Source of the DNA: Candidatus Hodarchaeota archaeon
GTDB lineage: Archaea > Asgardarchaeota > Lokiarchaeia > Sigyniarchaeales > SOKP01
Assembly: GCA_048887225.1 (NCBI GenBank)
Contig: JBHLJY010000004.1
Location: 96,001-160,000 of the forward strand
Direction: 5' to 3'
DNA length: 64,000 nt
Within the stretch, counting starts at the first letter, position 1. Each line of letters opens with the position of its first letter. The notes under the pieces are model-generated. The model had not been told where the DNA came from. It saw nothing but the letters and a program-made list of their open reading frames with translations, and made no database searches. The position numbers were made by a program, and so were the translations under genes. Below, one piece after another: positions 1 to 64,000 of this stretch.

Positions 1-451
1 ATTTTCCTCCATTTTTTAGCCGCCAAATGCTATTAATAATAAACATTGCGTAAGTTTCATGAGAATTTATTTTTCCGTATATTTTTCTTAATTTTTCTTT
101 ATGATTACGGATATACACACTAGCTTTATTAAGATATGGAGGATTTCCAACAATAAAATCATATTCATTGTAAGAATCTGGATACATTGCTATTAATGTA
201 TCTTGGGCTTTAAATGAAACATTTAATCTCTCAATATTTTTTTTATAATCTGGATTAATATCAAAAGAAGAAATTTGCTCTGATTTTATTCCAATTTCCA
301 ATAATTTTTTAATAAAAATACCTGGACCTACACAAGGATCTAAAATTTTCTGGTTATATTCAATTGGACCTAATCTTGAAATAATATATTGGGCAGTTTT
401 TGAAGGAGTTAAAACAGCTCCAAACTTTTTATTTCTAAACTTGATTACTAT
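1..451 (-). CDS. N6-adenine DNA methyltransferase (N-terminal part; runs off window start)
   Basis: Manual translation: KFGAVLTPSKTAQYII...ILDPCVGPGIF (motif I)...IVGNPPY (motif IV). In-frame TGA at 454-452; start uncertain (ATA 451, ATC 445, or out-of-frame ATG 458). Not in ORF track. Confidence 0.8.
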   Translation of the reverse strand, partial: MVIKFRNKKFGAVLTPSKTAQYIISRLGPIEYNQKILDPCVGPGIFIKKLLEIGIKSEQISSFDINPDYKKNIERLNVSFKAQDTLIAMYPDSYNEYDFIVGNPPYLNKASVYIRNHKEKLRKIYGKINSHETYAMFIINSIWRLKNGGK

Positions 452-587
452 TCAACATAATTTATTCTTTAACTATAATTTATTATAATTTGCTAACCTT
501 TTATTTTTAAATATGTCCTACTTAATATTTATGAGGTAGGACTTAATACCAAATAATTTCAATAAAAATTATTTAATTTAACTAGCA

Positions 588-2138
588 ATGACAAATCAAA
601 ATAAAATCAGTATTGATGTAGGTTCTCCTAAAAAGCCTATTGATCCTATGATATATAGTAATTTTATCGAACATTTAGGGGAATGCATTCATAATGGTTT
701 ATGGGCGTATGATCCTGTCAATGTCCCATTAGTTAAGGAAAATCCGTTCTTAATAGGGATGAGACAAGACATTTTACAAGCGTTAAAAGATTTGAAACCT
801 TCGGTCTTGAGAGCGTTCGGAGGTTGTTATTCTGATGTTTATCATTGGAAGGACGCAATTGGTCCAAGAGATTCACGAAAATTTGTTAAAAATTTGTTTT
901 GGGGTGTTCAAAAAGGAGCACCAGAAGAAATTGGACCTGATATCGAAAATCAATTTGGCACCGACGAGTTTTTAACGTTATGTGAAGAAATTGGTGCCAA
1001 AGCTTACCTTAACGTGAATTATGGTACAGGAACACCTGAAGAGGCAGCAGATTGGGTAGAATATTGTAATTGCTCTGTTGATACCGAATATGGTGCTTTA
1101 AGAGCGAGAAATGGAAGAAAAAAACCTTATAATGTCGAAATTTGGGGTATTGCGAACGAAATTTATGCTTTTTGGGAAGTGGGATACGAAAAATTTCCCG
1201 AGAATTACGCAAGGAAATATCTTAAATTCGCAAAGAAAATGAGAGAAAAAGACCCAACAATTAAATTGGTCGCTTGTGGATGGGAAAATTCGAAATGGAA
1301 TTGTACCCTTTTAAAAAATATAGGTGAAGAGTGGGTTGATTATTTAAGTGTTCATCGATACTTTCCTTATTATGCTGGTAAGAGAAAAGGAAATAGCCAT
1401 CCAGATAATCAAAAATGTTATCACGCATTAATGGCATCAAGTCCTTTAATTGAAAACTTTATAAACGATACATGGAACGATATTGTTGCTGCATTGGGGA
1501 AAGATACTCACGTACGTATTAATTTTGACGAATGGGGCGTATGGTATTTAGCGAAAGATGTAATAAGAACTAATTATAATTTACAAGATGGAATCTGGAC
1601 GGCAATAATTCTAATGACTTTTCAAAAAATGTCAGATAAATGCCCTATGGCTAATTGGGCTCAGTTAATTAATTGTATTGGGACAATCCAAACAGATCCA
1701 GATGGATTAATCTTGACTCCAGTTTATTTAGCGTTCAAACTCTTTGTTGATCATACTTATAATAATTTAATTGAAGATGTGAACGTTAAATGTGAAGTAT
1801 TCGATTCAATGAAATTTGGACGTATCCCGAAAGCAACTAATGTTTCGTATATTGATTGTAATGCCACTATTAACGATGAAGGAGATAAATTATCGATATT
1901 GATTATTAATAAATATTTAACAGAAAAATTAAACGCCCTTCTTGAAATAAATGGATTCGTCCCTAAAGAACAAGGAGTCCTTGTAGAACTTAAGAGTCAA
2001 TCTCCATTTGATTATAACACAATAGAAAATCGTAATAAAATTAAATTAGAACAAAAAAACATCGAAGGGATCAAACCTAAAATGATGCTTGAACTACCAG
2101 CACATTCAGTTACGGTTCTAAAATTAAATAAAAAATAA
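588..2138 (+). CDS. Alpha-L-arabinofuranosidase, GH51 family
   Basis: [37 protein letters not shown] (acid/base Glu), FDEWGVW (nucleophile), NWAQLIN. Confidence 0.9.
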
Positions 2139-3794
2139 AGCTCCATCTTTCGCCGAAGAAACGTGAGTTCTGTAAAAATTTAAATATCCTCTTTTTATTT
2201 TAGGTTCTGGTTTTTTCCATTTTTTTAATCTATTGTTTATTTCTTCATCAGAAATCAATAAATTTAATTCACGCTTTTTAATATTAATTTCTATGAAATC
2301 TCCATCTTGAACTATTGCTATAGGTCCACCTTCTATTGCTTCCGGACATACATGTCCAATACAGGGTCCTCTAGTTGATCCCGAATATCTACCATCTGTA
2401 ATCATCGCAATGGAATCGCCTAATCCCATACCAATTAAGATTGCTGCCGGAATGGATAATTCCCTCATCCCAGGTGAACCTTTAGGTCCCTCATAACGTA
2501 TAACTAATACATCGCCTTCCTTTATCTTGTTAGACATCAAAGCATCATTTAAGTCCTCCTCGCATTCGAAAACTTTAGCCGGACCTTTATGATGGAGCAT
2601 TTTAAGATTCACTGCACTTTGCTTAATAATTGCTCCTTCTGGGGCTAAATTTCCTTTTAAAACAGCAATTCCTCCTTCTTTTTCTAATGGATTGTCAGGA
2701 TTTCGAATGATTTCACTTTCTTTTATTTCAATATCTTCAATGTAATCACTTAATCTCATTCCTAAAACATTAATTGTAGATAAATCTAAAAAATTTGATA
2801 ATTTTTTCATTAAGGCACCAACGCCTCCTGCCTTATGAAAGTCGGTGAGGTTGAAATTTGAAGCTGGTTTAAATTTAGCGAGTAATGGAACAGATTTACT
2901 TAAGCGCTCAAAATCAAAGTGGTTTAATTCCTCACCAATTTCATGTGATAATGCGCACATATGAAGTATCATGTTAGTTGATCCCCCAAATGATAACGCA
3001 ACCTTACAAGCATTCTCGATAGATGTATGAGTTATTAGATCTAATGCTTTGGTTCCTTTATCGACTAACTCGACTATAATATTTCCTGTTTTTTTGCTTA
3101 TCAGCTCTCGTTCTCTTCCAATTGCGCTTAATGTAGCACATCCCGGTAAAGAAAGGCCCATTGCTTCAACGATACATGCCATAGTATTAGCAGTTCCCAT
3201 CATATTGCAAGCTCCTGGAGAAAAACAAGTTTCGGACTCAATAATTTGGAACTCTTCTTTAGTAATTTTTCCAGCTTTATACAGACCTATTGCTTCTTTA
3301 ACATCACATGTTACAAAAGTTTTTCCTTTTAGAGGTCCATCTTTAAAAATCTTAGGCTCCATAATACCCCCGGTCATGAAAATAGTAGGAATGTTACACC
3401 TCGTTGCTGCTAATAACATCCCTGGTATTATCTTATCACAGGAACAGAGCATAACCATTCCATCAAAGCTATAAGCTTTAATTGTGCATTCAATTGAAGC
3501 TGCTATAATTTCCCGCGACGGTAAAACGTATTTGGAGAAATTTCCAGAATTAGCGATTCCATCGCAAATCGCAATGGTGTTAAACTCCATCGGAGTCCCT
3601 CCTGCTTCTTTCACTCCACTTTTAACAAATTTACTCAATTTTCGTAGATGAGAATGGCCAGGATTAATCTCATTCCAAGAATTAACAATTGCTATTCGAG
3701 GCTTTTTTAAATCTTCATATGAATATCCACAACCCCGATACAACGCTATTTCATACGCCTTTCTATAATCTAAATCATTATTTTCTGATGTCAT
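2124..3794 (-). CDS. ilvD: Dihydroxy-acid dehydratase, IlvD/Edd family
   Basis: [57 protein letters not shown]. Confidence 0.9.
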
Positions 3795-3903
3795 TGTTAA
3801 AGATATTTATTTTCCAGTAATTTTACTATATTCTAATTTACATACAAAATATTTAAATTTGATAAATATAAACTTAATTAACAATCAAGCTTTCTTTATT
3901 TCT

Positions 3904-5019
3904 ATGTTAAAAGTTGGAATAATCGGGACTGGAAGGATTTTCGACTTAAATGTGCTTGGTTATTTGAATAACAATGATGTAGAAATAATTTGTTTATGTA
4001 ATCGAACCGTCGAAAAAGCCTTAAAAAAAATCAAACAATTTAACCTAAATAAATCTACTCCAGTTTATTCCAACTATAAGAAAATGTTAAATCAAGAAGA
4101 ATTAGACATTGTAGAAATTCTTTTACCTCATAATCTTCACGCTGAAGCAACAATCTTTGCTGCTAATGAAGGGATAAAAGGAATCTCTGTTCAAAAACCT
4201 ATGGCACTTTCGTTAGAGGAAGCTAATCAAATGATTGAGGCATGCAACGAATCGGGGGCAATCCTTTCAATTTACGAGAATTTTCTATTCTTACCTCATA
4301 TTCTAAAAGCAAAGGAACTTATTGACCAAGATTATATTGGAGATTTGTCATATATAAGAATTAAAGTAGCTATGGGTGCCACTGGTGGTTGGAATATTCC
4401 AGAAAGTGCGGATTTATGGAGAAAAGATCCAAAAAAAATAGGTGGTCATCCGAATCGAGGTTCTCCCATATTACTGGATAATGGGTGGCACGCTTTTACC
4501 TTAGGTTGGTGGTTTTTCGGAGAAGAAATTGAAAAAGTGTTTGCATGGGCAGATAACTACCAAGGCATTGATGCTCCAGCTTATGTAATGTGGAAATGTA
4601 AAGAAAATAAAGAACAAGAGCACGTTGTTCCTCAATATGGCAATATGGAATTTTCATTGATGCCAGAAATGGTGATTCCCTCGAATTATTATAATACTGA
4701 TGAGTTTATTGAAATTATTGGAAGTCGTGGTATAATGAAAATTAATCAAGGAACGGCAATGGGCAATATAATGTCAGATTCAGAAATTTTTGCTCCAATT
4801 GTAATTGTCAGGGACGGTGAAGTAGAAACTTACTCTGATTTTGAGAAAGATTGGAAGTATAGTTTTATTAATGCTACTAAACATTTTATTGAAGTTGTTA
4901 AAGGCAATAAAAAACCAATTTTATCTGGTAAACAAGCAAGATATATTTTAAAATTAAATTTAGCTGCAATTCAATCAGTAGAATTAGGCAAAGACGTATA
5001 TCTTGTTGATATGAATTAG
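3904..5019 (+). CDS. Gfo/Idh/MocA-family NAD(P)-dependent oxidoreductase
   Basis: KVGIIGTG Rossmann motif, LLPHNLH, VQKPMA; start moved to ATG 3904 by comparison with paralog 5569-6825. Confidence 0.85.
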   Translation: MLKVGIIGTGRIFDLNVLGYLNNNDVEIICLCNRTVEKALKKIKQFNLNKSTPVYSNYKKMLNQEELDIVEILLPHNLHAEATIFAANEGIKGISVQKPMALSLEEANQMIEACNESGAILSIYENFLFLPHILKAKELIDQDYIGDLSYIRIKVAMGATGGWNIPESADLWRKDPKKIGGHPNRGSPILLDNGWHAFTLGWWFFGEEIEKVFAWADNYQGIDAPAYVMWKCKENKEQEHVVPQYGNMEFSLMPEMVIPSNYYNTDEFIEIIGSRGIMKINQGTAMGNIMSDSEIFAPIVIVRDGEVETYSDFEKDWKYSFINATKHFIEVVKGNKKPILSGKQARYILKLNLAAIQSVELGKDVYLVDMN

Positions 5020-5040
5020 TTTTTAATTTTTGTTTTAAAT

Positions 5041-5562
5041 CTACTTTTCATATAAATATTTTGAAAAATACAAAAAATCAACGAATTCTTCTTCTTTTTT
5101 CATTAGACCATTAAACAGGCATCCAAATTCGTTAAAGTCATATTTTTTCAACAAATTAATACTAGCTATGTTATCTGCAGCAACTTCAGCAACCATTATT
5201 TTAATTGTACTCTTCTCTTTTGCTTCAATAATTAAGTTCTCCATAAGCCTGGATGCTACTCCTTTTTTTCTAAAGTTAGAGTGAACTATATATCCAATAT
5301 TAACGATATGGCTCAAACGGCCTTCAGAACGTGGGATAGAAGATATGTGTCCAATTAATTTTTGCTTATATAAAGCAATTAAATATATTGTATTGGGGTG
5401 CTCAAAGTATGTATCAATAAATTGCCTGCTCTCTTCGTTTGAAATCTCGTTTTTTTGAGCCAAAAAATGGGATTCTCTGATAACTGAATTTAGGAGATCT
5501 AAATTTTCATCGTAGTATTTTGTAGTTAATGGCTGAATTTCTAAATCTTCTATATTAAACAT
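5041..5562 (-). CDS. GNAT-family N-acetyltransferase
   Basis: VHSNFRKKGVASRLM acetyl-CoA motif A; NIASINLLKKYDF. Confidence 0.85.
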   Translation of the reverse strand: MFNIEDLEIQPLTTKYYDENLDLLNSVIRESHFLAQKNEISNEESRQFIDTYFEHPNTIYLIALYKQKLIGHISSIPRSEGRLSHIVNIGYIVHSNFRKKGVASRLMENLIIEAKEKSTIKIMVAEVAADNIASINLLKKYDFNEFGCLFNGLMKKEEEFVDFLYFSKYLYEK

Positions 5563-5568
5563 GTAAAA

Positions 5569-6825
5569 TTATTGCTCAAATTTATAAATAAATTTCTTAT
5601 GCTTTAAACCTTTTTTTATCCCTTTTCTTAAATCTTTCATTTTTCTTAGATAAAAATTAGTTAATCCACTCTGATCTGCTTTAATTGGTTCCTCAACTAC
5701 ACATGACCGATTTTCTTCATTCTCTGGGGTAATTTCTTCCCATAATACGGATCTATTTTGTTGTTGCGAAATATAAGGCATTTTGGCAAAAATACATAAA
5801 TTTTTTCCTTGTTCCCCATTATAAATAGGTTCACCCCCATGTTTCGTCACTTTAATAAAATGTTCTGTAGAATTTATGAAAGAGTATCTCCAATCTCTAG
5901 GTAAATCTTCTCCATAAGTTTTTACTTCTCCATTGACATAGACGACAATAGGTGGAAACTGAGGGCTTTTTGAAAGGAAATTACCACCAGCAGTACATTG
6001 ATTTATCCACATCATTCCCTTTGTTCCAGATATCTCAATAAATTCGTCGCATTCGTAATAATTGCTTGGATAATATAAGTTTGCTGAGAAATTGAATTGC
6101 ATTGAGCCATATTTAGGTGGATCTTCGGGATTTTTACTTGGATATTTCCAAAAAATAGTATTAGGTGCTTCCATAACAGCTGTAAAATAATCAATCCAAC
6201 TATACACTTTTTCTACTCTTTCCTCCCCCATTAACCAAAGTGCCATAGAAAATTTATGAATGCCGTCATCGTAAATCAATGGACCACCCCCGCACATATC
6301 TACTTTAATCCGCCATGTGAGAGATTTGAGGTCTCTTGGCATACCGGGACCTCCCGTTAAAACAGTAATAATTCGAAAATTTAAAAGATCGCCAATTATC
6401 TTTTGATCTAGTAAATCTTTTGCTCTCAGATAAATTGGATAAAACCTGAAATTCTCATATAATTTTAATTTCGCATTTTGTTCTTCGCAAACCTCAATCA
6501 TTTTTACGCAATCCGTAATCGTGTGTGCCATTGGTTTTTGAACTGATATACCGGGGACACCAGCATTAGCACAGTATTTTGTCATAGGGTAGTGAAGGTG
6601 ATGAGGAGTTAAAATTTCGATTATATCTAAGTCTTCTCTATCAACCATTTTTTTGTAATCTGTGTAGGATTTTGTGGTTCTCAATCCCCAGCGCTCTAAT
6701 TTTTCGGCAATTTTTTGCTGATTAACGTCGCACACAGCAACTAGCTCCGTATCTGGAGAATGCAAATAACCAAGCACATTCAAGTTTGCTATATCCCCAG
6801 TTCCAATAATTCCAACTCTAAGCAT
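5569..6825 (-). CDS. Gfo/Idh/MocA-family oxidoreductase (paralog of 3904-5019)
   Basis: RVGIIGTG, LTPHHLH, VQKPMA, ENFRF, DDGIH. Confidence 0.85.
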   Translation of the reverse strand: MLRVGIIGTGDIANLNVLGYLHSPDTELVAVCDVNQQKIAEKLERWGLRTTKSYTDYKKMVDREDLDIIEILTPHHLHYPMTKYCANAGVPGISVQKPMAHTITDCVKMIEVCEEQNAKLKLYENFRFYPIYLRAKDLLDQKIIGDLLNFRIITVLTGGPGMPRDLKSLTWRIKVDMCGGGPLIYDDGIHKFSMALWLMGEERVEKVYSWIDYFTAVMEAPNTIFWKYPSKNPEDPPKYGSMQFNFSANLYYPSNYYECDEFIEISGTKGMMWINQCTAGGNFLSKSPQFPPIVVYVNGEVKTYGEDLPRDWRYSFINSTEHFIKVTKHGGEPIYNGEQGKNLCIFAKMPYISQQQNRSVLWEEITPENEENRSCVVEEPIKADQSGLTNFYLRKMKDLRKGIKKGLKHKKFIYKFEQ

Positions 6826-6891
6826 AATTCAATTTAAAATAAATAGTTAATACTATTAATTATATTTCTTTTTTAACATATGCTCCAATTT

Positions 6892-7977
6892 TTAATTCGG
6901 CACATTTATTGGATAAGTGCCATAATCCCTCCTAATATTCTGCATTGCTTCAAATCGGTCCACTGTAACGGCAGGATTAATACTGTGTCCCGAACTAAAA
7001 ATGTACCCTCCTCCTGGTGCTAACTCACGAATTAACCTTTTTGCATAAGTTTCAATTTCTGAAATCTCTCCCAATGCTAACATGACGGGGCTTAGATTCC
7101 CGGCAAACGTTAATTTATCACCATATTTTTGGTATAATTTGAAAATATCATATTCGGGATTTGCAGTTGTGGGTTCAATAGGATTCAATACATCGACACC
7201 GCATTTTATAATATCCTCGAAAATTTCTAATAAATCCCCATCAGAATGCAGCATAATTTTACAATCTTGCTTATGAGCAGCATCACATATTCGTTTTATC
7301 CACGGAAATATATATTTTCTATAATTTCTTGGAGCCATAAAGAGCCCATTCTTAAAACCATAATCATCCCATAAAAGGACCATTTTTGCGTCGTTTTCAG
7401 CCAGAATTTTTACCATCTCTAGCGTAAATTTGCCTCGATCATCAAATACTTTTTTCACTTGTTTAGGTCGAGCTAATAATCTTGAAAAATTTTCTAAACC
7501 GAATCCCTCCCACGTACATTCCATTAAGGATCCAGTTGCAGGAATTGAGAATACTTCATTTTTCATTTCTTTTTGGACTTTCTTTCCTATTAAAAAGTTA
7601 TCCATGCGTGCTTTTAAATTGGGATCTGGCCGCTTGAAACTCTCGTAATCTTCAAATGTTTTAAACGATCCCCCATGATATGCCATTATTTGCGTTCCGT
7701 CTTTATATGGTTCCATTTTCATTATCCGCCCATACTCGTCTATAAATCCTTTTCCCCCTTTAAGAAATGTTCTAGGATATAAACTAACAAAACTTAGAAC
7801 CAAATCTATTCCAACTCTACGAGAAAATTCGTAATAACCTTTATAAACTCCGGCACGGCGGGGATCACATCCATAATGCTCAATAATTGTATTATTTACA
7901 AAAGCGCTCTCGAAGGCTGGAACTTTATCGGGTTCTTCATGATTTACTGATGTCAATACTCTTTCTTGGGCATCCAT
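6892..7977 (-). CDS. Uroporphyrinogen decarboxylase-like / MtaA-CmuA-like protein
   Basis: ERV...HEEPDKVP, LWDDYG, LHSDG, LNPIEP, FAGNL, GGGYIFSSGHSI. Confidence 0.8.
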   Translation of the reverse strand: MDAQERVLTSVNHEEPDKVPAFESAFVNNTIIEHYGCDPRRAGVYKGYYEFSRRVGIDLVLSFVSLYPRTFLKGGKGFIDEYGRIMKMEPYKDGTQIMAYHGGSFKTFEDYESFKRPDPNLKARMDNFLIGKKVQKEMKNEVFSIPATGSLMECTWEGFGLENFSRLLARPKQVKKVFDDRGKFTLEMVKILAENDAKMVLLWDDYGFKNGLFMAPRNYRKYIFPWIKRICDAAHKQDCKIMLHSDGDLLEIFEDIIKCGVDVLNPIEPTTANPEYDIFKLYQKYGDKLTFAGNLSPVMLALGEISEIETYAKRLIRELAPGGGYIFSSGHSINPAVTVDRFEAMQNIRRDYGTYPINVPN

Positions 7978-8014
7978 TTATAATCTTATCGTTAATCTCT
8001 TAAGAATTCATTTA

Positions 8015-9466
8015 TTAATCAGTACCTTTATCTTGTCCGTACCAATGCTTCATTTGACTAATGAGTTTTTCAATCTCCTCTGATGATCTATCTTCTAAAA
8101 GAAGATCCCCTCTTGCATCTTTTTTAATTTTTTCAAATAATTCTGTAGTAATATCAGAGTTATCATCAGCGATATTTTCATTCCACTCGGGATCTTTCGA
8201 TAAATCGAATAGTTTTCTATGTGATTTATCATTATAAGTGATCAGAGCGTAGCGATCGTCTTTATACAAAGTACAAGTACCAAATCCACATGTAATATAA
8301 TCGCGATTCTCTATTAATTGATCCCCATCATCAAGCAATATTGAAAGATCTATGCCATCGAACACTTCTGGCTTCTTTTTTTTCAAAAATCCGAATATAG
8401 TCGGCAAAATGTCATGGTCATAGACATACGATTCTTTAATTCTTTTTGGACCATTTAGATTACCCGGTGGCTTAATCATAAAAGGAATATCTACAAGTTC
8501 TGGATACATATACATTGGAATTTTACCAGTAGCATTATGCTCTCCAATACTATGTCCGTGATCGCTTATTAAAATAATTAAAGAATCATCGTATTCCCCT
8601 ATATTTTTTAATTCTTTAATAAAATAACCAAACCAATTATCGCACATTGAAACTTCTCCAGCATAAGAGGCTCTCATATATTTTAATTCTCCTTCGGTAA
8701 GATACTCTATTGTTTCACTATAAGCGGGTTGAACAACCTTTTTTCCAGTATAATTCTTATCGACGTATAAATCGAGATATTTCTGAGGGGGGTCCCAGAC
8801 CTCGTGAGGATCGAATTCATCAATAACCGCCATTGTATTTTTAATCCTTTTAGTATCTTTAACAAATTCAATTGCTTTTTTAAAAGTTTGCGCAGGAAAA
8901 TAATCCTCCTCAGTCTCTCTATCTTGCATATTACTAAAATAGGTTTTTAACATATAAGTTTGATAAGCTTTTGCTAAAGGATTTTTACTGGCTACATATT
9001 CTTTAATGATCTTATTAAGTTTCGCTCCTCCTTCTCTATATCCTACTCTTAATTTATCCTTTTCATGGCCTCTAATTAAATTCCATTGGTCAAATCCAAG
9101 ATGGAAATTCATTCCCGGTTTGAACTGATGGTAAGTACTAGTTATAAAAGAAGTAATGAACGTGAAATTTCTCATATATTCTGCCAGATGAGTCTGATGT
9201 GGAGGTATTGGGTGCCATCCAGGGATTTTTACTATGTCATCAGATCTAAGTTTTGGCCTTTTATGATTAAAAGGAAAAGTACGAATTCCTGTATGTACGG
9301 CCCGACGCTGTGGAATAGTAGGCAAGGATTCACTATAAGCTTTATCAAAGACGATAGAATCTTTTGCAAATTCGTCAAAATTTGGAGTTTTTATCCAAGA
9401 ATTACCATAGATTTTGCCTGTATGGTCTTTTCTCAAGGTATCAAAAATTATTAGGAAAATCTTCAT
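8015..9466 (-). CDS. Sulfatase/alkaline-phosphatase superfamily hydrolase
   Basis: IFDTLRKDH, TPNFD, PTIPQRR, FDPHEVW, SDHGH. Confidence 0.85.
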   Translation of the reverse strand: MKIFLIIFDTLRKDHTGKIYGNSWIKTPNFDEFAKDSIVFDKAYSESLPTIPQRRAVHTGIRTFPFNHKRPKLRSDDIVKIPGWHPIPPHQTHLAEYMRNFTFITSFITSTYHQFKPGMNFHLGFDQWNLIRGHEKDKLRVGYREGGAKLNKIIKEYVASKNPLAKAYQTYMLKTYFSNMQDRETEEDYFPAQTFKKAIEFVKDTKRIKNTMAVIDEFDPHEVWDPPQKYLDLYVDKNYTGKKVVQPAYSETIEYLTEGELKYMRASYAGEVSMCDNWFGYFIKELKNIGEYDDSLIILISDHGHSIGEHNATGKIPMYMYPELVDIPFMIKPPGNLNGPKRIKESYVYDHDILPTIFGFLKKKKPEVFDGIDLSILLDDGDQLIENRDYITCGFGTCTLYKDDRYALITYNDKSHRKLFDLSKDPEWNENIADDNSDITTELFEKIKKDARGDLLLEDRSSEEIEKLISQMKHWYGQDKGTD

Positions 9467-9761
9467 AATTAGTTATATTTCCGTTCTTTTTTTGTTGATT
9501 TAAATTCACAAATAGATAATCAAATAAATTAGTAAAAAAATATTAAATCTTTGTTAATACAAAACTGTAAGTATCCGTTTATATGTTATGAATATTAATA
9601 AGCTTTACAAATCCCATATCGATAAAGAAATTAATTTTTCTTAATAAAACTTGGAATGGTTTTTATACCTTTTAATACTATTCTTGATCGGATTTTCTTT
9701 ATTTATTAAAAATTTTTCAAAAAATTAATAAAAAATTTATTAAAAATATTTGGTTTAAAAA

Positions 9762-10520
9762 ATGGAATTTTCTATTGAATCTCTATTAATTGACTTGTTA
9801 CTCGTATTGTTGACATATGGCTACATCTTTCTGACTATTATAATTCCTGTGCAATTAAAAAAGAGAGACAAAATTTCAAAATTCACAGCTCGTAAAATGG
9901 TTCATTTTCTTGCAGGCCTAAGCGTTTTGATTACTCCCTTTTTTAATTTTCCATATTTCGCAATTTTAATTGCAGGTTCTTTAACTGTTTTAACATATTT
10001 TAGTTCGAAAGAATCTAAAATTAAACAATTGAAAGATTTATACGATTCTATTGGCGAAGAGGCTGAAGAAAAGTCTGGTCGGCTTATGGGGCCATTCAAC
10101 TACTGCCTTTCAATCACAATTCTAATGACAATATTCGTCATATTTGCACCTCATCAATTATATTTCCCAATTGCAGGAATTCTAATAATGATTGTTGCCG
10201 ATACTCTTGCCTCTGTAGTAGGAAAACATTGGGGAAAAATACCGATACACCTCCCATGGACAAGTACCAGAACTGTTTTAGGTTCAATAACGATGTTCGG
10301 TGCAGCTTTCTTGTTATGTGTAGGTTCGTTTTGGTATTTTGGTATTTTTAATCCACTAACACAGACTCCATTAACCTGGGATATTATTATTCTTTATTCG
10401 ATAATAACTGCATTATTAGCGACTTTTATTGAAATCGCCTCGCCAAGCACATGGGATGATTTAACGGTTCCAATCGGTTCAACTATAATAATTTACCTTT
10501 TGACTTTTATATATTTGTAA
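9762..10520 (+). CDS. SEC59/phytol-dolichol kinase-like membrane kinase
   Basis: Multi-TM; ARKMVHF, ADTLASVVGKHWG, RTVLGS, WDDLTVP. Confidence 0.8.
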   Translation: MEFSIESLLIDLLLVLLTYGYIFLTIIIPVQLKKRDKISKFTARKMVHFLAGLSVLITPFFNFPYFAILIAGSLTVLTYFSSKESKIKQLKDLYDSIGEEAEEKSGRLMGPFNYCLSITILMTIFVIFAPHQLYFPIAGILIMIVADTLASVVGKHWGKIPIHLPWTSTRTVLGSITMFGAAFLLCVGSFWYFGIFNPLTQTPLTWDIIILYSIITALLATFIEIASPSTWDDLTVPIGSTIIIYLLTFIYL

Positions 10521-10560
10521 ATTCTTAATTTTTTTTTATTTTTTATTTCTGAACAAAAAA

Positions 10561-11949
10561 ATGGAAAGTCTACAAAAATCTTTTGATGTTATTGTTGTTG
10601 GAGCCGGTACTGGTGGAACGACGGCTGCTAGATTTGCATCTCAAAAAGGCTTAGATGTTTGTCTTATTGACAGTAAAGAAAGAAGCCAAATAGGGAATAA
10701 AATATGTGGTGATGCTGTTGGCTCAGAAATATTCGAAATTTTGAACATTAATCCACCTAAAGACGAAGAACTTTCTTGTCATATAAAGGGGGCAAAATTA
10801 TATTCTCCTAATTTAAATAAATGTTTAACATTAACTGACCCAAAACAGGCTGGTTTTATTGTTAATAGACTAGAATTTGGGCAAAGATTACTAAATGAAG
10901 CACTCGATGCTGGTATTGAACAATTTTTAGATAATGCTTCAGCTTTAGATTTACTTTACAAAGGCAACTCCATCTCGGGTTTAAAAGTTCGATTAAAAAA
11001 CGGTGAAATAATAGATCTTAACACGAATTTAATAATAGATGCGAGCGGATTTTATTCTCCTTTACGAAAAACAATAAAAAGTGATTTGATCGAAAAGGAA
11101 ATTTTACATGAAGATTGTATCTTATGTTATCGGGAAATCGTAAAATATTCGACCACAGATCAACAAGTTGAAGACCCCGAATACATTAAAATAATACTTG
11201 ATCAAGAAAAAGCGCCAGGTGGTTACATTTGGTATTTTCCTAAAAACGAAACTTCCGTTAATATTGGATTAGGAATGTTTATGGATTACAAAGGCGAAGT
11301 AAAAGATTACTATCGAAAAAATGTTTTTAATGAGTTTATAAAGACTAATAATTGTGAGGTATTATCCAGTGGAGGTGGTGTCATCCCCGTAAGAAGACCA
11401 CTTTGGTCGTGTGCTGAAAATGGAATCATGTTTGTTGGAGATGCTGCCTGTCACGTCAATCCGCTTCATGGTGGAGGGATAGATCCTTCAATGAGAGCGG
11501 GTTATTACGCTGCTATAACTGCCTTAGATGCCATTCAAAACAACGATTATTCTTTGAAGAAATTATGGGAATACAATTGTAAAATTATGACTAATTTTGG
11601 CGCCGAGTTTGCTTCTCTTGAGTTATTAAGGATTGCATTACAAAAACTCTCAAATGAATCGTTAAATTTTGGTTTGGAAAAAGAATTATTATCTGGTGAT
11701 GAGATATTAGAAATTTCTTCGACTGGGGGTATAAAATTATCGATAATTGATATGGTTGGTAAGGCCATTAAAGGTATAACTAATCCCAAATTATTATTAG
11801 ATTTAAACTATCTTCGCATTAATATGAACAAAATTTTAGAACATTATAAAGACTTTCCAGAAGATCTAGAAGATATTAATGAATTTGAAGTTTGGAAAGA
11901 AGAAACAAATAAAATTTATAATAAAATAAAAAATACATCATTTGGGTAA
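10561..11949 (+). CDS. Geranylgeranyl reductase (DGGGPL reductase family)
   Basis: DVIVVGAGTGG, KICGDAV, PGGYIWYFPK, VGDAACHVNPLHGGGI. Confidence 0.9.
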   Translation: MESLQKSFDVIVVGAGTGGTTAARFASQKGLDVCLIDSKERSQIGNKICGDAVGSEIFEILNINPPKDEELSCHIKGAKLYSPNLNKCLTLTDPKQAGFIVNRLEFGQRLLNEALDAGIEQFLDNASALDLLYKGNSISGLKVRLKNGEIIDLNTNLIIDASGFYSPLRKTIKSDLIEKEILHEDCILCYREIVKYSTTDQQVEDPEYIKIILDQEKAPGGYIWYFPKNETSVNIGLGMFMDYKGEVKDYYRKNVFNEFIKTNNCEVLSSGGGVIPVRRPLWSCAENGIMFVGDAACHVNPLHGGGIDPSMRAGYYAAITALDAIQNNDYSLKKLWEYNCKIMTNFGAEFASLELLRIALQKLSNESLNFGLEKELLSGDEILEISSTGGIKLSIIDMVGKAIKGITNPKLLLDLNYLRINMNKILEHYKDFPEDLEDINEFEVWKEETNKIYNKIKNTSFG

Positions 11950-11992
11950 AGAGTATATAAATGAAATAAAAATTTTTAAAGAAGTGTTATTT

Positions 11993-12811
11993 ATGGTTAA
12001 TATCTTGATTGATGAACCTTCAACAAGCACGTACGAATATATTATAGATAAACTTAATAATGAGGGCGCTCTTCATTTTTCTTTAATCGATCCAGACCCA
12101 ATTCGACAAAGCCCACGAAAATCTGGCGAAATGGCGAAATTAGCCGTAGAGGCTGGAACAGATGCTATATTAGTTGGAGGGAGTACTGTATTTGACCAAG
12201 CGTTTGTAGATAAGACAATTGAGATAATTAAAAATAATATACATGTGCCAATTATTATTTTTCCTGGTGGTATTTCTAACATATCAGCTAGAGCCGATGC
12301 CATCTTTTTTATGTCTTTATTAAATTCAACAGATCCCTATTTTATAATAGGTCAACAAGCTATTGGTTCGTATACTGTTAAAATGGCGAATCTTGAGTAT
12401 ATCTCGACTGGTTATCTAATAATAGAACCAGGTGCTACAGCTGGATGGATTGGAAATGCGAAATTATTGCCTAGAAAAAAACCAAAATTAACTGCTGCTT
12501 ACGCGTTAGCTGCGGAAATGTTTGGCTTTAAATTGATTTATTTAGAAGCTGGTTCTGGTAGTGAAAGTCTACCCCCTGAAATTTTAAAAATTTGTAAAAA
12601 AATAATAAAAATTCCCATAATTGCTGGAGGGGGGATTCAAACCAAAGAAGAAGCAAGGGAACTCGTTGAATCGGGAGCTGACATAATTGTTATGGGGTCA
12701 TTTTTAGAAGATAATATTTTAAACGATAAAGGAGCTTCTCTGAAAGCGATAATTGACGAAATTAAGGACACGGGCAAAAATTCTTGTTCTAAAAAAAATT
12801 TCAAAAAATAG
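11993..12811 (+). CDS. Geranylgeranylglyceryl phosphate synthase (GGGPS/PcrB family)
   Basis: HFSLIDPD, DAILVGGS, FMSLLNS, IYLEAGSG, GGGI; ATG 11993 preferred over TTG 11942. Confidence 0.92.
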   Translation: MVNILIDEPSTSTYEYIIDKLNNEGALHFSLIDPDPIRQSPRKSGEMAKLAVEAGTDAILVGGSTVFDQAFVDKTIEIIKNNIHVPIIIFPGGISNISARADAIFFMSLLNSTDPYFIIGQQAIGSYTVKMANLEYISTGYLIIEPGATAGWIGNAKLLPRKKPKLTAAYALAAEMFGFKLIYLEAGSGSESLPPEILKICKKIIKIPIIAGGGIQTKEEARELVESGADIIVMGSFLEDNILNDKGASLKAIIDEIKDTGKNSCSKKNFKK

Positions 12812-12901
12812 AAGATATCAGAAGAATTTACTAAATATTTATTAAATCTATTGACGAAATTATATTATTTTATTCGAAATTAAATTTTAAAAAGAATTAA
12901 C

Positions 12902-14302
12902 ATGACTGAAAAAAAAATGGAAATCAAATCACCTTCAAAAAAAAAAATGGCAGCATATGGATGTGGCCAAATATCAGATCAAGGAGCATACCAAGCCTTT
13001 ACATTATTAGTATTTACGTTTTATTTTACCATTGTTGAAATTAATGTTTTATATATCGCTATTGGCTTTATTATATGGTCTATTTGGAATAGCTTAAACG
13101 ATCCAATACTAGGATACTTTTCGGACAGAACACATACAAAATGGGGTCGTAGGAGGCCCTATATTATGGTAGCTCTAATACCATTAGGGGTAATTATGAT
13201 TTTGCTGTTCACACCCCCCTTAGTTATAGGCATAAAGGATGAAATTGCAAACTTTATATATTTTATCATTATAATTATCATTTTTGAATTATTTTATACT
13301 ATGTTTAGTTTAAATTTGACTTCATTGTTTCCAGAGGTATTTATTACTGAGGAAGAAAGGACGGCAGCAAACAATATAAGACAGGGTCTTCTTATCATTG
13401 GATTACTTTTTGCTTTTGTTTTGCCTGGATTAATAATCCCAGATTATACAAAATCAGAATATTTACCACAGTATTTTTTATTTGGCATAATAATAGGAAT
13501 AATTATCATTATCGGAGGCATTATAGTGCTAAGACTTGGTCCAAAAGAAAAAGCAGAATTTCGAGATGAGTATAAAAATGCACCCGGCTTAAAAGACTCA
13601 ATAAAATTATGCGTTAAGAGTAAATCGTTTATGTGGTATATTCCGGCAGAAATCGCTAATTGGTTTGTATATGGCATGTTAGCTGTAATTGTGATTCTTT
13701 ACGCTAAATTCGTGTTAGGCATTCAGGACACATTAATTCAAGCATTATTACTAGGAATTGCGTTTTTATCATCAGTTATTTTCATTACCTTATTATGGAA
13801 ACCTGTTGTTAGAAGAATAGGCCCTAGAAAATCTTGGTTGCTTTCAATGTCAATATGGATTATAACGCTTATACCACTCTTGTTTATTCAAGATCCTATA
13901 TCAGGAATGATTGTATTTTTCTTAGTTGGAATAGGTTTAGCAGGTTCTTTATATATCATCGATTTAATTATTTCGGACATTGTTGATGAGGACGAGTTGA
14001 ATACAGGAGTCCGCAGGGAAGCTGCATATTATGGTGTAAACGCTTTCTTTTTGCGACTTTCAACGGTATTTGTATTTATAGCCATAGGTTTGGTATTTAC
14101 TACAACTGGCTGGGGAGAGTACACCCCAAATCCTGGAACTGATGTAATTTTAGGATTAAGGATTTTAATGGCAGTTTTTCCATCAATAGCGTTATTAATT
14201 GCTATTTTAGTTATATATAAATATCCTTTGGATGGTGAAAGGCTCAGAAAGGTAAAAGAGGACTTACAAAAACTTCACGAAGAGAAAAAATCTAAAATCT
14301 AA
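12902..14302 (+). CDS. MFS transporter, glycoside-pentoside-hexuronide (MelB-like) family
   Basis: About 12 TM; NDPILGYFSDRTHTKWGRRRPY, DIVDEDE...RREAAYYG. Confidence 0.9.
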   Translation: MTEKKMEIKSPSKKKMAAYGCGQISDQGAYQAFTLLVFTFYFTIVEINVLYIAIGFIIWSIWNSLNDPILGYFSDRTHTKWGRRRPYIMVALIPLGVIMILLFTPPLVIGIKDEIANFIYFIIIIIIFELFYTMFSLNLTSLFPEVFITEEERTAANNIRQGLLIIGLLFAFVLPGLIIPDYTKSEYLPQYFLFGIIIGIIIIIGGIIVLRLGPKEKAEFRDEYKNAPGLKDSIKLCVKSKSFMWYIPAEIANWFVYGMLAVIVILYAKFVLGIQDTLIQALLLGIAFLSSVIFITLLWKPVVRRIGPRKSWLLSMSIWIITLIPLLFIQDPISGMIVFFLVGIGLAGSLYIIDLIISDIVDEDELNTGVRREAAYYGVNAFFLRLSTVFVFIAIGLVFTTTGWGEYTPNPGTDVILGLRILMAVFPSIALLIAILVIYKYPLDGERLRKVKEDLQKLHEEKKSKI

Positions 14303-14342
14303 TCTCTTTCTATTTTTTTTCTAAAATAAAAAAAAAGAATTT
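14203..14342 (+). repeat. ~140-bp direct repeat copy 1 (MFS 3' end plus T/A-rich terminator region)
   Basis: Matches 15020-15160 with 4 substitutions in the coding part and a 1-nt A-run difference. Confidence 0.95.
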
Positions 14343-14391
14343 GAATATAATTATTTTTTTACTTCTATTTTGATGTTTTACCTTTTATAGA

Positions 14392-14727
14392 TTACTCACG
14401 CTCCATTACTCCAGGTATTGCTTTTATAAACATCTGATTTAATTTCGTAGAATCTGCTTCATTTAATACCGGATAAGTCTCCATTGAAAATACACCCTGA
14501 AAATACATTGTAATTAGAGATGTCTCAACGAAGTCTTTTTCATCTATTTCATAAATAACAATACTTAAATTATTGTATGGGCAAAAATTTTGTGAAATTA
14601 TTTTTATTTTTGCCGCTGCAGCTAGTATTTCTTTCGGTGCTGTTCTATTCGGTAAAGATTGCGTTATTTGAAATGCTTCTCTTGCATTTTCAGGTTTCCA
14701 CCTAAAAATAGTTACATATCTAGCCAT
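14392..14727 (-). CDS. Small hypothetical protein, DUF3303-like
   Basis: 111 aa, GAGGT SD upstream; MARYVTIFRWKPEN...SMETYPVL resembles DUF3303-type proteins. Confidence 0.65.
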   Translation of the reverse strand: MARYVTIFRWKPENAREAFQITQSLPNRTAPKEILAAAAKIKIISQNFCPYNNLSIVIYEIDEKDFVETSLITMYFQGVFSMETYPVLNEADSTKLNQMFIKAIPGVMERE

Positions 14728-14827
14728 AAAATTTCAACCTCATTTTAATTTATTTTATTTTTTAATATTTTGATAGGAATCGCCTTTTCGTTCCTATAGC
14801 TTTTTTTTTGGATTTCATTTAAATTTC

Positions 14828-14874
14828 ATCCATAAATTTGGATTAAATAAAAAATTGACGAATAAGTATTTAAA
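14828..14874 (-). promoter_or_regulatory. Shared promoter: TATA (TTTAAATA), GTCAATTTTTT, degenerate palindrome
   Basis: Same module at 15567-15616 and 23926-23972; this copy lacks 2 nt of the palindrome. Confidence 0.7.
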
Positions 14875-15017
14875 TGTTTTACATTTTTGTAATAGGCGAT
14901 TTAGAAAGAAACTCAAGAAATTATCTATTTAGTTCAAGATATAAGACTCTATTTCTTATGATTTCTCTCTTAAGAACATCATTCCATTTAAAAGAAACTT
15001 ACTCAGAAATTTGTCGG
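14871..15017. repeat. 147-bp non-coding repeat, copy A
   Basis: Near-identical to 17172-17318; partial copy at 15613-15688. Confidence 0.95.
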
Positions 15018-15019
15018 AG

Positions 15020-15160
15020 TATTTTAGTTATATATAAATATCCCTTGGATGGTGAAAGGCTCAGAAAAGTAAAAGAGGACTTACATAAACTTCACGAAGA
15101 GAAGAAATCTAAAATCTAATCTCTTTCTATTTTTTTTCTAAAATAAAAAAAAAAGAATTT
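15020..15160 (+). repeat. ~140-bp direct repeat copy 2 (orphan MFS 3' end)
   Basis: Encodes ILVIYKYPLDGERLRKVKEDLHKLHEEKKSKI*, the MFS C-terminus, without the rest of the gene. Confidence 0.95.
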
Positions 15161-15203
15161 TAAATTTTAAATTACTAAGGCTTTTCTAGTTTTTATTGCC
15201 TCT

Positions 15204-15530
15204 TTATTCTGGCATCTTCATTCCAATCATTTCCAAGGCCTCTCCTACCTTGAACCTTACCTCTACAGTATAACTATATCCCTTAATATCATGGAATTTT
15301 GTCATATATTTTTGTTCAGCGAGTAATAATTCTTTTAAATTACCTTCCTTTACATCATGAACACCAGTAACTTCTATATAATCTTTTCTTGCTTTTACAG
15401 CATTTGGAATAATTTCTTTGGATAAACCTCTTATCGAGGATCTATATTCTTTAATAGTTTCAACGTATATCTTTGCAACTTCAGTACCCTGATTATACGG
15501 GAGAAAGCCAGTTGTAAACACATAGGGCAT
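15204..15530 (-). CDS. Small hypothetical protein (108 aa)
   Basis: GAGGT SD 6-7 nt upstream of ATG, shared promoter upstream, protein-like composition. Confidence 0.7.
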   Translation of the reverse strand: MPYVFTTGFLPYNQGTEVAKIYVETIKEYRSSIRGLSKEIIPNAVKARKDYIEVTGVHDVKEGNLKELLLAEQKYMTKFHDIKGYSYTVEVRFKVGEALEMIGMKMPE

Positions 15531-15566
15531 ACTTTTTACCTCAATTTTTATTTTTTAATTGGATTC

Positions 15567-15616
15567 AATCCATAAATTTATGGATTAAATAAAAAATTGA
15601 CAAAAAAGTATTTAAA
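15567..15616 (-). promoter_or_regulatory. Shared promoter with perfect 20-bp palindrome AATCCATAAATTTATGGATT (15567-15586)
   Basis: Palindrome read directly; TTTAAATA box about 30 nt upstream on the minus strand. Confidence 0.75.
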
Positions 15617-15688
15617 TGTTTTATATTTTTGTAATAGGTGATTCAGAAACAAAATCAAGAAATTATCTATTTTGTTCAAGATATAAGA
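15613..15688. repeat. 147-bp repeat, truncated diverged copy B
   Basis: taaatgttttatatttttgtaataggtgattcagaaac...ttcaagatataaga aligns to the first half of copies A and C. Confidence 0.85.
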
Positions 15689-15749
15689 TAGAAATAAAAA
15701 AAAAAATTATTAGGATTTTTATTATAATCTTAGCTAAACTTGCGCCTTT

Positions 15750-16784
15750 TTAATTAACTTTAACGATCCAGTCAAACTCATCCTTAATATCTAACCGCTG
15801 TATCCCCGTTAGTTTATTATAAAGTTTTAATGTGATTTTTCCGGGTTTTCGATTGTTAAAAGTTTTTGTTTTATCCTTCATGGTAATGGATCCTATAGGC
15901 GTAATGACTGCTGCTGTACCGGTACAAAATGCTTCAGTGCACGATTCGTTAAACAATTCTTTATAAGAAATATCCCTTTCTATAGTTTCGATGCCTATTT
16001 TCTTTTCAGAAATTTCCAATATAGATTTAAGAGTTATTCCTTCGAGTATCGTTCCATCCATTTTTGGTGTAATCAATTTATTCTCTATTATACAGCAAAA
16101 GTTTGCAGCACCAACTTCGTTTATATATTCCATGTGAACCGAGTCCAAATAAAGAATCTGAGAAAATCCCTTTTCTTTTGCTAATTTTGCTGGTTTCATA
16201 GTACCAGCATAATTACTACAGGTCTTTGAAAAACCTGTACCCCCTGGACTTGAACGCGTATATATATTTGAAATTTCCAAATCAATTGCTTTAAAGCCAT
16301 CTGGAAAATAAGGACCTACTGGTGAACTGTAAATTATGAATTTATATTCTTGTGCGGGTGCAATGCCAAGCATAGGACCACTACCAATCATCAAAGGCCG
16401 TATATATAAAGAACCACCACTGTCATATGGGGGTATAAAATCTACGTTTGCTTTGACGATTTGTTTAACTCTTTCAACAAATTCAATCTCATCATATCTC
16501 GGCATTAAAAGCCTATCAGCGCTTTTATTAAATCTTTTTGCATTCTCGTATGGACGAAATAAAGTTATTTCACCCTTTTTGGTTTTTAACGCTTTCATTC
16601 CTTCAAAGATTCCTTGACCATAATTTAATATACATGCTGCGGGAGATATTTCAAAAGACCCAAAAGGCAAAAATTTACCATCATCCCACTTACCATCCTT
16701 ATAATCTGAAATAAACATTGTATCAGTTTCAATGAATTCAAAGCTAAGATTATAAAAATCTATACCTAAATTTTTTGATTGCAT
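15750..16784 (-). CDS. ilvE: Branched-chain amino acid aminotransferase (fold-type IV)
   Basis: LNYGQGIFEGMKA, LYIRPLMIG, KTCSNYA (PLP Lys), EVGAANF, ILEGIT, CTGTAAVITPIG. Confidence 0.93.
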   Translation of the reverse strand: MQSKNLGIDFYNLSFEFIETDTMFISDYKDGKWDDGKFLPFGSFEISPAACILNYGQGIFEGMKALKTKKGEITLFRPYENAKRFNKSADRLLMPRYDEIEFVERVKQIVKANVDFIPPYDSGGSLYIRPLMIGSGPMLGIAPAQEYKFIIYSSPVGPYFPDGFKAIDLEISNIYTRSSPGGTGFSKTCSNYAGTMKPAKLAKEKGFSQILYLDSVHMEYINEVGAANFCCIIENKLITPKMDGTILEGITLKSILEISEKKIGIETIERDISYKELFNESCTEAFCTGTAAVITPIGSITMKDKTKTFNNRKPGKITLKLYNKLTGIQRLDIKDEFDWIVKVN

Positions 16785-16949
16785 TTTGATTTACTCTCTT
16801 TTATATTTTGATTTTTGAATAACCCCTAAAAAACAATGCTTAATTCCATGACCTCTTTCTATATAAAATTCCTTTAGAATTTTATTAACCCACAAGATCC
16901 CAAATCCGTAGAAAATTATTAAGAAAAAGTTAGGAAAAGCTATCTTGTT

Positions 16950-17042
16950 TTATAATACTACTGCAGCAGCGGCAGCATCAGCTGCAATATAGTCTAAATT
17001 AATTACAAACGCTTTAATAGTAATATTATAATTAGAGGTCAT
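16950..17042 (-). CDS. Putative ilvE leader peptide (30 aa): MTSNYNITIKAFVINLDYIAADAAAAAVVL
   Basis: Manual translation; ATG 31 nt downstream of the start of a BRE/TATA; Ala run plus I/V/L-rich; ends 165 nt upstream of ilvE. Confidence 0.65.
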   Translation of the reverse strand: MTSNYNITIKAFVINLDYIAADAAAAAVVL

Positions 17043-17065
17043 TATAACACAATTATTTTATAGTA

Positions 17066-17080
17066 TATTTAAACTTTATT
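17066..17080 (-). promoter_or_regulatory. BRE-TATA (AATAAAG-TTTAAATA) for leader/ilvE transcript
   Basis: Consensus archaeal TATA; spacing predicts transcription start at or near the leader ATG. Confidence 0.65.
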
Positions 17081-17171
17081 TGAAAAATGGGCATTTATTC
17101 CCGCGGATTATTGTCGGGAATAGATTTTTGATTTCTATCTCTAAAAGCTTCTTTTTATTAGATATTCTATA

Positions 17172-17318
17172 TAAATGTTTTACATTTTTGTAATAGGCGA
17201 TTTAGAAAGAAAATCAAGAAATTATCTATTTAGTTCAAGATATAAGACTCTATTTCTTATGATCCCTCTCATAAGAACACCATTCCATTTGAAAGAAACT
17301 TACTCAGAAATTTGTCGG
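17172..17318. repeat. 147-bp non-coding repeat, copy C
   Basis: Near-identical to 14871-15017; contains a perfect 9-bp hairpin TTCTTATGA/TCATAAGAA (17254-17277). Confidence 0.95.
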
Positions 17319-17572
17319 TGTTATATGATTTTTTAATAATTGCTGGTTTTTTATACCAAAATTGAAAAAAGATAGTAAATCTTAACCGAGTTTTGATTTA
17401 TATATTATTAACGCACTTTTAGAATAATGAAGAAATTTAAGGAGTATCTTTATGATTTTTTTGAAATGATAATTCTATTTCTTTTATTTAATCTCGAGAA
17501 ATATAGCAAGAAATTTGGAGATAATAATTTGAATAGAAATGAAAGAAAATAGAATTTAAATATAAAAATCTC

Positions 17573-18307
17573 TTAATGTATAACTATTTCTTCTTTTTCC
17601 TTTTTCATTATTTTAGAGATTTTTTTTATGACCTTTTTATGTGTTAATACATAACCGGTAAGCAAACCAAATGATTTTAAAGCAGCTTCATGAATCTCAG
17701 GGGCCCAAGCTGCGCAACAGTCTTCCACAATAACAACTTGAAAACCATAGTCAGCAGCCTCTCGTGCTGTTGCGTATACGCAAAAATTCGTCACTACTCC
17801 TGTTACTAAAACTGTCTCAATATCCATATTTCTTAAAAAACTATCAAGTCTTGTAGAAATGAAAGTTCCACTCGTGTTTTTCTGGATAACGAAATCCCTA
17901 TCTTCGGGCTTTAATTCATCAATTATATCGGAGCTGTGGTGAGAGATATAAGGAAATGCGACTTCTCCTACGAGATTTTTGGTAAAATCATTTAAAAACT
18001 TGACAGTTCGACTAATATCACTCCCATCAGGCATAAAACTCGAAAATTTTGTGTATATTACTGGGATTCTAACTTCATTACAATAATCGATCAATTTTCG
18101 TAGATTTGGAATAACTTTGTTTTCCACTTCCTCTACAAAATAATCTAATATTCCTGGAGTAATGTTATTCATTACTTTATATACAGCATAATCTTTCTGT
18201 ACTTGATATTTTTGCATATCAACAACAATCAAGGCTGTCTTTTTCGGTATCATATCATCTATTAGCCTTTGGTGAAATTTATAAAAATTATTAATCCTTT
18301 CCTCCAT
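17573..18307 (-). CDS. Isochorismatase-family cysteine hydrolase
   Basis: ALIVVDMQ (Asp), QKNTSGTF (Lys), GVVTNFCV (Cys); start ATG 18307 or GTG 18331. Confidence 0.88.
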   Translation of the reverse strand: MEERINNFYKFHQRLIDDMIPKKTALIVVDMQKYQVQKDYAVYKVMNNITPGILDYFVEEVENKVIPNLRKLIDYCNEVRIPVIYTKFSSFMPDGSDISRTVKFLNDFTKNLVGEVAFPYISHHSSDIIDELKPEDRDFVIQKNTSGTFISTRLDSFLRNMDIETVLVTGVVTNFCVYATAREAADYGFQVVIVEDCCAAWAPEIHEAALKSFGLLTGYVLTHKKVIKKISKIMKKEKEEIVIH

Positions 18308-18428
18308 AAAACCACATACTTTTTTTTTCACTAATTTGTAAATTTTGGATATATATGCTAATTTTAATACCTTTCAATTTAAAACTTATGGAAAGATAAA
18401 AAAAGGGTATCTTAAGAAAGAATTTAAA

Positions 18429-18662
18429 TTACGCTATGACTTCACTTTTTTCTAAGACCCAATTGTCAATTATAAAACTTTGAGTTAAATCTTTTGTGCT
18501 TTCAAATTTTGAGTGGATTTTTGATTTTGGAATCCATAATTCTTCTCCGCTCGCAAAATTAATGAGCAACGCTTTGGGAGTTTCGGCTTTTATTGAGCCT
18601 TCAAGACGAATGCACTCTTTGTTATCTATCGTAACTTCTTCTCTAACTAAAGTCTTTTTAAT
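18429..18662 (-). CDS. Small hypothetical protein (~77 aa), missed by ORF track
   Basis: Manual translation ...LVREEVTIDNKECIRLEGSIKAETPKALLINFASGEELWIPKSKIHSKF...FIIDNWVLEKSEVIA*; no ATG/GTG/TTG near the 5' end. Confidence 0.6.
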   Translation of the reverse strand: MKKTLVREEVTIDNKECIRLEGSIKAETPKALLINFASGEELWIPKSKIHSKFESTKDLTQSFIIDNWVLEKSEVIA

Positions 18663-18786
18663 AGTGAAATTACATAAATGTAAAATATTTTAATTAAAAT
18701 AACTGATTATTAATCATACTTCAAATTTATTATAAGAAATTCAAAATTGATAATAAAGGAAAAATTGCGGTAATTAACGCAGGATT

Positions 18787-21700
18787 ATGCAAACGGAAAA
18801 AGAAGAGGACTTATTAGAAAAGGCGAAACTTGAGGAAAAAGCATACAATTGGTTAGAAGCGGCTAAATTATACGAGAATGTAATAAACTCTTTTATGAAA
18901 AAAAACCTGCTTGAAATGGTAGCTGAAACTTATAAGAGATTAGGACATGCCAACGCACGAGCTGCTGATAAAGCAGACACAGCAGAAAAATATGTTGAAA
19001 TTAATAAAAAAGCGATAAAAGGTTATAAAAATGCGGCAAAAATCTTTAAGGAAGTTGCGAATAAAACCGAAGAATTGGAATGCGAGGCGGAAGCAACCCT
19101 CGTCAGTGGTTTTATTAAGAGCTCTATTAACGAAGCTAAAAGGGTTTTTGAAATTTCCCGCGAACTTTTCACCCAAGCGAGAGCTCTCTTTTCTAAGAAG
19201 AAAAAACAAGATGAAGTTCTAAGGATCTCAATTCGTGAATTAATAGCAATTTATTATCAAACAACCTGTTGTAGCGAAGGAAAGCTAATTGAGCAATTTA
19301 TTAAAGAAGCGAATGAAATTATACCTTTAGATACGATTATTTCTAATTTTAATATTCAATCTATTGCCAAAATATTGGCTTTTAATGTTTTAATAAATTT
19401 GAATCGAAATTATATTATAGATTTTAAATATGATGAGAGTACTAAGAGATATGTTCAGCAGGTTCTTTCTCTTTTTCGCGAACTAAAAAATTTAAAGCTA
19501 ATTGAAGGATGTAAAGATCCTAAAACCCTTGGATTGATTTATTTTGCAATTGGTCTTTGTTATTGTCTTTTCGGATATCAATATATTGAAGACGAGAGGA
19601 AACAGAGAGAATATCTTGACAAGGGTCTAGACTTTCTTAAAAAAAGTGTAGATTTGATAAGAAAAACAGGGGATAAACCTTTAATAATATATATAATATT
19701 CTGGTTGGATTGGTTCCTTTTCTTTACTGGTAGATATAAAGATCTTCAAAAGAGAATAATTAAAGATATTGAAGAGGTTTTGATGTTTGGAAAGATACTT
19801 TCGGGATTATTTTCAATTGGGGGTATATATGCGAATTTTTTGCCTACAATGTATTATACTGGTATGTCAACGTTAAGAGTTTTCACTGCGCGCCAGACAT
19901 CGTCATATGCTAATAAGGCAATTAAATATGCGAAGAATTGCTTGAAAATTTCTAAAAATTTACCCTTTTCTGCGATGGTTTATTGGCCGCTAACCTATTC
20001 ATACTCTTCATTAATCTATCTCGCAAAAGAAAAGAAAAAACAGGATGAATACGCCATTAAAATGCTTCAATCCGCAGAACATGCTAAAAACTTAGCGAAA
20101 AATTATGAAGAAGGGAGTGTTGTATCATCAAGCAACACTTCTCTCTATAAGGCTTATAAAACTCTCGCAGATCTGGCTAAAAGCGATGAAGAAAGAATTA
20201 AAATGCTATCTATTGCTTTAGATGCAGCTGAGAAATATATTCAGCATCCTTGGGAGTCTCCATCCGGTATAATTGAAGGTCAAATGCGGATAGGGCTTCT
20301 TTACGAAAAAATTGGTGTTTTAAGTGGAAAAGACGATAACTTAATAAAGGCAAAAGAGTTATTTTTTAAAATTATTGAGGAAAGTCTTGAAAGAGGGTAT
20401 AAATCGTACGCCGCCACCGCCGCCGAATACATTGCACGCATAGAGGATCGATTAGGTAATCACACTGCTTCTTCAAAATATTACGAGAAAGCCCAAAATG
20501 CTTACGCAGAGTTGTTGAAAAATCTAAGATATAGACTCTTAAAAAAGCGTGTTAATGAAAAAATGGATTACGCGAAGGCTTGGAGCTTAATTGAAAATGC
20601 AAAAGTATTTCATAAGAGGGAAAACCATTTAAAAGCTAACGAGAGCTATAAAAAAGCGTTGGAAATTCTTAAACAACTTCAAAACTTCAATTACGAAGCA
20701 CCATATTACCATGCTTGGGCATCTCAAGAGGAAGCTGAACAACTTAGCAAGCTTGAAAAACACGATAAAGCCATCGAGCAATACGAAATGACCAAAAACA
20801 ACTTTAATAATGCAATAAAATCAATGGAAGATATTTCTAAAAAATTTAAAGATAAATTTGCTCTAGAAAGGATCGATAAACTTAAAAAAGTAGCCAATTT
20901 AAGAATTAAATATTGTTCAGCCAGGTTACACGTTGAAAAAGCAAGAATTTTAGGAAAACAAGGTGAACACTACGCAGCGGCAGAATTATTTGCCTCCGCA
21001 GCTTCTGAATTTAGATACGTTTGTAATCTCTTTAAACTAGAGAGAGAACGAGCTGAACTTGAAGCTGTATATTATCTCTGTAGAGCATGGGAAACTATGG
21101 AGCTTGCGGAAAAATACGAAGACCCTGAAAGATTCGCTGAAGCGGCAAATCTTTTCGTAAAAGCAAGTAAACTTTTTCTTGACAGTAAATTGAAGTTATT
21201 AGCATCGGGCAACTCCATTTTTTGTCAAGCATTAGAACTCGGATGTAAGTTTGACGAGGCTCAAGAATCTGAAATTAAAGCACAATTATATACAAAAATC
21301 CGTTCGATGCTAAGAAAGGCTGCTTCTTCTTATGAAAAAGGTGGTTTTGAAAATGGAGGTAATTGGGCTTTAGCAACATCAACATATTTTGATGCAGCGT
21401 GGTCGCTAATAAGAGCGGACGAAGAATTGGAGTTTAACCAAAGAAAAGAGCTTCTTGGAGTTGGATCTGAGTATTTGAAATCTGCTGCTGAACTATTTAG
21501 CAAAGCAGGCTATAAAGATAAGGAAAAAGAGGTTTTAAAGCGCTTGAACATGGTGGAGAAGGAAGAAAAAATCATATTCTCCGCCTTAAACTCTATCAAA
21601 AAACCTACCATATCTAGCAGTACCGTAGGCATAATTGCTCCTTCTTGTTCCTTAGAAACCAGTCAATCTCCTAGATTAAATGAAGTGCGTCAGTTCACAG

Positions 21701-22710
21701 AAGAAGAAAGACGAATTGCCGAGGAAAAAAGAGCAGAAATATATGAATGCGATACGAATCTTAATATTTTGCACGTATCAGATATTCAAGAAGGACGATT
21801 TGGCATAAAGGAAGACATTTTTGAAGTTAATAAGGTTTATCTTAATTTCTTATCGGATTTGAAGGATAAATTAGAAATCCTCCATAGAAAAAATAAAATC
21901 GATATCATAGTAATTTCGGGAGATTTAACAAGTATAGGAGCTAAAGAAGAATTCGATCATTTAACAAATGAGTTCCTCCCTATTTTGAATGATGTATTTC
22001 TAAAGGGCACAAATATAGTTCCAAAAGATAGATGGATTTTAGTGCCAGGAAATCACGACGTAGAATGGGAGAAGGGAGAGGCACGTTTTAATAATTTCAT
22101 TCAATTCTGTCAAGAAAATGGATTTCATCAGTATAAATTAAATAACCCTGAGTCAATTTATTCAAAAATCATTTGTAGAGATAAAATCTCAGAAAATACC
22201 TTAGGAATAATTGCATTAAATAGTTGTTTAGAAATTTTTGATGAGAATTCACCGAATATATCAAATATTTCAAATTCTTATTTCTCATCATTTTCGAAAG
22301 ATTGGGATAACCTTTTTAGAGAAATGCCTAAACTTATGGTATGTCATCATACTTTACATTCTATTAAAAAGGACAGGTTTAACCACGCATTAAATAAGCT
22401 TAGCGATAATAATGTGCTTTTAGCTTTAGCAGGAGATATTCATAAGTCAGAATCACATGCTGATGAAATAAGTAATATAAGATGTATTCCCGCCGGAACC
22501 ATTTTAGCAAAAAAAACAGAACGACAAGTAGGGATTGATGAGGTGTCGCGGCAATTTAATTTAGTTAATTTAAATCTACAAAGTGGGTATGTTAAGTGGT
22601 ATACCTATATTTTTGAAGGTACTTGGAGAGAAATTAAAAATGAATCCTTTTATCTTGAACACACTTCTTTTTCCTTAGATAAAAATGCATCTAAAAAAAA
22701 TAAATTATAA
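18787..22710 (+). CDS. Large TPR/SNAP-like solenoid protein with C-terminal calcineurin-like metallophosphoesterase domain
   Basis: About 980 aa of Ala-rich helical repeats, then LHVSDIQ, ISGDL, VPGNHD, CHH, AGDIH. Confidence 0.8.
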   Translation: MQTEKEEDLLEKAKLEEKAYNWLEAAKLYENVINSFMKKNLLEMVAETYKRLGHANARAADKADTAEKYVEINKKAIKGYKNAAKIFKEVANKTEELECEAEATLVSGFIKSSINEAKRVFEISRELFTQARALFSKKKKQDEVLRISIRELIAIYYQTTCCSEGKLIEQFIKEANEIIPLDTIISNFNIQSIAKILAFNVLINLNRNYIIDFKYDESTKRYVQQVLSLFRELKNLKLIEGCKDPKTLGLIYFAIGLCYCLFGYQYIEDERKQREYLDKGLDFLKKSVDLIRKTGDKPLIIYIIFWLDWFLFFTGRYKDLQKRIIKDIEEVLMFGKILSGLFSIGGIYANFLPTMYYTGMSTLRVFTARQTSSYANKAIKYAKNCLKISKNLPFSAMVYWPLTYSYSSLIYLAKEKKKQDEYAIKMLQSAEHAKNLAKNYEEGSVVSSSNTSLYKAYKTLADLAKSDEERIKMLSIALDAAEKYIQHPWESPSGIIEGQMRIGLLYEKIGVLSGKDDNLIKAKELFFKIIEESLERGYKSYAATAAEYIARIEDRLGNHTASSKYYEKAQNAYAELLKNLRYRLLKKRVNEKMDYAKAWSLIENAKVFHKRENHLKANESYKKALEILKQLQNFNYEAPYYHAWASQEEAEQLSKLEKHDKAIEQYEMTKNNFNNAIKSMEDISKKFKDKFALERIDKLKKVANLRIKYCSARLHVEKARILGKQGEHYAAAELFASAASEFRYVCNLFKLERERAELEAVYYLCRAWETMELAEKYEDPERFAEAANLFVKASKLFLDSKLKLLASGNSIFCQALELGCKFDEAQESEIKAQLYTKIRSMLRKAASSYEKGGFENGGNWALATSTYFDAAWSLIRADEELEFNQRKELLGVGSEYLKSAAELFSKAGYKDKEKEVLKRLNMVEKEEKIIFSALNSIKKPTISSSTVGIIAPSCSLETSQSPRLNEVRQFTEEERRIAEEKRAEIYECDTNLNILHVSDIQEGRFGIKEDIFEVNKVYLNFLSDLKDKLEILHRKNKIDIIVISGDLTSIGAKEEFDHLTNEFLPILNDVFLKGTNIVPKDRWILVPGNHDVEWEKGEARFNNFIQFCQENGFHQYKLNNPESIYSKIICRDKISENTLGIIALNSCLEIFDENSPNISNISNSYFSSFSKDWDNLFREMPKLMVCHHTLHSIKKDRFNHALNKLSDNNVLLALAGDIHKSESHADEISNIRCIPAGTILAKKTERQVGIDEVSRQFNLVNLNLQSGYVKWYTYIFEGTWREIKNESFYLEHTSFSLDKNASKKNKL

Positions 22711-22796
22711 GATATAATCGCAATACAATTTATCCAAAGCACGAGATAGAAAGGAACCTATTTTGTTGGAAAAAAATGGAGATCTAAATTATATAA

Positions 22797-23900
22797 TCAT
22801 TTCCTTAGCGCCCAAATGTAGTCCCCTCTTTCCCTTAAGAATTCTGCTTTTTTAAAGGAGGTTGTAGCAATAAACTCCTGAAATTCCTTTTCGTCATAGA
22901 ATTTCGATTTAAGGCTAACTTCTAGATACTTATGCCATACTTCGAAAAACATAAATCGATCTGTCGGAGTAAACAGTGATGGAATCATGTGTTCGACAAC
23001 AATCAGAAGCCCCCCCTCTTTTAATATGGTATAAAGATCTTCGAGTATACCTCTTCGATAATTCTCGTCGGGATCCATTTCATGCAGTACTTGATTTAGC
23101 ATTGCTACATCAAATTTATTTTTATTTGAAGCAGCAAATTCATCTATTGGGATATGGAGTATTTCAATTCTATCACTCCATTTGTTTTTAGCGACTAATT
23201 CCTTTGTGTATGCAATCCCGAGTGGATCGATATCAATTCCAACTATTTTTGCTTTTTTATATTTTCTAGCCCAGAATTCGAGATTATACCCATAACCACA
23301 CCCAGCTTCCAGCAGAAGCCCCCCTTTACGTAAAATCCGTTTATGATCTTTAAAATGTTTGGAAAATAATCCCTCTATCTGTGGTGCGCTAGAAACCGAT
23401 GCACTCTGAGCCAGTTTATTATCCTCCGAAAATTCATGATATCCTTCAATAAAAGGCTTGAGCTCACCTGTATTAAACGATTTTTCCATTTTTTCTTGGA
23501 ATTTTAACCCTATATAAAATGTATTAAGGGTGCCGCCCATGTAAAACATGCTTTCTCGGTTAACAAGAATATCATAAACGTGTGGTGCCGTTTTTAAACT
23601 TCTATCACATGATTCATCTATTTCGAATATACCACATATAAGAGCCATATGGAGCCAAGCGTCTAAGTGTCTGTGATCTAACTGTAGTTTTTTGGCTAAT
23701 TCATCAAGAGTAAAGGTTATAGAATCTACTTCTCCAGTGGCGCTTAACGCTTTCCCTTTTTCGTAGAGATAATCAAAAATCCCCAATCGGCTACCCAAAG
23801 CATGCACGAGTACCGTTTGAAATCCTAGAGCGCCCTTGAGAATGAATTTTTTTAGTTGATCCCTAACTGTTGGTTGGGAATCTGGTTTAGTTGGGACCAT
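22797..23900 (-). CDS. Class I SAM-dependent methyltransferase with N-terminal wHTH/dimerisation domain
   Basis: LLEAGCGYG, VGIDID, NQVLHEM, LKEGGLLIVVE; TLDELAKKLQLD...AWLH. Confidence 0.85.
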   Translation of the reverse strand: MVPTKPDSQPTVRDQLKKFILKGALGFQTVLVHALGSRLGIFDYLYEKGKALSATGEVDSITFTLDELAKKLQLDHRHLDAWLHMALICGIFEIDESCDRSLKTAPHVYDILVNRESMFYMGGTLNTFYIGLKFQEKMEKSFNTGELKPFIEGYHEFSEDNKLAQSASVSSAPQIEGLFSKHFKDHKRILRKGGLLLEAGCGYGYNLEFWARKYKKAKIVGIDIDPLGIAYTKELVAKNKWSDRIEILHIPIDEFAASNKNKFDVAMLNQVLHEMDPDENYRRGILEDLYTILKEGGLLIVVEHMIPSLFTPTDRFMFFEVWHKYLEVSLKSKFYDEKEFQEFIATTSFKKAEFLRERGDYIWALRK

Positions 23901-23925
23901 GTTTTTCCCTCGTTTTAAATTTCAC

Positions 23926-23972
23926 CCATAAATTTATGGATTAATTAAAAAATTGACAAATTCGTATTTAAA
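23926..23972 (-). promoter_or_regulatory. Shared promoter, third copy (CCATAAATTTATGG palindrome, GTCAATTTTTT, TTTAAATA)
   Basis: Same motifs and spacing as 15567-15616, upstream of the methyltransferase. Confidence 0.75.
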
Positions 23973-24060
23973 GATTTAACAGGTTTTATATAGAAATAAT
24001 TTTTAATTATTTAATTATTGAATATTCTTAAAAAAGAAGAAATTTTTTTATACATTACAA

Positions 24061-24963
24061 ATGGAAAGTAAGTTAAAAAAATCTAAAAAAGATTTAATTA
24101 TTGGAAGCATTGTTATTATGCGCCCTGTCAATTGTCTTATGGGATCTCTCACAGTTATAATTGGTATTCTTAACACCCGTGCAGGTCTTCCGTTAGATAT
24201 CCTAATTATAAACATTATTTTAGGAGTCTTGACCTATTACTTTATTGCTGGCTCAGGTATGATTATAAACGATATATATGACTTACAAATTGACAAAATA
24301 AATAGACCTGAAAGACCAATCCCGAGTGGCTCAGTAAGCTTAACACAGGCTAAGGTATTATTCTTTTTAACGCTTGGTATAGGCATAATGATATCGATTA
24401 TTCACAGCCTAATCTTTTCATTAGGCATTTTTAACATAACCTTAGCAATTTTCTTTGGTTTTATTGGGTGGCTTTATTCCGCTTGGGGGAAAAAGCAAGG
24501 TTTTATTGGCAATATTATCGTTAGCATTTCATTTTCTATAGGGCTTATTTACGGAGCAATCTTAAATAGTTCAATCATTCCCATTTATATCTATTACTTC
24601 TTTTTGACTTCATTTTTCTTATTACTCTCCCGTGAAATTGTTAAAGGTTGCGAAGATATTGAAGGTGATAAGACAAAAGGGGTAAAAACTTTAGCGATTA
24701 AACTTGGAACTAAAAAAGCAATTGTTATATCTATAATATTTGAAATTTTGGCAATATTATTTTTTATTTTACCTCTTTTCACAGATATTATTAATCCAAT
24801 CTTATTTATGATTTTAATGATCTTTGGATTGCTAGTCGTAGGATTCGCGTTAATTTTATCACTGCGCAAAACTTTAGAAAGGAAAGATTTTAAAAAAATA
24901 AGCTTAATTTTAAAGGTAGGAGCATTCCTTGGATTAATTGCTTTTATTTTTGCGAGTATTTAA
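24061..24963 (+). CDS. Digeranylgeranylglyceryl phosphate synthase (UbiA family)
   Basis: MRPVNC, INDIYDLQIDKINRPERPIPSG, REIVKGCEDIEGD, KTLA. Confidence 0.9.
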   Translation: MESKLKKSKKDLIIGSIVIMRPVNCLMGSLTVIIGILNTRAGLPLDILIINIILGVLTYYFIAGSGMIINDIYDLQIDKINRPERPIPSGSVSLTQAKVLFFLTLGIGIMISIIHSLIFSLGIFNITLAIFFGFIGWLYSAWGKKQGFIGNIIVSISFSIGLIYGAILNSSIIPIYIYYFFLTSFFLLLSREIVKGCEDIEGDKTKGVKTLAIKLGTKKAIVISIIFEILAILFFILPLFTDIINPILFMILMIFGLLVVGFALILSLRKTLERKDFKKISLILKVGAFLGLIAFIFASI

Positions 24964-26398
24964 TAACTTTTAAATTCACTTTTTTTAATATTTTTAAAAT
25001 TTCGCTAATTTCTTTTTTGTCGATTAATGATTTTAACTTATTCTTATATTCGGCATCTATACCAACAATTGGAAAAGTTTCAATTAATTTTTTTGCTTGA
25101 GTTAGACCTAGATATTTTCTAGTATATTCTGCTTTTGAATATTTATATGTTGTTAAAAATTCACTATCTAATTCCTTCCTAAAATGTTCTAAAATAAAAT
25201 TGAAATAGTTCTTTAATAATAATTGATCTTCAATTGAAATTTGAGGTTCTAAAAATATTTGAATAGGATGGGTACGGTAAGTATTAGAAGACACATAAAT
25301 CCCTTTTACGTCAAAATCGTCTGCTATTATACCAAGCCCAACTCGGCCTTCAATTGAACCTTTATCTACAGTTTGAACATACAATATATTTGATTCGATT
25401 TTTTTATTTAAAGCATCATTTATTTGGAGATTTAATCGTTTATATTCGTTATTTTTATAATTATTAGCATCAATCACAGAGATTTGATTAATTCCTTTAT
25501 TTTCTGATACTTCTTCTTTTAATAAATAATATTTTACTTTTAGTGGATTCCGAGTTTGATAATTCTCAAGAAACTCGTCAAATTCAGAACCGGCACGATA
25601 TTTGAATTTTGGATTTAATATATAATTTTTAGAGCTAATTTCATCTCGATACTTAATTTTTACACCCTTAAATTTTATAGGCTCAGCTCTCGGGACTTCT
25701 TTTCTTTTAAAAAAACCAATGCATATATTTGTCCCTGTGAATTCAAATATTTTTGTTTCGAATATAATCATTTTAAGAATTTCATAATATTTTAAAAAAT
25801 CTTGACGAAATTTATTAGAGACTGACGCTCCAAATAAAAAGTTAGAGGGAATAATATATATTAGGTTTTCAACTTTATTTCTTAAATCGTTAATTATGGC
25901 AATTTGATATAAATCTTGATAACCATTATTTTTGCCTTTGAAGTATTTTAGATATTTTTGAGTTTCTTTATGCTTTCTAATATATCCTAGATATAGGTAA
26001 GGAGGATTTGTAATATGGAAAATCGGAAATTCTCTGTTTTTCAAAAATTTAGGAAAGTTTTCCAAATTATCTCGGACTTTTATATTTTTTCTTGCGAGTT
26101 CAATAGGGATCCCGTATGATATAGCGTTATTAATACATTTTTGTACCATCTCTGGTTGTATATCAAATAGATAAATATGTTTTTTGAAATAATCTACCCT
26201 CTCTTCTGGTGATATTTCGTTTAAAATAGGTAAAACTAAATTCCCTTCACCAGCGTAAAGATCTACCCAAGCATATTTTCTTAATTTCTCTTTTATTTCT
26301 GGAAAAATATATTTTATAAGAATATCTATTGATGTTAAATGAACACCAAATGTTCTTCTTTCTTTTTTATCTTTAATTAAATTGCTTTTATCAACCAT
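24944..26398 (-). CDS. N6-adenine DNA methyltransferase-like protein
   Basis: FGVHLT, DLYAGEGN (motif I), ITNPPY (motif IV), YIIPSNFL. Confidence 0.8.
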   Translation of the reverse strand: MVDKSNLIKDKKERRTFGVHLTSIDILIKYIFPEIKEKLRKYAWVDLYAGEGNLVLPILNEISPEERVDYFKKHIYLFDIQPEMVQKCINNAISYGIPIELARKNIKVRDNLENFPKFLKNREFPIFHITNPPYLYLGYIRKHKETQKYLKYFKGKNNGYQDLYQIAIINDLRNKVENLIYIIPSNFLFGASVSNKFRQDFLKYYEILKMIIFETKIFEFTGTNICIGFFKRKEVPRAEPIKFKGVKIKYRDEISSKNYILNPKFKYRAGSEFDEFLENYQTRNPLKVKYYLLKEEVSENKGINQISVIDANNYKNNEYKRLNLQINDALNKKIESNILYVQTVDKGSIEGRVGLGIIADDFDVKGIYVSSNTYRTHPIQIFLEPQISIEDQLLLKNYFNFILEHFRKELDSEFLTTYKYSKAEYTRKYLGLTQAKKLIETFPIVGIDAEYKNKLKSLIDKKEISEILKILKKVNLKVIKYSQK

Positions 26399-26467
26399 TT
26401 AGATAGAATTAGCTATTTCTAATAATACAAGTATTTTAGGCAATTTAAGCAAAACTAAAAATTATCT

Positions 26468-27406
26468 TTATATTCCCTTACGAATATACTTTAATTTATG
26501 ATTTTGAGGAATTTCAGCTCGAAATGATTTAATAATCGTTAATGCATCAATTAATTTCTCGTATTCTTCATAAGAGAGGCTATCGAAAAGTAAAATTCCT
26601 TCTCCTTCTTTAAAGGGCTCGGTATTAAACCATATATCATAATTTCCATTGGATTCTTCAATCTCAAAAGATTTTAAACCTTTTAAATTTAATATTGCTA
26701 TTTCCCCTTTTAACTGGAAAATATTTTTAGGGATTTTCGAAAAATCGTAAACTTTATTTAAAATACTATACGAAATAATTTTTTTCTCAGTAATTACGTA
26801 TCTTATTTCGTAATTTTTAAGCTCGATTTCTTTCTCAGCATCTATATTTTTAAATCTTCCTTTATATTTCTTGTTCTTTGATAATGTCTTAATCCAATCT
26901 TTTTTTAATTCTATATTTAAGCTTTTAATCCATAGTATTTTATCCTCTGCGTCTAGAAGATTTTTGATTTCATCTAATTTTGAAATCTTTATAATATCTT
27001 CAGGCTCAGCAAATAATTTTTCCTCTTCCAACTTTTCTCGTTCACGATTTCGAAGATATCGCATATCCGATAATCTTTCTGTCATTTCAATTGATTCTAA
27101 ACCAAAAGCATTTAAAAATTCTTCCTGTTCATCACCCTGATCAACAGGTACTACCTTACAATAAGGTAATCCTTGGTATTTTAATTCAGATTGAACTTTA
27201 GTAGCTGTTTTAGAGCCAATAAATCGTTTTCTGACATTTGCTCTAACACCTTTCCATAGATATATTCTTTTTAAGTCTGTTCTTACTATGATAAATGCTT
27301 TATCAGGATGAAAATAATCTCCTAAATATTCTTGTTGAAATTCGAGCTTTTTTCGATCTCCTGACTCTTCTATTTCATAAACAATGAATTTATGTAGTTC
27401 AGACAT
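26468..27406 (-). CDS. Gelsolin-domain protein with unrelated C-terminal domain
   Basis: HPDKAFIIV...RIYLWKG...RKRFIG...VDQGDEQEEFLNAF matches the gelsolin-fold pattern. Confidence 0.75.
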   Translation of the reverse strand: MSELHKFIVYEIEESGDRKKLEFQQEYLGDYFHPDKAFIIVRTDLKRIYLWKGVRANVRKRFIGSKTATKVQSELKYQGLPYCKVVPVDQGDEQEEFLNAFGLESIEMTERLSDMRYLRNREREKLEEEKLFAEPEDIIKISKLDEIKNLLDAEDKILWIKSLNIELKKDWIKTLSKNKKYKGRFKNIDAEKEIELKNYEIRYVITEKKIISYSILNKVYDFSKIPKNIFQLKGEIAILNLKGLKSFEIEESNGNYDIWFNTEPFKEGEGILLFDSLSYEEYEKLIDALTIIKSFRAEIPQNHKLKYIRKGI

Positions 27407-27585
27407 ACTCTTTTCAAATATATGAGAATTGCATAAATATTCTTCAGATATTATTTTAATGAATATATTTTATGTAAATAAAAATTTTCTTAATTCGCAC
27501 ACTTAAACATTAATTTAGTTTTTATTTTAATTATATAATCTCAAATTTTTTTAACTAGACACTAATAATATTCTTTAGATTTAAC

Positions 27586-28416
27586 ATGAATTTGCCAAAA
27601 AATCTTGAACTTAAACTATATAATCTTATCTCTTTTCTAAAAAATAAGAAAATAATTGTTGCTTTCTCAGGAGGCGTAGATAGTTCACTTCTGTCTTATC
27701 TTTCAAAAAAATACGCAAAAGATACTCTACTTATAACTGAGCGTTCAATTCTATACCCTGAAGAAGAACTTGAATTATCAAAGTTATTTGCTAAAAAGCA
27801 TAATATCTCTCATATGATTATAGAACAAAATCCCCTAAATGATGAAAAATTTAAATTAAATCCAATTAATCGTTGCTATATTTGTAAAAAAGGACTTTAT
27901 AATGAAATTATTAAAATTAAAAATAACCAACATTTTGATATAATTTTAGATGGATCAAACTTAGATGACTTAAACGATTATCGTCCGGGCATGCAGGCCT
28001 TAGAAGAATTAGGTATTTTTACCCCTTATATCGAATTTAAAATTAATAAACAAGAAATTAGAGAAATAAGTAAATTCTTTGGTTTAGATGTTCAATCCAA
28101 ACCTTCAATGGCATGCTATTCTTCTCGGATACCGTACAATCAAATCATAAGCGAGAAAAAATTAGATTTAATTAGAGAAAGTGAAAGATTTCTAAAACAA
28201 ACTTTTAATTTAAAGCAATTGAGAGTAAGACTTCACGATGAAAATTTAGCACGTATAGAATTCTTAAAATCCGATTTACCTAGAATTTTAACCGATGTAA
28301 ATCTACAAAAAATAAAAAATAAATTCAAAGAACTTGGTTTTTATTACATAACAATTGATATAGAAGGTTTTCGCAGTGGCTCTATGAATGAAGTATTATG
28401 TCTTAAACAAGACTAA
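27586..28416 (+). CDS. larE: ATP-dependent sacrificial sulfur transferase LarE
   Basis: AFSGGVDS PP-loop, NRCYICK, DGSNLDD..DYRPG, KPSMACYSSRIPY, RVRLH, GFRSGSMN. Confidence 0.9.
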   Translation: MNLPKNLELKLYNLISFLKNKKIIVAFSGGVDSSLLSYLSKKYAKDTLLITERSILYPEEELELSKLFAKKHNISHMIIEQNPLNDEKFKLNPINRCYICKKGLYNEIIKIKNNQHFDIILDGSNLDDLNDYRPGMQALEELGIFTPYIEFKINKQEIREISKFFGLDVQSKPSMACYSSRIPYNQIISEKKLDLIRESERFLKQTFNLKQLRVRLHDENLARIEFLKSDLPRILTDVNLQKIKNKFKELGFYYITIDIEGFRSGSMNEVLCLKQD

Positions 28417-28427
28417 ACTTTAGGGTT

Positions 28428-29854
28428 TTAAGCCGTTAATTTTTCAATGTAGTCTATAACTTTTTTTCTCTTCTCTAACGCTTTAATTGCCGCCTTTTCA
28501 ATTCTATTTTCCATCTCATCGATTAATTTTGGAGTTTGTTCACCAATTTCCTGTTTTATTTTAGTATATGCAGATTCTCGAAACCTTGGCAATATATCTT
28601 TTTTATCTTCATTTTCAAAAATCATAGAAACTTTATTCGAATCATCAACGTACCCAATTTCCGCACATCTAATACCATTATTACCTAAATCAGAAATTAT
28701 TTTCTCAGAAACCTTTTCTGAACAATATATAAGAAGTGCGTCTAATGATACTCCCAAATAATCAACACCGACTTTATCTAATAACTTTAAAACTGTCGAA
28801 TTAACAAGTTTTCTAACTTCTTCTTCATAAATAGTAACACCACAATTTGCCTCATAATTTATCTCATATAAATCACCTCTAAGACCTCCATTGGTCACAT
28901 CGCACATGGCATGAATTTCATCTAAATTATCTGAATTTAAGATTATTTCACATGCTTCGAGGAATTTAACGTTCAACGTCTCTTTTACTACGTCATGATT
29001 ACCAGAATAGATTGCTGTTGTAGTAATCGTCCCACCTCCAGCACCTTCAGTCATTAAAATTTTATCTCCAACTTTAATATTTTTTCGAGCCAATAACGTA
29101 TCGCTTGCAAGACCTACAGCTGCCACACCTCCAACTAAACGATCTCCAATCACCATATCTCCTCCAATTCTTAATGTTGATCCTGCCGTTATTGGAACTT
29201 TTGCTATTTCGGAAACTGCTGAAATGCCCGCCATGAAATCGAACAATTTTCCAACATCAGAATCATCTCCTAAATGAATATCAACCATTATCGAAATAGG
29301 TTTTGCCCCTTTCACATATAGATCCCGAAGTGCAGCCCTCGATACGCTTATGTAAGCTCGTTACATGAAATTACGTGAAAGCCGCATACAAATGGAAAGT
29401 CGCTTAGACGAGAATGAATCCCTTCCATTTTGGAAACAATGATCAAATTATTAGGATCGTAAAGTTCTCCTTTTAATCCCTTTAAATCTCGTAGCCGAAC
29501 AGCTCCCGCATCATCCAAAGAACTAGGTGCTAAATATGCTTTTTGTTTGGTTTCAGATAATTCAGCAATTAATTTATGTACAAAAAAATCTCCCGCACCT
29601 CGACATCCCACTCCCTGTTTTCCGACCGAAACATCAGCATTATAAATATCTAATAATTCTTTAATGAAAGAATCTTTTACTGAACTGATATCACTCTTTT
29701 TGGATTCATCTAAAACTGCTTCAGCTAGCTTCTTTGCTAAATTTTGACCGATCTCTTTATAATCAAGATATTCTTGGACTAATCTTCTAATGATTTGTTG
29801 GTCAGAATTACCCTTTTTAATTAATCTTCTTGTTAAACCTTCTAAATCACTCAT
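28428..29854 (-). CDS. AIR synthase/HypE-like (PurM superfamily) protein, two exons: 29854-29371 and 29341-28428 (465 aa spliced)
   Basis: Exon 1 MSDLEG...GVGCRGAGDF...LDDAGAV...GIHSRLSDFPFVCGFHV; exon 2 (T)RAALRDLYVKGAKP...GSTLRIGGD...CDVTNGG; contiguous once 29 nt are removed. Confidence 0.88.
29342..29370 (-). other. 29-nt bulge-helix-bulge (BHB) intron in mRNA
   Basis: 10-bp exon helix, 4-bp central helix, two 3-nt bulges (AAU, AUC), closed intron stem; canonical cleavage restores the frame. Confidence 0.85.
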
Positions 29855-30120
29855 ATATATAACACTTAATATTTTAATTCTATCAATCAATAATATAACA
29901 ACGATTTTATTAAGTTAAATAGCAAAAATTAAAAGAAAAATTCTTTGATTACTTAATATTCTGGAATAATTTATTCCAAAAATTAAATATATTTGAACTT
30001 AAATATTTTTAACCAAATCAAGTTAAATTTTAAAAATTATATTAAAGAATTGAAAGATTGTTTTAAATTTTTATTCTATTAATTAATTCTTTTACAAAAA
30101 TAAAGAAAAAAAGTTGTCTA

Positions 30121-30143
30121 TTAGGCAAACCTACACTTAAATA
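30121..30143 (+). promoter_or_regulatory. DtxR-like box TTAGG-CAAA-CCTAC next to TATA-like CTTAAATA upstream of zupT
   Basis: TAGG-N4-CCTA inverted repeat upstream of a metal transporter. Confidence 0.45.
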
Positions 30144-30237
30144 TTAGTCTTAATTATTGATATTATAAATAAATTAATGGTGATAGATTCTTCTATTGCC
30201 AACCACTTATATTAGAAAAAAAGATTTTCTTTAAATA

Positions 30238-31083
30238 ATGGAAACTTTTGTATTTGCTCTTATATTAGCCTTATTAGCTGGACTCTCTACAACAGTAGGG
30301 TGTATTATTGCATTCTTAGTGAAAAAACCTAGTCCAGAATTTCTTTCTATAATCATGGGATTTTCAGCGGGAGTGATGATTCTTGTATCTTTTGTAGAGT
30401 TATTAATAGAAGGAATAAACATTAATGGATTTATTATGGGGATTATCTTCTTTTTTGTTGGATTGTTTATGATGTTATTGGTTGATATGACTGTAACTCA
30501 TAAATATGAATTTGAAGACACTTTTAAAATTCTTTATGACGAAAATTTAGAAAAAAATGAGAATAGCCTTCCCCCCTCTACTCGAAGACGACGACGTCGA
30601 TATAGATATGGTCGCGAAAAAACAGAGGTGAACTTAGAAAAAACTTCTTTATTAGTATTTTTAGGTGTATTTATTCATAATATCCCAGAGGGAATAGCTA
30701 CTTTTATAGGTACAATACAAAGTATAGAACTAGGTATTATATTAGCCGTTGCAATTGCACTTCATAACATTCCTGAAGGAATCGCAGTTGCAACTCCAAT
30801 ATACATTAGTACTGAAAGCAGAAAAAAAGCATTTCTTTGGTCGTTTTTGTCAGGAATCAGCGAATTTATTGGAGCGGTTGTTTTTGGATTGATTCTTTAT
30901 CCTTTTATTAACAATTATCTATTAGGAGCAATGCTTGCTATTGTAGCCGGACTTATGGTTTATATATCGTTGGATGAATTATTACCAGTTTCTCATTCCC
31001 TTGGAAGAGAACATCTATCAATCTTAGGACTTATAATGGGAATGCTTGTAATGTCTTTAAGTTTAGTGTTGTTTTTAAAATAA
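30238..31083 (+). CDS. zupT: ZIP-family metal transporter ZupT
   Basis: GFSAGVMI, IHNIPEG and LHNIPEG motifs, YISLDELLP. Confidence 0.9.
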   Translation: METFVFALILALLAGLSTTVGCIIAFLVKKPSPEFLSIIMGFSAGVMILVSFVELLIEGININGFIMGIIFFFVGLFMMLLVDMTVTHKYEFEDTFKILYDENLEKNENSLPPSTRRRRRRYRYGREKTEVNLEKTSLLVFLGVFIHNIPEGIATFIGTIQSIELGIILAVAIALHNIPEGIAVATPIYISTESRKKAFLWSFLSGISEFIGAVVFGLILYPFINNYLLGAMLAIVAGLMVYISLDELLPVSHSLGREHLSILGLIMGMLVMSLSLVLFLK

Positions 31084-31169
31084 GAGAAATCCAAAAACAA
31101 ATTAAATTATATTTAAATCTTTTTAAAAATTCTAATTCTTAGTTTTGAATTTGTAGAAAATCACTCGCA

Positions 31170-32174
31170 ATGAAAGTCAGAATTACTACGCCCTGCAGAA
31201 TACATTTATCTTTAATAGACGAGAACGGTTATACTGGTAGGGTTGATGGCGGAATCGGTCTTATGCTTGATCAACCGAATGTTGTTTTAGAGGTTTCTAA
31301 TCACGCAAGTAAATTTACTATTGAATGTGATAAATATTATAGAGAATCGATAAATGTAATAAATCAAAAAGCTTCGAAAATCTTTAAATTATTTCACATA
31401 AATAATAAGAACTTTCATTTTGATTTAAAAAAGTATTATCCTAGGCATGTAGGATTAGGTTCAAGAACTCAGCTAAGTCTAGCAATTGGTACTGCGATTG
31501 CTACATTAAAAACTATGGATATCCCTGTAGAAGAAATTACTAAGATGGTCGAAAGAGGGGGAACCTCGGGGATAGGTTGGCGAGGTTTTGAAACCGGAGG
31601 TTTTATTCTCGATGGTGGTCACGATTTTGGTGTAGGAAAGGAAAAAGAAAACTTATTACCATCTTCAGCAGCAAATTCAGCCAATCCAGCATTAACAATA
31701 TCACGGTATGATATTCCAGAAAATTGGCGTTTTGTCCTTGTAATTCCTAATGTAAAACCTGGGGCACATGGAGAAGATGAAGTAAAGATTTTCAAGAATT
31801 ATACTCCTATCCCAAGAGAAGAAGTTAACGAAGTTTCACATCAAATTCTAATGAAGGTCTTACCTGGAATCTTAAAGAATGATTTAGAATGCTTCGGGGA
31901 AGGATTGAAGAGAATTCAAAATATTGGATTCAAAAAAATTGAAATAAGCTTACAACACCAAATTGTGAGGGATATCTTAATGTTTTTCGAAAATAATGGT
32001 GTAAAGGCTTACGGAATGTCTTCTTTTGGACCAAGTGTTATTGGTATTACAGAAACAGATGCAGAAGCAGAAAAATTAAAAAGATCTGTAGAAGAGTTCA
32101 CAAAAGATATTGGCGGTCATTATTATATCTGTAAGCCCAATAATACTGGAGCAAAAATAGAATATATTGAATGA
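31170..32174 (+). CDS. mptG: Beta-ribofuranosylaminobenzene 5'-phosphate synthase (GHMP family)
   Basis: TPCRIHLSLID, GRVDGGIG, HVGLGSRTQ, RGGTSGIG, LDGGH, GMSSFGP. Confidence 0.9.
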   Translation: MKVRITTPCRIHLSLIDENGYTGRVDGGIGLMLDQPNVVLEVSNHASKFTIECDKYYRESINVINQKASKIFKLFHINNKNFHFDLKKYYPRHVGLGSRTQLSLAIGTAIATLKTMDIPVEEITKMVERGGTSGIGWRGFETGGFILDGGHDFGVGKEKENLLPSSAANSANPALTISRYDIPENWRFVLVIPNVKPGAHGEDEVKIFKNYTPIPREEVNEVSHQILMKVLPGILKNDLECFGEGLKRIQNIGFKKIEISLQHQIVRDILMFFENNGVKAYGMSSFGPSVIGITETDAEAEKLKRSVEEFTKDIGGHYYICKPNNTGAKIEYIE

Positions 32175-32180
32175 GAATCA

Positions 32181-32576
32181 ATGTCAAATAATAACCTTAA
32201 AATCTATTTTTCACCTGATTTAAGTGATAGAGAACGAGCTTGTTTTGAAACGGGCATAAAACTAGGTGCTCTTTATCATATTTTAAGTGGCATTCCTATT
32301 TCTTCTAATGATAAAATAATTAAATCTATTGAGGAAGGAATAGAAGCAGCAGTTTCTTGCCAACCTTATGTAAAGTCAATTAATATCAATTTAGATAAAG
32401 AGAAAATTATAGGAGATAAGAATACTGAATTTGATTACGACGAAATAACTGGAAAAATAATCCGTGCAGAGCTCGTACTCGAATATGAATCAATAGAAAT
32501 TTTAGCTAAAATCGATTGGGTTGAAGATCTACAATATCCATTAATGTTTATTGAAAAAATTCATACGAAAAAGTAG
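32181..32576 (+). CDS. mptD: Archaeal dihydroneopterin aldolase
   Basis: SDRERACFETGIKLGALYH, QPYV, L.YPLMFI. Confidence 0.85.
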   Translation: MSNNNLKIYFSPDLSDRERACFETGIKLGALYHILSGIPISSNDKIIKSIEEGIEAAVSCQPYVKSININLDKEKIIGDKNTEFDYDEITGKIIRAELVLEYESIEILAKIDWVEDLQYPLMFIEKIHTKK

Positions 32577-32613
32577 ATATATCAATTTGGATTATGGTAA
32601 TGACTTATTGTAA

Positions 32614-33306
32614 TTATGGAATTAAATAACTGATATATTTGCTTACAAGATCTATAGTTTTAAGCGCACGTTTATTTTTACCAAACCTTTTGATATTTCC
32701 CATATGATCTATTATTTCATCGTGAATTACATTAAATAAAGCGAATTCATTTTTTTCTTTAGCAATTTTTAATCTAGTTGCTAACACGATAATTTCTAGT
32801 GCTAAATTTTCAGCCCGGTTGAAGAATTTGAAAGAATCTTTTAACTTTTTGAAAGCTATTATATCTATTGTAAATTCACTAACTTCCGTTTCACCAAAAC
32901 CATTTTTTTTGGTAGTTTGATCTTCTTTAACAACTTTACCGAATAAGATTAACCAAGCTTTAATAATGTAAGGAATTTTATCGCTAGGGATTTCATGATA
33001 TTCATAGTATTTAATAGGAAATTCTTTTATTCCTATTTGAGAGTTTGGCTCCTTTAAAGCTGCTAACGCGTACAAATACACATCATCAACAAAGTTTACA
33101 ACAATCCAGCCGTTTTTTTTTAAATTTCTTAGAGTTATTGTCTCTGGGTAAGGGCTGATCTTAAGAAGATTATCCTCACTAAATCTAATCCCCATGCATG
33201 CTGTATTAGGTTTGACGTTATCTTTTTTATCAGGTTTTGAAAAAGTTGTGGCTAAAATTTCATATAGATTACCTTTTTCCAGCCCGAAATCTCTGTAATT
33301 AAACAT
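32614..33306 (-). CDS. DUF447-family protein
   Basis: YEILATT, PNTACMGI, TLRNL, FNRAEN.ALE.IV.ATR. Confidence 0.7.
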   Translation of the reverse strand: MFNYRDFGLEKGNLYEILATTFSKPDKKDNVKPNTACMGIRFSEDNLLKISPYPETITLRNLKKNGWIVVNFVDDVYLYALAALKEPNSQIGIKEFPIKYYEYHEIPSDKIPYIIKAWLILFGKVVKEDQTTKKNGFGETEVSEFTIDIIAFKKLKDSFKFFNRAENLALEIIVLATRLKIAKEKNEFALFNVIHDEIIDHMGNIKRFGKNKRALKTIDLVSKYISYLIP

Positions 33307-33408
33307 TATATTTATAACTATAATTTATCAAATCAAAAAAGATATTCAAATCAAAATAATTATAAATTAAATTTAAAAAATTTTGGTAAAAATAAGAAAA
33401 AATCTTGT

Positions 33409-33879
33409 TTATTTTTTTCTTTGCCTTTTAAGAGTCTCCTCGATTTCAAGCAATATTCCTAAACTTTCCTCAGTATCAAAATATGCATATGCTTGTCTTC
33501 CTATTTGTCCAGACTGAATAACAGGATAATTAAGCTTTTCAAATAGTTCAATATACGATTGCATACCATCTACAAAAATAGCTACATGGTGAAGCCCTTC
33601 TCTTCCTTGATCTAAAAATTCTCTATAAATACACTCACCCTCTACCAATTGAATAAGCTCTATTTGTAAATTGAAATTGCGGCTGAACGCTATTTTATAA
33701 GTTACATCAGAATCTTTTCCCCTATACTTGATCGTACCGCTGATGCTTGGCATAATTGTAAATTTTGGTATATTAAATAAATTTTCCATAATTCTGGCTT
33801 GTTTTTCAACATCTTTATAAACATAACCAAATTGGTCAATTTTAAGATTACTTAAATCGATTTTTAAATTACTTTCCAT
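33409..33879 (-). CDS. VOC (glyoxalase / methylmalonyl-CoA epimerase-like) protein
   Basis: IDQFGYV, QIELIQ, GREGLHHVAI, AYFDT...GILLEI. Confidence 0.85.
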   Translation of the reverse strand: MESNLKIDLSNLKIDQFGYVYKDVEKQARIMENLFNIPKFTIMPSISGTIKYRGKDSDVTYKIAFSRNFNLQIELIQLVEGECIYREFLDQGREGLHHVAIFVDGMQSYIELFEKLNYPVIQSGQIGRQAYAYFDTEESLGILLEIEETLKRQRKK

Positions 33880-33939
33880 TTTTTCTCAACAAGAAATTTA
33901 ATTTTATTAAATTATATTTCAAATTTAAAGTATAAAAAA

Positions 33940-34818
33940 CTATAATTCGAATTTTGTAACTTTCTGTCTCTTATCTATTTTAGGATAGATTTTACCAGTT
34001 ATAGGAGGAGAACTGTTATAAATTTCCTCGATTTCAATTAATCCAAACTCTATATCTTCAAGTTTTTGAACACCTGTGAAAGTTCCTTTTACTACCTGGC
34101 TTGCCATATCGAAATTTGCTGCAAAAACAGCAACTTTAGAGTCGATGGGAATCTGTAATAAATCCTCCTTTAAAGCAGTTAGAGGAAAATAGAGTCTATT
34201 GTGATCGACGGCTTGGAGTTGAAGATGTGGGATAATAATCGGATAATCATCCGAAGGATCAATATAAGCAATAGCTCTAACACCAATACCGGCCGTAAGA
34301 AGTTTATATCCAATAACATTTAATCGTTTTTCTTCAAGCCCGGTTTTCGCTGATTTTACAATCTGTTTGGCAATTTTTTTAGCAATACCTCCAAATGGCA
34401 ATTCTCTAATAGGAGTGGTTGCTACAATATAGTTGTAGTAGACTTTATAGATATTAATATATGTGAAATACCTCATAAAGTCTGACTTGTTAAAATATTC
34501 TATATCTTCTCCTTCAGTTTTCGTATGACTGAAATCTGCTTTTACTTGGATGAATTTAAAAGGGGCCTCCGCAGTCATGTAAAAAAGCCCTTGTTTTGGA
34601 TTCTTTTGGACATATTCTTTGCTTAAACCTTTAGCAAATTGCCCCCACACTATTTGATTTTTAGTTATTGCCCTGTTACTTGAAATTAAGGTTAAATGAG
34701 GCCAACCACGCGGATCTACAGTTGATATTAATTTTACCATGATTTCTGGTTGTGTAAAGTTAATAATTTCATCTGAAAGTTCGGAAATCCACTGAGGTAA
34801 TTTATCATCCTTATTCAT
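33940..34818 (-). CDS. Tandem FMN/F420-binding split-barrel (PNPOx-like) protein
   Basis: VKLISTVDPRGWPHLT and second repeat VRAIAYIDPSDDYPIIIP. Confidence 0.6.
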   Translation of the reverse strand: MNKDDKLPQWISELSDEIINFTQPEIMVKLISTVDPRGWPHLTLISSNRAITKNQIVWGQFAKGLSKEYVQKNPKQGLFYMTAEAPFKFIQVKADFSHTKTEGEDIEYFNKSDFMRYFTYINIYKVYYNYIVATTPIRELPFGGIAKKIAKQIVKSAKTGLEEKRLNVIGYKLLTAGIGVRAIAYIDPSDDYPIIIPHLQLQAVDHNRLYFPLTALKEDLLQIPIDSKVAVFAANFDMASQVVKGTFTGVQKLEDIEFGLIEIEEIYNSSPPITGKIYPKIDKRQKVTKFEL

Positions 34819-34868
34819 TTTTTAATCATCCAAAATAAATATATTAGACCTTTATATTATTTAATTCT

Positions 34869-35876
34869 TTATTCGCAAGATGGTAATTTAATATCTTTCT
34901 TTTTTTGACCCTTATCATCGCTACGTTCAACTCTTTTAGTCATTCCGGACCATTTCACATTTTTAACGCCTGTGTTCTTAGCAAGTTCGTAAAAATGTTC
35001 CAATTTATCTTTAGTCATTAAAGGTTCTTCCTTTAAAACCCAATCAAGATCTAACCTTTCGTATTTCGCTGTACATAGATTGTTAAAACTTAAAAGATCC
35101 CATCTTTCGGGAATATTATTTAAATTATTCACTATGAACTCTCCTATGGCTCTAATATTATCATCAGTAGCAGTAAAGTGAGGTATAATCGGAGTCCTTA
35201 TCCACATTTTTTTACCATTTCTATCTATGTAATTCGAAATTAAAACTGCATTTTCTAAAATCCGTTCATTTGGAACCCCAGTATATTCTTTATGTTTTTC
35301 AGAATTTATTAGTTTTATGTCTAAAAGAATTAAATCTACATATGGGAGTAATTTTTCGTATATACTATAAGAAGCATATCCGCACGTATCTAGCGCAGTA
35401 GAAATCCCATTTTCCTTACATTTTTTCAAAAATTGTTCTATGAACTCTGGTTGCTGTGTAGGTTCACCTCCCGAAATTGTTATTCCTCCTTTAGATTTAG
35501 TATAATAGACTTTATCTTTTTCAACTTCGCGAAAAAGGTCGTCTATATTCCACCATTTACCTAACATATTTAATGCTGTGCTTGGACATGCTTCTGAACA
35601 TTCTCCACAGCTATTACATTTTTCTCTATCAATATTTAAACCATCTTCATCAAAAGATAAAGCAATTTGTTGGCATGTTTCAATGCAAGTCTTGCAACCG
35701 ATACATTTATGTTTTAACCATTCAAGCTGGGATTTTTTAAGGATTGATTCAGGGTTGTGGCACCATATACATCTTAAAGGACATTGCTTCATAAAAACTG
35801 TTGTTCGAATGCCTGGACCGTCCTCAGTCGACATTTTTTGAATCTGAAAAATTAGTCCATTTTCAGCTTCTACCAT
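34869..35876 (-). CDS. Glycyl-radical enzyme activating enzyme (radical SAM with ferredoxin insert)
   Basis: EDGPGIRTTVFMKQCPLRCIWCHNPES, two CxxCxxCxxxC ferredoxin motifs, SGGEP. Confidence 0.93.
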   Translation of the reverse strand: MVEAENGLIFQIQKMSTEDGPGIRTTVFMKQCPLRCIWCHNPESILKKSQLEWLKHKCIGCKTCIETCQQIALSFDEDGLNIDREKCNSCGECSEACPSTALNMLGKWWNIDDLFREVEKDKVYYTKSKGGITISGGEPTQQPEFIEQFLKKCKENGISTALDTCGYASYSIYEKLLPYVDLILLDIKLINSEKHKEYTGVPNERILENAVLISNYIDRNGKKMWIRTPIIPHFTATDDNIRAIGEFIVNNLNNIPERWDLLSFNNLCTAKYERLDLDWVLKEEPLMTKDKLEHFYELAKNTGVKNVKWSGMTKRVERSDDKGQKKKDIKLPSCE

Positions 35877-36041
35877 TTTTATCAATATTACTTTAATAAC
35901 AATATTATAGGTTTATATCTAATTTTCTCACTTAATTCATGTATATAATTATATGCCAGATAAAAAATATTGCGCTAATTTTTTGAAACAGTTGCTTTTT
36001 AACTAAAAAAAATAGAAATAGGATTTTTCCAGAAATATGCC

Positions 36042-37451
36042 CTAGAGATCAAGTTCTCTTAACTTCTTAGCATTTGCTTCTATTTGTTCTGAAGTAATAT
36101 TATAAAATTTCCAGAAGAGGAAGATTCCAATGAATACAATTAACAAAGGAAATAGTGCTATTTGAATTCTTAATCCCATAAGTTCAGCAGGACTTGTTGA
36201 TCCTGATTTGTAGCCTGTAAATGTTCTCACTATCCAAAATACTATTGCTGTATAGGCAATTCCTACCCGTGAGAAAAATAGATATGTTCCATTATATAAT
36301 CCCTCCTGACGTTTTCCAGTAGATACTGCTGCTTCATCAATTACACTAGAAAATAATGGCATTGTCATGCTTATTATAGCTCCATCAACACATCCTGCAA
36401 TAATAAAGATAATAATTGCCAATGGAAGACCACTCGGTCCAACTGGAACAAATAGGAGGGGGATACCCATACAACTTAACATGACGGCCCCGATTAATGC
36501 AACCCGTTTGATTCCAATCCTGAAAGATAGTTTATACCAGAGAGGTGCCGCGGCTATAACCGATATTACATAAAACAATAAAATAATTTCACCTATTTTT
36601 GACATTTGTAAAATATCTTCAACAAAAAAAGGCAATGAAGCCATAACAAGTCCCATAGCAGAAGTATAACAGACATATAAAGCCAAATAAGCAATAAAAT
36701 TTTTATCCTTCAAGGTAATTTTCATCCCTGTGAAGAAAGGCACTGCTTCTTCTTCTCCTAGGCGAGCTCGACGCTCTCTTATTTCTGGTCCTTCACGTAC
36801 ACCAGGTATCATTAATAAAAAGATACCAAAACTAACTCCCGCAACTACAAACGCTTGGATTGCCCATCCAGTTTCTCCACCAAGTATCTCGATAATTAAT
36901 ACAGGTATTAATATACCAAGTAAAATTCCAATCGTTTCAAGAACAGTTGTAATTGTACCAGCTATTCTTCGATCCTTACTATCACGAAATTTATCGGGAA
37001 AAAGAGCTACTCTATTGATATCAAAGAGTGAAAACACAGCATCATAAAGACACATGAAAAATAATAGCCAGAAAAACACTCCTAAATGTCCTATTTGGCT
37101 GATTGAGGGAGCCATAAAGAGAAAAATAACAACAAAGCACCAAGGTATCCCGCCCATAATAATAAATGGAAATCGTTTACCCCAACGTTTCGTTAAACGC
37201 TTTGATTTATCGCAGAGATAACCTAAGAGTGGATCATTAAACATGTTAAATACCATATAGATGATCATAGCAATAACATACAAAGTGATATCCAAACCGA
37301 CTACGGTTTGATAGTAATAAGGTAATTGTTGAGTATATAATTGAGACATCATTAATCCGATAAAATTTCCAAGCTGAAATGATGTAATTATCTTCTTTGG
37401 ATATCTATTTATGATGAGCTCATCGTTATCCTTTCGTACTACTTCCGTCAT
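36042..37451 (-). CDS. MFS transporter, GPH (MelB-like) family
   Basis: NDPLLGYLCD...WGKRFPF, SVIDE...GKRQEGLYNG; multi-TM. Confidence 0.88.
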   Translation of the reverse strand: MTEVVRKDNDELIINRYPKKIITSFQLGNFIGLMMSQLYTQQLPYYYQTVVGLDITLYVIAMIIYMVFNMFNDPLLGYLCDKSKRLTKRWGKRFPFIIMGGIPWCFVVIFLFMAPSISQIGHLGVFFWLLFFMCLYDAVFSLFDINRVALFPDKFRDSKDRRIAGTITTVLETIGILLGILIPVLIIEILGGETGWAIQAFVVAGVSFGIFLLMIPGVREGPEIRERRARLGEEEAVPFFTGMKITLKDKNFIAYLALYVCYTSAMGLVMASLPFFVEDILQMSKIGEIILLFYVISVIAAAPLWYKLSFRIGIKRVALIGAVMLSCMGIPLLFVPVGPSGLPLAIIIFIIAGCVDGAIISMTMPLFSSVIDEAAVSTGKRQEGLYNGTYLFFSRVGIAYTAIVFWIVRTFTGYKSGSTSPAELMGLRIQIALFPLLIVFIGIFLFWKFYNITSEQIEANAKKLRELDL

Positions 37452-37486
37452 AAATTTCCTCTCTAATTTTGATTGCTCCTAATTTT

Positions 37487-39121
37487 TTATAATCTTTTTC
37501 TTAAAGGCATTCCAGATAATGCTCTTGTAAAAACTCCTTTATTAAGCGCAAGGACACCATTTACAAAAACATACTCAATACCCTCGGAATACAACCTTGG
37601 ATTTTCGTAAGTAGCCTTATCAATTATCGTATTTTTATCAAAAATGGTGATATCTGCCCAATAACCTTCTTTAAGCAGACCTCGATCTCTTAATCCCAAT
37701 TTTTGAGCGGGATATGAGGTCATTCTTCTTATTGCATCGTGTAATGTAAGTAATTTCTCTTCTCGAACATATTTCCCTAATACTTGTGTAAAAGTACCAT
37801 TGGTATATGGATTTGGAAAATACTCAGAATCTTCTGGAAGGATCCTCCCATCTGAAGCGAACATTGTAAGCGGATGGGTAATTGTTATTATATTATCCTC
37901 TTCAGTTATCGAAAGATAAGTCCCTCCTACTGCACCTTCTTGTTCGATTAAAACATCAATTACAACCTGCCTTGGATCTATATTTTGTTCTATTGAATTT
38001 TGATAGACTGTTTTTCCATTGAATATTTTACTTTTTGGAGCATTTATGTATACTTTTTTCCAATCTTCTCTTTCTTCTATTTTCAGAAAACTCTTCACAA
38101 TTAAATCAATTTCTCCGTAAATTTTATTTTTTAGATCGCTGTCAGTTTTAGATTTCTTTAATATTTCAATTGCTCTCGGAATATCTACTTTTTCTTTAGA
38201 AAGGTAAACCCATGGTGGTGTTAATACAAATAAAAAAGTATGATTAGATGCTTGAGGAAAAACGTCAAATGTGATATCTAAATTTTCTTCACGAGCTTTC
38301 TCAACATATTTATAAGCCTTTCTTATATCTCCGCGCCAAAATCCAAATGGTTTAAAATGATTAATTTGAACAGGTATTCCTGATTTAGCGATTTTAATTG
38401 CCTCTTTAGTAGCTTTAACTAATCCAATCGCAAATCCTCGAAAATGAGTGGCATAAATTCCATCATATTTATTTACTACCTTGCAAAGTTCAATAATTTC
38501 GTCGGTTTTAGCAAAAGAACCTGGTGGATAATCTAACCCTGTAGACATACCGAAAGCACCATTTTTCATCTCTCCCTCAAGGATCTCTTTCATCTCCTCT
38601 AATTCTTCGGAAGTTGGTGCTTTATTATTCAAACCTAAAACGTTAGCCCTTATCATTGAATGACCAATTAATGGAATCACATTAATAGGTATTTTTCTTT
38701 GTTTTAACGCCTCTAAATATTCATTCAAATTTTGATAAGCAAATTCTTTTTCAAAATCTTCACTCGCACCAAGAATTGCTCCGAACATTTCAATATCATC
38801 TTTTTCAATTTTATCAGAATTTATTGGTGGTATCATAGAAAAACCACAGTTCCCTATAACGTGAGTTGTAACCCCCTGTGTTAATACATTTTCACCACGG
38901 CTTAATAGAATAGTTTGATCAGAATGAGTATGAATATCAATAAAACCAGGTGAAACTATAAGTCCTGAGGCATCAATCACATCTTCAGCGTCATCTTCTC
39001 TTATCTTCGTTTCGATATTTTGAATTTTACCATTATCAACTAACAAATCTGTTTTAAACCACGGATTACCCGTTCCATCAACAACTCTTCCATTCTTGAT
39101 TAAATAAGATTTTGGCGTAAT
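37487..39121 (-). CDS. N-acyl-D-amino-acid deacylase-family amidohydrolase
   Basis: PGFIDIHTHSD, GNCGFS, GMSTGLDYPPG, ASDG, GYWADITIFD; frame extends past TTG 39046 through LIKNGRVVDGTGNP to ATT 39121. Confidence 0.88.
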   Translation of the reverse strand: MTPKSYLIKNGRVVDGTGNPWFKTDLLVDNGKIQNIETKIREDDAEDVIDASGLIVSPGFIDIHTHSDQTILLSRGENVLTQGVTTHVIGNCGFSMIPPINSDKIEKDDIEMFGAILGASEDFEKEFAYQNLNEYLEALKQRKIPINVIPLIGHSMIRANVLGLNNKAPTSEELEEMKEILEGEMKNGAFGMSTGLDYPPGSFAKTDEIIELCKVVNKYDGIYATHFRGFAIGLVKATKEAIKIAKSGIPVQINHFKPFGFWRGDIRKAYKYVEKAREENLDITFDVFPQASNHTFLFVLTPPWVYLSKEKVDIPRAIEILKKSKTDSDLKNKIYGEIDLIVKSFLKIEEREDWKKVYINAPKSKIFNGKTVYQNSIEQNIDPRQVVIDVLIEQEGAVGGTYLSITEEDNIITITHPLTMFASDGRILPEDSEYFPNPYTNGTFTQVLGKYVREEKLLTLHDAIRRMTSYPAQKLGLRDRGLLKEGYWADITIFDKNTIIDKATYENPRLYSEGIEYVFVNGVLALNKGVFTRALSGMPLRKRL

Positions 39122-39308
39122 TTTAATCCCCTTTATTAATTTTTATTTATAACTTCCTTTTTATCCATATATAAATGTTGTATTTTTAGTAAAACTGATG
39201 AATTTTTAAAATGAGATATCGAATTAAAAAACAATGAATAAAACTAAAATCAAAAAATACAACTCAATCAGAAATTAAAAAAAGAATTTCTTGCTGATTT
39301 AAAATTAT

Positions 39309-41801
39309 TCATATCTTATGAGACTCTCGTGCGATTATCTCGTTTTGCAATTCTCTCCCGATCGCAGTAAAGTAAGCGTTGTACCCTGTAACTCTTACTA
39401 GTAGATTTTTGTAATTCTGTGGATGCTTTTGAGCATCTTTTAACATTTCAGCATCTAACATATTTACTTGTAAGCAAGTACCTCCATTCTCAACATAGCT
39501 CCTTAGATAGGATTTGAATTTTTCCTTATGTTCGGGATCTACAAGAATACTTGGATTAAATGTTATTGTATGGGAAGCACCATTTGGTAAATAATTAATG
39601 TATTCTCCTGTGGCAGTTTTACCACCCAACGCTATTCCAATAGAATTAGCAACAGAAGTGGGACCTTTTGTATCTGCTCCGTTTGTAGGGCAAATCGCGT
39701 TTGATAAGAATGTGCCACTATTCCGACCATTTGGAGTTGCCACTGTAAAATGAGCGTCCGCTCCAGCCCAATAATTCCACGATAACATTCCTGGACGATA
39801 TTGAAAATTAGTTGGTGTTTTATATTTCCAGCATTCGTCTGTCCATGTTTTCATAATCACTCTTGCTAGTTCATCAGCATCATTTTCGTCATTTCCGTAT
39901 TTCGGAGCTTTATTCTTTAAGATTGTTTGCATAACTTCAAATCCTTTGAAATCATTCATTAATGCTTCTTTAATTTGAGATATTGTATATTTTTTATCTT
40001 CATAAACCAGCTTTTTAATTGCTAATAATGAATCAACCGTAGTAGCAAATCCAACTCCCTCAACCGTCACAAAACTTAATTCTGGGCCACCATTTCTAAC
40101 ATCTAATCCCTTTTCTATACAACCTTGAACGAAAGCTGATAAATATGGTGTAGGGAGATATTCTCCGCGAAGTTCTTCACATAAATTGTTCGTATCCACT
40201 GTGTATTTTATGATGAATTTTATTTGTTCTTTCCAAGCGTTCCAAAACTCTTCCCATGTTTTAAAATTTTCAGGTTCACCAGTTTCTGGACCAATTTTTT
40301 CCCCAGGTTTTGTAGCTCTATCGTTTCCTAACATATTTCTTCCGTTCCAAAGCGTTAATTCTATGCTTTTGGCCAAATTAGGATTACAATTAACCGTTCC
40401 TGAACGATCATTTCCTTGCATAGTGTTTTCTAAGCACCCTACACAAGCATAATTCCAAGCTTCTTCTTTGGGTATTCCTTCTTTAACCATACCGGCAATA
40501 CTCCTCTCGTCAAAATTTATTAGAAAAGGAGCTCCTTGAGACCTTGATATCATTTCAATTATTACATCAAGCAATCTATCTGGAGAATTTCTATGTAACC
40601 TTACGTTTGGTTTTGGCTCCAAGATAGGCGACCACTCGTCAATAACCTCTAAAATTATATAAGTTAGGTCATTCGTTAAGTCTTCTCCACTAGAGCCGCA
40701 TCCAGATAAAGTCATTAGCTGACCAAACGCAGACGTAATGCCCTGCTTGCCGGTTCTTATCATGGCATCATACACAGTATTACAATGGAACCAGAAGCTT
40801 CCTAATATATCTTTGGCAAATTCTTTTGTAATGTTTTTCTGGTCTATCACATCTTTTTTATATAAAGACCATAAATGTTGATCTGTTCTACCAAAAGAAA
40901 GTCCAGGTCCGGGATAAGACTCTTCCGCCATTACTAGCATATGTGTAAGCCATATCGCTTGAAGTCCTTGCCAAAAGGTTTCAGCAGGTTCCCATGGGAC
41001 CGTTTCTAAATTTTTTGCCATTTGTTCAAGTTCTTCAACTCTTTCAGGAGTAGAAGCTTCAATTTTTAATCTTCTACATTCCTCTGCATACTTTTTTGCC
41101 AGTTTTCTTGGAATTTCAGAAGCTATTATTATTGCTCTAAGTTCCGCTCCTTTTGGACCACTTTTATCTTCTTCACTTAATTTAAAGTATCTTTCCCTTG
41201 CTTTTTCATAATAAAATTTAAATCCTTTCTTAACAATAGTCTCGTAATCGGGAATAATATGACCTGCGACAGCACCGAGATTTCCAAAGCCTGATTGATG
41301 ATATTTAAAAACTTCGTCTCTATTTCTTATATTTTTTTTCCAATACTCTTTTGCTTCTTTTTGATTAAAACATTTCGATAATTGCGTGTTAAAACGTCCC
41401 CCCGCAATTAAATCATTTTCAGAAATAATTTCTTGAGGAATATAATTAAGCATAACGTCTTCAAAAAACATTATTCTACGTTCTGGCAAGGATAATTCCC
41501 AAAAATCTTCTGGTAATTTAACTGGTAAAGCCATCGATCTAAAAGAAGAAGCAAAAACTCCTTTGTCGTTTTTTCCCAATATTTGAATATAATAAAGCAC
41601 TTCCGGTGATATATAATAATCTCCTTCGAACCATATTATATCCCAATCAGTGCCAGTCGTGAATGGCATAAATTCGTTATTCCATTCCCGTTCTACACCC
41701 TTAAAATAATAATCTCTTAACCATTTTGATCTTGCAGATAAATCGTGAGGTTCAGCAATAGGATATTTTGGTCCTTCTTTTAATTTTTCAGTATCGCTCA
41801 A
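39309..41801 (-). CDS. Glycyl radical enzyme (PFL2/eliminase-like)
   Basis: SFGRTDQ, YACVGCLE Cys loop, LQVNM, LLVRVTGYNAYF glycyl motif. Confidence 0.92.
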   Translation of the reverse strand: MSDTEKLKEGPKYPIAEPHDLSARSKWLRDYYFKGVEREWNNEFMPFTTGTDWDIIWFEGDYYISPEVLYYIQILGKNDKGVFASSFRSMALPVKLPEDFWELSLPERRIMFFEDVMLNYIPQEIISENDLIAGGRFNTQLSKCFNQKEAKEYWKKNIRNRDEVFKYHQSGFGNLGAVAGHIIPDYETIVKKGFKFYYEKARERYFKLSEEDKSGPKGAELRAIIIASEIPRKLAKKYAEECRRLKIEASTPERVEELEQMAKNLETVPWEPAETFWQGLQAIWLTHMLVMAEESYPGPGLSFGRTDQHLWSLYKKDVIDQKNITKEFAKDILGSFWFHCNTVYDAMIRTGKQGITSAFGQLMTLSGCGSSGEDLTNDLTYIILEVIDEWSPILEPKPNVRLHRNSPDRLLDVIIEMISRSQGAPFLINFDERSIAGMVKEGIPKEEAWNYACVGCLENTMQGNDRSGTVNCNPNLAKSIELTLWNGRNMLGNDRATKPGEKIGPETGEPENFKTWEEFWNAWKEQIKFIIKYTVDTNNLCEELRGEYLPTPYLSAFVQGCIEKGLDVRNGGPELSFVTVEGVGFATTVDSLLAIKKLVYEDKKYTISQIKEALMNDFKGFEVMQTILKNKAPKYGNDENDADELARVIMKTWTDECWKYKTPTNFQYRPGMLSWNYWAGADAHFTVATPNGRNSGTFLSNAICPTNGADTKGPTSVANSIGIALGGKTATGEYINYLPNGASHTITFNPSILVDPEHKEKFKSYLRSYVENGGTCLQVNMLDAEMLKDAQKHPQNYKNLLVRVTGYNAYFTAIGRELQNEIIARESHKI

Positions 41802-41936
41802 TTTTTTATCTCCTTAAACTTTTAGTCTGTTATTTAAGATGAAATTATATGATTGATTATTTATAAATTGTTTTTACAGAATATAAGAATCTATTATATT
41901 AGAAAAAAAAAATTAATAAATAAAAAAAAGTAGTGA

Positions 41937-42467
41937 TTATTTTAACCTTTCTTCGGAAAGCTTTAAATGATCTGTCTCTACTTCGACAAATGCTTGAAAT
42001 ATCTCTTTAACACGAGCATTTTCGGCTTCTGCTGCTGCTTGACCGTAAAATTTAATAGCTCTATCTTCACGACTATGAGATTCTTCGAGGTTTGGCTTAT
42101 ATTCTGGTGCACATTTATCGTATTTGGGGAATTCCACTTTATCTAATTTTAGGATTTTTTTCCAAACTGAAGCATGCTCGCCTTCTACTTTAGCAAGAAT
42201 TTTAAATAATTTCTGACCATCTAATTCTGGGGTTTTCTTACTAGCACATTTATAGAAGATATTATTAGAAATTTCGACTTCTAACGCTTTTTCAGAGTTG
42301 GCTTTATCTTTTTCATTTAAGTCAACATCCCATGCTCCTGTATCATCGTATTCCTTTGAGTTTATAAAGTACTTTTCATATGCACCACAGAAAGGGCAAC
42401 GAGAGGGCGCTTCTTCTCCTATATAGGCTTCACCACATATTTTGCATACAAATATTTGAACAGAAAT
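41937..42467 (-). CDS. Reverse rubrerythrin-like protein (N-terminal rubredoxin plus ferritin-like di-iron domain), 176 aa
   Basis: Manual translation: FVCKICGEAY...RCPFCGA...ALEVE...KVEGEH...REDRA...EVETDH; ORF track shows only the last 66 aa. Confidence 0.88.
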   Translation of the reverse strand: MSVQIFVCKICGEAYIGEEAPSRCPFCGAYEKYFINSKEYDDTGAWDVDLNEKDKANSEKALEVEISNNIFYKCASKKTPELDGQKLFKILAKVEGEHASVWKKILKLDKVEFPKYDKCAPEYKPNLEESHSREDRAIKFYGQAAAEAENARVKEIFQAFVEVETDHLKLSEERLK

Positions 42468-42691
42468 TTTATTTCACCCTATTTTCTTTTTAAATCTTAA
42501 TTTTAAAAAATTACATTTGTGTATGATTTTTGATATAAGGTTTTAGATCTTAAAAATTTTGAGAATATATATAGTTTTGACTTAAAAATTAAAAGTACAA
42601 TCATTCTTAAAAGCAATTATTAAAAACAAATAAAAATAAAAAGAATTATAAGACCTTTAATTGAGTATTAACAATATTAATTTGATATTTC

Positions 42692-43789
42692 TTGTATAGA
42701 GTTATTGGAATTGACCCAGGCAGCTTAACATGGGATTTTTTTGGATTAGAAGATAATAATATAATATTAGATACTTCAATACCCTCCAAAGAAATAATGA
42801 AAGATCCCCAAAAAGCTATTACTGTCATAAAATCTGTTGAAAATATTGATTTAATGGTCGCACCGAGCGGATTTGGTCTTCCATTAAAAAATGTAAGTGA
42901 TTTGACGGAAAAAGATATTTTTTTCACATTGTTAAAATTTGAACAAAAGGATAAAGAAAAACTAGTAGGACTCGGAGAAATTTTACGGCTAATAAAATCA
43001 GCAAAAATCCCGGGTATTATTGTTCCAGGAGTTAAACATTTACCAACTGTTCCAAGATATCGAAAAATTAATAAAATTGATATGGGAACCGCCGATAAAT
43101 TATGCACTTCTGTTGTCGGAATTAGAGATCAAATCGAAAGATTTGAGGTAAAACCTGAAAATGTTAATTTCATTCTGGTCGAAGTAGGTTATGGATTTAC
43201 CGCTGTACTTGCAATAGAAAATGGTCAAGTAATTGATGGTATTGGAGGTTCAAACATTATGGGATTTAGAGCCTGTGGCAGTTTAGATGGGGAATTAGCA
43301 TATTTAATTAAAGAGATAAAAAAAAACAATATTTATAAAGGCGGTGTTGCGTCGATTGCTGGCTATTTAGATTTAAGTTTAAAAGAAATAACATTATTAG
43401 CTGAAAAAGACATTCAAATAAAAACTGCCCTTAAAGCTTATATTTCAAGCGTTAAAAAAGCTGTCTTTGGAATCTCTTCCTCTTTTTCAAGTAAAGAAAA
43501 AATATCGGAAATATTATTAGCTGGACGAGGTGCTGAGTTAAATTATTTAAGAGATCGATTCATTCGAGGATTAAAAGATGTTGCACCCGTAAGAGTAATG
43601 AAATCTTATAGTCAAATTGCAAAACGTGCCGCACAAGGCGCTGCTTTTATAGCCAAAGGAATTTTAGGCGAAAACGATCTATTTGAATCAATTATTAATA
43701 ATTTAAAAATCAAAGAAGCTTCCGGTACTATTTTAGACGATATTTTTATACCATTTAATAAAGAAAAATTGATAAGTGATTTAGATTAA
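42692..43789 (+). CDS. DUF1464 (ASKHA/butyrate-kinase-like) protein
   Basis: RVIGIDPGS, APSGFGLP, KINKIDMGTADK, GQVIDGIGG, LDGELAY, AAQGAA. Confidence 0.8.
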   Translation: MYRVIGIDPGSLTWDFFGLEDNNIILDTSIPSKEIMKDPQKAITVIKSVENIDLMVAPSGFGLPLKNVSDLTEKDIFFTLLKFEQKDKEKLVGLGEILRLIKSAKIPGIIVPGVKHLPTVPRYRKINKIDMGTADKLCTSVVGIRDQIERFEVKPENVNFILVEVGYGFTAVLAIENGQVIDGIGGSNIMGFRACGSLDGELAYLIKEIKKNNIYKGGVASIAGYLDLSLKEITLLAEKDIQIKTALKAYISSVKKAVFGISSSFSSKEKISEILLAGRGAELNYLRDRFIRGLKDVAPVRVMKSYSQIAKRAAQGAAFIAKGILGENDLFESIINNLKIKEASGTILDDIFIPFNKEKLISDLD

Positions 43790-45359
43790 TATTCTCATCA
43801 TTACTGGATTAAGAAGTTATCCAACAATTAAGAAAGTAATAAAGCATATTAAGGAGCATAAAATTACCGTAGAAAAAGCTCCTGTATCTATATCTGCCTT
43901 TCTCTCAGAGGAATTAACAGAGACCATCTTAAAAAATAAATCGCTTTCTGAATACATTTTAGTTTTACTTCCAGGATTTGTTCAATGGGATACAACTAAC
44001 TTGGAAAAAAAATTTTCACTAGATATTAGAAAAGGACCTGAATTTGCTTCAGATCTCCCTATCATTATTAAAAATCTTGATAAAATTAATTTATCTAATA
44101 AAATCCCGGCAAACAAATTGTTTGAGATTTCTGGAGAAAAAGAATATGAAAGAATTGTTAAAGAACAGATTGAACGAGCTAAAAATAATATTGGACATCA
44201 TACTTTTTATATCAACGAACAAAAGTCAGATCTTATAATTGGTCGTAATCTCCCTCCACCTATTATAGCAGAAATCGTAAATTGTACGGAAAAAAGCGAT
44301 ACAAACATTATTAGAAAAGCGAAACATTATGTCGGTTCTGGAGCGGACATTATTGATATTGGTTGCGTGTCAAATAAACCAAACCCAGAAAGAGTAAAGC
44401 AAATTCTCAACCTTATAAGAAATAATTTTAATGTCTTAATTAGTATAGATTCGATGGAAACTAATGAAATTATGGCCGCCGTTGATGAGGGAATTGATTT
44501 AATTCTGAGCTTAGATTTAGGGAGTTATAAAAATTTTTTGAACCTTCCCAAAGATATTCCTATTGTTATACTCCCTACAAATGTTAATGCTGGCTATTTC
44601 CCTAAAGATCCCGAAACTCGAGTAAAAAACTTATTTAAATTAACTGAAGAACTACAAAAAAGCGATTTTAAGAAGTTAATTGCTGATCCTTTGTTGGAAA
44701 CACCAATTGCTCCGGGAATTTGTAATTCGTTAGAAACTTATTTTCTTTATAGAAAAAAAATTAAGGAGAAAAAGTACCTATCGATGGAATTACCACAATT
44801 TTTTGGAATTTCTAATGTTATTGAGTTAATGGATATTGATTCTGTTGGAATAAATGGTTTATTAGCAAGCATAGCGGTTGAATTAGATATGGGAATATTA
44901 TTTACAGTTGAACATAGCACAAAATTAATGGGGGGTGTTTCTGAATTAAAAGAAAGCGTTAAGCTAAATTATATCTCTAAATATAAGAAAACACCCCCAA
45001 TCAATCAAGGAATATCTGGAGTTTTTAAGGCAAAGGGCAAGACCGCCCAAGAAACACCAAAAATCTACGAAAAAGATGCGATTATAGTAGATCAATTGAA
45101 TCCAGAATATATACCAGACGAAAAAGGATACTTTAAAATTTATATTAATCATTACGTAGGCAATATTTATGTATTGCATTTTTCTAATGATCATAAATTA
45201 CTTCATACTTTAATTGGGACAAATGCGGAAGCATTAAGTAAAAAGGCAATCGAAATGAACATTACTAACAATATTCAGCATTTAAACTATTTAGGTAGAG
45301 AACTCAGTAAAGCGGAATTTTCTCTATTCTTGGGTAAACCTTATATTCAAGATGTATAA
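43785..45359 (+). CDS. Dihydropteroate synthase-like protein (methanopterin pathway-related) with C-terminal DUF4346-like domain
   Basis: N-terminus INILIITG...LLPG upstream of TTG 44001; IIAEI, GADIIDIG, ISIDS, IADPLL, DSVGIN; DEKGYFKI...HLNYLGREL.KAE...YIQD. Confidence 0.82.
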   Translation: MNILIITGLRSYPTIKKVIKHIKEHKITVEKAPVSISAFLSEELTETILKNKSLSEYILVLLPGFVQWDTTNLEKKFSLDIRKGPEFASDLPIIIKNLDKINLSNKIPANKLFEISGEKEYERIVKEQIERAKNNIGHHTFYINEQKSDLIIGRNLPPPIIAEIVNCTEKSDTNIIRKAKHYVGSGADIIDIGCVSNKPNPERVKQILNLIRNNFNVLISIDSMETNEIMAAVDEGIDLILSLDLGSYKNFLNLPKDIPIVILPTNVNAGYFPKDPETRVKNLFKLTEELQKSDFKKLIADPLLETPIAPGICNSLETYFLYRKKIKEKKYLSMELPQFFGISNVIELMDIDSVGINGLLASIAVELDMGILFTVEHSTKLMGGVSELKESVKLNYISKYKKTPPINQGISGVFKAKGKTAQETPKIYEKDAIIVDQLNPEYIPDEKGYFKIYINHYVGNIYVLHFSNDHKLLHTLIGTNAEALSKKAIEMNITNNIQHLNYLGRELSKAEFSLFLGKPYIQDV

Positions 45360-45381
45360 ATATGAAAAAATAAAAAAAAAA

Positions 45382-45672
45382 TTATATTATTTCAAAACAA
45401 GTTTTCATATCCAATCCTGGCTCCAAAAGTGGTGTAAATTTTTCCATCGTTTTTCCTAAATTTGCCATATGTAATTTTAAAGCGGTATCGTCAGCGTACT
45501 TTTCGTAAAAAATTATTGTTCTCTTCTCTTTTACTCCCTTTACGGTATGTGCAACATATTCTAAGGTTCCTTGCTCAGTTTCTTTTACTTTTGGGATAAT
45601 TTCTTTCAAAACCTCAATGGCTTCTTCCATTTTTCCTTCTTTTACTTTTACGGAGGCAATTACAGTCACCAT
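45382..45672 (-). CDS. Antibiotic biosynthesis monooxygenase (ABM) family protein
   Basis: TVIASVKVKEGK, EQGTLEY, FYEKYADD.AL..H; AGGTGA SD. Confidence 0.85.
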   Translation of the reverse strand: MVTVIASVKVKEGKMEEAIEVLKEIIPKVKETEQGTLEYVAHTVKGVKEKRTIIFYEKYADDTALKLHMANLGKTMEKFTPLLEPGLDMKTCFEII

Positions 45673-45735
45673 TTAATTAATCACCTTTTTTATGATATAA
45701 ATTATTAATTATTATTATTAATTTAAATAATTTTA

Positions 45736-47106
45736 ATGGGTAAGAAAAAAAAATTAATTTCTGTAATTTTCATAATCCTTTTAATTATAGGGATCGGAGT
45801 CCTTCTCAGATATATAACACTTTTCTACGATTCCTTCTGTTTTAAGAATTTTAATTGCGATCCCAACTGGGAAGAACCTGAATATTATAAAGATGGTATA
45901 GCTGATAGCTTGGTTGAGGAATGTGCTCGATACGCGGCTGATTATCTCGTTTTTAATCAATATTGTAATGGTAAATTTAGATATCTTTATGATGCAGAAG
46001 ATGACGAGTACGACGATTCAGAATATAATATTGTGAGACATGCTGGAACGTGTTATGCTCTATTAGATCTATATAAAGAATTAGACGAGGAGCGATATTT
46101 GCAAGCTGGAGTTGCTGGTTTGGATTATTTATGTTCATTTACTCATATGATCTCATGGGATAAATGGGCAATTGATTGGGGTGATAAAATAAAAGTTGGA
46201 ACTACCTCACTTGCTATATTAGGAATGGTCCGTTATTGGGAGGCTACGGGAAATGAAAATTATAATATCTATGTCGAGAATTTCGCGAATTTTATCGTTT
46301 CTCAGCAAAGAGATGATGGAGCGTTTGCTGGAATTTACGGAGAGCGCAAAGAAAACAAATACTATTCGGGAGAAGCATTTTTTGCTCTCGCTATGGCCTA
46401 TGATATGCTTGAGGATAGAAGCTATCGTAGAGCAATGAAAGATGCTCTTAATTATTATTGGTCAGAAGATTATGAATACAACGATGCTGCTTTTATCCCT
46501 TGGGCTTCGTCAGGTTGCGCAAAATGGTATGAATTAACTGATTATCCTAAATTTCGAGATTTCTGCTTTAATATGACTGATACTCAAGTTTCTAGACAAA
46601 ATTTAGTATATGAATTGGATGAGCTTGGAAATGAACTCTATGGTTATATTCTAGGCCCTACAGTAAACACAGGAGTGTATTTAGAAGGTATAGGAGACGC
46701 TTTAAGAATTGCAAAATTAGTAGATGATTATAAACGAATTGCGAAATACACCAATAGCCTAAAATCGGGAATAGAATGGGTGTTATCACTTCAATTTCGA
46801 AAAAAATCGCAATTAGCTTGTCCGAATAGAGGATTTGGTGGATTTCATAATGGTTTTACTATAAAACATGCCAATCACATTCGTATAGATTATAATCAAC
46901 ACGCAATATCTGCCATATTAAGAGTTTTAAGAGAATTTAGCGACGCAGAAATCGAAGCAATTCAAATTCGAGATGGTATTGTTGATTTTGATCCTGAACG
47001 CAGTGATCAACCATTCAATTTGATAGAAATTATACCTCTAATCGTTGTATTGGTAATCATACCACTCTTATTTATATATTGTTATATGAATAAATACTTA
47101 TTTTAA
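45736..47106 (+). CDS. Membrane-anchored alpha/alpha-toroid hypothetical protein
   Basis: Hydrophobic N- and C-terminal helices; YNIVRHAG, QRDDGAF, YYSGEA, RIDYNQH. Confidence 0.6.
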   Translation: MGKKKKLISVIFIILLIIGIGVLLRYITLFYDSFCFKNFNCDPNWEEPEYYKDGIADSLVEECARYAADYLVFNQYCNGKFRYLYDAEDDEYDDSEYNIVRHAGTCYALLDLYKELDEERYLQAGVAGLDYLCSFTHMISWDKWAIDWGDKIKVGTTSLAILGMVRYWEATGNENYNIYVENFANFIVSQQRDDGAFAGIYGERKENKYYSGEAFFALAMAYDMLEDRSYRRAMKDALNYYWSEDYEYNDAAFIPWASSGCAKWYELTDYPKFRDFCFNMTDTQVSRQNLVYELDELGNELYGYILGPTVNTGVYLEGIGDALRIAKLVDDYKRIAKYTNSLKSGIEWVLSLQFRKKSQLACPNRGFGGFHNGFTIKHANHIRIDYNQHAISAILRVLREFSDAEIEAIQIRDGIVDFDPERSDQPFNLIEIIPLIVVLVIIPLLFIYCYMNKYLF

Positions 47107-47148
47107 AAATTATTAAATTAAACTTTTTTAAAGAAAAAAGTGAGTTAT

Positions 47149-48276
47149 TTAATAATATTTTATGATATTATAAACAGTATCTCTTTGAGCAGGACGTTTA
47201 CCAGCGGATTTAATAATATTTATAATTTCATTAGGAGACAAATATTCTCCATATTTCGCACCGGCGCTTTTCGATATATTTTCTTCCATGATAGTGCCTG
47301 AAAAATCGTTAACACCGTAATTTAAAGAAACTTGAGCAAATTTCGGACCTAATTTTACCCATGAAGTTTGGATGTTATCAATATAGTTGTTTAAAAACAA
47401 TCGGGAAACACAGAACAGCTTTAAATCTGCTATTCCATAACTATGCTTAATCGGATACTCTTGTTTTAGTAATACTGAATTTTCTTTGACAAAAGGTAAT
47501 GGAACAAATTCGGTAAAACCTTGAGTTTCTCGTTGGATATTCCTCAATATTTCTAAATGTGCAATTCTATCTTTTAAATCTTCGATATGACCGTACATAA
47601 TAGTTGATGTAGTTGGAATACCTAAATTATGAGCTGTTGTAATAATCTCTTTCCATTGAGATATGGACACTTTATTTGGACAGACAATTTTTCTTATTTT
47701 TTCAACTAATATTTCTGCGGCCGTTCCTGGTATTGAATCTAAACCAGCGTTCTGCAATTCCTTTAATGTATTTTCAATCGTATCACCATACAATTGAGCC
47801 ATATAAAATATTTCTTGAGGCGAAAAAGCGTGGGTATGAATCCTTCTATCAACATTTTTGACGGTTTTCAAAATATCCAAATAGAATTCAAAATCTACTT
47901 CAGGGTTTATCCCCCCTTGAATACATACTTCAGTGCAATTATTATTTTTTGCTTCGATGACTTTATCTTTAATTTCATCAATCGTTAATAAAAATCCTAA
48001 ATTTTTATCGGGAACGCTAAAACAACAAAATTTACAACCTTGAAAACAGATATCTGTAAAATTTATGTTTCGATTTATTACAAAAGTTACTAAGTTTTTC
48101 TTTTTCTTAAAACAAAGTGTATCAGCGATATTTTGTAAGGCAATGAATTCCTTTCCAGTAACTTTAAGTAACTCAAAGCCTTCTTCTGCCGTTAAATCTT
48201 CTTCTGAATTGAGAGCTTTCTTTAGAATTAATTTAATTTTAGGTTTGATATGCTTAAAAAGCTCAGATTTTAGCAT
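47149..48276 (-). CDS. cofH: FO synthase subunit CofH
   Basis: NRNINFTDICFQGCKFC, EVCIQGG, HAFSPQE, PGTAAEIL, IQTSWVKLG, GTIMEENIS. Confidence 0.92.
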   Translation of the reverse strand: MLKSELFKHIKPKIKLILKKALNSEEDLTAEEGFELLKVTGKEFIALQNIADTLCFKKKKNLVTFVINRNINFTDICFQGCKFCCFSVPDKNLGFLLTIDEIKDKVIEAKNNNCTEVCIQGGINPEVDFEFYLDILKTVKNVDRRIHTHAFSPQEIFYMAQLYGDTIENTLKELQNAGLDSIPGTAAEILVEKIRKIVCPNKVSISQWKEIITTAHNLGIPTTSTIMYGHIEDLKDRIAHLEILRNIQRETQGFTEFVPLPFVKENSVLLKQEYPIKHSYGIADLKLFCVSRLFLNNYIDNIQTSWVKLGPKFAQVSLNYGVNDFSGTIMEENISKSAGAKYGEYLSPNEIINIIKSAGKRPAQRDTVYNIIKYY

Positions 48277-49377
48277 TTAAACTAGACTCTCAATTCTTTT
48301 TTTAATACTTAAGGCACAAAATTCGCTCTTTTTTATAAATTTATTGTAGATAGGAAGTCTTTCTTTAAGTATATAATCTAATTTTTTACAAATTTGATTT
48401 ATATCATCAATTTGCGGCCAAGGCATATTAGGATTAATATAATCTATAGTGAATGGCGATATTCCTCCAAAATCATCAATGCCCATTTCAATAAAATCCT
48501 TTTCAAACCCAGAGATTAAATTTGGTGGAACTTGAACAGCAATTTCGTTTTCAAAAATTACTTTTGCTATACCAGTTATTTTCAACAAATCTTCAATCGA
48601 AAGTGTATTTTCTGGATGATATTTAATCCCCTTTTTATATACAAAATTTTGAAGTATAACTTCTTGGATATGGCCATAGTTCTCGTGTATTTTTTTAATT
48701 AAATATAGATCATTAACTCTATTTTCAAATGTTTCTCCAATTCCTAGTAATAATCCAGTAGTAAACGGAATTTTTAACTTGCCAGCATCTTCAATATGTC
48801 TTATTCTATTTTGAGGTAGCTTACCAAGAGAAAATTCGTGAACTCCTCCTTTCTTGAAAAGTTCCATACTCGTACTTTCCAACATTAATCCCATACTAGC
48901 GCTACAATTTTTTAAATCTTTTAAATCCTCGTAAGTAAGTAAACCTATATTAACATGTGGTAAAAGATTCAAATTCAATAACTTTTTACATATATCTTTA
49001 ATAAATTCTATATAATCGCTGCAATTTCTTTTATCTAATTCTTTTTTAACTTCTTCAAAACTATCAGGACGTTCTCCAGACATCAAAAGAGCTTCTTTAC
49101 AATTATACCTTAAAGCTTTCTGGATTAATTTTGTCAGTTGATCGTTATTCAATAATATTATATTTTCATTACTGTTTATTTTAGGCACTTTGTAGTTATA
49201 AAAACAATATCCGCAAAAGTTTTGACAATAATTAGAAAGAGAAATAGTAAAGTTCTTAGAGAAGGTGATTATGTTTTTCTCTTCTTTAGGGAGTTGTTCT
49301 TTAATCTCCTTTACTTTTTCTTTTAATTTTTTAATTGATAAACTGTTAAAATCATTTATATCTATTATTTTATTCAC
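48277..49377 (-). CDS. cofG: FO synthase subunit CofG
   Basis: ITFSKN...CQNFCGYC, LPHVNIG, SMGLMLE, PFTTGLLLGIGE, QEVILQNF, QVPPNL, DFGGISP. Confidence 0.92.
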   Translation of the reverse strand: MNKIIDINDFNSLSIKKLKEKVKEIKEQLPKEEKNIITFSKNFTISLSNYCQNFCGYCFYNYKVPKINSNENIILLNNDQLTKLIQKALRYNCKEALLMSGERPDSFEEVKKELDKRNCSDYIEFIKDICKKLLNLNLLPHVNIGLLTYEDLKDLKNCSASMGLMLESTSMELFKKGGVHEFSLGKLPQNRIRHIEDAGKLKIPFTTGLLLGIGETFENRVNDLYLIKKIHENYGHIQEVILQNFVYKKGIKYHPENTLSIEDLLKITGIAKVIFENEIAVQVPPNLISGFEKDFIEMGIDDFGGISPFTIDYINPNMPWPQIDDINQICKKLDYILKERLPIYNKFIKKSEFCALSIKKRIESLV

Positions 49378-50045
49378 TATTCGTATTTTTTATATTTTAA
49401 AATAACATAATTATCCCTATTAATAACACCAATTAAATTAAATCGTGGAGCGTGAACCATTTTATCGAAACCATCACCTTCAGCTAAACTGATAGCATTT
49501 TTTCCTCCTATAATCCAAGGCGCAATAGTTATTCTCATTTCATCTACTAAATTATTCTTAATAAAACTCCAATTTAAATTCCCTCCTCCTTCTAATAAAA
49601 TCGATTTTATACCTAAATCATATAAGAGGGGCATAAGGTTTACTATATCAACTTTGTTTCCTTTTCCTGATTGAATTATTTTTACGTTTTTGCCTTCAAA
49701 TTCTTTAATTTTTTCGGCAGGGGTATTTTCAGTTGTACATATAATTGTTGGATAGATTTCAGGTTGAAAATTAATTACATTTGAATCAATTGGTATAGAT
49801 AAATTGCTATCTATTACAATCCGATAATATCCGCTATGCTCGTAAAATTTAATATGGAGTTTTGGATTATCCTTCAATATAGTTCCCTTTCCAACCATAA
49901 TTGCATCTACATTCGCACGAATTTTATGGACTTCTCGCCAATCTTTTTCATCGGATAGTTCAGGATCACCCGTCTTTGAAGCAATTTTACCATCAATCGT
50001 CATTGCTGCGCTTAAAATTACATAAGGTTTATTAACTTCTTTCAA
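49377..50045 (-). CDS. 2,5-diamino-6-ribosylamino-4(3H)-pyrimidinone 5'-phosphate reductase (archaeal Rib7/ArfC type)
   Basis: PYVILSAAMTIDGKIA, DAIMVG.GT...DNP.L, LLEGGGNLNWS; no deaminase domain. Confidence 0.88.
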   Translation of the reverse strand: MKEVNKPYVILSAAMTIDGKIASKTGDPELSDEKDWREVHKIRANVDAIMVGKGTILKDNPKLHIKFYEHSGYYRIVIDSNLSIPIDSNVINFQPEIYPTIICTTENTPAEKIKEFEGKNVKIIQSGKGNKVDIVNLMPLLYDLGIKSILLEGGGNLNWSFIKNNLVDEMRITIAPWIIGGKNAISLAEGDGFDKMVHAPRFNLIGVINRDNYVILKYKKYE

Positions 50046-51201
50046 ATACTAATTCTCCCTTTATATATGTTTTTTTTATATTTTCGGATTTTGTTCTTTG
50101 AGTGATTAAGTTAAAGATCTTATCATTATCTAAATTATATGAATAGAGATTAGGGTCATTCAGGTCAATCATAAAAAGATCGGCTGACTTACCTTCTGAG
50201 ATCGAGCCAAATTTATTTTCAATGTTGAAATTTTTTGCAGCGTTAATAGTTACCATTTTTAATAAATCTTTAGAGGTTAATTGGATATTTTTATCATAGC
50301 TACATAAGACTCTCGAAATTCTGTATAAATATCGCAATTCTTCAAATAAATCAGAATTATTAACCATTAAGTTATCTGTTCCTAGTGATATAGGAATTTC
50401 CAATCGCAAAATTTCTGTAATAGGAGGAAACCCCGATCCAAAATATCCATTACATCGGGGACATAGAATTAATGACTTTTTTCTCTTTTTTATTTTTTCT
50501 AAATCTTCTTTTATGAATTTAGTTCCATGGACTATTACATCAACAAGATCATCGCTAACCATACTTTTTATTAAATTAATATTACGATTGTTTTCAGCAC
50601 AATGACAAGCAATTATTTTTTTGAATTTGCGTTTAGAATCTATTATCCATTTTTTATTTGTTTCTGTTATTTGGTGATAACTTGCTAATCCAACTCCATC
50701 TGCTAGATCAAAAATAGATTCTATTTCACTCTCATCCTCGAATCGTCCTAAGATTAAATAATTTATGGGACTTTGCTTTAAAGCATTTTTCAAAACATTT
50801 ACACCATCAATCCCTCCTTCTCTAAAATCAATAAAATAAATGATTCCATTTGAGAGCATTTCTAAAGCAGCATTTTGAATACCTTTAATTTTAATATCTT
50901 CTGGAGTTTGTCTAAGTAGTTTATGCTTAAGACCAAAAGGAGGTGCTACAATCTCATGTAAATCTTTATTAAATCCCATTTCTTTAGCAAAATTGTCAGC
51001 AATATGGATATGAGAATTAATCAAGCCCGGTATCATTAAAAAATTTTTATTTTCAGGTGTAATATCTAATATTTTTCCCGGATTTTCAAAATCTATATTT
51101 AAAATTTTTCCTTCTTTATCGAATTCCAAATATACATTCTCTTTTAAGTCTAAATTTTCTCCTATGAGACCAAATTTGCTAAAAATTTGAGAACTAGGCA
51201 T
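50032..51201 (-). CDS. Amidohydrolase-family metal-dependent deaminase
   Basis: PGLINSHIH, DFREGG, CHCAE, VHGT, CPRCN, LGTDN, GKSADL. Confidence 0.85.
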   Translation of the reverse strand: MPSSQIFSKFGLIGENLDLKENVYLEFDKEGKILNIDFENPGKILDITPENKNFLMIPGLINSHIHIADNFAKEMGFNKDLHEIVAPPFGLKHKLLRQTPEDIKIKGIQNAALEMLSNGIIYFIDFREGGIDGVNVLKNALKQSPINYLILGRFEDESEIESIFDLADGVGLASYHQITETNKKWIIDSKRKFKKIIACHCAENNRNINLIKSMVSDDLVDVIVHGTKFIKEDLEKIKKRKKSLILCPRCNGYFGSGFPPITEILRLEIPISLGTDNLMVNNSDLFEELRYLYRISRVLCSYDKNIQLTSKDLLKMVTINAAKNFNIENKFGSISEGKSADLFMIDLNDPNLYSYNLDNDKIFNLITQRTKSENIKKTYIKGELVFERS

Positions 51202-51325
51202 TTATTACTTGAAGTTTTAAAGAGTGTATTAAAAAATAATATAATTTAATATTAAATTATAATTAATTAGAGCAAAAAAAAAATTAACTTATCTATATCG
51301 GTGGCACATTATTCCTGATTTCAAG

Positions 51326-52273
51326 ATGGATTTACAAAGTTCAAAACCTTCATCGATAGATTTACCACTTGATAAAGTTGGTATTGTAGGTCTAGAAAAA
51401 AAAGTTGAAATTGTACAAGAAAATAAAAAATATTCATTTTATCCTAGAATTTCTGCTTTAATTTCTCTTCCAGGGCAACAACGTGGAATCCATATGTCTA
51501 GAACCTCAGAGACTATCGAAGAAGTTATAAATGAAGTTATTTTTGATCCTACTCCTACTATTGAGTTTGTAGCCTATAGAATTGTAAAGAAATTGTTAGA
51601 GTATCATCACTACTCTAAAAAAGCAGAAGTGAAATTAGAAGGAAAAATCATTGTCCAACTCAGGGAAAGCGAAAAAAGAAATATCCAGAAAGCTTACAAT
51701 ATTAGTTCTTATGTAAGAGCAGAAAGAAAAGATTCTGGAGAAATTGACTATAATTATTATATCGGAGCAAGCGCTGTTGGCATAACTGTCTGTCCATGCG
51801 CTAAAGAAATGTCTCAAGAATATTCTGCAGAATTTATTAAAACTAGAAAAGATATCAACATTTCTGACGAAGACATTAAAAAATTGATTAACATTTTACC
51901 TTTTTCCTCACACAATCAGCGTTCTAGGGGAACCATTACTGTCCAAATTAAAGATTTAGAAAGTCATAAGATTGATGTTTTAGACATTATCGATATTATT
52001 GAAGAGAGTATGAGTGGTAAAATACAAAGTGTTTTAAAAAGACCAGAAGAAGCTGAATTAGTTAGAACTGCTCATCTTAAGCCATTGTTTTCTGAAGATG
52101 TTGTAAGAGAAATGGCTAAAAATTTTGTAGCGAAAAATTTTCCGAATTTAGAAGACGATTTTGAAATTGTATTCAAAATAGAATCAGAAGAATCAATCCA
52201 TCCTCATAATGTTTACGCTGAACTAAAAACTACCATAGGAAAGCTAAAAAGAAAAATTAAAAGCATAATTTAG
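51326..52273 (+). CDS. mptA: GTP cyclohydrolase MptA (FolE2 family)
   Basis: KVGIVG, QRGIHMSR, TVCPCA, SHNQRS, LKRPEE, PLFSEDVVR, ESIHPHN. Confidence 0.9.
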   Translation: MDLQSSKPSSIDLPLDKVGIVGLEKKVEIVQENKKYSFYPRISALISLPGQQRGIHMSRTSETIEEVINEVIFDPTPTIEFVAYRIVKKLLEYHHYSKKAEVKLEGKIIVQLRESEKRNIQKAYNISSYVRAERKDSGEIDYNYYIGASAVGITVCPCAKEMSQEYSAEFIKTRKDINISDEDIKKLINILPFSSHNQRSRGTITVQIKDLESHKIDVLDIIDIIEESMSGKIQSVLKRPEEAELVRTAHLKPLFSEDVVREMAKNFVAKNFPNLEDDFEIVFKIESEESIHPHNVYAELKTTIGKLKRKIKSII

Positions 52274-52280
52274 AATTCTC

Positions 52281-53321
52281 ATGGATATTCTTAAAGGGAT
52301 TGAAGGGGATTATATTGAAACAAAAGATAATTTATTTTTTGATGTAAAAGGTATTCTTCATCCAAAGGATCGAAAAATTTGCTTTATAAGATTTTATCCT
52401 CATTCAGATGGAGATAGAGTAAAAAATAAAAAAAGATATAAAAAAATCTATGATTTAAAAGAAAGATATGAGTTTTTAAAAAAAGAATATCCTAAATATC
52501 TCTTTTTCTCTCAACAACTTGATTTAGAATTACAAGGAGTGAAAAGTGAAGATATTAAAAAAATCTATGAGCCTAGGGAATATTTTAAGAAAATATCTGG
52601 TAAAACCAATTTATCTGTCATAGAAAAATGTTCAAAAGAGTTATGTGAATTATTTATTTCTAAAGGAGAAGTACCTAATAATTCAATAGGAATAACTGGC
52701 TCACCCATGATTGGTTTAAGTAAAGATAATTCTGATATTGATTTGATTATTTACGGCACGGATGTAAGCTTGAAATTCCAAGACAGATTGAAAGGTATAT
52801 TGAATTTACATGGAAATTGCCGGAAATATAATATGCAAGAATTTTATTCTCATTATAAATGGAGAGTTGGAGGTTCTGATATATCGTTTGACAATTTTAT
52901 ACAATATGAACAAAGAAAACTTCATCAAGGAATTTTTAAAGGTTTTGAATTTTTTATCCGATATATAAAAAGCCCTGAACACTGGCAAGGAAGTTTTTAT
53001 GACTATAAATATAAGAATTGCGGCAGAATTAAACTTAAGGCAAAAATCATAGATGATAGAGATTCGATATTTACTCCATGTTCATATATGATTAAAGTTA
53101 TTAAAATTCTTGAAACCGATTTCCCATTTAGCGAGTTAAAACCAGATGATATTTGCGAAATTAATTCTTTCAGAGGTAGATTCTGCGAACAAGCAAAAAA
53201 AGGAGAACAAGTGTTCGTACAAGGAAAATTAGAGAACGTCAATTTTCAAGATAAAAAGAATTATTTTCGAGTATTATTAAACGATCAAATCCAAGATAAG
53301 ATGCTTCTTTCAGATATATAA
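52281..53321 (+). CDS. Archaeal nucleotidyltransferase-domain protein
   Basis: FDVKGILHP, IGITGS...SDIDLIIYG, SFRGRFCEQA. Confidence 0.75.
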   Translation: MDILKGIEGDYIETKDNLFFDVKGILHPKDRKICFIRFYPHSDGDRVKNKKRYKKIYDLKERYEFLKKEYPKYLFFSQQLDLELQGVKSEDIKKIYEPREYFKKISGKTNLSVIEKCSKELCELFISKGEVPNNSIGITGSPMIGLSKDNSDIDLIIYGTDVSLKFQDRLKGILNLHGNCRKYNMQEFYSHYKWRVGGSDISFDNFIQYEQRKLHQGIFKGFEFFIRYIKSPEHWQGSFYDYKYKNCGRIKLKAKIIDDRDSIFTPCSYMIKVIKILETDFPFSELKPDDICEINSFRGRFCEQAKKGEQVFVQGKLENVNFQDKKNYFRVLLNDQIQDKMLLSDI

Positions 53322-53409
53322 TTTTCTTCCCCTTTTAATTGACACTTTTGATAATTTTATTCAATTATACTTATTTTTTATAATTCTTTTATAATTATTA
53401 GAGCTACTA

Positions 53410-54486
53410 ATGAAGAAGATTGATCGTTATAAAGAACTAGTTGATATCGATCCCGATGATGTTGATGCGTGGATCAATTTGGGTGATAGTTATTACGATG
53501 ATGCTAATTATACCAAAGCTTTAGAATGCTATGAAAAAGTAGTAGAACTTAATCCCTATTCAAGCGAGGCATGGAATAATATAGGACTTTCTCATTCTTA
53601 TAATGGAGATTATAAGAATGCCATTGAATCCTACAAAAAAGCTATAAAGCTTGAACCTGATGATGCGATAGCATATTATAATTTGGGATTCTCTTACGAA
53701 GATTTGGAAGAGTTCGATAAAGCAATTAAATATTACAATAAAGCTTTAGAATTAGATCCGAGTTATACCGATGTTTTGAATAATATTGCCTTGATATACT
53801 GGAATAGAAATATGCACGATGAGGCAATTCAATGTTATAAGAAGGCGCTAAAAATTGATCCTGACAATGTTCTTATTTTAAAGAATTTAGCACAAATTTA
53901 TTACGATAAAAATGATTACGATAATGTTATATTCTACTATAATTTAGCTCTTGAGTTAGACACTGATAATGCTGTGATCTGGAATGATCTTGGTAATGTA
54001 TATTACGAAATAAACGAGTTTAACGAGGCCATTAAATGCTATAAAAAAGCTCTGAAAAGTAATCCATACTATATCGAGGCGTGGAATGGTCTTGGGCTCT
54101 CTTATACTTTTAGTGAAAAATACGAAAAATCAATAGAGTGTTATAAAGAAGCCCTTAAACTTGACTCTAACGACGACGTTCTATATGATAACATTGGTTT
54201 TAGTTATAACAAACTAAAAATGTACGATAAGGCTATAAAATATTATAAAAAGTCTTTAGGACTAAATCCAGATTCTTCTACGGTTTGGAAAAGTTTAGCA
54301 ATCGTATATCATAACAGAGATGATTATGATAACGCGATTAGATGTTATAAAAAAGCTTTAGATTATCTACCTCATGATTACGAAATTTGGAACAAACTTG
54401 GCTATATATATGATTCTAGAAAAGAATTTAAAAAAGCTGAAGAGGCTTATAATGAAGCTTCGAAATGGAAATCCAAAGTTTCTTAA
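53410..54486 (+). CDS. Tetratricopeptide repeat protein (~10 TPRs)
   Basis: Regular 34-aa repeats AW.NLG..Y......AI..Y.KAL.L.P. Confidence 0.92.
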   Translation: MKKIDRYKELVDIDPDDVDAWINLGDSYYDDANYTKALECYEKVVELNPYSSEAWNNIGLSHSYNGDYKNAIESYKKAIKLEPDDAIAYYNLGFSYEDLEEFDKAIKYYNKALELDPSYTDVLNNIALIYWNRNMHDEAIQCYKKALKIDPDNVLILKNLAQIYYDKNDYDNVIFYYNLALELDTDNAVIWNDLGNVYYEINEFNEAIKCYKKALKSNPYYIEAWNGLGLSYTFSEKYEKSIECYKEALKLDSNDDVLYDNIGFSYNKLKMYDKAIKYYKKSLGLNPDSSTVWKSLAIVYHNRDDYDNAIRCYKKALDYLPHDYEIWNKLGYIYDSRKEFKKAEEAYNEASKWKSKVS

Positions 54487-54542
54487 ATTATTAATAAAAT
54501 TTGAATTAAACTTTTTATTATATCAAGATCTTTTACTAACTA

Positions 54543-55841
54543 ATGGACATTTTCAACGCTGATTTACATATTCACTCACCCAAATCAATTGCTGTGTCTA
54601 AGTCGTTAAATTTAGACACTATGTATAAAACCTGCAAAAAGAAAGGATTAAATATTCTAGGTACCGGTGATATATTACAACCACAATGGCTAAAATACAT
54701 GGAAAATAACCTTGAAAAAGATAAATATGGAGCTTTTCATTATAAAGATATTTATTTTATTTTACAGACTGAAATTGAAGATAAAGAAAGCATTCATGAA
54801 GTAGTTTTTTTTCCTGATTTTGATACGGTAAGAGAAATCCAAACAAAATTAAAACCCTATTCAAAAAATATACTAAATAAATGGGGTGGTCGACCAAGAG
54901 TAAATTTATCTCCTGCTGAGTTAGTTAATCTAACAATTGATTCAAATTGTTTAATAGGTCCCGCACATGCTTTCACACCTTTCAAAGCCATATTTAGACA
55001 AAATAAATTTAAAACTCTCAAGGATTGTTATCAGGATGCCGCTAAAAAGGTATCATTTATAGAATTAGGATTATCTGCAAATACTCCTCTTGCCGACCGA
55101 TTAGAATGTTTGAAAAATATTTCATTTTTGAGTAATTCTGACGCACATTCGGAAAATCCCCGTTCTTTAGGAAGAGAATTTAATAAATTTGATATTGATA
55201 ATCCATCACTTGAAGAAATTCGATTAGCACTTCAGAGAAAAAACAATAGAAAAATAACATTAAATGTAGGACTCCATCCTAAACTCGGTAAATATTACAA
55301 CATGTTCTGTAATAAATGCAGAAGAAGAATATTGTTTAATAAAGCGGATACAATTTTCAATCAATATTCTATTACTGAGAATTTTATCCTCTTTTTCACT
55401 AATGATCCTCAAAAAGCTAAAGAGGACTATATTATTCAGGTAGCAAAAGAAAAAATGATGTGTCCTGCTTGTAAAGTAACTTTAAAAAAAAATTCTAAAA
55501 TTAAATTGGGTGTAAGTGAAAGAATTGACATCATCTCATCTTACCAAAAGCCTCGACATCCTAACCATAGACCTCCTTATATTAATGCTATACCCCTTAT
55601 CGATATTATTCGTTCAGTAAAAAGCATTAAAAGTACTAATAGCAAAACAGTTTCAGATCTCTATGATAGAATTATAAAAGAACTTGGTACAGAATTTGAA
55701 ATATTACTTAATGTACCAATAAGTAGGATCGAAAAATTTGACGCAAAGATATCCTCTGTAATAAATGCCCTTAGAATTAAAGAGATTGAATACACTCCAG
55801 GGGGGGGAGGAAAATACGGACGTATAAAATTAGATTTATAA
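54543..55841 (+). CDS. PHP-domain endonuclease Q-like protein
   Basis: ADLHIHS, LGTGD, PAHAFTP, ELGLSA, SNSDAHS, LGREFN, LGKYY, CxxC pairs, KLGVSERI, PGGGGKYG. Confidence 0.85.
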   Translation: MDIFNADLHIHSPKSIAVSKSLNLDTMYKTCKKKGLNILGTGDILQPQWLKYMENNLEKDKYGAFHYKDIYFILQTEIEDKESIHEVVFFPDFDTVREIQTKLKPYSKNILNKWGGRPRVNLSPAELVNLTIDSNCLIGPAHAFTPFKAIFRQNKFKTLKDCYQDAAKKVSFIELGLSANTPLADRLECLKNISFLSNSDAHSENPRSLGREFNKFDIDNPSLEEIRLALQRKNNRKITLNVGLHPKLGKYYNMFCNKCRRRILFNKADTIFNQYSITENFILFFTNDPQKAKEDYIIQVAKEKMMCPACKVTLKKNSKIKLGVSERIDIISSYQKPRHPNHRPPYINAIPLIDIIRSVKSIKSTNSKTVSDLYDRIIKELGTEFEILLNVPISRIEKFDAKISSVINALRIKEIEYTPGGGGKYGRIKLDL

Positions 55842-55879
55842 AAATTATACCTAAGAAGAAAATATTTTAGTAGTTACAC

Positions 55880-56122
55880 TTAAATTTCAAAATCTAAATT
55901 TAAATTTAGTAGTTCGCCACACGAACAAACCATCCAATCAAATATCTTTAGCGAAACAATCATTTGCTCAATGTTTTTTTGATAAAATTGATTTTTAAAC
56001 GTTTTCTTATAATTACAATTAGGACAACTAAGGGTAGCTTTCACTTTAATTATGTTTTTTTCAAACTTCGATTTATTCTGAGACTCTTTGGTGTTTCCGG
56101 CTTGATTATAATCAATTTCCAA
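55880..56122 (-). CDS. Small zinc-finger protein
   Basis: CPNC...CSCG; GGGGT SD-like sequence upstream of TTG. Confidence 0.7.
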   Translation of the reverse strand: MEIDYNQAGNTKESQNKSKFEKNIIKVKATLSCPNCNYKKTFKNQFYQKNIEQMIVSLKIFDWMVCSCGELLNLNLDFEI

Positions 56123-56363
56123 AATACCGACCCCTTAGTAGTTAATATAATAGAGAAAACTTTGATTTATAAATCTATCTTCATTAAAGTTATAATTTGT
56201 TTAAGACAAAGACTTTGAATATTTAAAAATTTTCAACTTGGAAATAGAAAAAGTTTTCTGATTTTTCCTTCGCTAAATCGATAATATTTGCATATTACAT
56301 TCAAATATTATTCCAATATGATTTGCGTATTATGAGTATAAAATAATATTAGAGATAACAAAA

Positions 56364-57506
56364 TTGAAAGAAATTGATTTAAAAGATATATCAAACTTGT
56401 TCGAATTTTCAAGATCAGAACCAGCAATAAGCTCAAGATTTAAACAACTCCCTTATATAAAAGGGAATGTGATTTCGAATCAAATTTACGATAATGATGA
56501 TTACTTATCGAATTTATTAAAAATCTTAAAGGTTAAAACGCTAGTTGTTGGCGTTGGTGGAGCAGGTAATAATACCATTTCAAGGTTACAAGAAATGGGC
56601 TTAATGGGCACTGAAACTTTAAATATAAATACTGATGCTCACGATTTATATTATTCAAACGCAGAAAAAAAAATATTAATAGGCAAAGAACAATGTAATG
56701 GTCTGGGTTCGGGAAACAATCCTATTATTGGTTCGGAAGCTGCAGAAGAGGATGTTGATAGGCTCAATAAAATATTAAACGCAGATATAGTATTTTTAAC
56801 ATGTGGATTAGGCGGCGGTACAGGAACTGGAGCAGCACCTATTATTGCGAGAGAAGCAAAAAAGAATAATGCTTTGGTGGTGACATTTTGTTCAATGCCT
56901 TTCATGAGCGAAGGATCTCAAAGAAGACTAAGAGCAAAAATAGGTCTTAAAAAACTTGCTGAATATTCCGATTCTATTATTCCTTTACCCAACGATAATC
57001 TTCTTAAATTAATTCCTAATGCTCCTATTTTGACATGCTTCAAAGTAATGGACGAAGTTTTAGTAAGAAGCATAAGAGAGATTGTTAATCTCATTAATAC
57101 TTGCGGAATAATAAATATAGATTTTGCTGACGTAAGAAAAATATTTGAAAAAAGTAATGACTATCCTTCAGGATTAATTGGAATAACGGAAACTCTAGGA
57201 AAAGAAAAAGATATTATTCAAAAGTCAAAATTAGCCATACATAATCCCCTTTTAAAACCAGATACTAACGAGGTCGATCGTTGTTTGATATCAGTTTCAA
57301 GCGATCATAAATTATCATTGTCAAATATAGACAAAATAGTATCTACAATAACCAATGAGGTTCCTGAGGAAGCGAAAATAAAGTTTGGCGCAAATATGGA
57401 TCCTAATTTAGATGCTAAAATTAGAATTATGGTCTTAGGAAAAGGCCCAATCTCTCCCTATGTAAGGGCAGCTGTAAATTTAGAAGAAGATCTTCCATTT
57501 CAATGA
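56364..57506 (+). CDS. ftsZ: Cell division GTPase FtsZ
   Basis: VVGVGGAGNN, NTD, GLGSGNNP..G, GLGGGTGTG signature, INIDFADV T7 loop. Confidence 0.92.
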   Translation: MKEIDLKDISNLFEFSRSEPAISSRFKQLPYIKGNVISNQIYDNDDYLSNLLKILKVKTLVVGVGGAGNNTISRLQEMGLMGTETLNINTDAHDLYYSNAEKKILIGKEQCNGLGSGNNPIIGSEAAEEDVDRLNKILNADIVFLTCGLGGGTGTGAAPIIAREAKKNNALVVTFCSMPFMSEGSQRRLRAKIGLKKLAEYSDSIIPLPNDNLLKLIPNAPILTCFKVMDEVLVRSIREIVNLINTCGIINIDFADVRKIFEKSNDYPSGLIGITETLGKEKDIIQKSKLAIHNPLLKPDTNEVDRCLISVSSDHKLSLSNIDKIVSTITNEVPEEAKIKFGANMDPNLDAKIRIMVLGKGPISPYVRAAVNLEEDLPFQ

Positions 57507-57592
57507 AGATAAAGTTTTTAAGATAAACTTTTTTTCATTTACGCATTATTAAGAAATATATTTTAATGAAATAATTTAATGGAAGAAAAGAA

Positions 57593-58051
57593 ATGAATAA
57601 AAACCTAAAGAAAATGCCCGAAGAAGAGTTAAAAAAGGAAATTCGCGATTTTTTAAATAAAAGAAAAGTGTTAGTATTATGTACTTGTGCTAATAATATA
57701 CCACGTGCCACACCGATGGATTTTTATGTTGATAAAAAATCTGATGATTTTATTATTTATGTAGGTCCCGCTCCAGGCAGAAAGGTTCAAAATATCGAGG
57801 AAAATCCAATTGTGAGTATAGGTATTTATACACCATTGGACACTGGAAAGATACAAGGGATGCAAATTACGGCATCTAGTAAAGATAGATTGATTTTTTT
57901 AAGAAAAGGTGATAATGGATTCGATCACGCGCAAAAAATAGTCCGAGGGAAAAGAAAATTGTTATTAAAGATTATTCCAGAGAAAATCGAGTTGCTTGAT
58001 TATGATTTTATTAAAAACGGATACGCACGACTTCAATCTTTAGAATTATAA
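57593..58051 (+). CDS. Pyridoxamine 5'-phosphate oxidase-family (split barrel) protein
   Basis: LVLCTC...PRATPM, RKVQNIEENPIVSI, GMQITA. Confidence 0.75.
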   Translation: MNKNLKKMPEEELKKEIRDFLNKRKVLVLCTCANNIPRATPMDFYVDKKSDDFIIYVGPAPGRKVQNIEENPIVSIGIYTPLDTGKIQGMQITASSKDRLIFLRKGDNGFDHAQKIVRGKRKLLLKIIPEKIELLDYDFIKNGYARLQSLEL

Positions 58052-58102
58052 TATCATAAATAAATAAGAAAAATAAATATGGAACTTTTATAGCAAAAAT
58101 AA

Positions 58103-58681
58103 TTACGCAAAGGCTCCGTATATCGAATGTAATTTTTCAGCTAGTGTTGTAAATGCTTCGTTTACGCCTGCTCCTGACAAGGCACTAGTTAAATAATAAC
58201 CAAGAAAATTCCATCCTCTGACCATTTTTTCAATATTGTAGTTTGATTTAGGGTAATCTTTGTTTTGAACTAAATTATCGATATCTTGAATTAAATCGAT
58301 TTTATTTCCAAATAGAATTATAGGCAGAAAGCCGCAATGTTTCTTGATATCTACTAACCATTTAGATATATTTTGAAAACTTAAATTTCCCTGCTCATTT
58401 GCTTCGTGAGAGAAAACTATAATACATGCTCTACTCCCTCTATAGAAACCCGCACGAAGCTGGGCAAAAGATTCTTGACCTGCAATGTCCCAAAAAACTA
58501 ATTCTATGGGAGTTCCTTGAACTACTGTTTCATGTTTGGTGAACTGCGCACCAAGCGTCATAATGTATTCTTCTTTAAACTCGCCTTTGGTATATTTTCT
58601 AATCAGAGATGTTTTTCCTACAGCCCCATCACCTATTACAGTCACTTTAAAAACAAATCCTCTCTTGTCTTCATCATTCAT
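58103..58681 (-). CDS. Rab-like small GTPase
   Basis: FKVTVIGDGAVGKTSL (G1), YIMTLG (G2), WDIAGQE (G3), NKIDL (G4), TSAL (G5). Confidence 0.93.
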   Translation of the reverse strand: MNDEDKRGFVFKVTVIGDGAVGKTSLIRKYTKGEFKEEYIMTLGAQFTKHETVVQGTPIELVFWDIAGQESFAQLRAGFYRGSRACIIVFSHEANEQGNLSFQNISKWLVDIKKHCGFLPIILFGNKIDLIQDIDNLVQNKDYPKSNYNIEKMVRGWNFLGYYLTSALSGAGVNEAFTTLAEKLHSIYGAFA

Positions 58682-58835
58682 GATAAAATTTCTTATTTTT
58701 TTTTTATATTCTTGCCTAAATAGTAATAAAAAAATATTTTAAATCTTTACAAAAAGATAGATACAATGAGTTGTTAAAAATAAAATACGGAGAATGTTTA
58801 TTTTAATATATATCGTCAAATGATAATTTACTAAC

Positions 58836-61778
58836 TTGATTCAAGTGTTAAGTGATAAGGAACAAAAAAAAATTTTTAAGGAAATTGCTTCAAAAGATCC
58901 AGATAATTATTTTCCTACTAAGGAACTTAGAGAATTAGGCTATATACGAAAACATTGTAGTTGTTGTGAAAATTATTTCTGGACGACTCATGAAGACCGT
59001 GAAGTTTGTGGAGATCCAGCATGCTCAGGTGGATTTCAGGTTGTAATAGATAATCCCTCTCCAGTTAAATTATCTTTTATCGATGTATGGAATAAAATAG
59101 TTGAGATTTTGGAGCCAAGAGGCTATAAACCAATAAATAGGTATCCTTGTGTCTCAAGATGGAATCCCACCTCAGAATTTACAATTGCTTCCATTTCTGC
59201 ATTTCAACCTTATGTTATAACTGGAGAAGTGGAACCTCCAGCTAAAAAACTTCTAATACCCCAATTCTGTTTGCGGTTTAATGACATAGAGAATGTAGGT
59301 TTGACGGGTTCACATTGCTGTGGCTTCGTGATGATAGGTCAGCATACGTTTGTTTCTCAGGAAGAATGGGATCAAGGGCAGCTTTTCATGGATATGCATG
59401 ATTTTATCCATAAAGGGGTAGGTCTTGCAAAAGAAGAGATCACCATTCACGAAGATAGTTGGGCTGGTGGAGGATCATTTGGTTGTTGTCTCGAGTTTTT
59501 TAGTAGAGGTGTCGAGCTCTTTAATCAAGTTTATACTATGTTTGAACAAACACCAGAAGGCCCACGTGAATTACAACTTAAAGTCTTAGATATGGGGCTT
59601 GGTCAAGAGCGTGTTGCGTGGTTTTCTCAAGGGACCCCTAATATGTATGAAGCTATTTTTCCCTATGTATTGTCAAAATTAAGAAAAATAACAAGGATCA
59701 AATTAGACTTAGACCTTTATAATAGATTTTCACAATATTCAGCTTATCTAAATATTGATGAAGTTGAAGATATGGATGCTGCTTGGCAAAAAGTAGCTAA
59801 CGAATTAAAGATAGGCGTAGATGAGTTAAAAGAAAAAATTTTACCTATGACGGGATTGTATTCAATCGCAGAACATGCCCGTAGCTTGCTTTTTGCGATT
59901 AACGATGGAAAGCTTCCTTCAAATGTGGGGGGAGGATATAATTTAAGGGTTATTTTTAGGCGTGCTATTAGTTTTATTGATAGTTTCAATTGGAATATTG
60001 ATATGGCAGATGTGTGTGTTTGGCATGCTGAAGAATTAAAAGGACTTTTTCCAGAAGTTTCGGAACATCTAGATGAAATTAGAGAAATTCTCGATGTCGA
60101 GAAAGAGAAATTTTATGCAACTAAGAAAAAAGCTAGAAAAATTTTAGAGAAGGTTATGAAAAAAGGTAAAATTTCCACAGAAACTTTAATTGAATTGTAT
60201 GATTCAAACGGAATTAGTCCCGATATGGTAAAAGAAGCGGCAAAGAAATACAATGTTATAGTAAAAATACCTGATGACTTCTATTCATTAGTTGTTGAAA
60301 AACACGAAAAAATTGAACAAATTCATGCTACAGAAAGAAGAATGGAATTAGATTTGAAAGGAATTCCTGAGACTGAATCTCTATATTATTATGATTATAC
60401 TAAGATTTCCAATGAAGCAAAAATTCTGAAAATAATTGATAGTATGGTAGTATTAGATAAATCAGTTGCGTATCCAACTTCAGGAGGTCAGCTACACGAT
60501 ATTGGAACAATCAACGGCCAAAAATTCAGTGATGTTTTCAAACAAGGCAACTACATTATTCATGTATTAGATGAAACACCTAATTTTAAGGAAGGCGACA
60601 AAGTTAAAATTGAAGTAGATAAATCTTGGCGTACTCAACTTTCCCAACACCATACAGCAACTCACATTGTTAATGCTGCTGCTCGAGAGGTGTTAGGCAG
60701 CCATATAAATCAAGCAGGTGCTAAAAAAACGCTTAAAAGTTCACATCTGGATATTACCCATTTTGAACAAATTCCGCGTGAAAAGCTCAAAGAAATTGAG
60801 AAAAGAGCAAATGATATCGTAAAACAAGAAATTGACTTATACTTAGATTTTTTACCTAGAACAGAGGCAGAACAAAAATATGGAATGACAATTTATCAGG
60901 GCGGAGCAGTACCTGGTAAGAGGGTTAGGATTGTAGAGGTCCCTGGTATAGATGTAGAGGCGTGTGGTGGAACCCACCTTAACAATACAGCAGAAACTGG
61001 AAATATAAAACTTATAAAATCGCAAAAAATACAAGATGGCGTAGTGCGATTAAAATTTACAGCCGGTAAAGCAACTCACCGAATGCAGAAAAAGGATGAG
61101 CAAATTTTGGATGATTTACAGTCCATAATAAATGTTGATTCTAAACTACTTGTTGGAAGGATTAAAGAACTTTTAGAAAAAAGAAATAAACTCGCATATA
61201 AAGCACCAAAAGCAACAAAAGATGATTTAGAACTAACATCCGAAGAGGTATTTGAAGGAGATATTTTACATGAACTAACAAATTACCTAAATGTGAAAAA
61301 AGACGACTTAATTTCCAAAATTAAAAAAATATTAGATGAATGGGAAAACGCAAAACAAAATTTATCCCAAAAAGCCTATTATTTTAGTAATGAATTTAGG
61401 AGCGATTTAAATAAAAATGCATATTATTATCTTGGTGCTAAAGTTGTTACTTCAAGAATTTGGGGTGTTGATCAAAAATCTGTTCAAGATATAAGTTCCA
61501 ATGTTATGAAATATTCTGATAATACTATCGCAATGTTTTACAATGAAGACAACAAAGGTACTTATGTTACTGGGATGGTTAGTGCTGATCTCGCCAAAAA
61601 AGCACATATAAATATGGGCAACATTGTCAAGCAAGTGACCAGTACTTATCATGGGAGGGGTGGTGGGAGTAGAGATTATGGATCTGGTTTTGTACCTAAA
61701 ACTTATGCAACTACTGATCAACTTATGAAATATACACAGAAGCATTTCTTTAGTGAGGAAATGGAAGATGATGAATGA
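58836..61778 (+). CDS. alaS: Alanine--tRNA ligase (archaeal type)
   Basis: N-terminal Cys cluster, FTIASISAFQP, QFCLRFNDI, LDMGLGQER, HHTATH editing motif, EACGGTH, GRGGG DHHA1. Confidence 0.95.
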   Translation: MIQVLSDKEQKKIFKEIASKDPDNYFPTKELRELGYIRKHCSCCENYFWTTHEDREVCGDPACSGGFQVVIDNPSPVKLSFIDVWNKIVEILEPRGYKPINRYPCVSRWNPTSEFTIASISAFQPYVITGEVEPPAKKLLIPQFCLRFNDIENVGLTGSHCCGFVMIGQHTFVSQEEWDQGQLFMDMHDFIHKGVGLAKEEITIHEDSWAGGGSFGCCLEFFSRGVELFNQVYTMFEQTPEGPRELQLKVLDMGLGQERVAWFSQGTPNMYEAIFPYVLSKLRKITRIKLDLDLYNRFSQYSAYLNIDEVEDMDAAWQKVANELKIGVDELKEKILPMTGLYSIAEHARSLLFAINDGKLPSNVGGGYNLRVIFRRAISFIDSFNWNIDMADVCVWHAEELKGLFPEVSEHLDEIREILDVEKEKFYATKKKARKILEKVMKKGKISTETLIELYDSNGISPDMVKEAAKKYNVIVKIPDDFYSLVVEKHEKIEQIHATERRMELDLKGIPETESLYYYDYTKISNEAKILKIIDSMVVLDKSVAYPTSGGQLHDIGTINGQKFSDVFKQGNYIIHVLDETPNFKEGDKVKIEVDKSWRTQLSQHHTATHIVNAAAREVLGSHINQAGAKKTLKSSHLDITHFEQIPREKLKEIEKRANDIVKQEIDLYLDFLPRTEAEQKYGMTIYQGGAVPGKRVRIVEVPGIDVEACGGTHLNNTAETGNIKLIKSQKIQDGVVRLKFTAGKATHRMQKKDEQILDDLQSIINVDSKLLVGRIKELLEKRNKLAYKAPKATKDDLELTSEEVFEGDILHELTNYLNVKKDDLISKIKKILDEWENAKQNLSQKAYYFSNEFRSDLNKNAYYYLGAKVVTSRIWGVDQKSVQDISSNVMKYSDNTIAMFYNEDNKGTYVTGMVSADLAKKAHINMGNIVKQVTSTYHGRGGGSRDYGSGFVPKTYATTDQLMKYTQKHFFSEEMEDDE

Positions 61779-61791
61779 TTATATTTCCAAT

Positions 61792-63117
61792 TTAGCTTTC
61801 ATAAAAAAATGAATCACAATATTCTAAACGATTTGGAATCCATTGTAAAAGATCGTCAAGTGACTCATTAAAATCATTCTCCCATCTTTCTTTGATTTCT
61901 TTAGGATTCCACATCTCAGTATCAGCTTTTATGGCATTTTCGAGTTCATCAAAATCCTCAAGTAACATATTTAAAATAAATTCTTCTGTCCAAAGATTTT
62001 CTCTCAAATAGAACCATCGATTCTTACATTCTTTCATAAAGAGATCGTTATTAACTAGACGGTTAAATAATTCATTATTTCTTTCAATAAACTCTATATA
62101 ATTTTCTTGAGAACTGTGTCTGTTATGCATAACTTGACCGAAACTATCATCGTAATCCCAAGGGATTAAAAAAAATTTGCTTGGATAAGTATTTCTAACA
62201 ACATAAAAATTATTCCTCCAAAAATCTTTATGTAAAATGAAATAATTATATACAAAAAAATCAATTAGATTCAATTTATCAAAAATAGTATAAATCCCAT
62301 CTGATTCACTAAAAAAAACCTCATCAGACGTATTATTAATAAAGGAAATTAAATCTGGGATAATTAATTCCTTTATATAACATCCCTCATATTCGTTTGG
62401 CCAATCCTGTTCCCATCTATCTAAAGCATTGTATCTTAACTCTGTATTTCCCATTGATTGAAAAATTAGACTTGAACCATTGTTATTCTGAGCATCATCA
62501 AGCCCATATAACTTTCTATCTGATCTTTCAGCTAATAAATATAAACCACGAAATTCACCATTTAAATAAAGAATTACATATTTAGAATTTGGTGTGATTG
62601 CTGTAGGATTTGTTTCCTTGAGACTTCCCCATAGATCAAAACCTAATTTAATTCTTAATCTAGTATAATCCATATATAAAGCATATAAATCCCAATCATC
62701 ATCACGTCTCATCCCAAGAAGAGCTTTAGCTTTAGAAAGCTCAATGCGATAATTCTTTTTAGGCCAACGTCTTGATCCTCTTTCTTCTTCAGATCCTTTA
62801 ATTTTTATCCTACAATCCATTTTTTCAACACATTTACGCTCCTCTTTATCATCTAATTGGAATGTCCCATAAATAAACTCTTCATGATTAATTTCATCAT
62901 CAAAAGTAATATTTATTACAGTCTCATCTGTTAAATGGAAAGGCTCTTTAATATAATAATAAAATAGAATTATTGACCCTAAAATGATGCTGATTACGAC
63001 TATGGTATAGAATTCGTGTTTTCTTTTTTTTTTTCTAAATTTATTGGGAGGAACTTTATGAATTGTATTACCTAATTCATTCTTCGAATTGTTATTTTTA
63101 GATCGGATTTTGATCAT
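61792..63117 (-). CDS. CotH-kinase family protein, membrane anchored
   Basis: N-terminal TM; KIKG, PKKNYRIE, LNGEFRGLYLLAE, DFWRNNFY, IPWDYDDSFG. Confidence 0.85.
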   Translation of the reverse strand: MIKIRSKNNNSKNELGNTIHKVPPNKFRKKKRKHEFYTIVVISIILGSIILFYYYIKEPFHLTDETVINITFDDEINHEEFIYGTFQLDDKEERKCVEKMDCRIKIKGSEEERGSRRWPKKNYRIELSKAKALLGMRRDDDWDLYALYMDYTRLRIKLGFDLWGSLKETNPTAITPNSKYVILYLNGEFRGLYLLAERSDRKLYGLDDAQNNNGSSLIFQSMGNTELRYNALDRWEQDWPNEYEGCYIKELIIPDLISFINNTSDEVFFSESDGIYTIFDKLNLIDFFVYNYFILHKDFWRNNFYVVRNTYPSKFFLIPWDYDDSFGQVMHNRHSSQENYIEFIERNNELFNRLVNNDLFMKECKNRWFYLRENLWTEEFILNMLLEDFDELENAIKADTEMWNPKEIKERWENDFNESLDDLLQWIPNRLEYCDSFFYES

Positions 63118-63299
63118 TAGAAAATTTACAATAGATTATTTAATAGTATGATATTTGATATCTAAATTTTAGATAATCAATATCAATCATAAAATTTAGT
63201 AATATTTGACTTTAGAAAATATTTTTCATTTAATATTAATCTCTGATTTTTCTTAAAAAAAACCTAAAAGATTTATTCAGGGAACTCTATTAGTAGCTT

Positions 63300-63731
63300 A
63301 TGCCTAAGCTTGTTACCCCATTATTAACTGTCGATGCTGTCATTCTTTTTGATAAAGATAAATTAATTCTTATTCGACGAAAAAATCCACCCTTTCAAGG
63401 TCAATATGCGTTGCCAGGCGGATTTGTAGATGTGGGAGAAACTATAGAGAATGCTTGCATTAGAGAAACTTTAGAAGAAACGAATGTTAATGTAAAAATT
63501 GAAAGGCTCATTGGAATTTATTCTGATCCTAAACGTGACCCAAGAGGGCACGTCGTTACCATAGCTTATTTATGCGAAACGCTTACTGATAATGAAAAAC
63601 CAAGAGCTCAAGACGATGCATCTGTTTTAGAAATAGTTCCAATATCAAAAATTCCATCCCTCAAGTTAGCTTTTGATCATATGGAGATTATAAAAGATTC
63701 AGGAATTTTAAGTAAAACAGATAAAATCTAA
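63300..63731 (+). CDS. NUDIX hydrolase (ADP-ribose pyrophosphatase-like)
   Basis: LPGGFVDVGETIENACIRETLEET Nudix box, RDPRGH, LAFDH. Confidence 0.92.
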   Translation: MPKLVTPLLTVDAVILFDKDKLILIRRKNPPFQGQYALPGGFVDVGETIENACIRETLEETNVNVKIERLIGIYSDPKRDPRGHVVTIAYLCETLTDNEKPRAQDDASVLEIVPISKIPSLKLAFDHMEIIKDSGILSKTDKI

Positions 63732-63735
63732 AGAT

Positions 63736-63999
63736 TCACTTAAAGTATTTTGAAAAACAAGTACAACAAGGAATTCCTACATTAATTTTATTATAATAAA
63801 TATCATCAAAATCTTTTGATTCATCAACTAATTCTGACAATCTTTCTCTTAATTTTATTATATCGGGTTCTCGACTGAAATAAAAATTTTTTAAACTCTC
63901 AAAATGATTATTTCTTTTACAAATAGGGCAAGTCGAGAATTGTTTAGCAAATTCTTTGAATGATTCGTCCTCTCTCGGAATAAAAATGGAGCATTCATG
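63736..63999 (-). CDS. Cys-rich (zinc-binding) hypothetical protein, C-terminal part; start outside window
   Basis: Manual translation ...FSTCPICKRNNH...NVGIPCCTCFSKYFK*. Confidence 0.7.
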   Translation of the reverse strand, partial: HECSIFIPREDESFKEFAKQFSTCPICKRNNHFESLKNFYFSREPDIIKLRERLSELVDESKDFDDIYYNKINVGIPCCTCFSKYFK

Positions 64000-64000
64000 A

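Follow-up and report, generated by a model that had tools for sequence, protein, structure and literature searches.

A conserved alanine- and valine-rich upstream open reading frame ahead of an Asgard archaeal ilvE paralog as a candidate leader-peptide attenuator

Does a short open reading frame ahead of an aminotransferase gene in an Asgard archaeon control that gene in the manner of a bacterial leader peptide? In bacteria, attenuation by leader peptides is textbook knowledge; it depends on coupled transcription and translation and has well-known cases in the E. coli leaders ilvL (ilvGMEDA), ivbL (ilvBN), leuL, thrL, hisL and trpL and in pheM, which stands before pheST. Such control was not found reported for archaea in the searchable literature, and attenuation is unmentioned in a review of archaeal transcription-translation coupling. 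Were the regulon proposed below borne out, it would be the earliest demonstration in archaea of transcription attenuation by ribosomes, and it would depend on an archaeal/eukaryote-like termination machine.

The locus is situated on the minus strand of a 64,000-nt stretch of DNA (hereafter the window) from Candidatus Hodarchaeota archaeon (GCA_048887225.1, contig JBHLJY010000004.1, positions 96,001-160,000 of the forward strand). The host is a Promethearchaeota (Asgard) MAG with a genome of 3.27 Mb, a G+C content of 30.5% and a completeness of 98%. An earlier note, made from the letters of the window alone, had described a 30-codon upstream open reading frame (uORF) encoding MTSNYNITIKAFVINLDYIAADAAAAAVVL, with seven Ala in codons 20-27 and nine Ile, Leu or Val overall, and had read it as a possible attenuator of ilvE. 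The uORF was confirmed in the sequence, the counts are right, and the surroundings are as described: the TATA box TTTAAATA (17073-17066) has its first base 31 nt ahead of the A of the uORF ATG, the U-rich tracts 3' of the stop (TAA, 16952-16950) comprise U4, U5 and U4 at 16938-16912, and the ilvE ATG (16784) lies 165 nt past the stop. This uORF, whose Ala run the note had singled out, has the highest Ala content among the 3,094 small ORFs located between genes of the host; none of the others resembles it, and no second copy of the leader DNA was found in the same genome. tRNA genes were found neither in the window nor in 16 related loci. The features are listed in Table 1.

Table 1. Features of the ilvE leader and its surroundings (coordinates are those of the window; S and P denote RNA segments and helices)
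Feature	Coordinates	Strand	Remarks
Palindrome-like GGGAATAAATGCCCA (GGGA-N7/8-CCCA)	17088..17102	-	about 12 nt 5' of the BRE/TATA
uORF promoter, AAAG (BRE-like) then TTTAAATA TATA box	17066..17077	-	kept in 17/17 leaders
Putative leader-peptide uORF, 30 codons + TAA, MTSNYNITIKAFVINLDYIAADAAAAAVVL	16950..17042	-	frame open in 17/17 leaders
S1, AUGACCUCU, 5' end and start codon	17034..17042	-	partner S5 or S7
P2 5' arm, UAUAAUAUUACU, codons 5-8	17019..17030	-	pairs with P2 3' arm
P2 3' arm, AGUAGUAUUAUA	16951..16962	-	last base of codon 27, last three sense codons, UA of stop
S2, AACAAGAU, 5' arm of hairpin P3	16942..16949	-	begins directly past the stop codon
U/C-rich cluster: S3 GCUUUUCC (16940-16933), CUUUUUCU (16929-16922), UUUU (16915-16912)	16910..16940	-	P3 loop
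S4, AUCUUGU, 3' arm of P3	16892..16898	-	pairs with S2
S5, AGAAAGAGGUCAU	16848..16860	-	partner S1 in fold A, CUUUUUCU tract in fold B
S6, GGAAUUAAGC	16838..16847	-	pairs with S3 (GCUUUUCC) in fold B
Second U-run, UUGUUUUUU	16828..16836	-	ahead of S7; at least U4 in 13/17 leaders
S7, AGGGGUUAU	16819..16827	-	second partner of S1
ilvE paralog, type II branched-chain amino-acid aminotransferase, 344 aa	15750..16784	-	Aminotran_4, NF009897, TIGR01123

The earlier note had proposed a search for a conserved uORF with runs of Ala or branched-chain codons upstream of ilvE orthologs. Leaders were gathered by three routes, namely from the regions upstream of relatives' ilvE homologues and by pattern scans of species-representative genomes and of metagenomes, the pattern being the most conserved leader block. 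Such a uORF was found in 17 distinct leaders, which represent at least four genera (g1, g4, g6 and g9) of one Promethearchaeota family plus metagenomes and belong to one ilvE clade. All 17 have a uORF of 26-37 codons at the equivalent position and a TATA box whose distance from it does not vary, and in 16 of them ilvE follows 146-180 nt 3' of the uORF; in the exception (L089) an RpiR-like gene, not ilvE, is located downstream. The host genome contains two ilvE paralogs (70% identical). In a maximum-likelihood tree the 13 non-identical uORF-bearing ilvE genes are set apart from the rest by a single branch (support 89/75); the presence of the uORF needs one change on this tree, and the clade is sister to uORF-less paralogs of the same family. 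Because the terminal branches of the tree measure 0.2-0.4 changes per site, the leader has survived considerable divergence. Conservation as an ORF and linkage to a gene, which are among the tests for a leader-peptide attenuator, are both met. Regarding the gene itself, the product scored 409 bits against NF009897 (cut-off 307) and 335 bits against TIGR01123 (cut-off 250) and also matched Aminotran_4, which meets the equivalog test for a type II branched-chain aminotransferase (IlvE). This paralog is taken to be the gene regulated by the leader.

The uORF has the properties of a coding sequence, and its translation is inferred from them in the absence of ribosome data. Its frame is open in 17/17 leaders, the other two frames having 1-8 stops each, and every uORF holds a single frame from ATG to stop in spite of the variation in length. 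In the middle of the uORF the sequence is poorly conserved and the composition is conserved. Within the last 16 codons the share of Ala was 34% (5.1% in the proteome of the host genome), that of Val 19.5% (5.1%), Ile 13% (10.6%), Leu 12.5% (9.7%) and Phe 2.2% (5.3%), with Asp, Arg and Lys scattered in the tail of the 17 leaders. Enrichment in codons for amino acids tied to the downstream gene, a further criterion for an attenuator, is met by Ala and Val. Judged by composition, the tail profile is that expected of a codon-based sensor, not that of a membrane helix of an AT-rich organism. The alternative that the small ORF encodes a functional peptide, e.g., a hydrophobic partner of the aminotransferase, with the RNA helices merely tuning translation or mRNA stability, would account for an ORF that is conserved and linked to ilvE and for its hydrophobic C-terminal half. 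It is nevertheless considered improbable: what is conserved is composition only and neither sequence nor length, charged residues interrupt the tail, the enriched residues are Ala and Val, which have GC-rich codons in a genome of low G+C content, and not the Ile, Leu and Phe of membrane helices, and there was no match to a Pfam family. Moreover, RNA pairing accounts for the conservation of the N-terminus, and the tail carried on one scaffold varies with the downstream gene, as set out in the following paragraphs.

uORFs such as MISNNNMKNSLSLQILSKVLLLLLL were found ahead of leuS in relatives of the same genus, in leaders which share with the ilvE leader the N-terminus, the P2 design, the post-stop hairpin and the AAAGAGGUCA block. 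A covariance model of the part shared by the ilvE and leuS leaders (R1) yielded 64 matches in 46 of the 61 genomes of the family and no match in five genomes (three of them single-contig) of the sister families f2 and f4. Every R1 match ends a uORF of 20-37 codons; a TATA-like hexamer was present at -35 to -27 in 60 of 63 cases, and the frame is open in 63 members of this leader family. The last ten codons differ by downstream gene. Ahead of ilvE (n=17) they comprise 42% Ala, 24% Val, 16% Leu and 10% Ile; ahead of leuS (n=16), 8% Ala, 15% Val, 58% Leu and 1% Ile; ahead of a gene for a 45-aa protein of unknown function (n=15), 1% Ala, 45% Val, 38% Leu and 0% Ile; and ahead of an acyl-CoA dehydrogenase gene (n=4), 0% Ala, 58% Val, 22% Leu and 8% Ile. 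Leu runs thus stand ahead of the gene for the enzyme that charges tRNA with leucine, and only the ilvE class of this larger family has Ala-rich tails, which lends support to the hint in the earlier note that the enzyme supplies alanine. That one scaffold bears different codon runs before different genes is the best evidence for sensing of the codons themselves.

The TATA box spans positions -31 to -24 from the A of the uORF ATG, a spacing in which the earlier note had seen a fit to a leaderless transcript; the fit holds across the 17 leaders, none of which has an indel between box and ATG. The S1 helices stop at base 1-2 of the uORF. Transcript-start data are absent, and it is inferred from the TATA spacing that the uORF transcript is probably leaderless, starting at or beside the A of the AUG. 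According to the earlier note, transcription of ilvE from a separate promoter downstream of the uORF would refute the attenuator. No conserved promoter-like block was found between uORF and ilvE in the 17 leaders with a promoter matrix built from the 17 uORF promoters, transcript data being unavailable here as well. An internal ilvE promoter was rejected as a candidate, the best matrix matches being weaker than the uORF promoters and their positions not being conserved. Since S5 and S7 covary with the start of the uORF, the uORF and the region just ahead of ilvE are taken to lie on one RNA.

When RNAalifold was applied unprompted to the 17 leaders, it returned the pairing of S1 (AUGACCUC) with S5 (GAGGUCAU) about 190 nt downstream and the hairpin P3, formed by S2 (AACAAGAU) and S4 (AUCUUGU). 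A third helix, P2, was obtained from single-sequence folds; in it, codons 5-8 are paired with the last sense codons and the UA of the stop. The mean duplex energy was -13.5 kcal/mol for P2 (shuffled partner, -3.5), -12.0 kcal/mol for S1:S5 (-4.1), -10.4 kcal/mol for S2:S4 (-4.2) and -10.6 kcal/mol for the pairing of the U/C tract with S5 (CU:S5; about -4 to -5), and cognate arm pairs beat non-cognate ones. Pair types vary among the leaders. For S1:S5, column pair 5:242 occurs as CG7/UG7/UA3 and 8:239 as CG15/UA2; for S1:S7, 5:275 occurs as CG7/UG6/UA4; for P3, 128:215 occurs as AU7/GC6/GU2 and 134:196 as UA9/GU5/UG2; and for P2 three positions of an anchored table show C-G/A-U swaps (CG8/AU7, CG9/AU5/UG3 and GC9/AU3). 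The pairing at the S1:S7 position also covaries across classes, with AUGAUUUC and GAAAUC as partners in leuS leaders and AUGACCUC and GGGGUU or GAGGUC in ilvE leaders. In addition, a GGA at 16907-16905 is able to pair with the UCC of S3. Two further helices, S2 with the second U-run and S3:S4a, showed a weak excess over shuffles and are not claimed.

These helices are compatible with two folds. Fold A consists of P1 (S1:S5), P2 and P3 and leaves the U-tracts single-stranded in a loop; 87.3% of the alignment cells pair, compared with 36-60% after the partner has been slid along by 1-3 columns, compensatory changes occur in ten pairs, and the 32 double-change cells were reached by 0/500 shuffles. 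In fold B the U/C tracts (GCUUUUCC and CUUUUUCU) pair with the purine-rich S5-S6 (AGAAAGAG and GGAAUUAAGC) and S1 pairs with S7, a second GGUCAU-like copy; here 82.2% of the cells pair, compared with 46-60% after sliding, and the 13 double-change cells were again reached by 0/500 shuffles. (Note that the leader sequences are related and that the shuffle tests overstate their independence.) Within fold B the support for S3:S6, with 70.6% of the cells paired, is weaker than that for the other helices. The folds are mutually exclusive because S5 cannot pair with S1 and the U-tract together. The criterion of exclusive structures that overlap the ORF is met as well, as the stop codon forms part of P2 and adjoins S2, and the start codon belongs to S1. 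The interpretation given in the earlier note is supported overall, but the helices over the start and stop codons, the two folds and the homologous leaders ahead of leuS and other genes were absent from it.

Folding of the growing transcript gave the same lowest-energy order in 10/10 leaders: P2 first, then P3 when S4 is out, then P1 when S5 is out, followed by a flip to fold B once S6 is out, with S1:S7 forming last. The window's own 261-nt leader folds better than shuffles (z = -3.2), which, with the extreme Ala content of the uORF and its open frame in 17/17 leaders, speaks against a chance occurrence. In equilibrium folding fold B wins with S6 present, and S1:S5 before that, whatever the mask; ribosome-sized masks produced no consistent switch under these equilibrium settings, which means that any switch must be kinetic.

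Strong covarying helices, two alternative folds and a candidate protein-binding palindrome upstream could also be the marks of a riboswitch-like or T-box-like RNA, in which the structure itself recognises a ligand, a protein or a tRNA and the open frame is a by-product. The frame, however, is open in all 17 leaders and in the 63 members of the wider family despite frame-keeping length differences and 1-8 stops elsewhere, the start codon is located at the predicted transcript start, and the tail codons match the downstream gene. None of 4,227 Rfam families was matched at E up to 1 in a search of 5 kb around the leader (window positions 14000-19000), and membership in the Rfam leader families (Leu, Thr, His and Trp leaders) or in the T-box family is not met. 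On this evidence direct sensing by the RNA is regarded as very improbable.

A cluster of oligo-U tracts is a typical archaeal terminator signal. The earlier observation of U-rich tracts behind the stop extends to the relatives, with 3 +/- 1 U-runs in every leader and a run of U5 or longer in 15/17; in 11/17 the offset of the first U4 from the initial base of the stop codon, counted from zero, is 14 nt. The cluster itself is conserved in all 17 leaders and the second U-run in not all of them. By its complementarity to S5-S6 the cluster is sequestered in fold B. Binding of aCPSF1 to U4 tracts has been reported, a Lokiarchaeota orthologue behaving alike, and archaeal termination generally occurs without need for hairpins (PMC8716108). 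It is inferred, without transcript-end data, that the cluster may be a terminator whose use depends on the fold. A terminator of the bacterial type, made up of the fold B hairpin and the second U-run, was also considered and downgraded, as 4/17 leaders have no run of at least U4 at that position. By eye, the second U-run looked absent from the leuS leaders of genus g1.

In the explanation preferred here, which is held with somewhat better than even confidence, the leader acts in cis as a leader-peptide attenuator: it monitors charged tRNA, chiefly tRNA-Ala and tRNA-Val and to a lesser extent the tRNAs for Ile and Leu, and sets the number of transcripts that extend into ilvE. Transcription would begin at the A of the uORF AUG or beside it, and a ribosome would translate the 30 codons behind the advancing polymerase. 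If a ribosome stalled on the Ala and Val codons at the end of the uORF, P2 would stay open and S2 covered, and ribosomes queued behind it would keep S1 covered. Such a stall would favour fold B, in which the U-tract terminator, also the binding site of aCPSF1/FttA, is hidden, and the polymerase would read through into ilvE. With charged tRNAs plentiful, the ribosome would leave fast, fold A would form, and the exposed U-tracts would cause early termination. The dwell time of the ribosome at the tail would decide the fold, and the fold would decide whether the U-tracts terminate. Both translation and termination on the leader are inferred from sequence only, there being no data on transcript starts, 3' ends or ribosome footprints.

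The direction of the response, i.e., that stalling turns ilvE on, is inferred by analogy with the poly-Leu leader ahead of leuS, because at that homologue only such logic is homeostatic. The assignment of read-through to fold B is preferred because the first U-cluster is present in all leaders and the second U-run is not, and because the regulatory codons reach the stop, where a stalled ribosome covers S2. A homologous poly-Val leader ahead of an acyl-CoA dehydrogenase gene would fit the opposite logic and speaks against the preferred explanation; acyl-CoA dehydrogenases are typical of branched-chain catabolism.

The role of the aminotransferase bears on this direction. The catalytic domain of KARI (KARI_C) was not found in the genome (98% complete), in which LeuA-like genes and a gene of the IlvD/Edd family are present. 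The branched-chain pathway looks incomplete, and the aminotransferase may be catabolic because the KARI catalytic domain is missing. On the inverted logic, translation that keeps pace with transcription, as expected with Ala and Val in ample supply, would shield the U-tracts and exclude aCPSF1/FttA, giving read-through, and a stall would uncouple the two processes and give termination just past the uORF; a catabolic ilvE paralog would be silenced at times when protein synthesis requires its substrates. The missing KARI_C and the poly-Val leader would suit such a scheme, as would the 14-nt distance of the U-cluster from the first stop base in 11/17 leaders, which corresponds to the leading edge of a terminating ribosome, and the proposed model of steric exclusion between FttA and the ribosome on the polymerase (PMC11616081). 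Applied to the poly-Leu scaffold ahead of leuS (16 cases), however, silencing of the gene by a stall would be self-reinforcing, and the covarying helices S1:S5, S1:S7 and S2:S4 would be left without a role. The inverted logic is for these reasons judged unlikely.

Extended from the ilvE leader to its relatives, the preferred explanation predicts a regulon, for and against which the balance is even: the family would use a modular leaderless attenuator with swapped tail codons, in which ribosome dwell hides or exposes a U-tract terminator (aCPSF1/FttA site). The targets would be ilvE with Ala/Val tails, leuS with Leu tails, and the acyl-CoA dehydrogenase plus small proteins with Val tails.

Compared with the bacterial attenuators, the Asgard ilvE leader is alike in having a short ORF in the 5' leader with codons for the amino acids of the downstream gene, exclusive helices in which the end of the ORF takes part, U-runs further 3', and one scaffold that stands ahead of both a biosynthetic/metabolic gene and a tRNA synthetase gene. 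By these likenesses its inferred function resembles that of the ilvL, leuL or pheM leaders, and it falls outside any Rfam family. It differs in its Asgard host, which has a Pol II-like polymerase and a termination that is not hairpin-reliant, in a uORF that is probably leaderless and whose start codon is part of the switch, in alanine as the main codon, and in the lack of any sequence or Rfam relationship to the bacterial leaders; its terminator is most likely a U-tract/aCPSF1 site that is hidden or exposed, not a hairpin-plus-U structure. Host domain, leaderless start within the switch and the likely U-tract/aCPSF1 terminator are accordingly what would set it apart from known attenuators. At E. 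coli tnaC and other uORFs the position of the ribosome at the end of the ORF decides the access of a termination factor to the RNA just downstream, and TnaC senses free tryptophan via the nascent peptide. Ribosome-gated access of a factor is the role proposed for the U-tracts and aCPSF1 in the Asgard leader, whereas its variable tails, conserved in composition only, point to sensing of codons and tRNA charging and not to sensing by a nascent peptide. As far as the accessible part of a preprint describes them, leaderless polycysteine short ORFs attenuate cysteine genes in mycobacteria (bioRxiv 10.1101/834739); like the proposed Asgard element they are leaderless, open an operon mRNA at its 5' end, contain a run of cognate codons and would attenuate in response to an amino acid, and they differ in being bacterial, in serving another amino acid and in lacking homology.

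The ilvE leader brings together a conserved uORF, two covarying folds and a natural experiment of target-dependent tail codons. If it works as proposed, it would imply functional ribosome-polymerase coupling in Asgard archaea and a regulatory use of termination by U-tracts and aCPSF1. It also offers a metabolic lead, in that the tie between alanine and one branched-chain aminotransferase paralog is a clue to the real substrates of the enzyme, in an organism seemingly without the standard branched-chain pathway.

Regarding other amino-acid-biased small ORFs in this genome, none that is Trp-rich was found ahead of trpB2, and none was found ahead of alaS, ileS, valS or metS. A few His-rich small ORFs are present, without a meaningful downstream gene. 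Regarding the DNA upstream of the ilvE leader, the GGGAATAAATGCCCA palindrome is a candidate transcription-factor site for which functional data are lacking; it occurs at the matching alignment position in 10/17 leaders, the version of leader L113 being ATGGGAAAAAATTCCCAT.

Upstream of the promoter of the ilvE leader, a palindrome-like sequence, GGGAATAAATGCCCA (pattern GGGA-N7/8-CCCA), recurs at an identical position of the alignment in 10 of the 17 leaders, and the copy in one of them, L113, is a perfect palindrome. The site is a candidate transcription-factor site (function untested), and ilvE may therefore be under protein control in addition to the leader. Further upstream, a TATA-like box, CATTTATATA, at approximately 17172-17163 forms the end of a repeat of about 200 nt, of which three copies are present (see table). 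This box could serve as a second start, upstream of the leader's own, in which case the uORF would be leadered in some transcripts.

The metagenome contig Ga0114922_10307453 (L089) carries a complete ilvE-type leader, with a gene for an RpiR-like HTH protein in place of ilvE, 263 nt past the stop; the arrangement may reflect a rearrangement or an assembly join. In the genome G006, neither ilvE nor another long ORF was found downstream of the leader L195, which lies 3 kb from the uORF-less ilvE paralog of that genome and may be an orphaned leader.

Features in and around the ilvE leader, in the branched-chain pathway and at related loci
Feature	Location	Strand	Remarks
Palindrome-like GGGAATAAATGCCCA	window 17088-17102	-	about 12 nt upstream of leader BRE/TATA
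Repeat of about 200 nt, third copy	window 17140-17340		adjoins leader promoter
Repeat, other copies	window 14839-15039 and 15581-15688		
Second leader-family member, own genome	contig C23:16371-16481 (= L184:1622-1732)	-	outside window
IlvD/Edd-family dehydratase	window 2748-3704	-	
Alanyl-tRNA synthetase gene	window 59109-60626	+	
L195 leader	G006:C178:13777-13876		MTSNYNISIKPFVNSLDYPAADAVAAAVLL; closely resembles the window's leader

The leader family is represented a second time in the organism's own genome (G000), by a leader whose uORF reads MISNNTTLNASLLKVLILVL and which is followed by a 65-aa protein with the C-terminal end ...EIEDEIKLGYLWKRYSKKSK (no match in Pfam). The leuS gene of this genome (contig C17, ATG at 26451) is without a family leader; a different small ORF, MESKPKTAAEPIDTLILLIVISVL, with a Leu/Ile/Val-rich end, is located at -246..-171. 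Upstream of the open frame of the alanyl-tRNA synthetase in the window, no Ala-rich leader ORF was seen within 450 nt. Regarding the pathway itself, an IlvD/Edd-family dehydratase is encoded in the window and two LeuA-like genes outside it; since the KARI catalytic domain (IlvC) was not found in the whole of G000 (98% complete), the standard biosynthetic pathway for Val, Ile and Leu looks incomplete.

Among relatives, poly-Val/Leu leaders (L173, L175, L176, L163 and others) stand upstream of a conserved 45-aa protein with the C-terminal end ..PAE..I...IAW, often followed about 400 nt further on by a protein of 56-70 aa with the motif EIEDEI.(L/M)GYLW. Neither protein had a match in Pfam; their function is unknown, but both evidently have a link to the status of branched-chain amino acids. 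At four other loci (L180, L194, L192 and L206) an acyl-CoA dehydrogenase gene directly follows a poly-Val leader (e.g., ..SLVDVVVVVLL), which connects this family of leaders with the metabolism of branched-chain acyl-CoAs.

What the first reader, a model, noticed from the sequence alone, without database searches (positions are those of the whole stretch)
29331..29386. Canonical bulge-helix-bulge intron interrupting a protein-coding gene
Seen: ORFs 29348-29890 and 28428-29315 are halves of one AIR-synthase/HypE-like protein, separated by 29 nt carrying an in-frame TAA and a frameshift. The mRNA reads UGCGGCUUUC-ACGU-AA^U-UUCAUGUAACGAGCUUACAUAA-GCGU-AU^C-GAGGGCUGCA. UGCGGCUUUC pairs with GAGGGCUGCA (10 bp, 3 G-U). 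ACGU pairs with GCGU (4-bp central helix). Each strand has a 3-nt bulge (AAU, AUC) 3' of that helix. The intron closes with UU/AA plus AUGUAA/UUACAU around a CGAGC loop. Established: archaeal splicing endonuclease EndA cuts BHB motifs after the second bulge nucleotide and RtcB ligates; mRNA examples are rare (cbf5 in some Crenarchaeota is the classic). Cutting here removes 29342-29370 and gives UUU CAC GUA ACG AGG GCU GCA = FHVTRAA, in frame, 465 aa in total. Inference: this is a spliced mRNA in an Asgard-type archaeon, in a gene family I do not know to carry introns. Splicing could act as an on/off switch, since unspliced mRNA yields a truncated ~168-aa product.
Basis: partly seen in the sequence, partly recalled or inferred. 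Interest (0 to 1): 0.95.

Follow-up and report, generated by a model that had tools for sequence, protein, structure and literature searches.

The report
tRNA-type mini-intron in Asgard enzyme gene
A 29-base insert with the exact RNA shape cut by the archaeal tRNA-splicing enzyme interrupts an otherwise intact enzyme gene of an Asgard archaeon. Twenty-six related genomes carry the same insert with compensating base changes, so the messenger RNA almost certainly has to be spliced, which the papers I could search report in archaea only for the gene cbf5.

Summary
On the minus strand a 29-nt insert (29342-29370) splits a 465-aa AIR-synthase/PurM-superfamily gene inside its AIRS N-domain. Its lowest-energy fold is a strict hBHBh' motif.

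- **Junction:** removing the 29 nt gives ...CGFHV-T-RAALRD..., which aligns without gaps to uninterrupted orthologs.
- **Distribution:** of 139 class-level genomes with the ortholog, 27 carry a 29- or 30-nt insert at the identical site. All 27 are in one family, in 6 genera.
- **Structure conservation:** 96.9% of predicted pairs hold across the 27 copies, and six stem pairs show double compensatory changes.
- **Exon constraint:** flanking exon codons keep 9-10 of 10 outer-helix pairs in insert carriers, against a mean of 6.7 in intronless genes.
- **Selection:** both exons are under purifying selection.
- **DNA and machinery:** independent DNA datasets contain the insert. The genome encodes two EndA subunits and RtcB.
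- **Rivals:** bypassing, frameshifting, a split gene and a pseudogene each fail at least one test.
- **Not shown:** no RNA data exist, so splicing itself is inferred. The "on/off switch" idea is untested.

The same genome's rtcB also carries a 29-nt BHB insert. This scan had already noted many such mRNA introns, on other DNA of this genome and in other archaea.

The parts
29371..29854 (-). Exon 1 (161 codons plus the first base of the Thr codon). It starts at ATG 29854, which matches the ortholog start MSDLEGL. It encodes the N-terminal extension and the first ~40 profile positions of the AIRS N-domain.
29342..29370 (-). 29-nt BHB intron: U + 22-nt hairpin + GCGU + AU. Read in the exon-1 frame it carries a UAA, and its length shifts the frame.
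28428..29341 (-). Exon 2, including the stop codon. It encodes the rest of the AIRS N-domain and the AIRS_C domain.
29377..29386 (-). Outer helix h, 5' strand (exon 1, UGCGGCUUUC).
29373..29376 (-). Central 4-bp helix, 5' strand (ACGU, exon 1).
29370..29372 (-). Bulge 1 (AA|U). The predicted 5' cut lies between 29371 and 29370.
29348..29369 (-). Inner helix h' (intron hairpin): UU/AA plus AUGUAA/UUACAU, with one bulged C and a CGAGC loop.
29344..29347 (-). Central helix, 3' strand (GCGU, intron).
29341..29343 (-). Bulge 2 (AU|C). The predicted 3' cut lies between 29342 and 29341.
29331..29340 (-). Outer helix h, 3' strand (exon 2, GAGGGCUGCA).

Best explanation
The 29 nt at 29342-29370 are a canonical archaeal bulge-helix-bulge (hBHBh') intron in the pre-mRNA of a PurM/AIR-synthase-superfamily enzyme gene of an Asgard archaeon.

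Inferred mechanism: the transcript folds so that exon 1 and exon 2 pair with each other (10-bp outer helix) and with the intron (4-bp central helix). The genome's two-subunit splicing endonuclease cuts after the second nucleotide of each 3-nt bulge. RtcB then joins the exons and probably circularises the 29-mer. This restores the frame and creates the Thr codon A|CG.

Shown here:
- the motif itself;
- its conservation and covariation in 27 genomes;
- exact agreement of the predicted junction with intronless orthologs;
- selection on both exons;
- presence of the enzymes.

Inferred, not shown: the cleavage and ligation events, and any regulatory role.

The intron is old within one family and has been lost precisely many times.
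For: 1. Motif: the MFE fold of the 56 nt equals hBHBh'.
2. Junction: 112 of 139 orthologs in the class are single open frames of about 460-470 aa. The 15 intronless loci I read base by base have one codon (Thr, once Ser) between FHV and RA[AC], exactly what splicing predicts. The spliced product aligns without gaps to P0004.
3. Recurrence: 27 genomes in 6 genera of one family have an insert at the identical site. Four are 29 nt lacking one stem base, one is 29 nt lacking a loop base, and the rest are 30 nt.
4. Covariation: 96.9% of pair cells are standard pairs, against 31-54% when partners are slid. Six inner-stem pairs change on both sides, and 0 of 500 shuffles reach the observed values.
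5. Exon constraint: the outer helix keeps 9-10 of 10 pairs in all 27 carriers, against a mean of 6.7 (range 3-9) in 15 intronless orthologs. In carriers the Thr codon is always ACG and the Arg codon always AGR.
6. Frame independence: 29-nt (frameshifting) and 30-nt (in-frame, with TGA or TAA) versions coexist. This is expected only if the insert is removed before translation.
7. Selection: dN/dS is 0.05-0.22 for both exons between carriers, the same range as intronless pairs.
8. Real DNA: contigs from three independent studies span the insert without a gap or joint.
9. Machinery: there are two ~200-aa EndA paralogs. One best matches the catalytic repeat and the other the structural repeat of fused EndAs, which fits the (alpha-beta)2 type reported for Asgard archaea (PMC5829648). 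RtcB is present.
10. A second case in the same genome: rtcB carries a 29-nt insert of the same architecture between PGGVGY and DINCG. It is absent from all but two of the other relatives that had rtcB.
Against: There is no RNA evidence. No RNA run holding this sequence was available, so spliced junctions and circular introns are unobserved.

The free-energy z-score of the motif alone is modest (-2.41).

The 27 carriers are related, so the shuffle and rank statistics overstate independence.

My genome-wide motif-plus-ORF scan gave no enrichment over a null. I therefore could not count such introns independently in this genome.

RtcB itself is interrupted here, so ligase supply depends on the same pathway.
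Confidence: 0.88

Rival explanations
1. Translational bypassing (hopping), as in phage T4 gene 60. The ribosome takes off at GUA (Val) and lands on the GUA inside GCGUAUCG, skipping the insert and producing FHV-S-RAA.
For: In the window a GUA lies at both ends, and landing there would be in frame. One intronless ortholog (L005) naturally has Ser at this position.
Against: G101 has ACGGAUCG with no GUA landing codon. G098 has a GUU take-off codon. G062 would give Ala. No stop codon follows the take-off codon.

What is conserved is BHB geometry, including an exon-exon helix 10 bp long, which bypassing does not need. Carriers always have the splice-created codon ACG = Thr, the ortholog consensus.
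Confidence: 0.03
2. The gene is broken. Either it is a pseudogene, or it is a genuinely split gene whose two halves are made as separate polypeptides.
For: Public annotation calls only a 286-295-aa C-terminal protein for the closest relatives (P0001-P0003). A GTG at 29315 could serve as a start.
Against: Both halves are under strong purifying selection in carriers. The break lies inside the AIRS N-domain, and a restart at GTG 29315 would drop the conserved RAALRDLY block.

The insert is conserved with compensatory changes over 6 genera. Most 30-nt variants have no in-frame start codon near the junction. A pseudogene would not keep 9-10 of 10 exon pairs.
Confidence: 0.03
3. Programmed recoding, with the hairpin as stimulator: a +1/-2 frameshift or stop-codon readthrough.
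For: A stable hairpin sits next to a stop codon.
Against: The 29-nt versions would need a frameshift plus avoidance of UAA, while the 30-nt versions would need readthrough of TGA or TAA. No single recoding mechanism fits both.

The translated insert would add 9-10 residues that no ortholog has, and the insert's sequence varies freely in the loop.
Confidence: 0.02
4. The BHB is an EndA cleavage site used mainly to destroy or down-regulate the mRNA. Ligation would be inefficient or conditional, so most transcripts would never yield full-length enzyme.
For: A down-regulation role was discussed for cbf5 (PMC2738675). The ligase gene of this genome carries its own intron.
Against: Strong purifying selection on exon 2 in carriers implies that full-length protein is made. 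Repeated precise losses without other changes suggest the intron is dispensable rather than an essential regulator.
Confidence: 0.04

Closest known systems
cbf5 (pseudouridine synthase) pre-mRNA intron of Crenarchaeota (Watanabe 2002; Yoshinari 2006; Yokobori 2009, PMC2738675)
   Same: Both are BHB-type introns inside a protein-coding gene. Both hosts have a hetero-oligomeric splicing endonuclease. Both show a patchy distribution explained by one gain and lineage-specific precise losses.
   Different: The host gene here is an uncharacterised PurM-superfamily enzyme, not an RNA-modification enzyme. The lineage is Asgard rather than Crenarchaeota. At least 8 changes of state are needed on the gene tree, against 2 losses reported for cbf5. 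It appears to be one of several such introns in the same genome (rtcB confirmed here; others only noted by this scan). Splicing of cbf5 was shown experimentally; here it is inferred.
Canonical archaeal pre-tRNA intron (hBHBh' at position 37/38; Marck and Grosjean 2003)
   Same: The geometry is identical: two 3-nt bulges on opposite strands, a 4-bp central helix, and cuts after the second bulge nucleotide. After splicing, a 7-nt loop closed by the outer helix remains.
   Different: The outer helix is made of two coding exon segments, so codon choice is constrained by RNA structure. No tRNA body is present (no Rfam match).
HAC1/XBP1 unconventional cytoplasmic mRNA splicing in eukaryotes (Ire1 plus tRNA ligase/RtcB)
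   Same: Both are spliceosome-independent removal of a short intron (26 nt in XBP1) from an mRNA. Both change the reading frame, and in metazoans the exons are joined by RtcB.
   Different: Ire1 recognises two stem-loops, not a BHB, and that event is a regulated stress switch. No regulation is shown here.

Membership tests
Archaeal BHB (EndA-type) intron | Two 3-nt bulges on opposite strands separated by exactly 4 bp | tested here: met
   Sequence. The MFE fold shows it. The central helix is 99.1% paired across 27 copies.
Archaeal BHB (EndA-type) intron | Flanking helices h (exon-exon) and h' (intron) stacked on the bulges | tested here: met
   Outer helix 98.5% paired. Inner helix 94.1% paired, with 6 doubly compensated pairs.
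Archaeal BHB (EndA-type) intron | Cuts after the second bulge nucleotide give a functional, in-frame product | tested here: met
   The junction equals that of intronless orthologs, and the 465-aa product aligns without gaps.
Archaeal BHB (EndA-type) intron | Host encodes the splicing endonuclease and an RtcB-type ligase | tested here: met
   Two EndA paralogs over the cut-off. RtcB over the cut-off, itself interrupted.
Archaeal BHB (EndA-type) intron | Spliced RNA and excised (circular) intron observed | not testable with these tools
   No RNA run holding the sequence was available.
Gene-60-type translational bypass | Matched take-off and landing codons, with a stop codon directly after take-off | tested here: not met
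   G101 lacks the landing GUA. G098 has a GUU take-off. The codon after take-off is AUU or AAU, not a stop.
AIR synthase-related (PurM superfamily) protein | Pfam AIRS N-domain plus AIRS_C over gathering scores | tested here: met
   Exon 2 alone scores AIRS 29.6 (cut-off 24) and AIRS_C 55.8 (cut-off 23.1). In the ortholog P0004 the AIRS domain spans the junction. The protein scores below the cut-offs of ThiL, HypE, SelD and PurL, so its subfamily is unassigned.

The most novel reading that the evidence does not exclude
This intron is one member of a population of EndA/RtcB-dependent mini-introns in many protein-coding genes of this Asgard family, including the ligase gene rtcB itself. Cells would use incomplete or conditional splicing as a post-transcriptional gate on enzyme production. 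That would be a pre-spliceosomal form of interrupted, regulated genes in the closest prokaryotic relatives of eukaryotes.
Probability: 0.2. Interest if true: 0.9.

Novelty: new member of a known kind. Interest (0 to 1): 0.72.

Why it matters
**Published record.** In the papers I could search, archaeal mRNA splicing by the tRNA machinery is documented only for cbf5 of Crenarchaeota. Here a metabolic-type enzyme gene of an Asgard archaeon carries a textbook BHB intron, and the comparative support is unusually clean.

**Exon codon choice.** RNA structure visibly constrains the codons of the flanking exons in insert carriers.

**Gain and loss.** The pattern shows that precise intron loss is frequent in these archaea.

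**Scale of the phenomenon.** Together with the rtcB intron confirmed here, this suggests that interrupted protein genes are a regular feature of some Asgard lineages. That bears on how intron-bearing genes and RtcB-dependent mRNA splicing arose before eukaryotes.

**Annotation.** Pipelines mis-call these genes as truncated proteins: P0001-P0003 are annotated as 286-295-aa fragments.

Tried and rejected
- **Genome-wide scan of G000.** I searched for BHB motifs that rejoin two open frames, in three versions. Hits did not exceed a null built from random positions, because AT-rich operon junctions dominate. I therefore give no independent count of mRNA introns.
- **Two strong-looking hits were false.** C1:371542-371574 is an ABC-ATPase/permease gene junction. 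C1:231284-231313 is an in-frame TGA, probably selenocysteine, in an HdrA-like gene.
- **RNA evidence.** No RNA holder was listed. The raw-read run X21 laid no reads, so it gave no test.
- **Rfam.** No match anywhere in 28300-30100.
- **Repeat element.** The 56 nt have no other copy in the genome, so this is not a dispersed repeat.
- **"Stops inside" matches.** For G138:C113 and G100:C144 these were the natural stop codons, not further introns.
- **Literature.** Searches for BHB or mRNA introns in Asgard archaea found only tRNA-intron papers.

Full report
**Observation**

The ORFs are 29348-29890 and 28428-29315. They are the two halves of one gene. The downstream frame, read from 29339, matches Pfam AIRS from profile position 43 and AIRS_C over their cut-offs. 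The upstream ORF alone matches nothing.

RNAfold's minimum-free-energy structure of the 56 nt is a strict hBHBh' motif:
- a 10-bp exon-exon helix;
- a 4-bp central helix, ACGU/GCGU;
- two 3-nt bulges (AAU and AUC), each 3' of its central-helix strand;
- an intron hairpin.

This handedness is the one found in pre-tRNA 37/38 introns (my knowledge). The energy z-score is only -2.41, so the case rests on comparison with relatives, not on energy.

**The junction**

A search of 40 relatives, and then of all 161 genomes held for the class, found the ortholog in 139 genomes. Of these, 112 are single open frames of about 460-470 aa. In the 15 intronless loci that I read base by base, exactly one codon (Thr in 14, Ser in 1) lies between ...CGFHV and RA[AC]LRD....

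Cutting after the second nucleotide of each bulge removes 29342-29370 and creates A|CG = Thr. The resulting 465-aa protein starts at ATG 29854. It aligns 1-462 to the uninterrupted ortholog P0004 without a gap, at 81% identity, and the junction block is identical. In P0004 the AIRS N-domain spans this point.

**Recurrence and covariation**

Twenty-seven genomes carry an insert at the identical site. All are in family f1:

| Genus | Genomes with the insert |
|---|---|
| g1 | 4 |
| g11 | 9 |
| g2 | 8 |
| g4 | 3 |
| g8 | 2 |
| g9 | 1 |

Most inserts are 30 nt, in frame, and carry a TGA or TAA. The g1 and g4 copies are 29 nt through loss of one stem base, and one g11 copy is 29 nt through loss of a loop base.

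On the 27-sequence alignment A1:
- 96.9% of pair cells are standard pairs, against 31-54% when the 3' partners are slid by 1-3 columns;
- six of the nine inner-stem pairs show changes on both sides, for example U-A to C-G in 9 sequences;
- no shuffle out of 500 reaches the observed values.

The sequences are kin, so these numbers overstate independence. The direction of the evidence is still unambiguous.

**Exon constraint**

The outer helix is made of codons for Cys-Gly-Phe and Arg-Ala-Ala. All 27 carriers keep 9-10 of 10 pairs. Fifteen intronless orthologs keep 3-9, with a mean of 6.7.

Carriers use only ACG for Thr and AGR for Arg. Intronless genes use four Thr codons and both Arg codon families. 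RNA structure therefore constrains synonymous sites only where the insert is present.

**The gene is alive and the DNA is real**

dN/dS between carriers is 0.05-0.11 for exon 2 and 0.08-0.22 for exon 1, the same range as intronless pairs.

Contigs from three independent sediment studies span the insert with no gap and no joint. The 27 carriers also come from separate assemblies. An assembly artefact is excluded.

**Machinery**

The genome has two ~200-aa EndA paralogs, both over the Pfam and TIGR00324 cut-offs. One aligns best to the C-terminal (catalytic) repeat of fused EndAs and the other to the N-terminal (structural) repeat. This matches the (alpha-beta)2 enzyme with the L1 loop reported for Asgard archaea (PMC5829648). 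RtcB is present.

**Rivals**

- **GUA-to-GUA bypassing.** It fails in G101 (no landing GUA), G098 (GUU take-off) and G062 (would give Ala). It also does not explain the exon-exon helix.
- **Recoding.** It cannot serve both the 29-nt and the 30-nt versions.
- **Pseudogene or split gene.** This conflicts with purifying selection, with the break lying inside a domain, and with conservation of the insert.
- **Repeat or known RNA.** The insert is not a repeat and matches no Rfam family.

**Evolution**

On a maximum-likelihood tree of 70 orthologs the insert needs 12 changes by parsimony. At least 8 of these are forced by well-supported branches. Sister pairs differ in state: G000/G002 against G006/G009, G062 against G017, and G051/G052 against G054/G016.

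An AU test rejects monophyly of the carriers (p = 3e-11). The inserts are clearly homologous: same site, similar stem sequence. The simplest history is therefore one gain near the base of the family followed by many precise losses. Lateral replacement of alleles cannot be excluded. This is the pattern described for cbf5, but more extreme (PMC2738675).

**Context**

While checking for the ligase I found that this genome's rtcB is itself split. The break lies between PGGVGY and the metal-binding DINCG motif, and the insert is 29 nt with the same 1+22+4+2 layout:
- central helix UUGG/CCAA;
- an 8-bp hairpin;
- a weak outer helix.

G002 and G021 share this insert, with structure-preserving changes. 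Every other rtcB junction I read (9 relatives) is contiguous, and the remaining complete rtcB matches are long single open frames.

Notes of this scan report further BHB inserts in other genes of the same genome: thiolase, iolM, cspA, an FGGY kinase, acs and an acyl-CoA dehydrogenase. They also report such inserts in rtcB of many other archaea, and in this same PurM-like gene in other genomes. Of these I checked only the acyl-CoA dehydrogenase candidate, and only for structure and for the domain content of its second exon. My own motif-based census failed to rise above noise.

Aragorn finds only 31 tRNAs in this 98%-complete genome, 14 of them with introns. This agrees with reports of heavily interrupted tRNA genes in Asgard archaea (PMC11291895).

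**Literature**

In the library searched, BHB introns in archaeal protein-coding genes are described only for cbf5. Papers on Asgard introns concern tRNA genes.

**Verdict**

This is a genuine, canonical BHB intron in an mRNA: a new host gene and a new lineage for a known kind of element. Splicing itself remains to be shown at the RNA level, and the proposed regulatory switch is speculation.

Noticed in passing
G000:C13:33458-33486 (outside the window; locus L023 about 1473-1501): The genome's own rtcB is interrupted by a 29-nt BHB-type insert between PGGVGY and DINCG. G002 and G021 share it. Every other rtcB junction I read in relatives is contiguous. The ligase mRNA would need ligase to be spliced.
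   Followed up: yes
window about 29480-29900 compared with L002 (G002): Nucleotide identity between G000 and G002 drops stepwise. It is about 93-98% across exon 2, the intron and the last ~100 nt of exon 1, then 55-80% further upstream (N-terminal half 78% against C-terminal half 95% at protein level). This suggests a recombination breakpoint inside exon 1.
   Followed up: partly
G000:C1:229908-231857 (outside the window; locus L052): An HdrA-like gene has an in-frame TGA in the motif FPTDDCGI-TGA-VLAP, where selenocysteine occurs in some HdrA proteins. It is probably a selenoprotein, not an intron.
   Followed up: partly
window 31170-32174 (+), 30238-31083 (+), 27586-28416 (+): Neighbours of the host gene are a beta-RFAP synthase (mptG, over the equivalog cut-off), ZupT, and a convergent LarE-type PP-loop sulfur transferase. 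The uncharacterised PurM-like host may belong to methanopterin-type cofactor chemistry, as other scan notes suggest.
   Followed up: partly
window 26468-27406 (-): A 312-aa protein has a weak gelsolin-repeat match (below the cut-off). This is a eukaryote-signature type protein typical of Asgard archaea.
   Followed up: no
G000:C4:215764-215799 (outside the window; locus L050 965-1000): A 36-nt insert splits an acyl-CoA dehydrogenase gene. It has central helix GGCU/AGCU, bulges AUA and AUG, and a 7-bp hairpin. Exon 2 carries the Acyl-CoA_dh_M and Acyl-CoA_dh_1 domains.
   Followed up: partly
whole genome G000: Aragorn finds only 31 tRNA genes, 14 of them with introns, in a 98%-complete genome. 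Many tRNA genes are probably too interrupted to be detected.
   Followed up: no
proteins P0001-P0003: Public records annotate the closest relatives' copies of this gene as 286-295-aa C-terminal fragments. Annotation pipelines therefore truncate intron-bearing genes.
   Followed up: no
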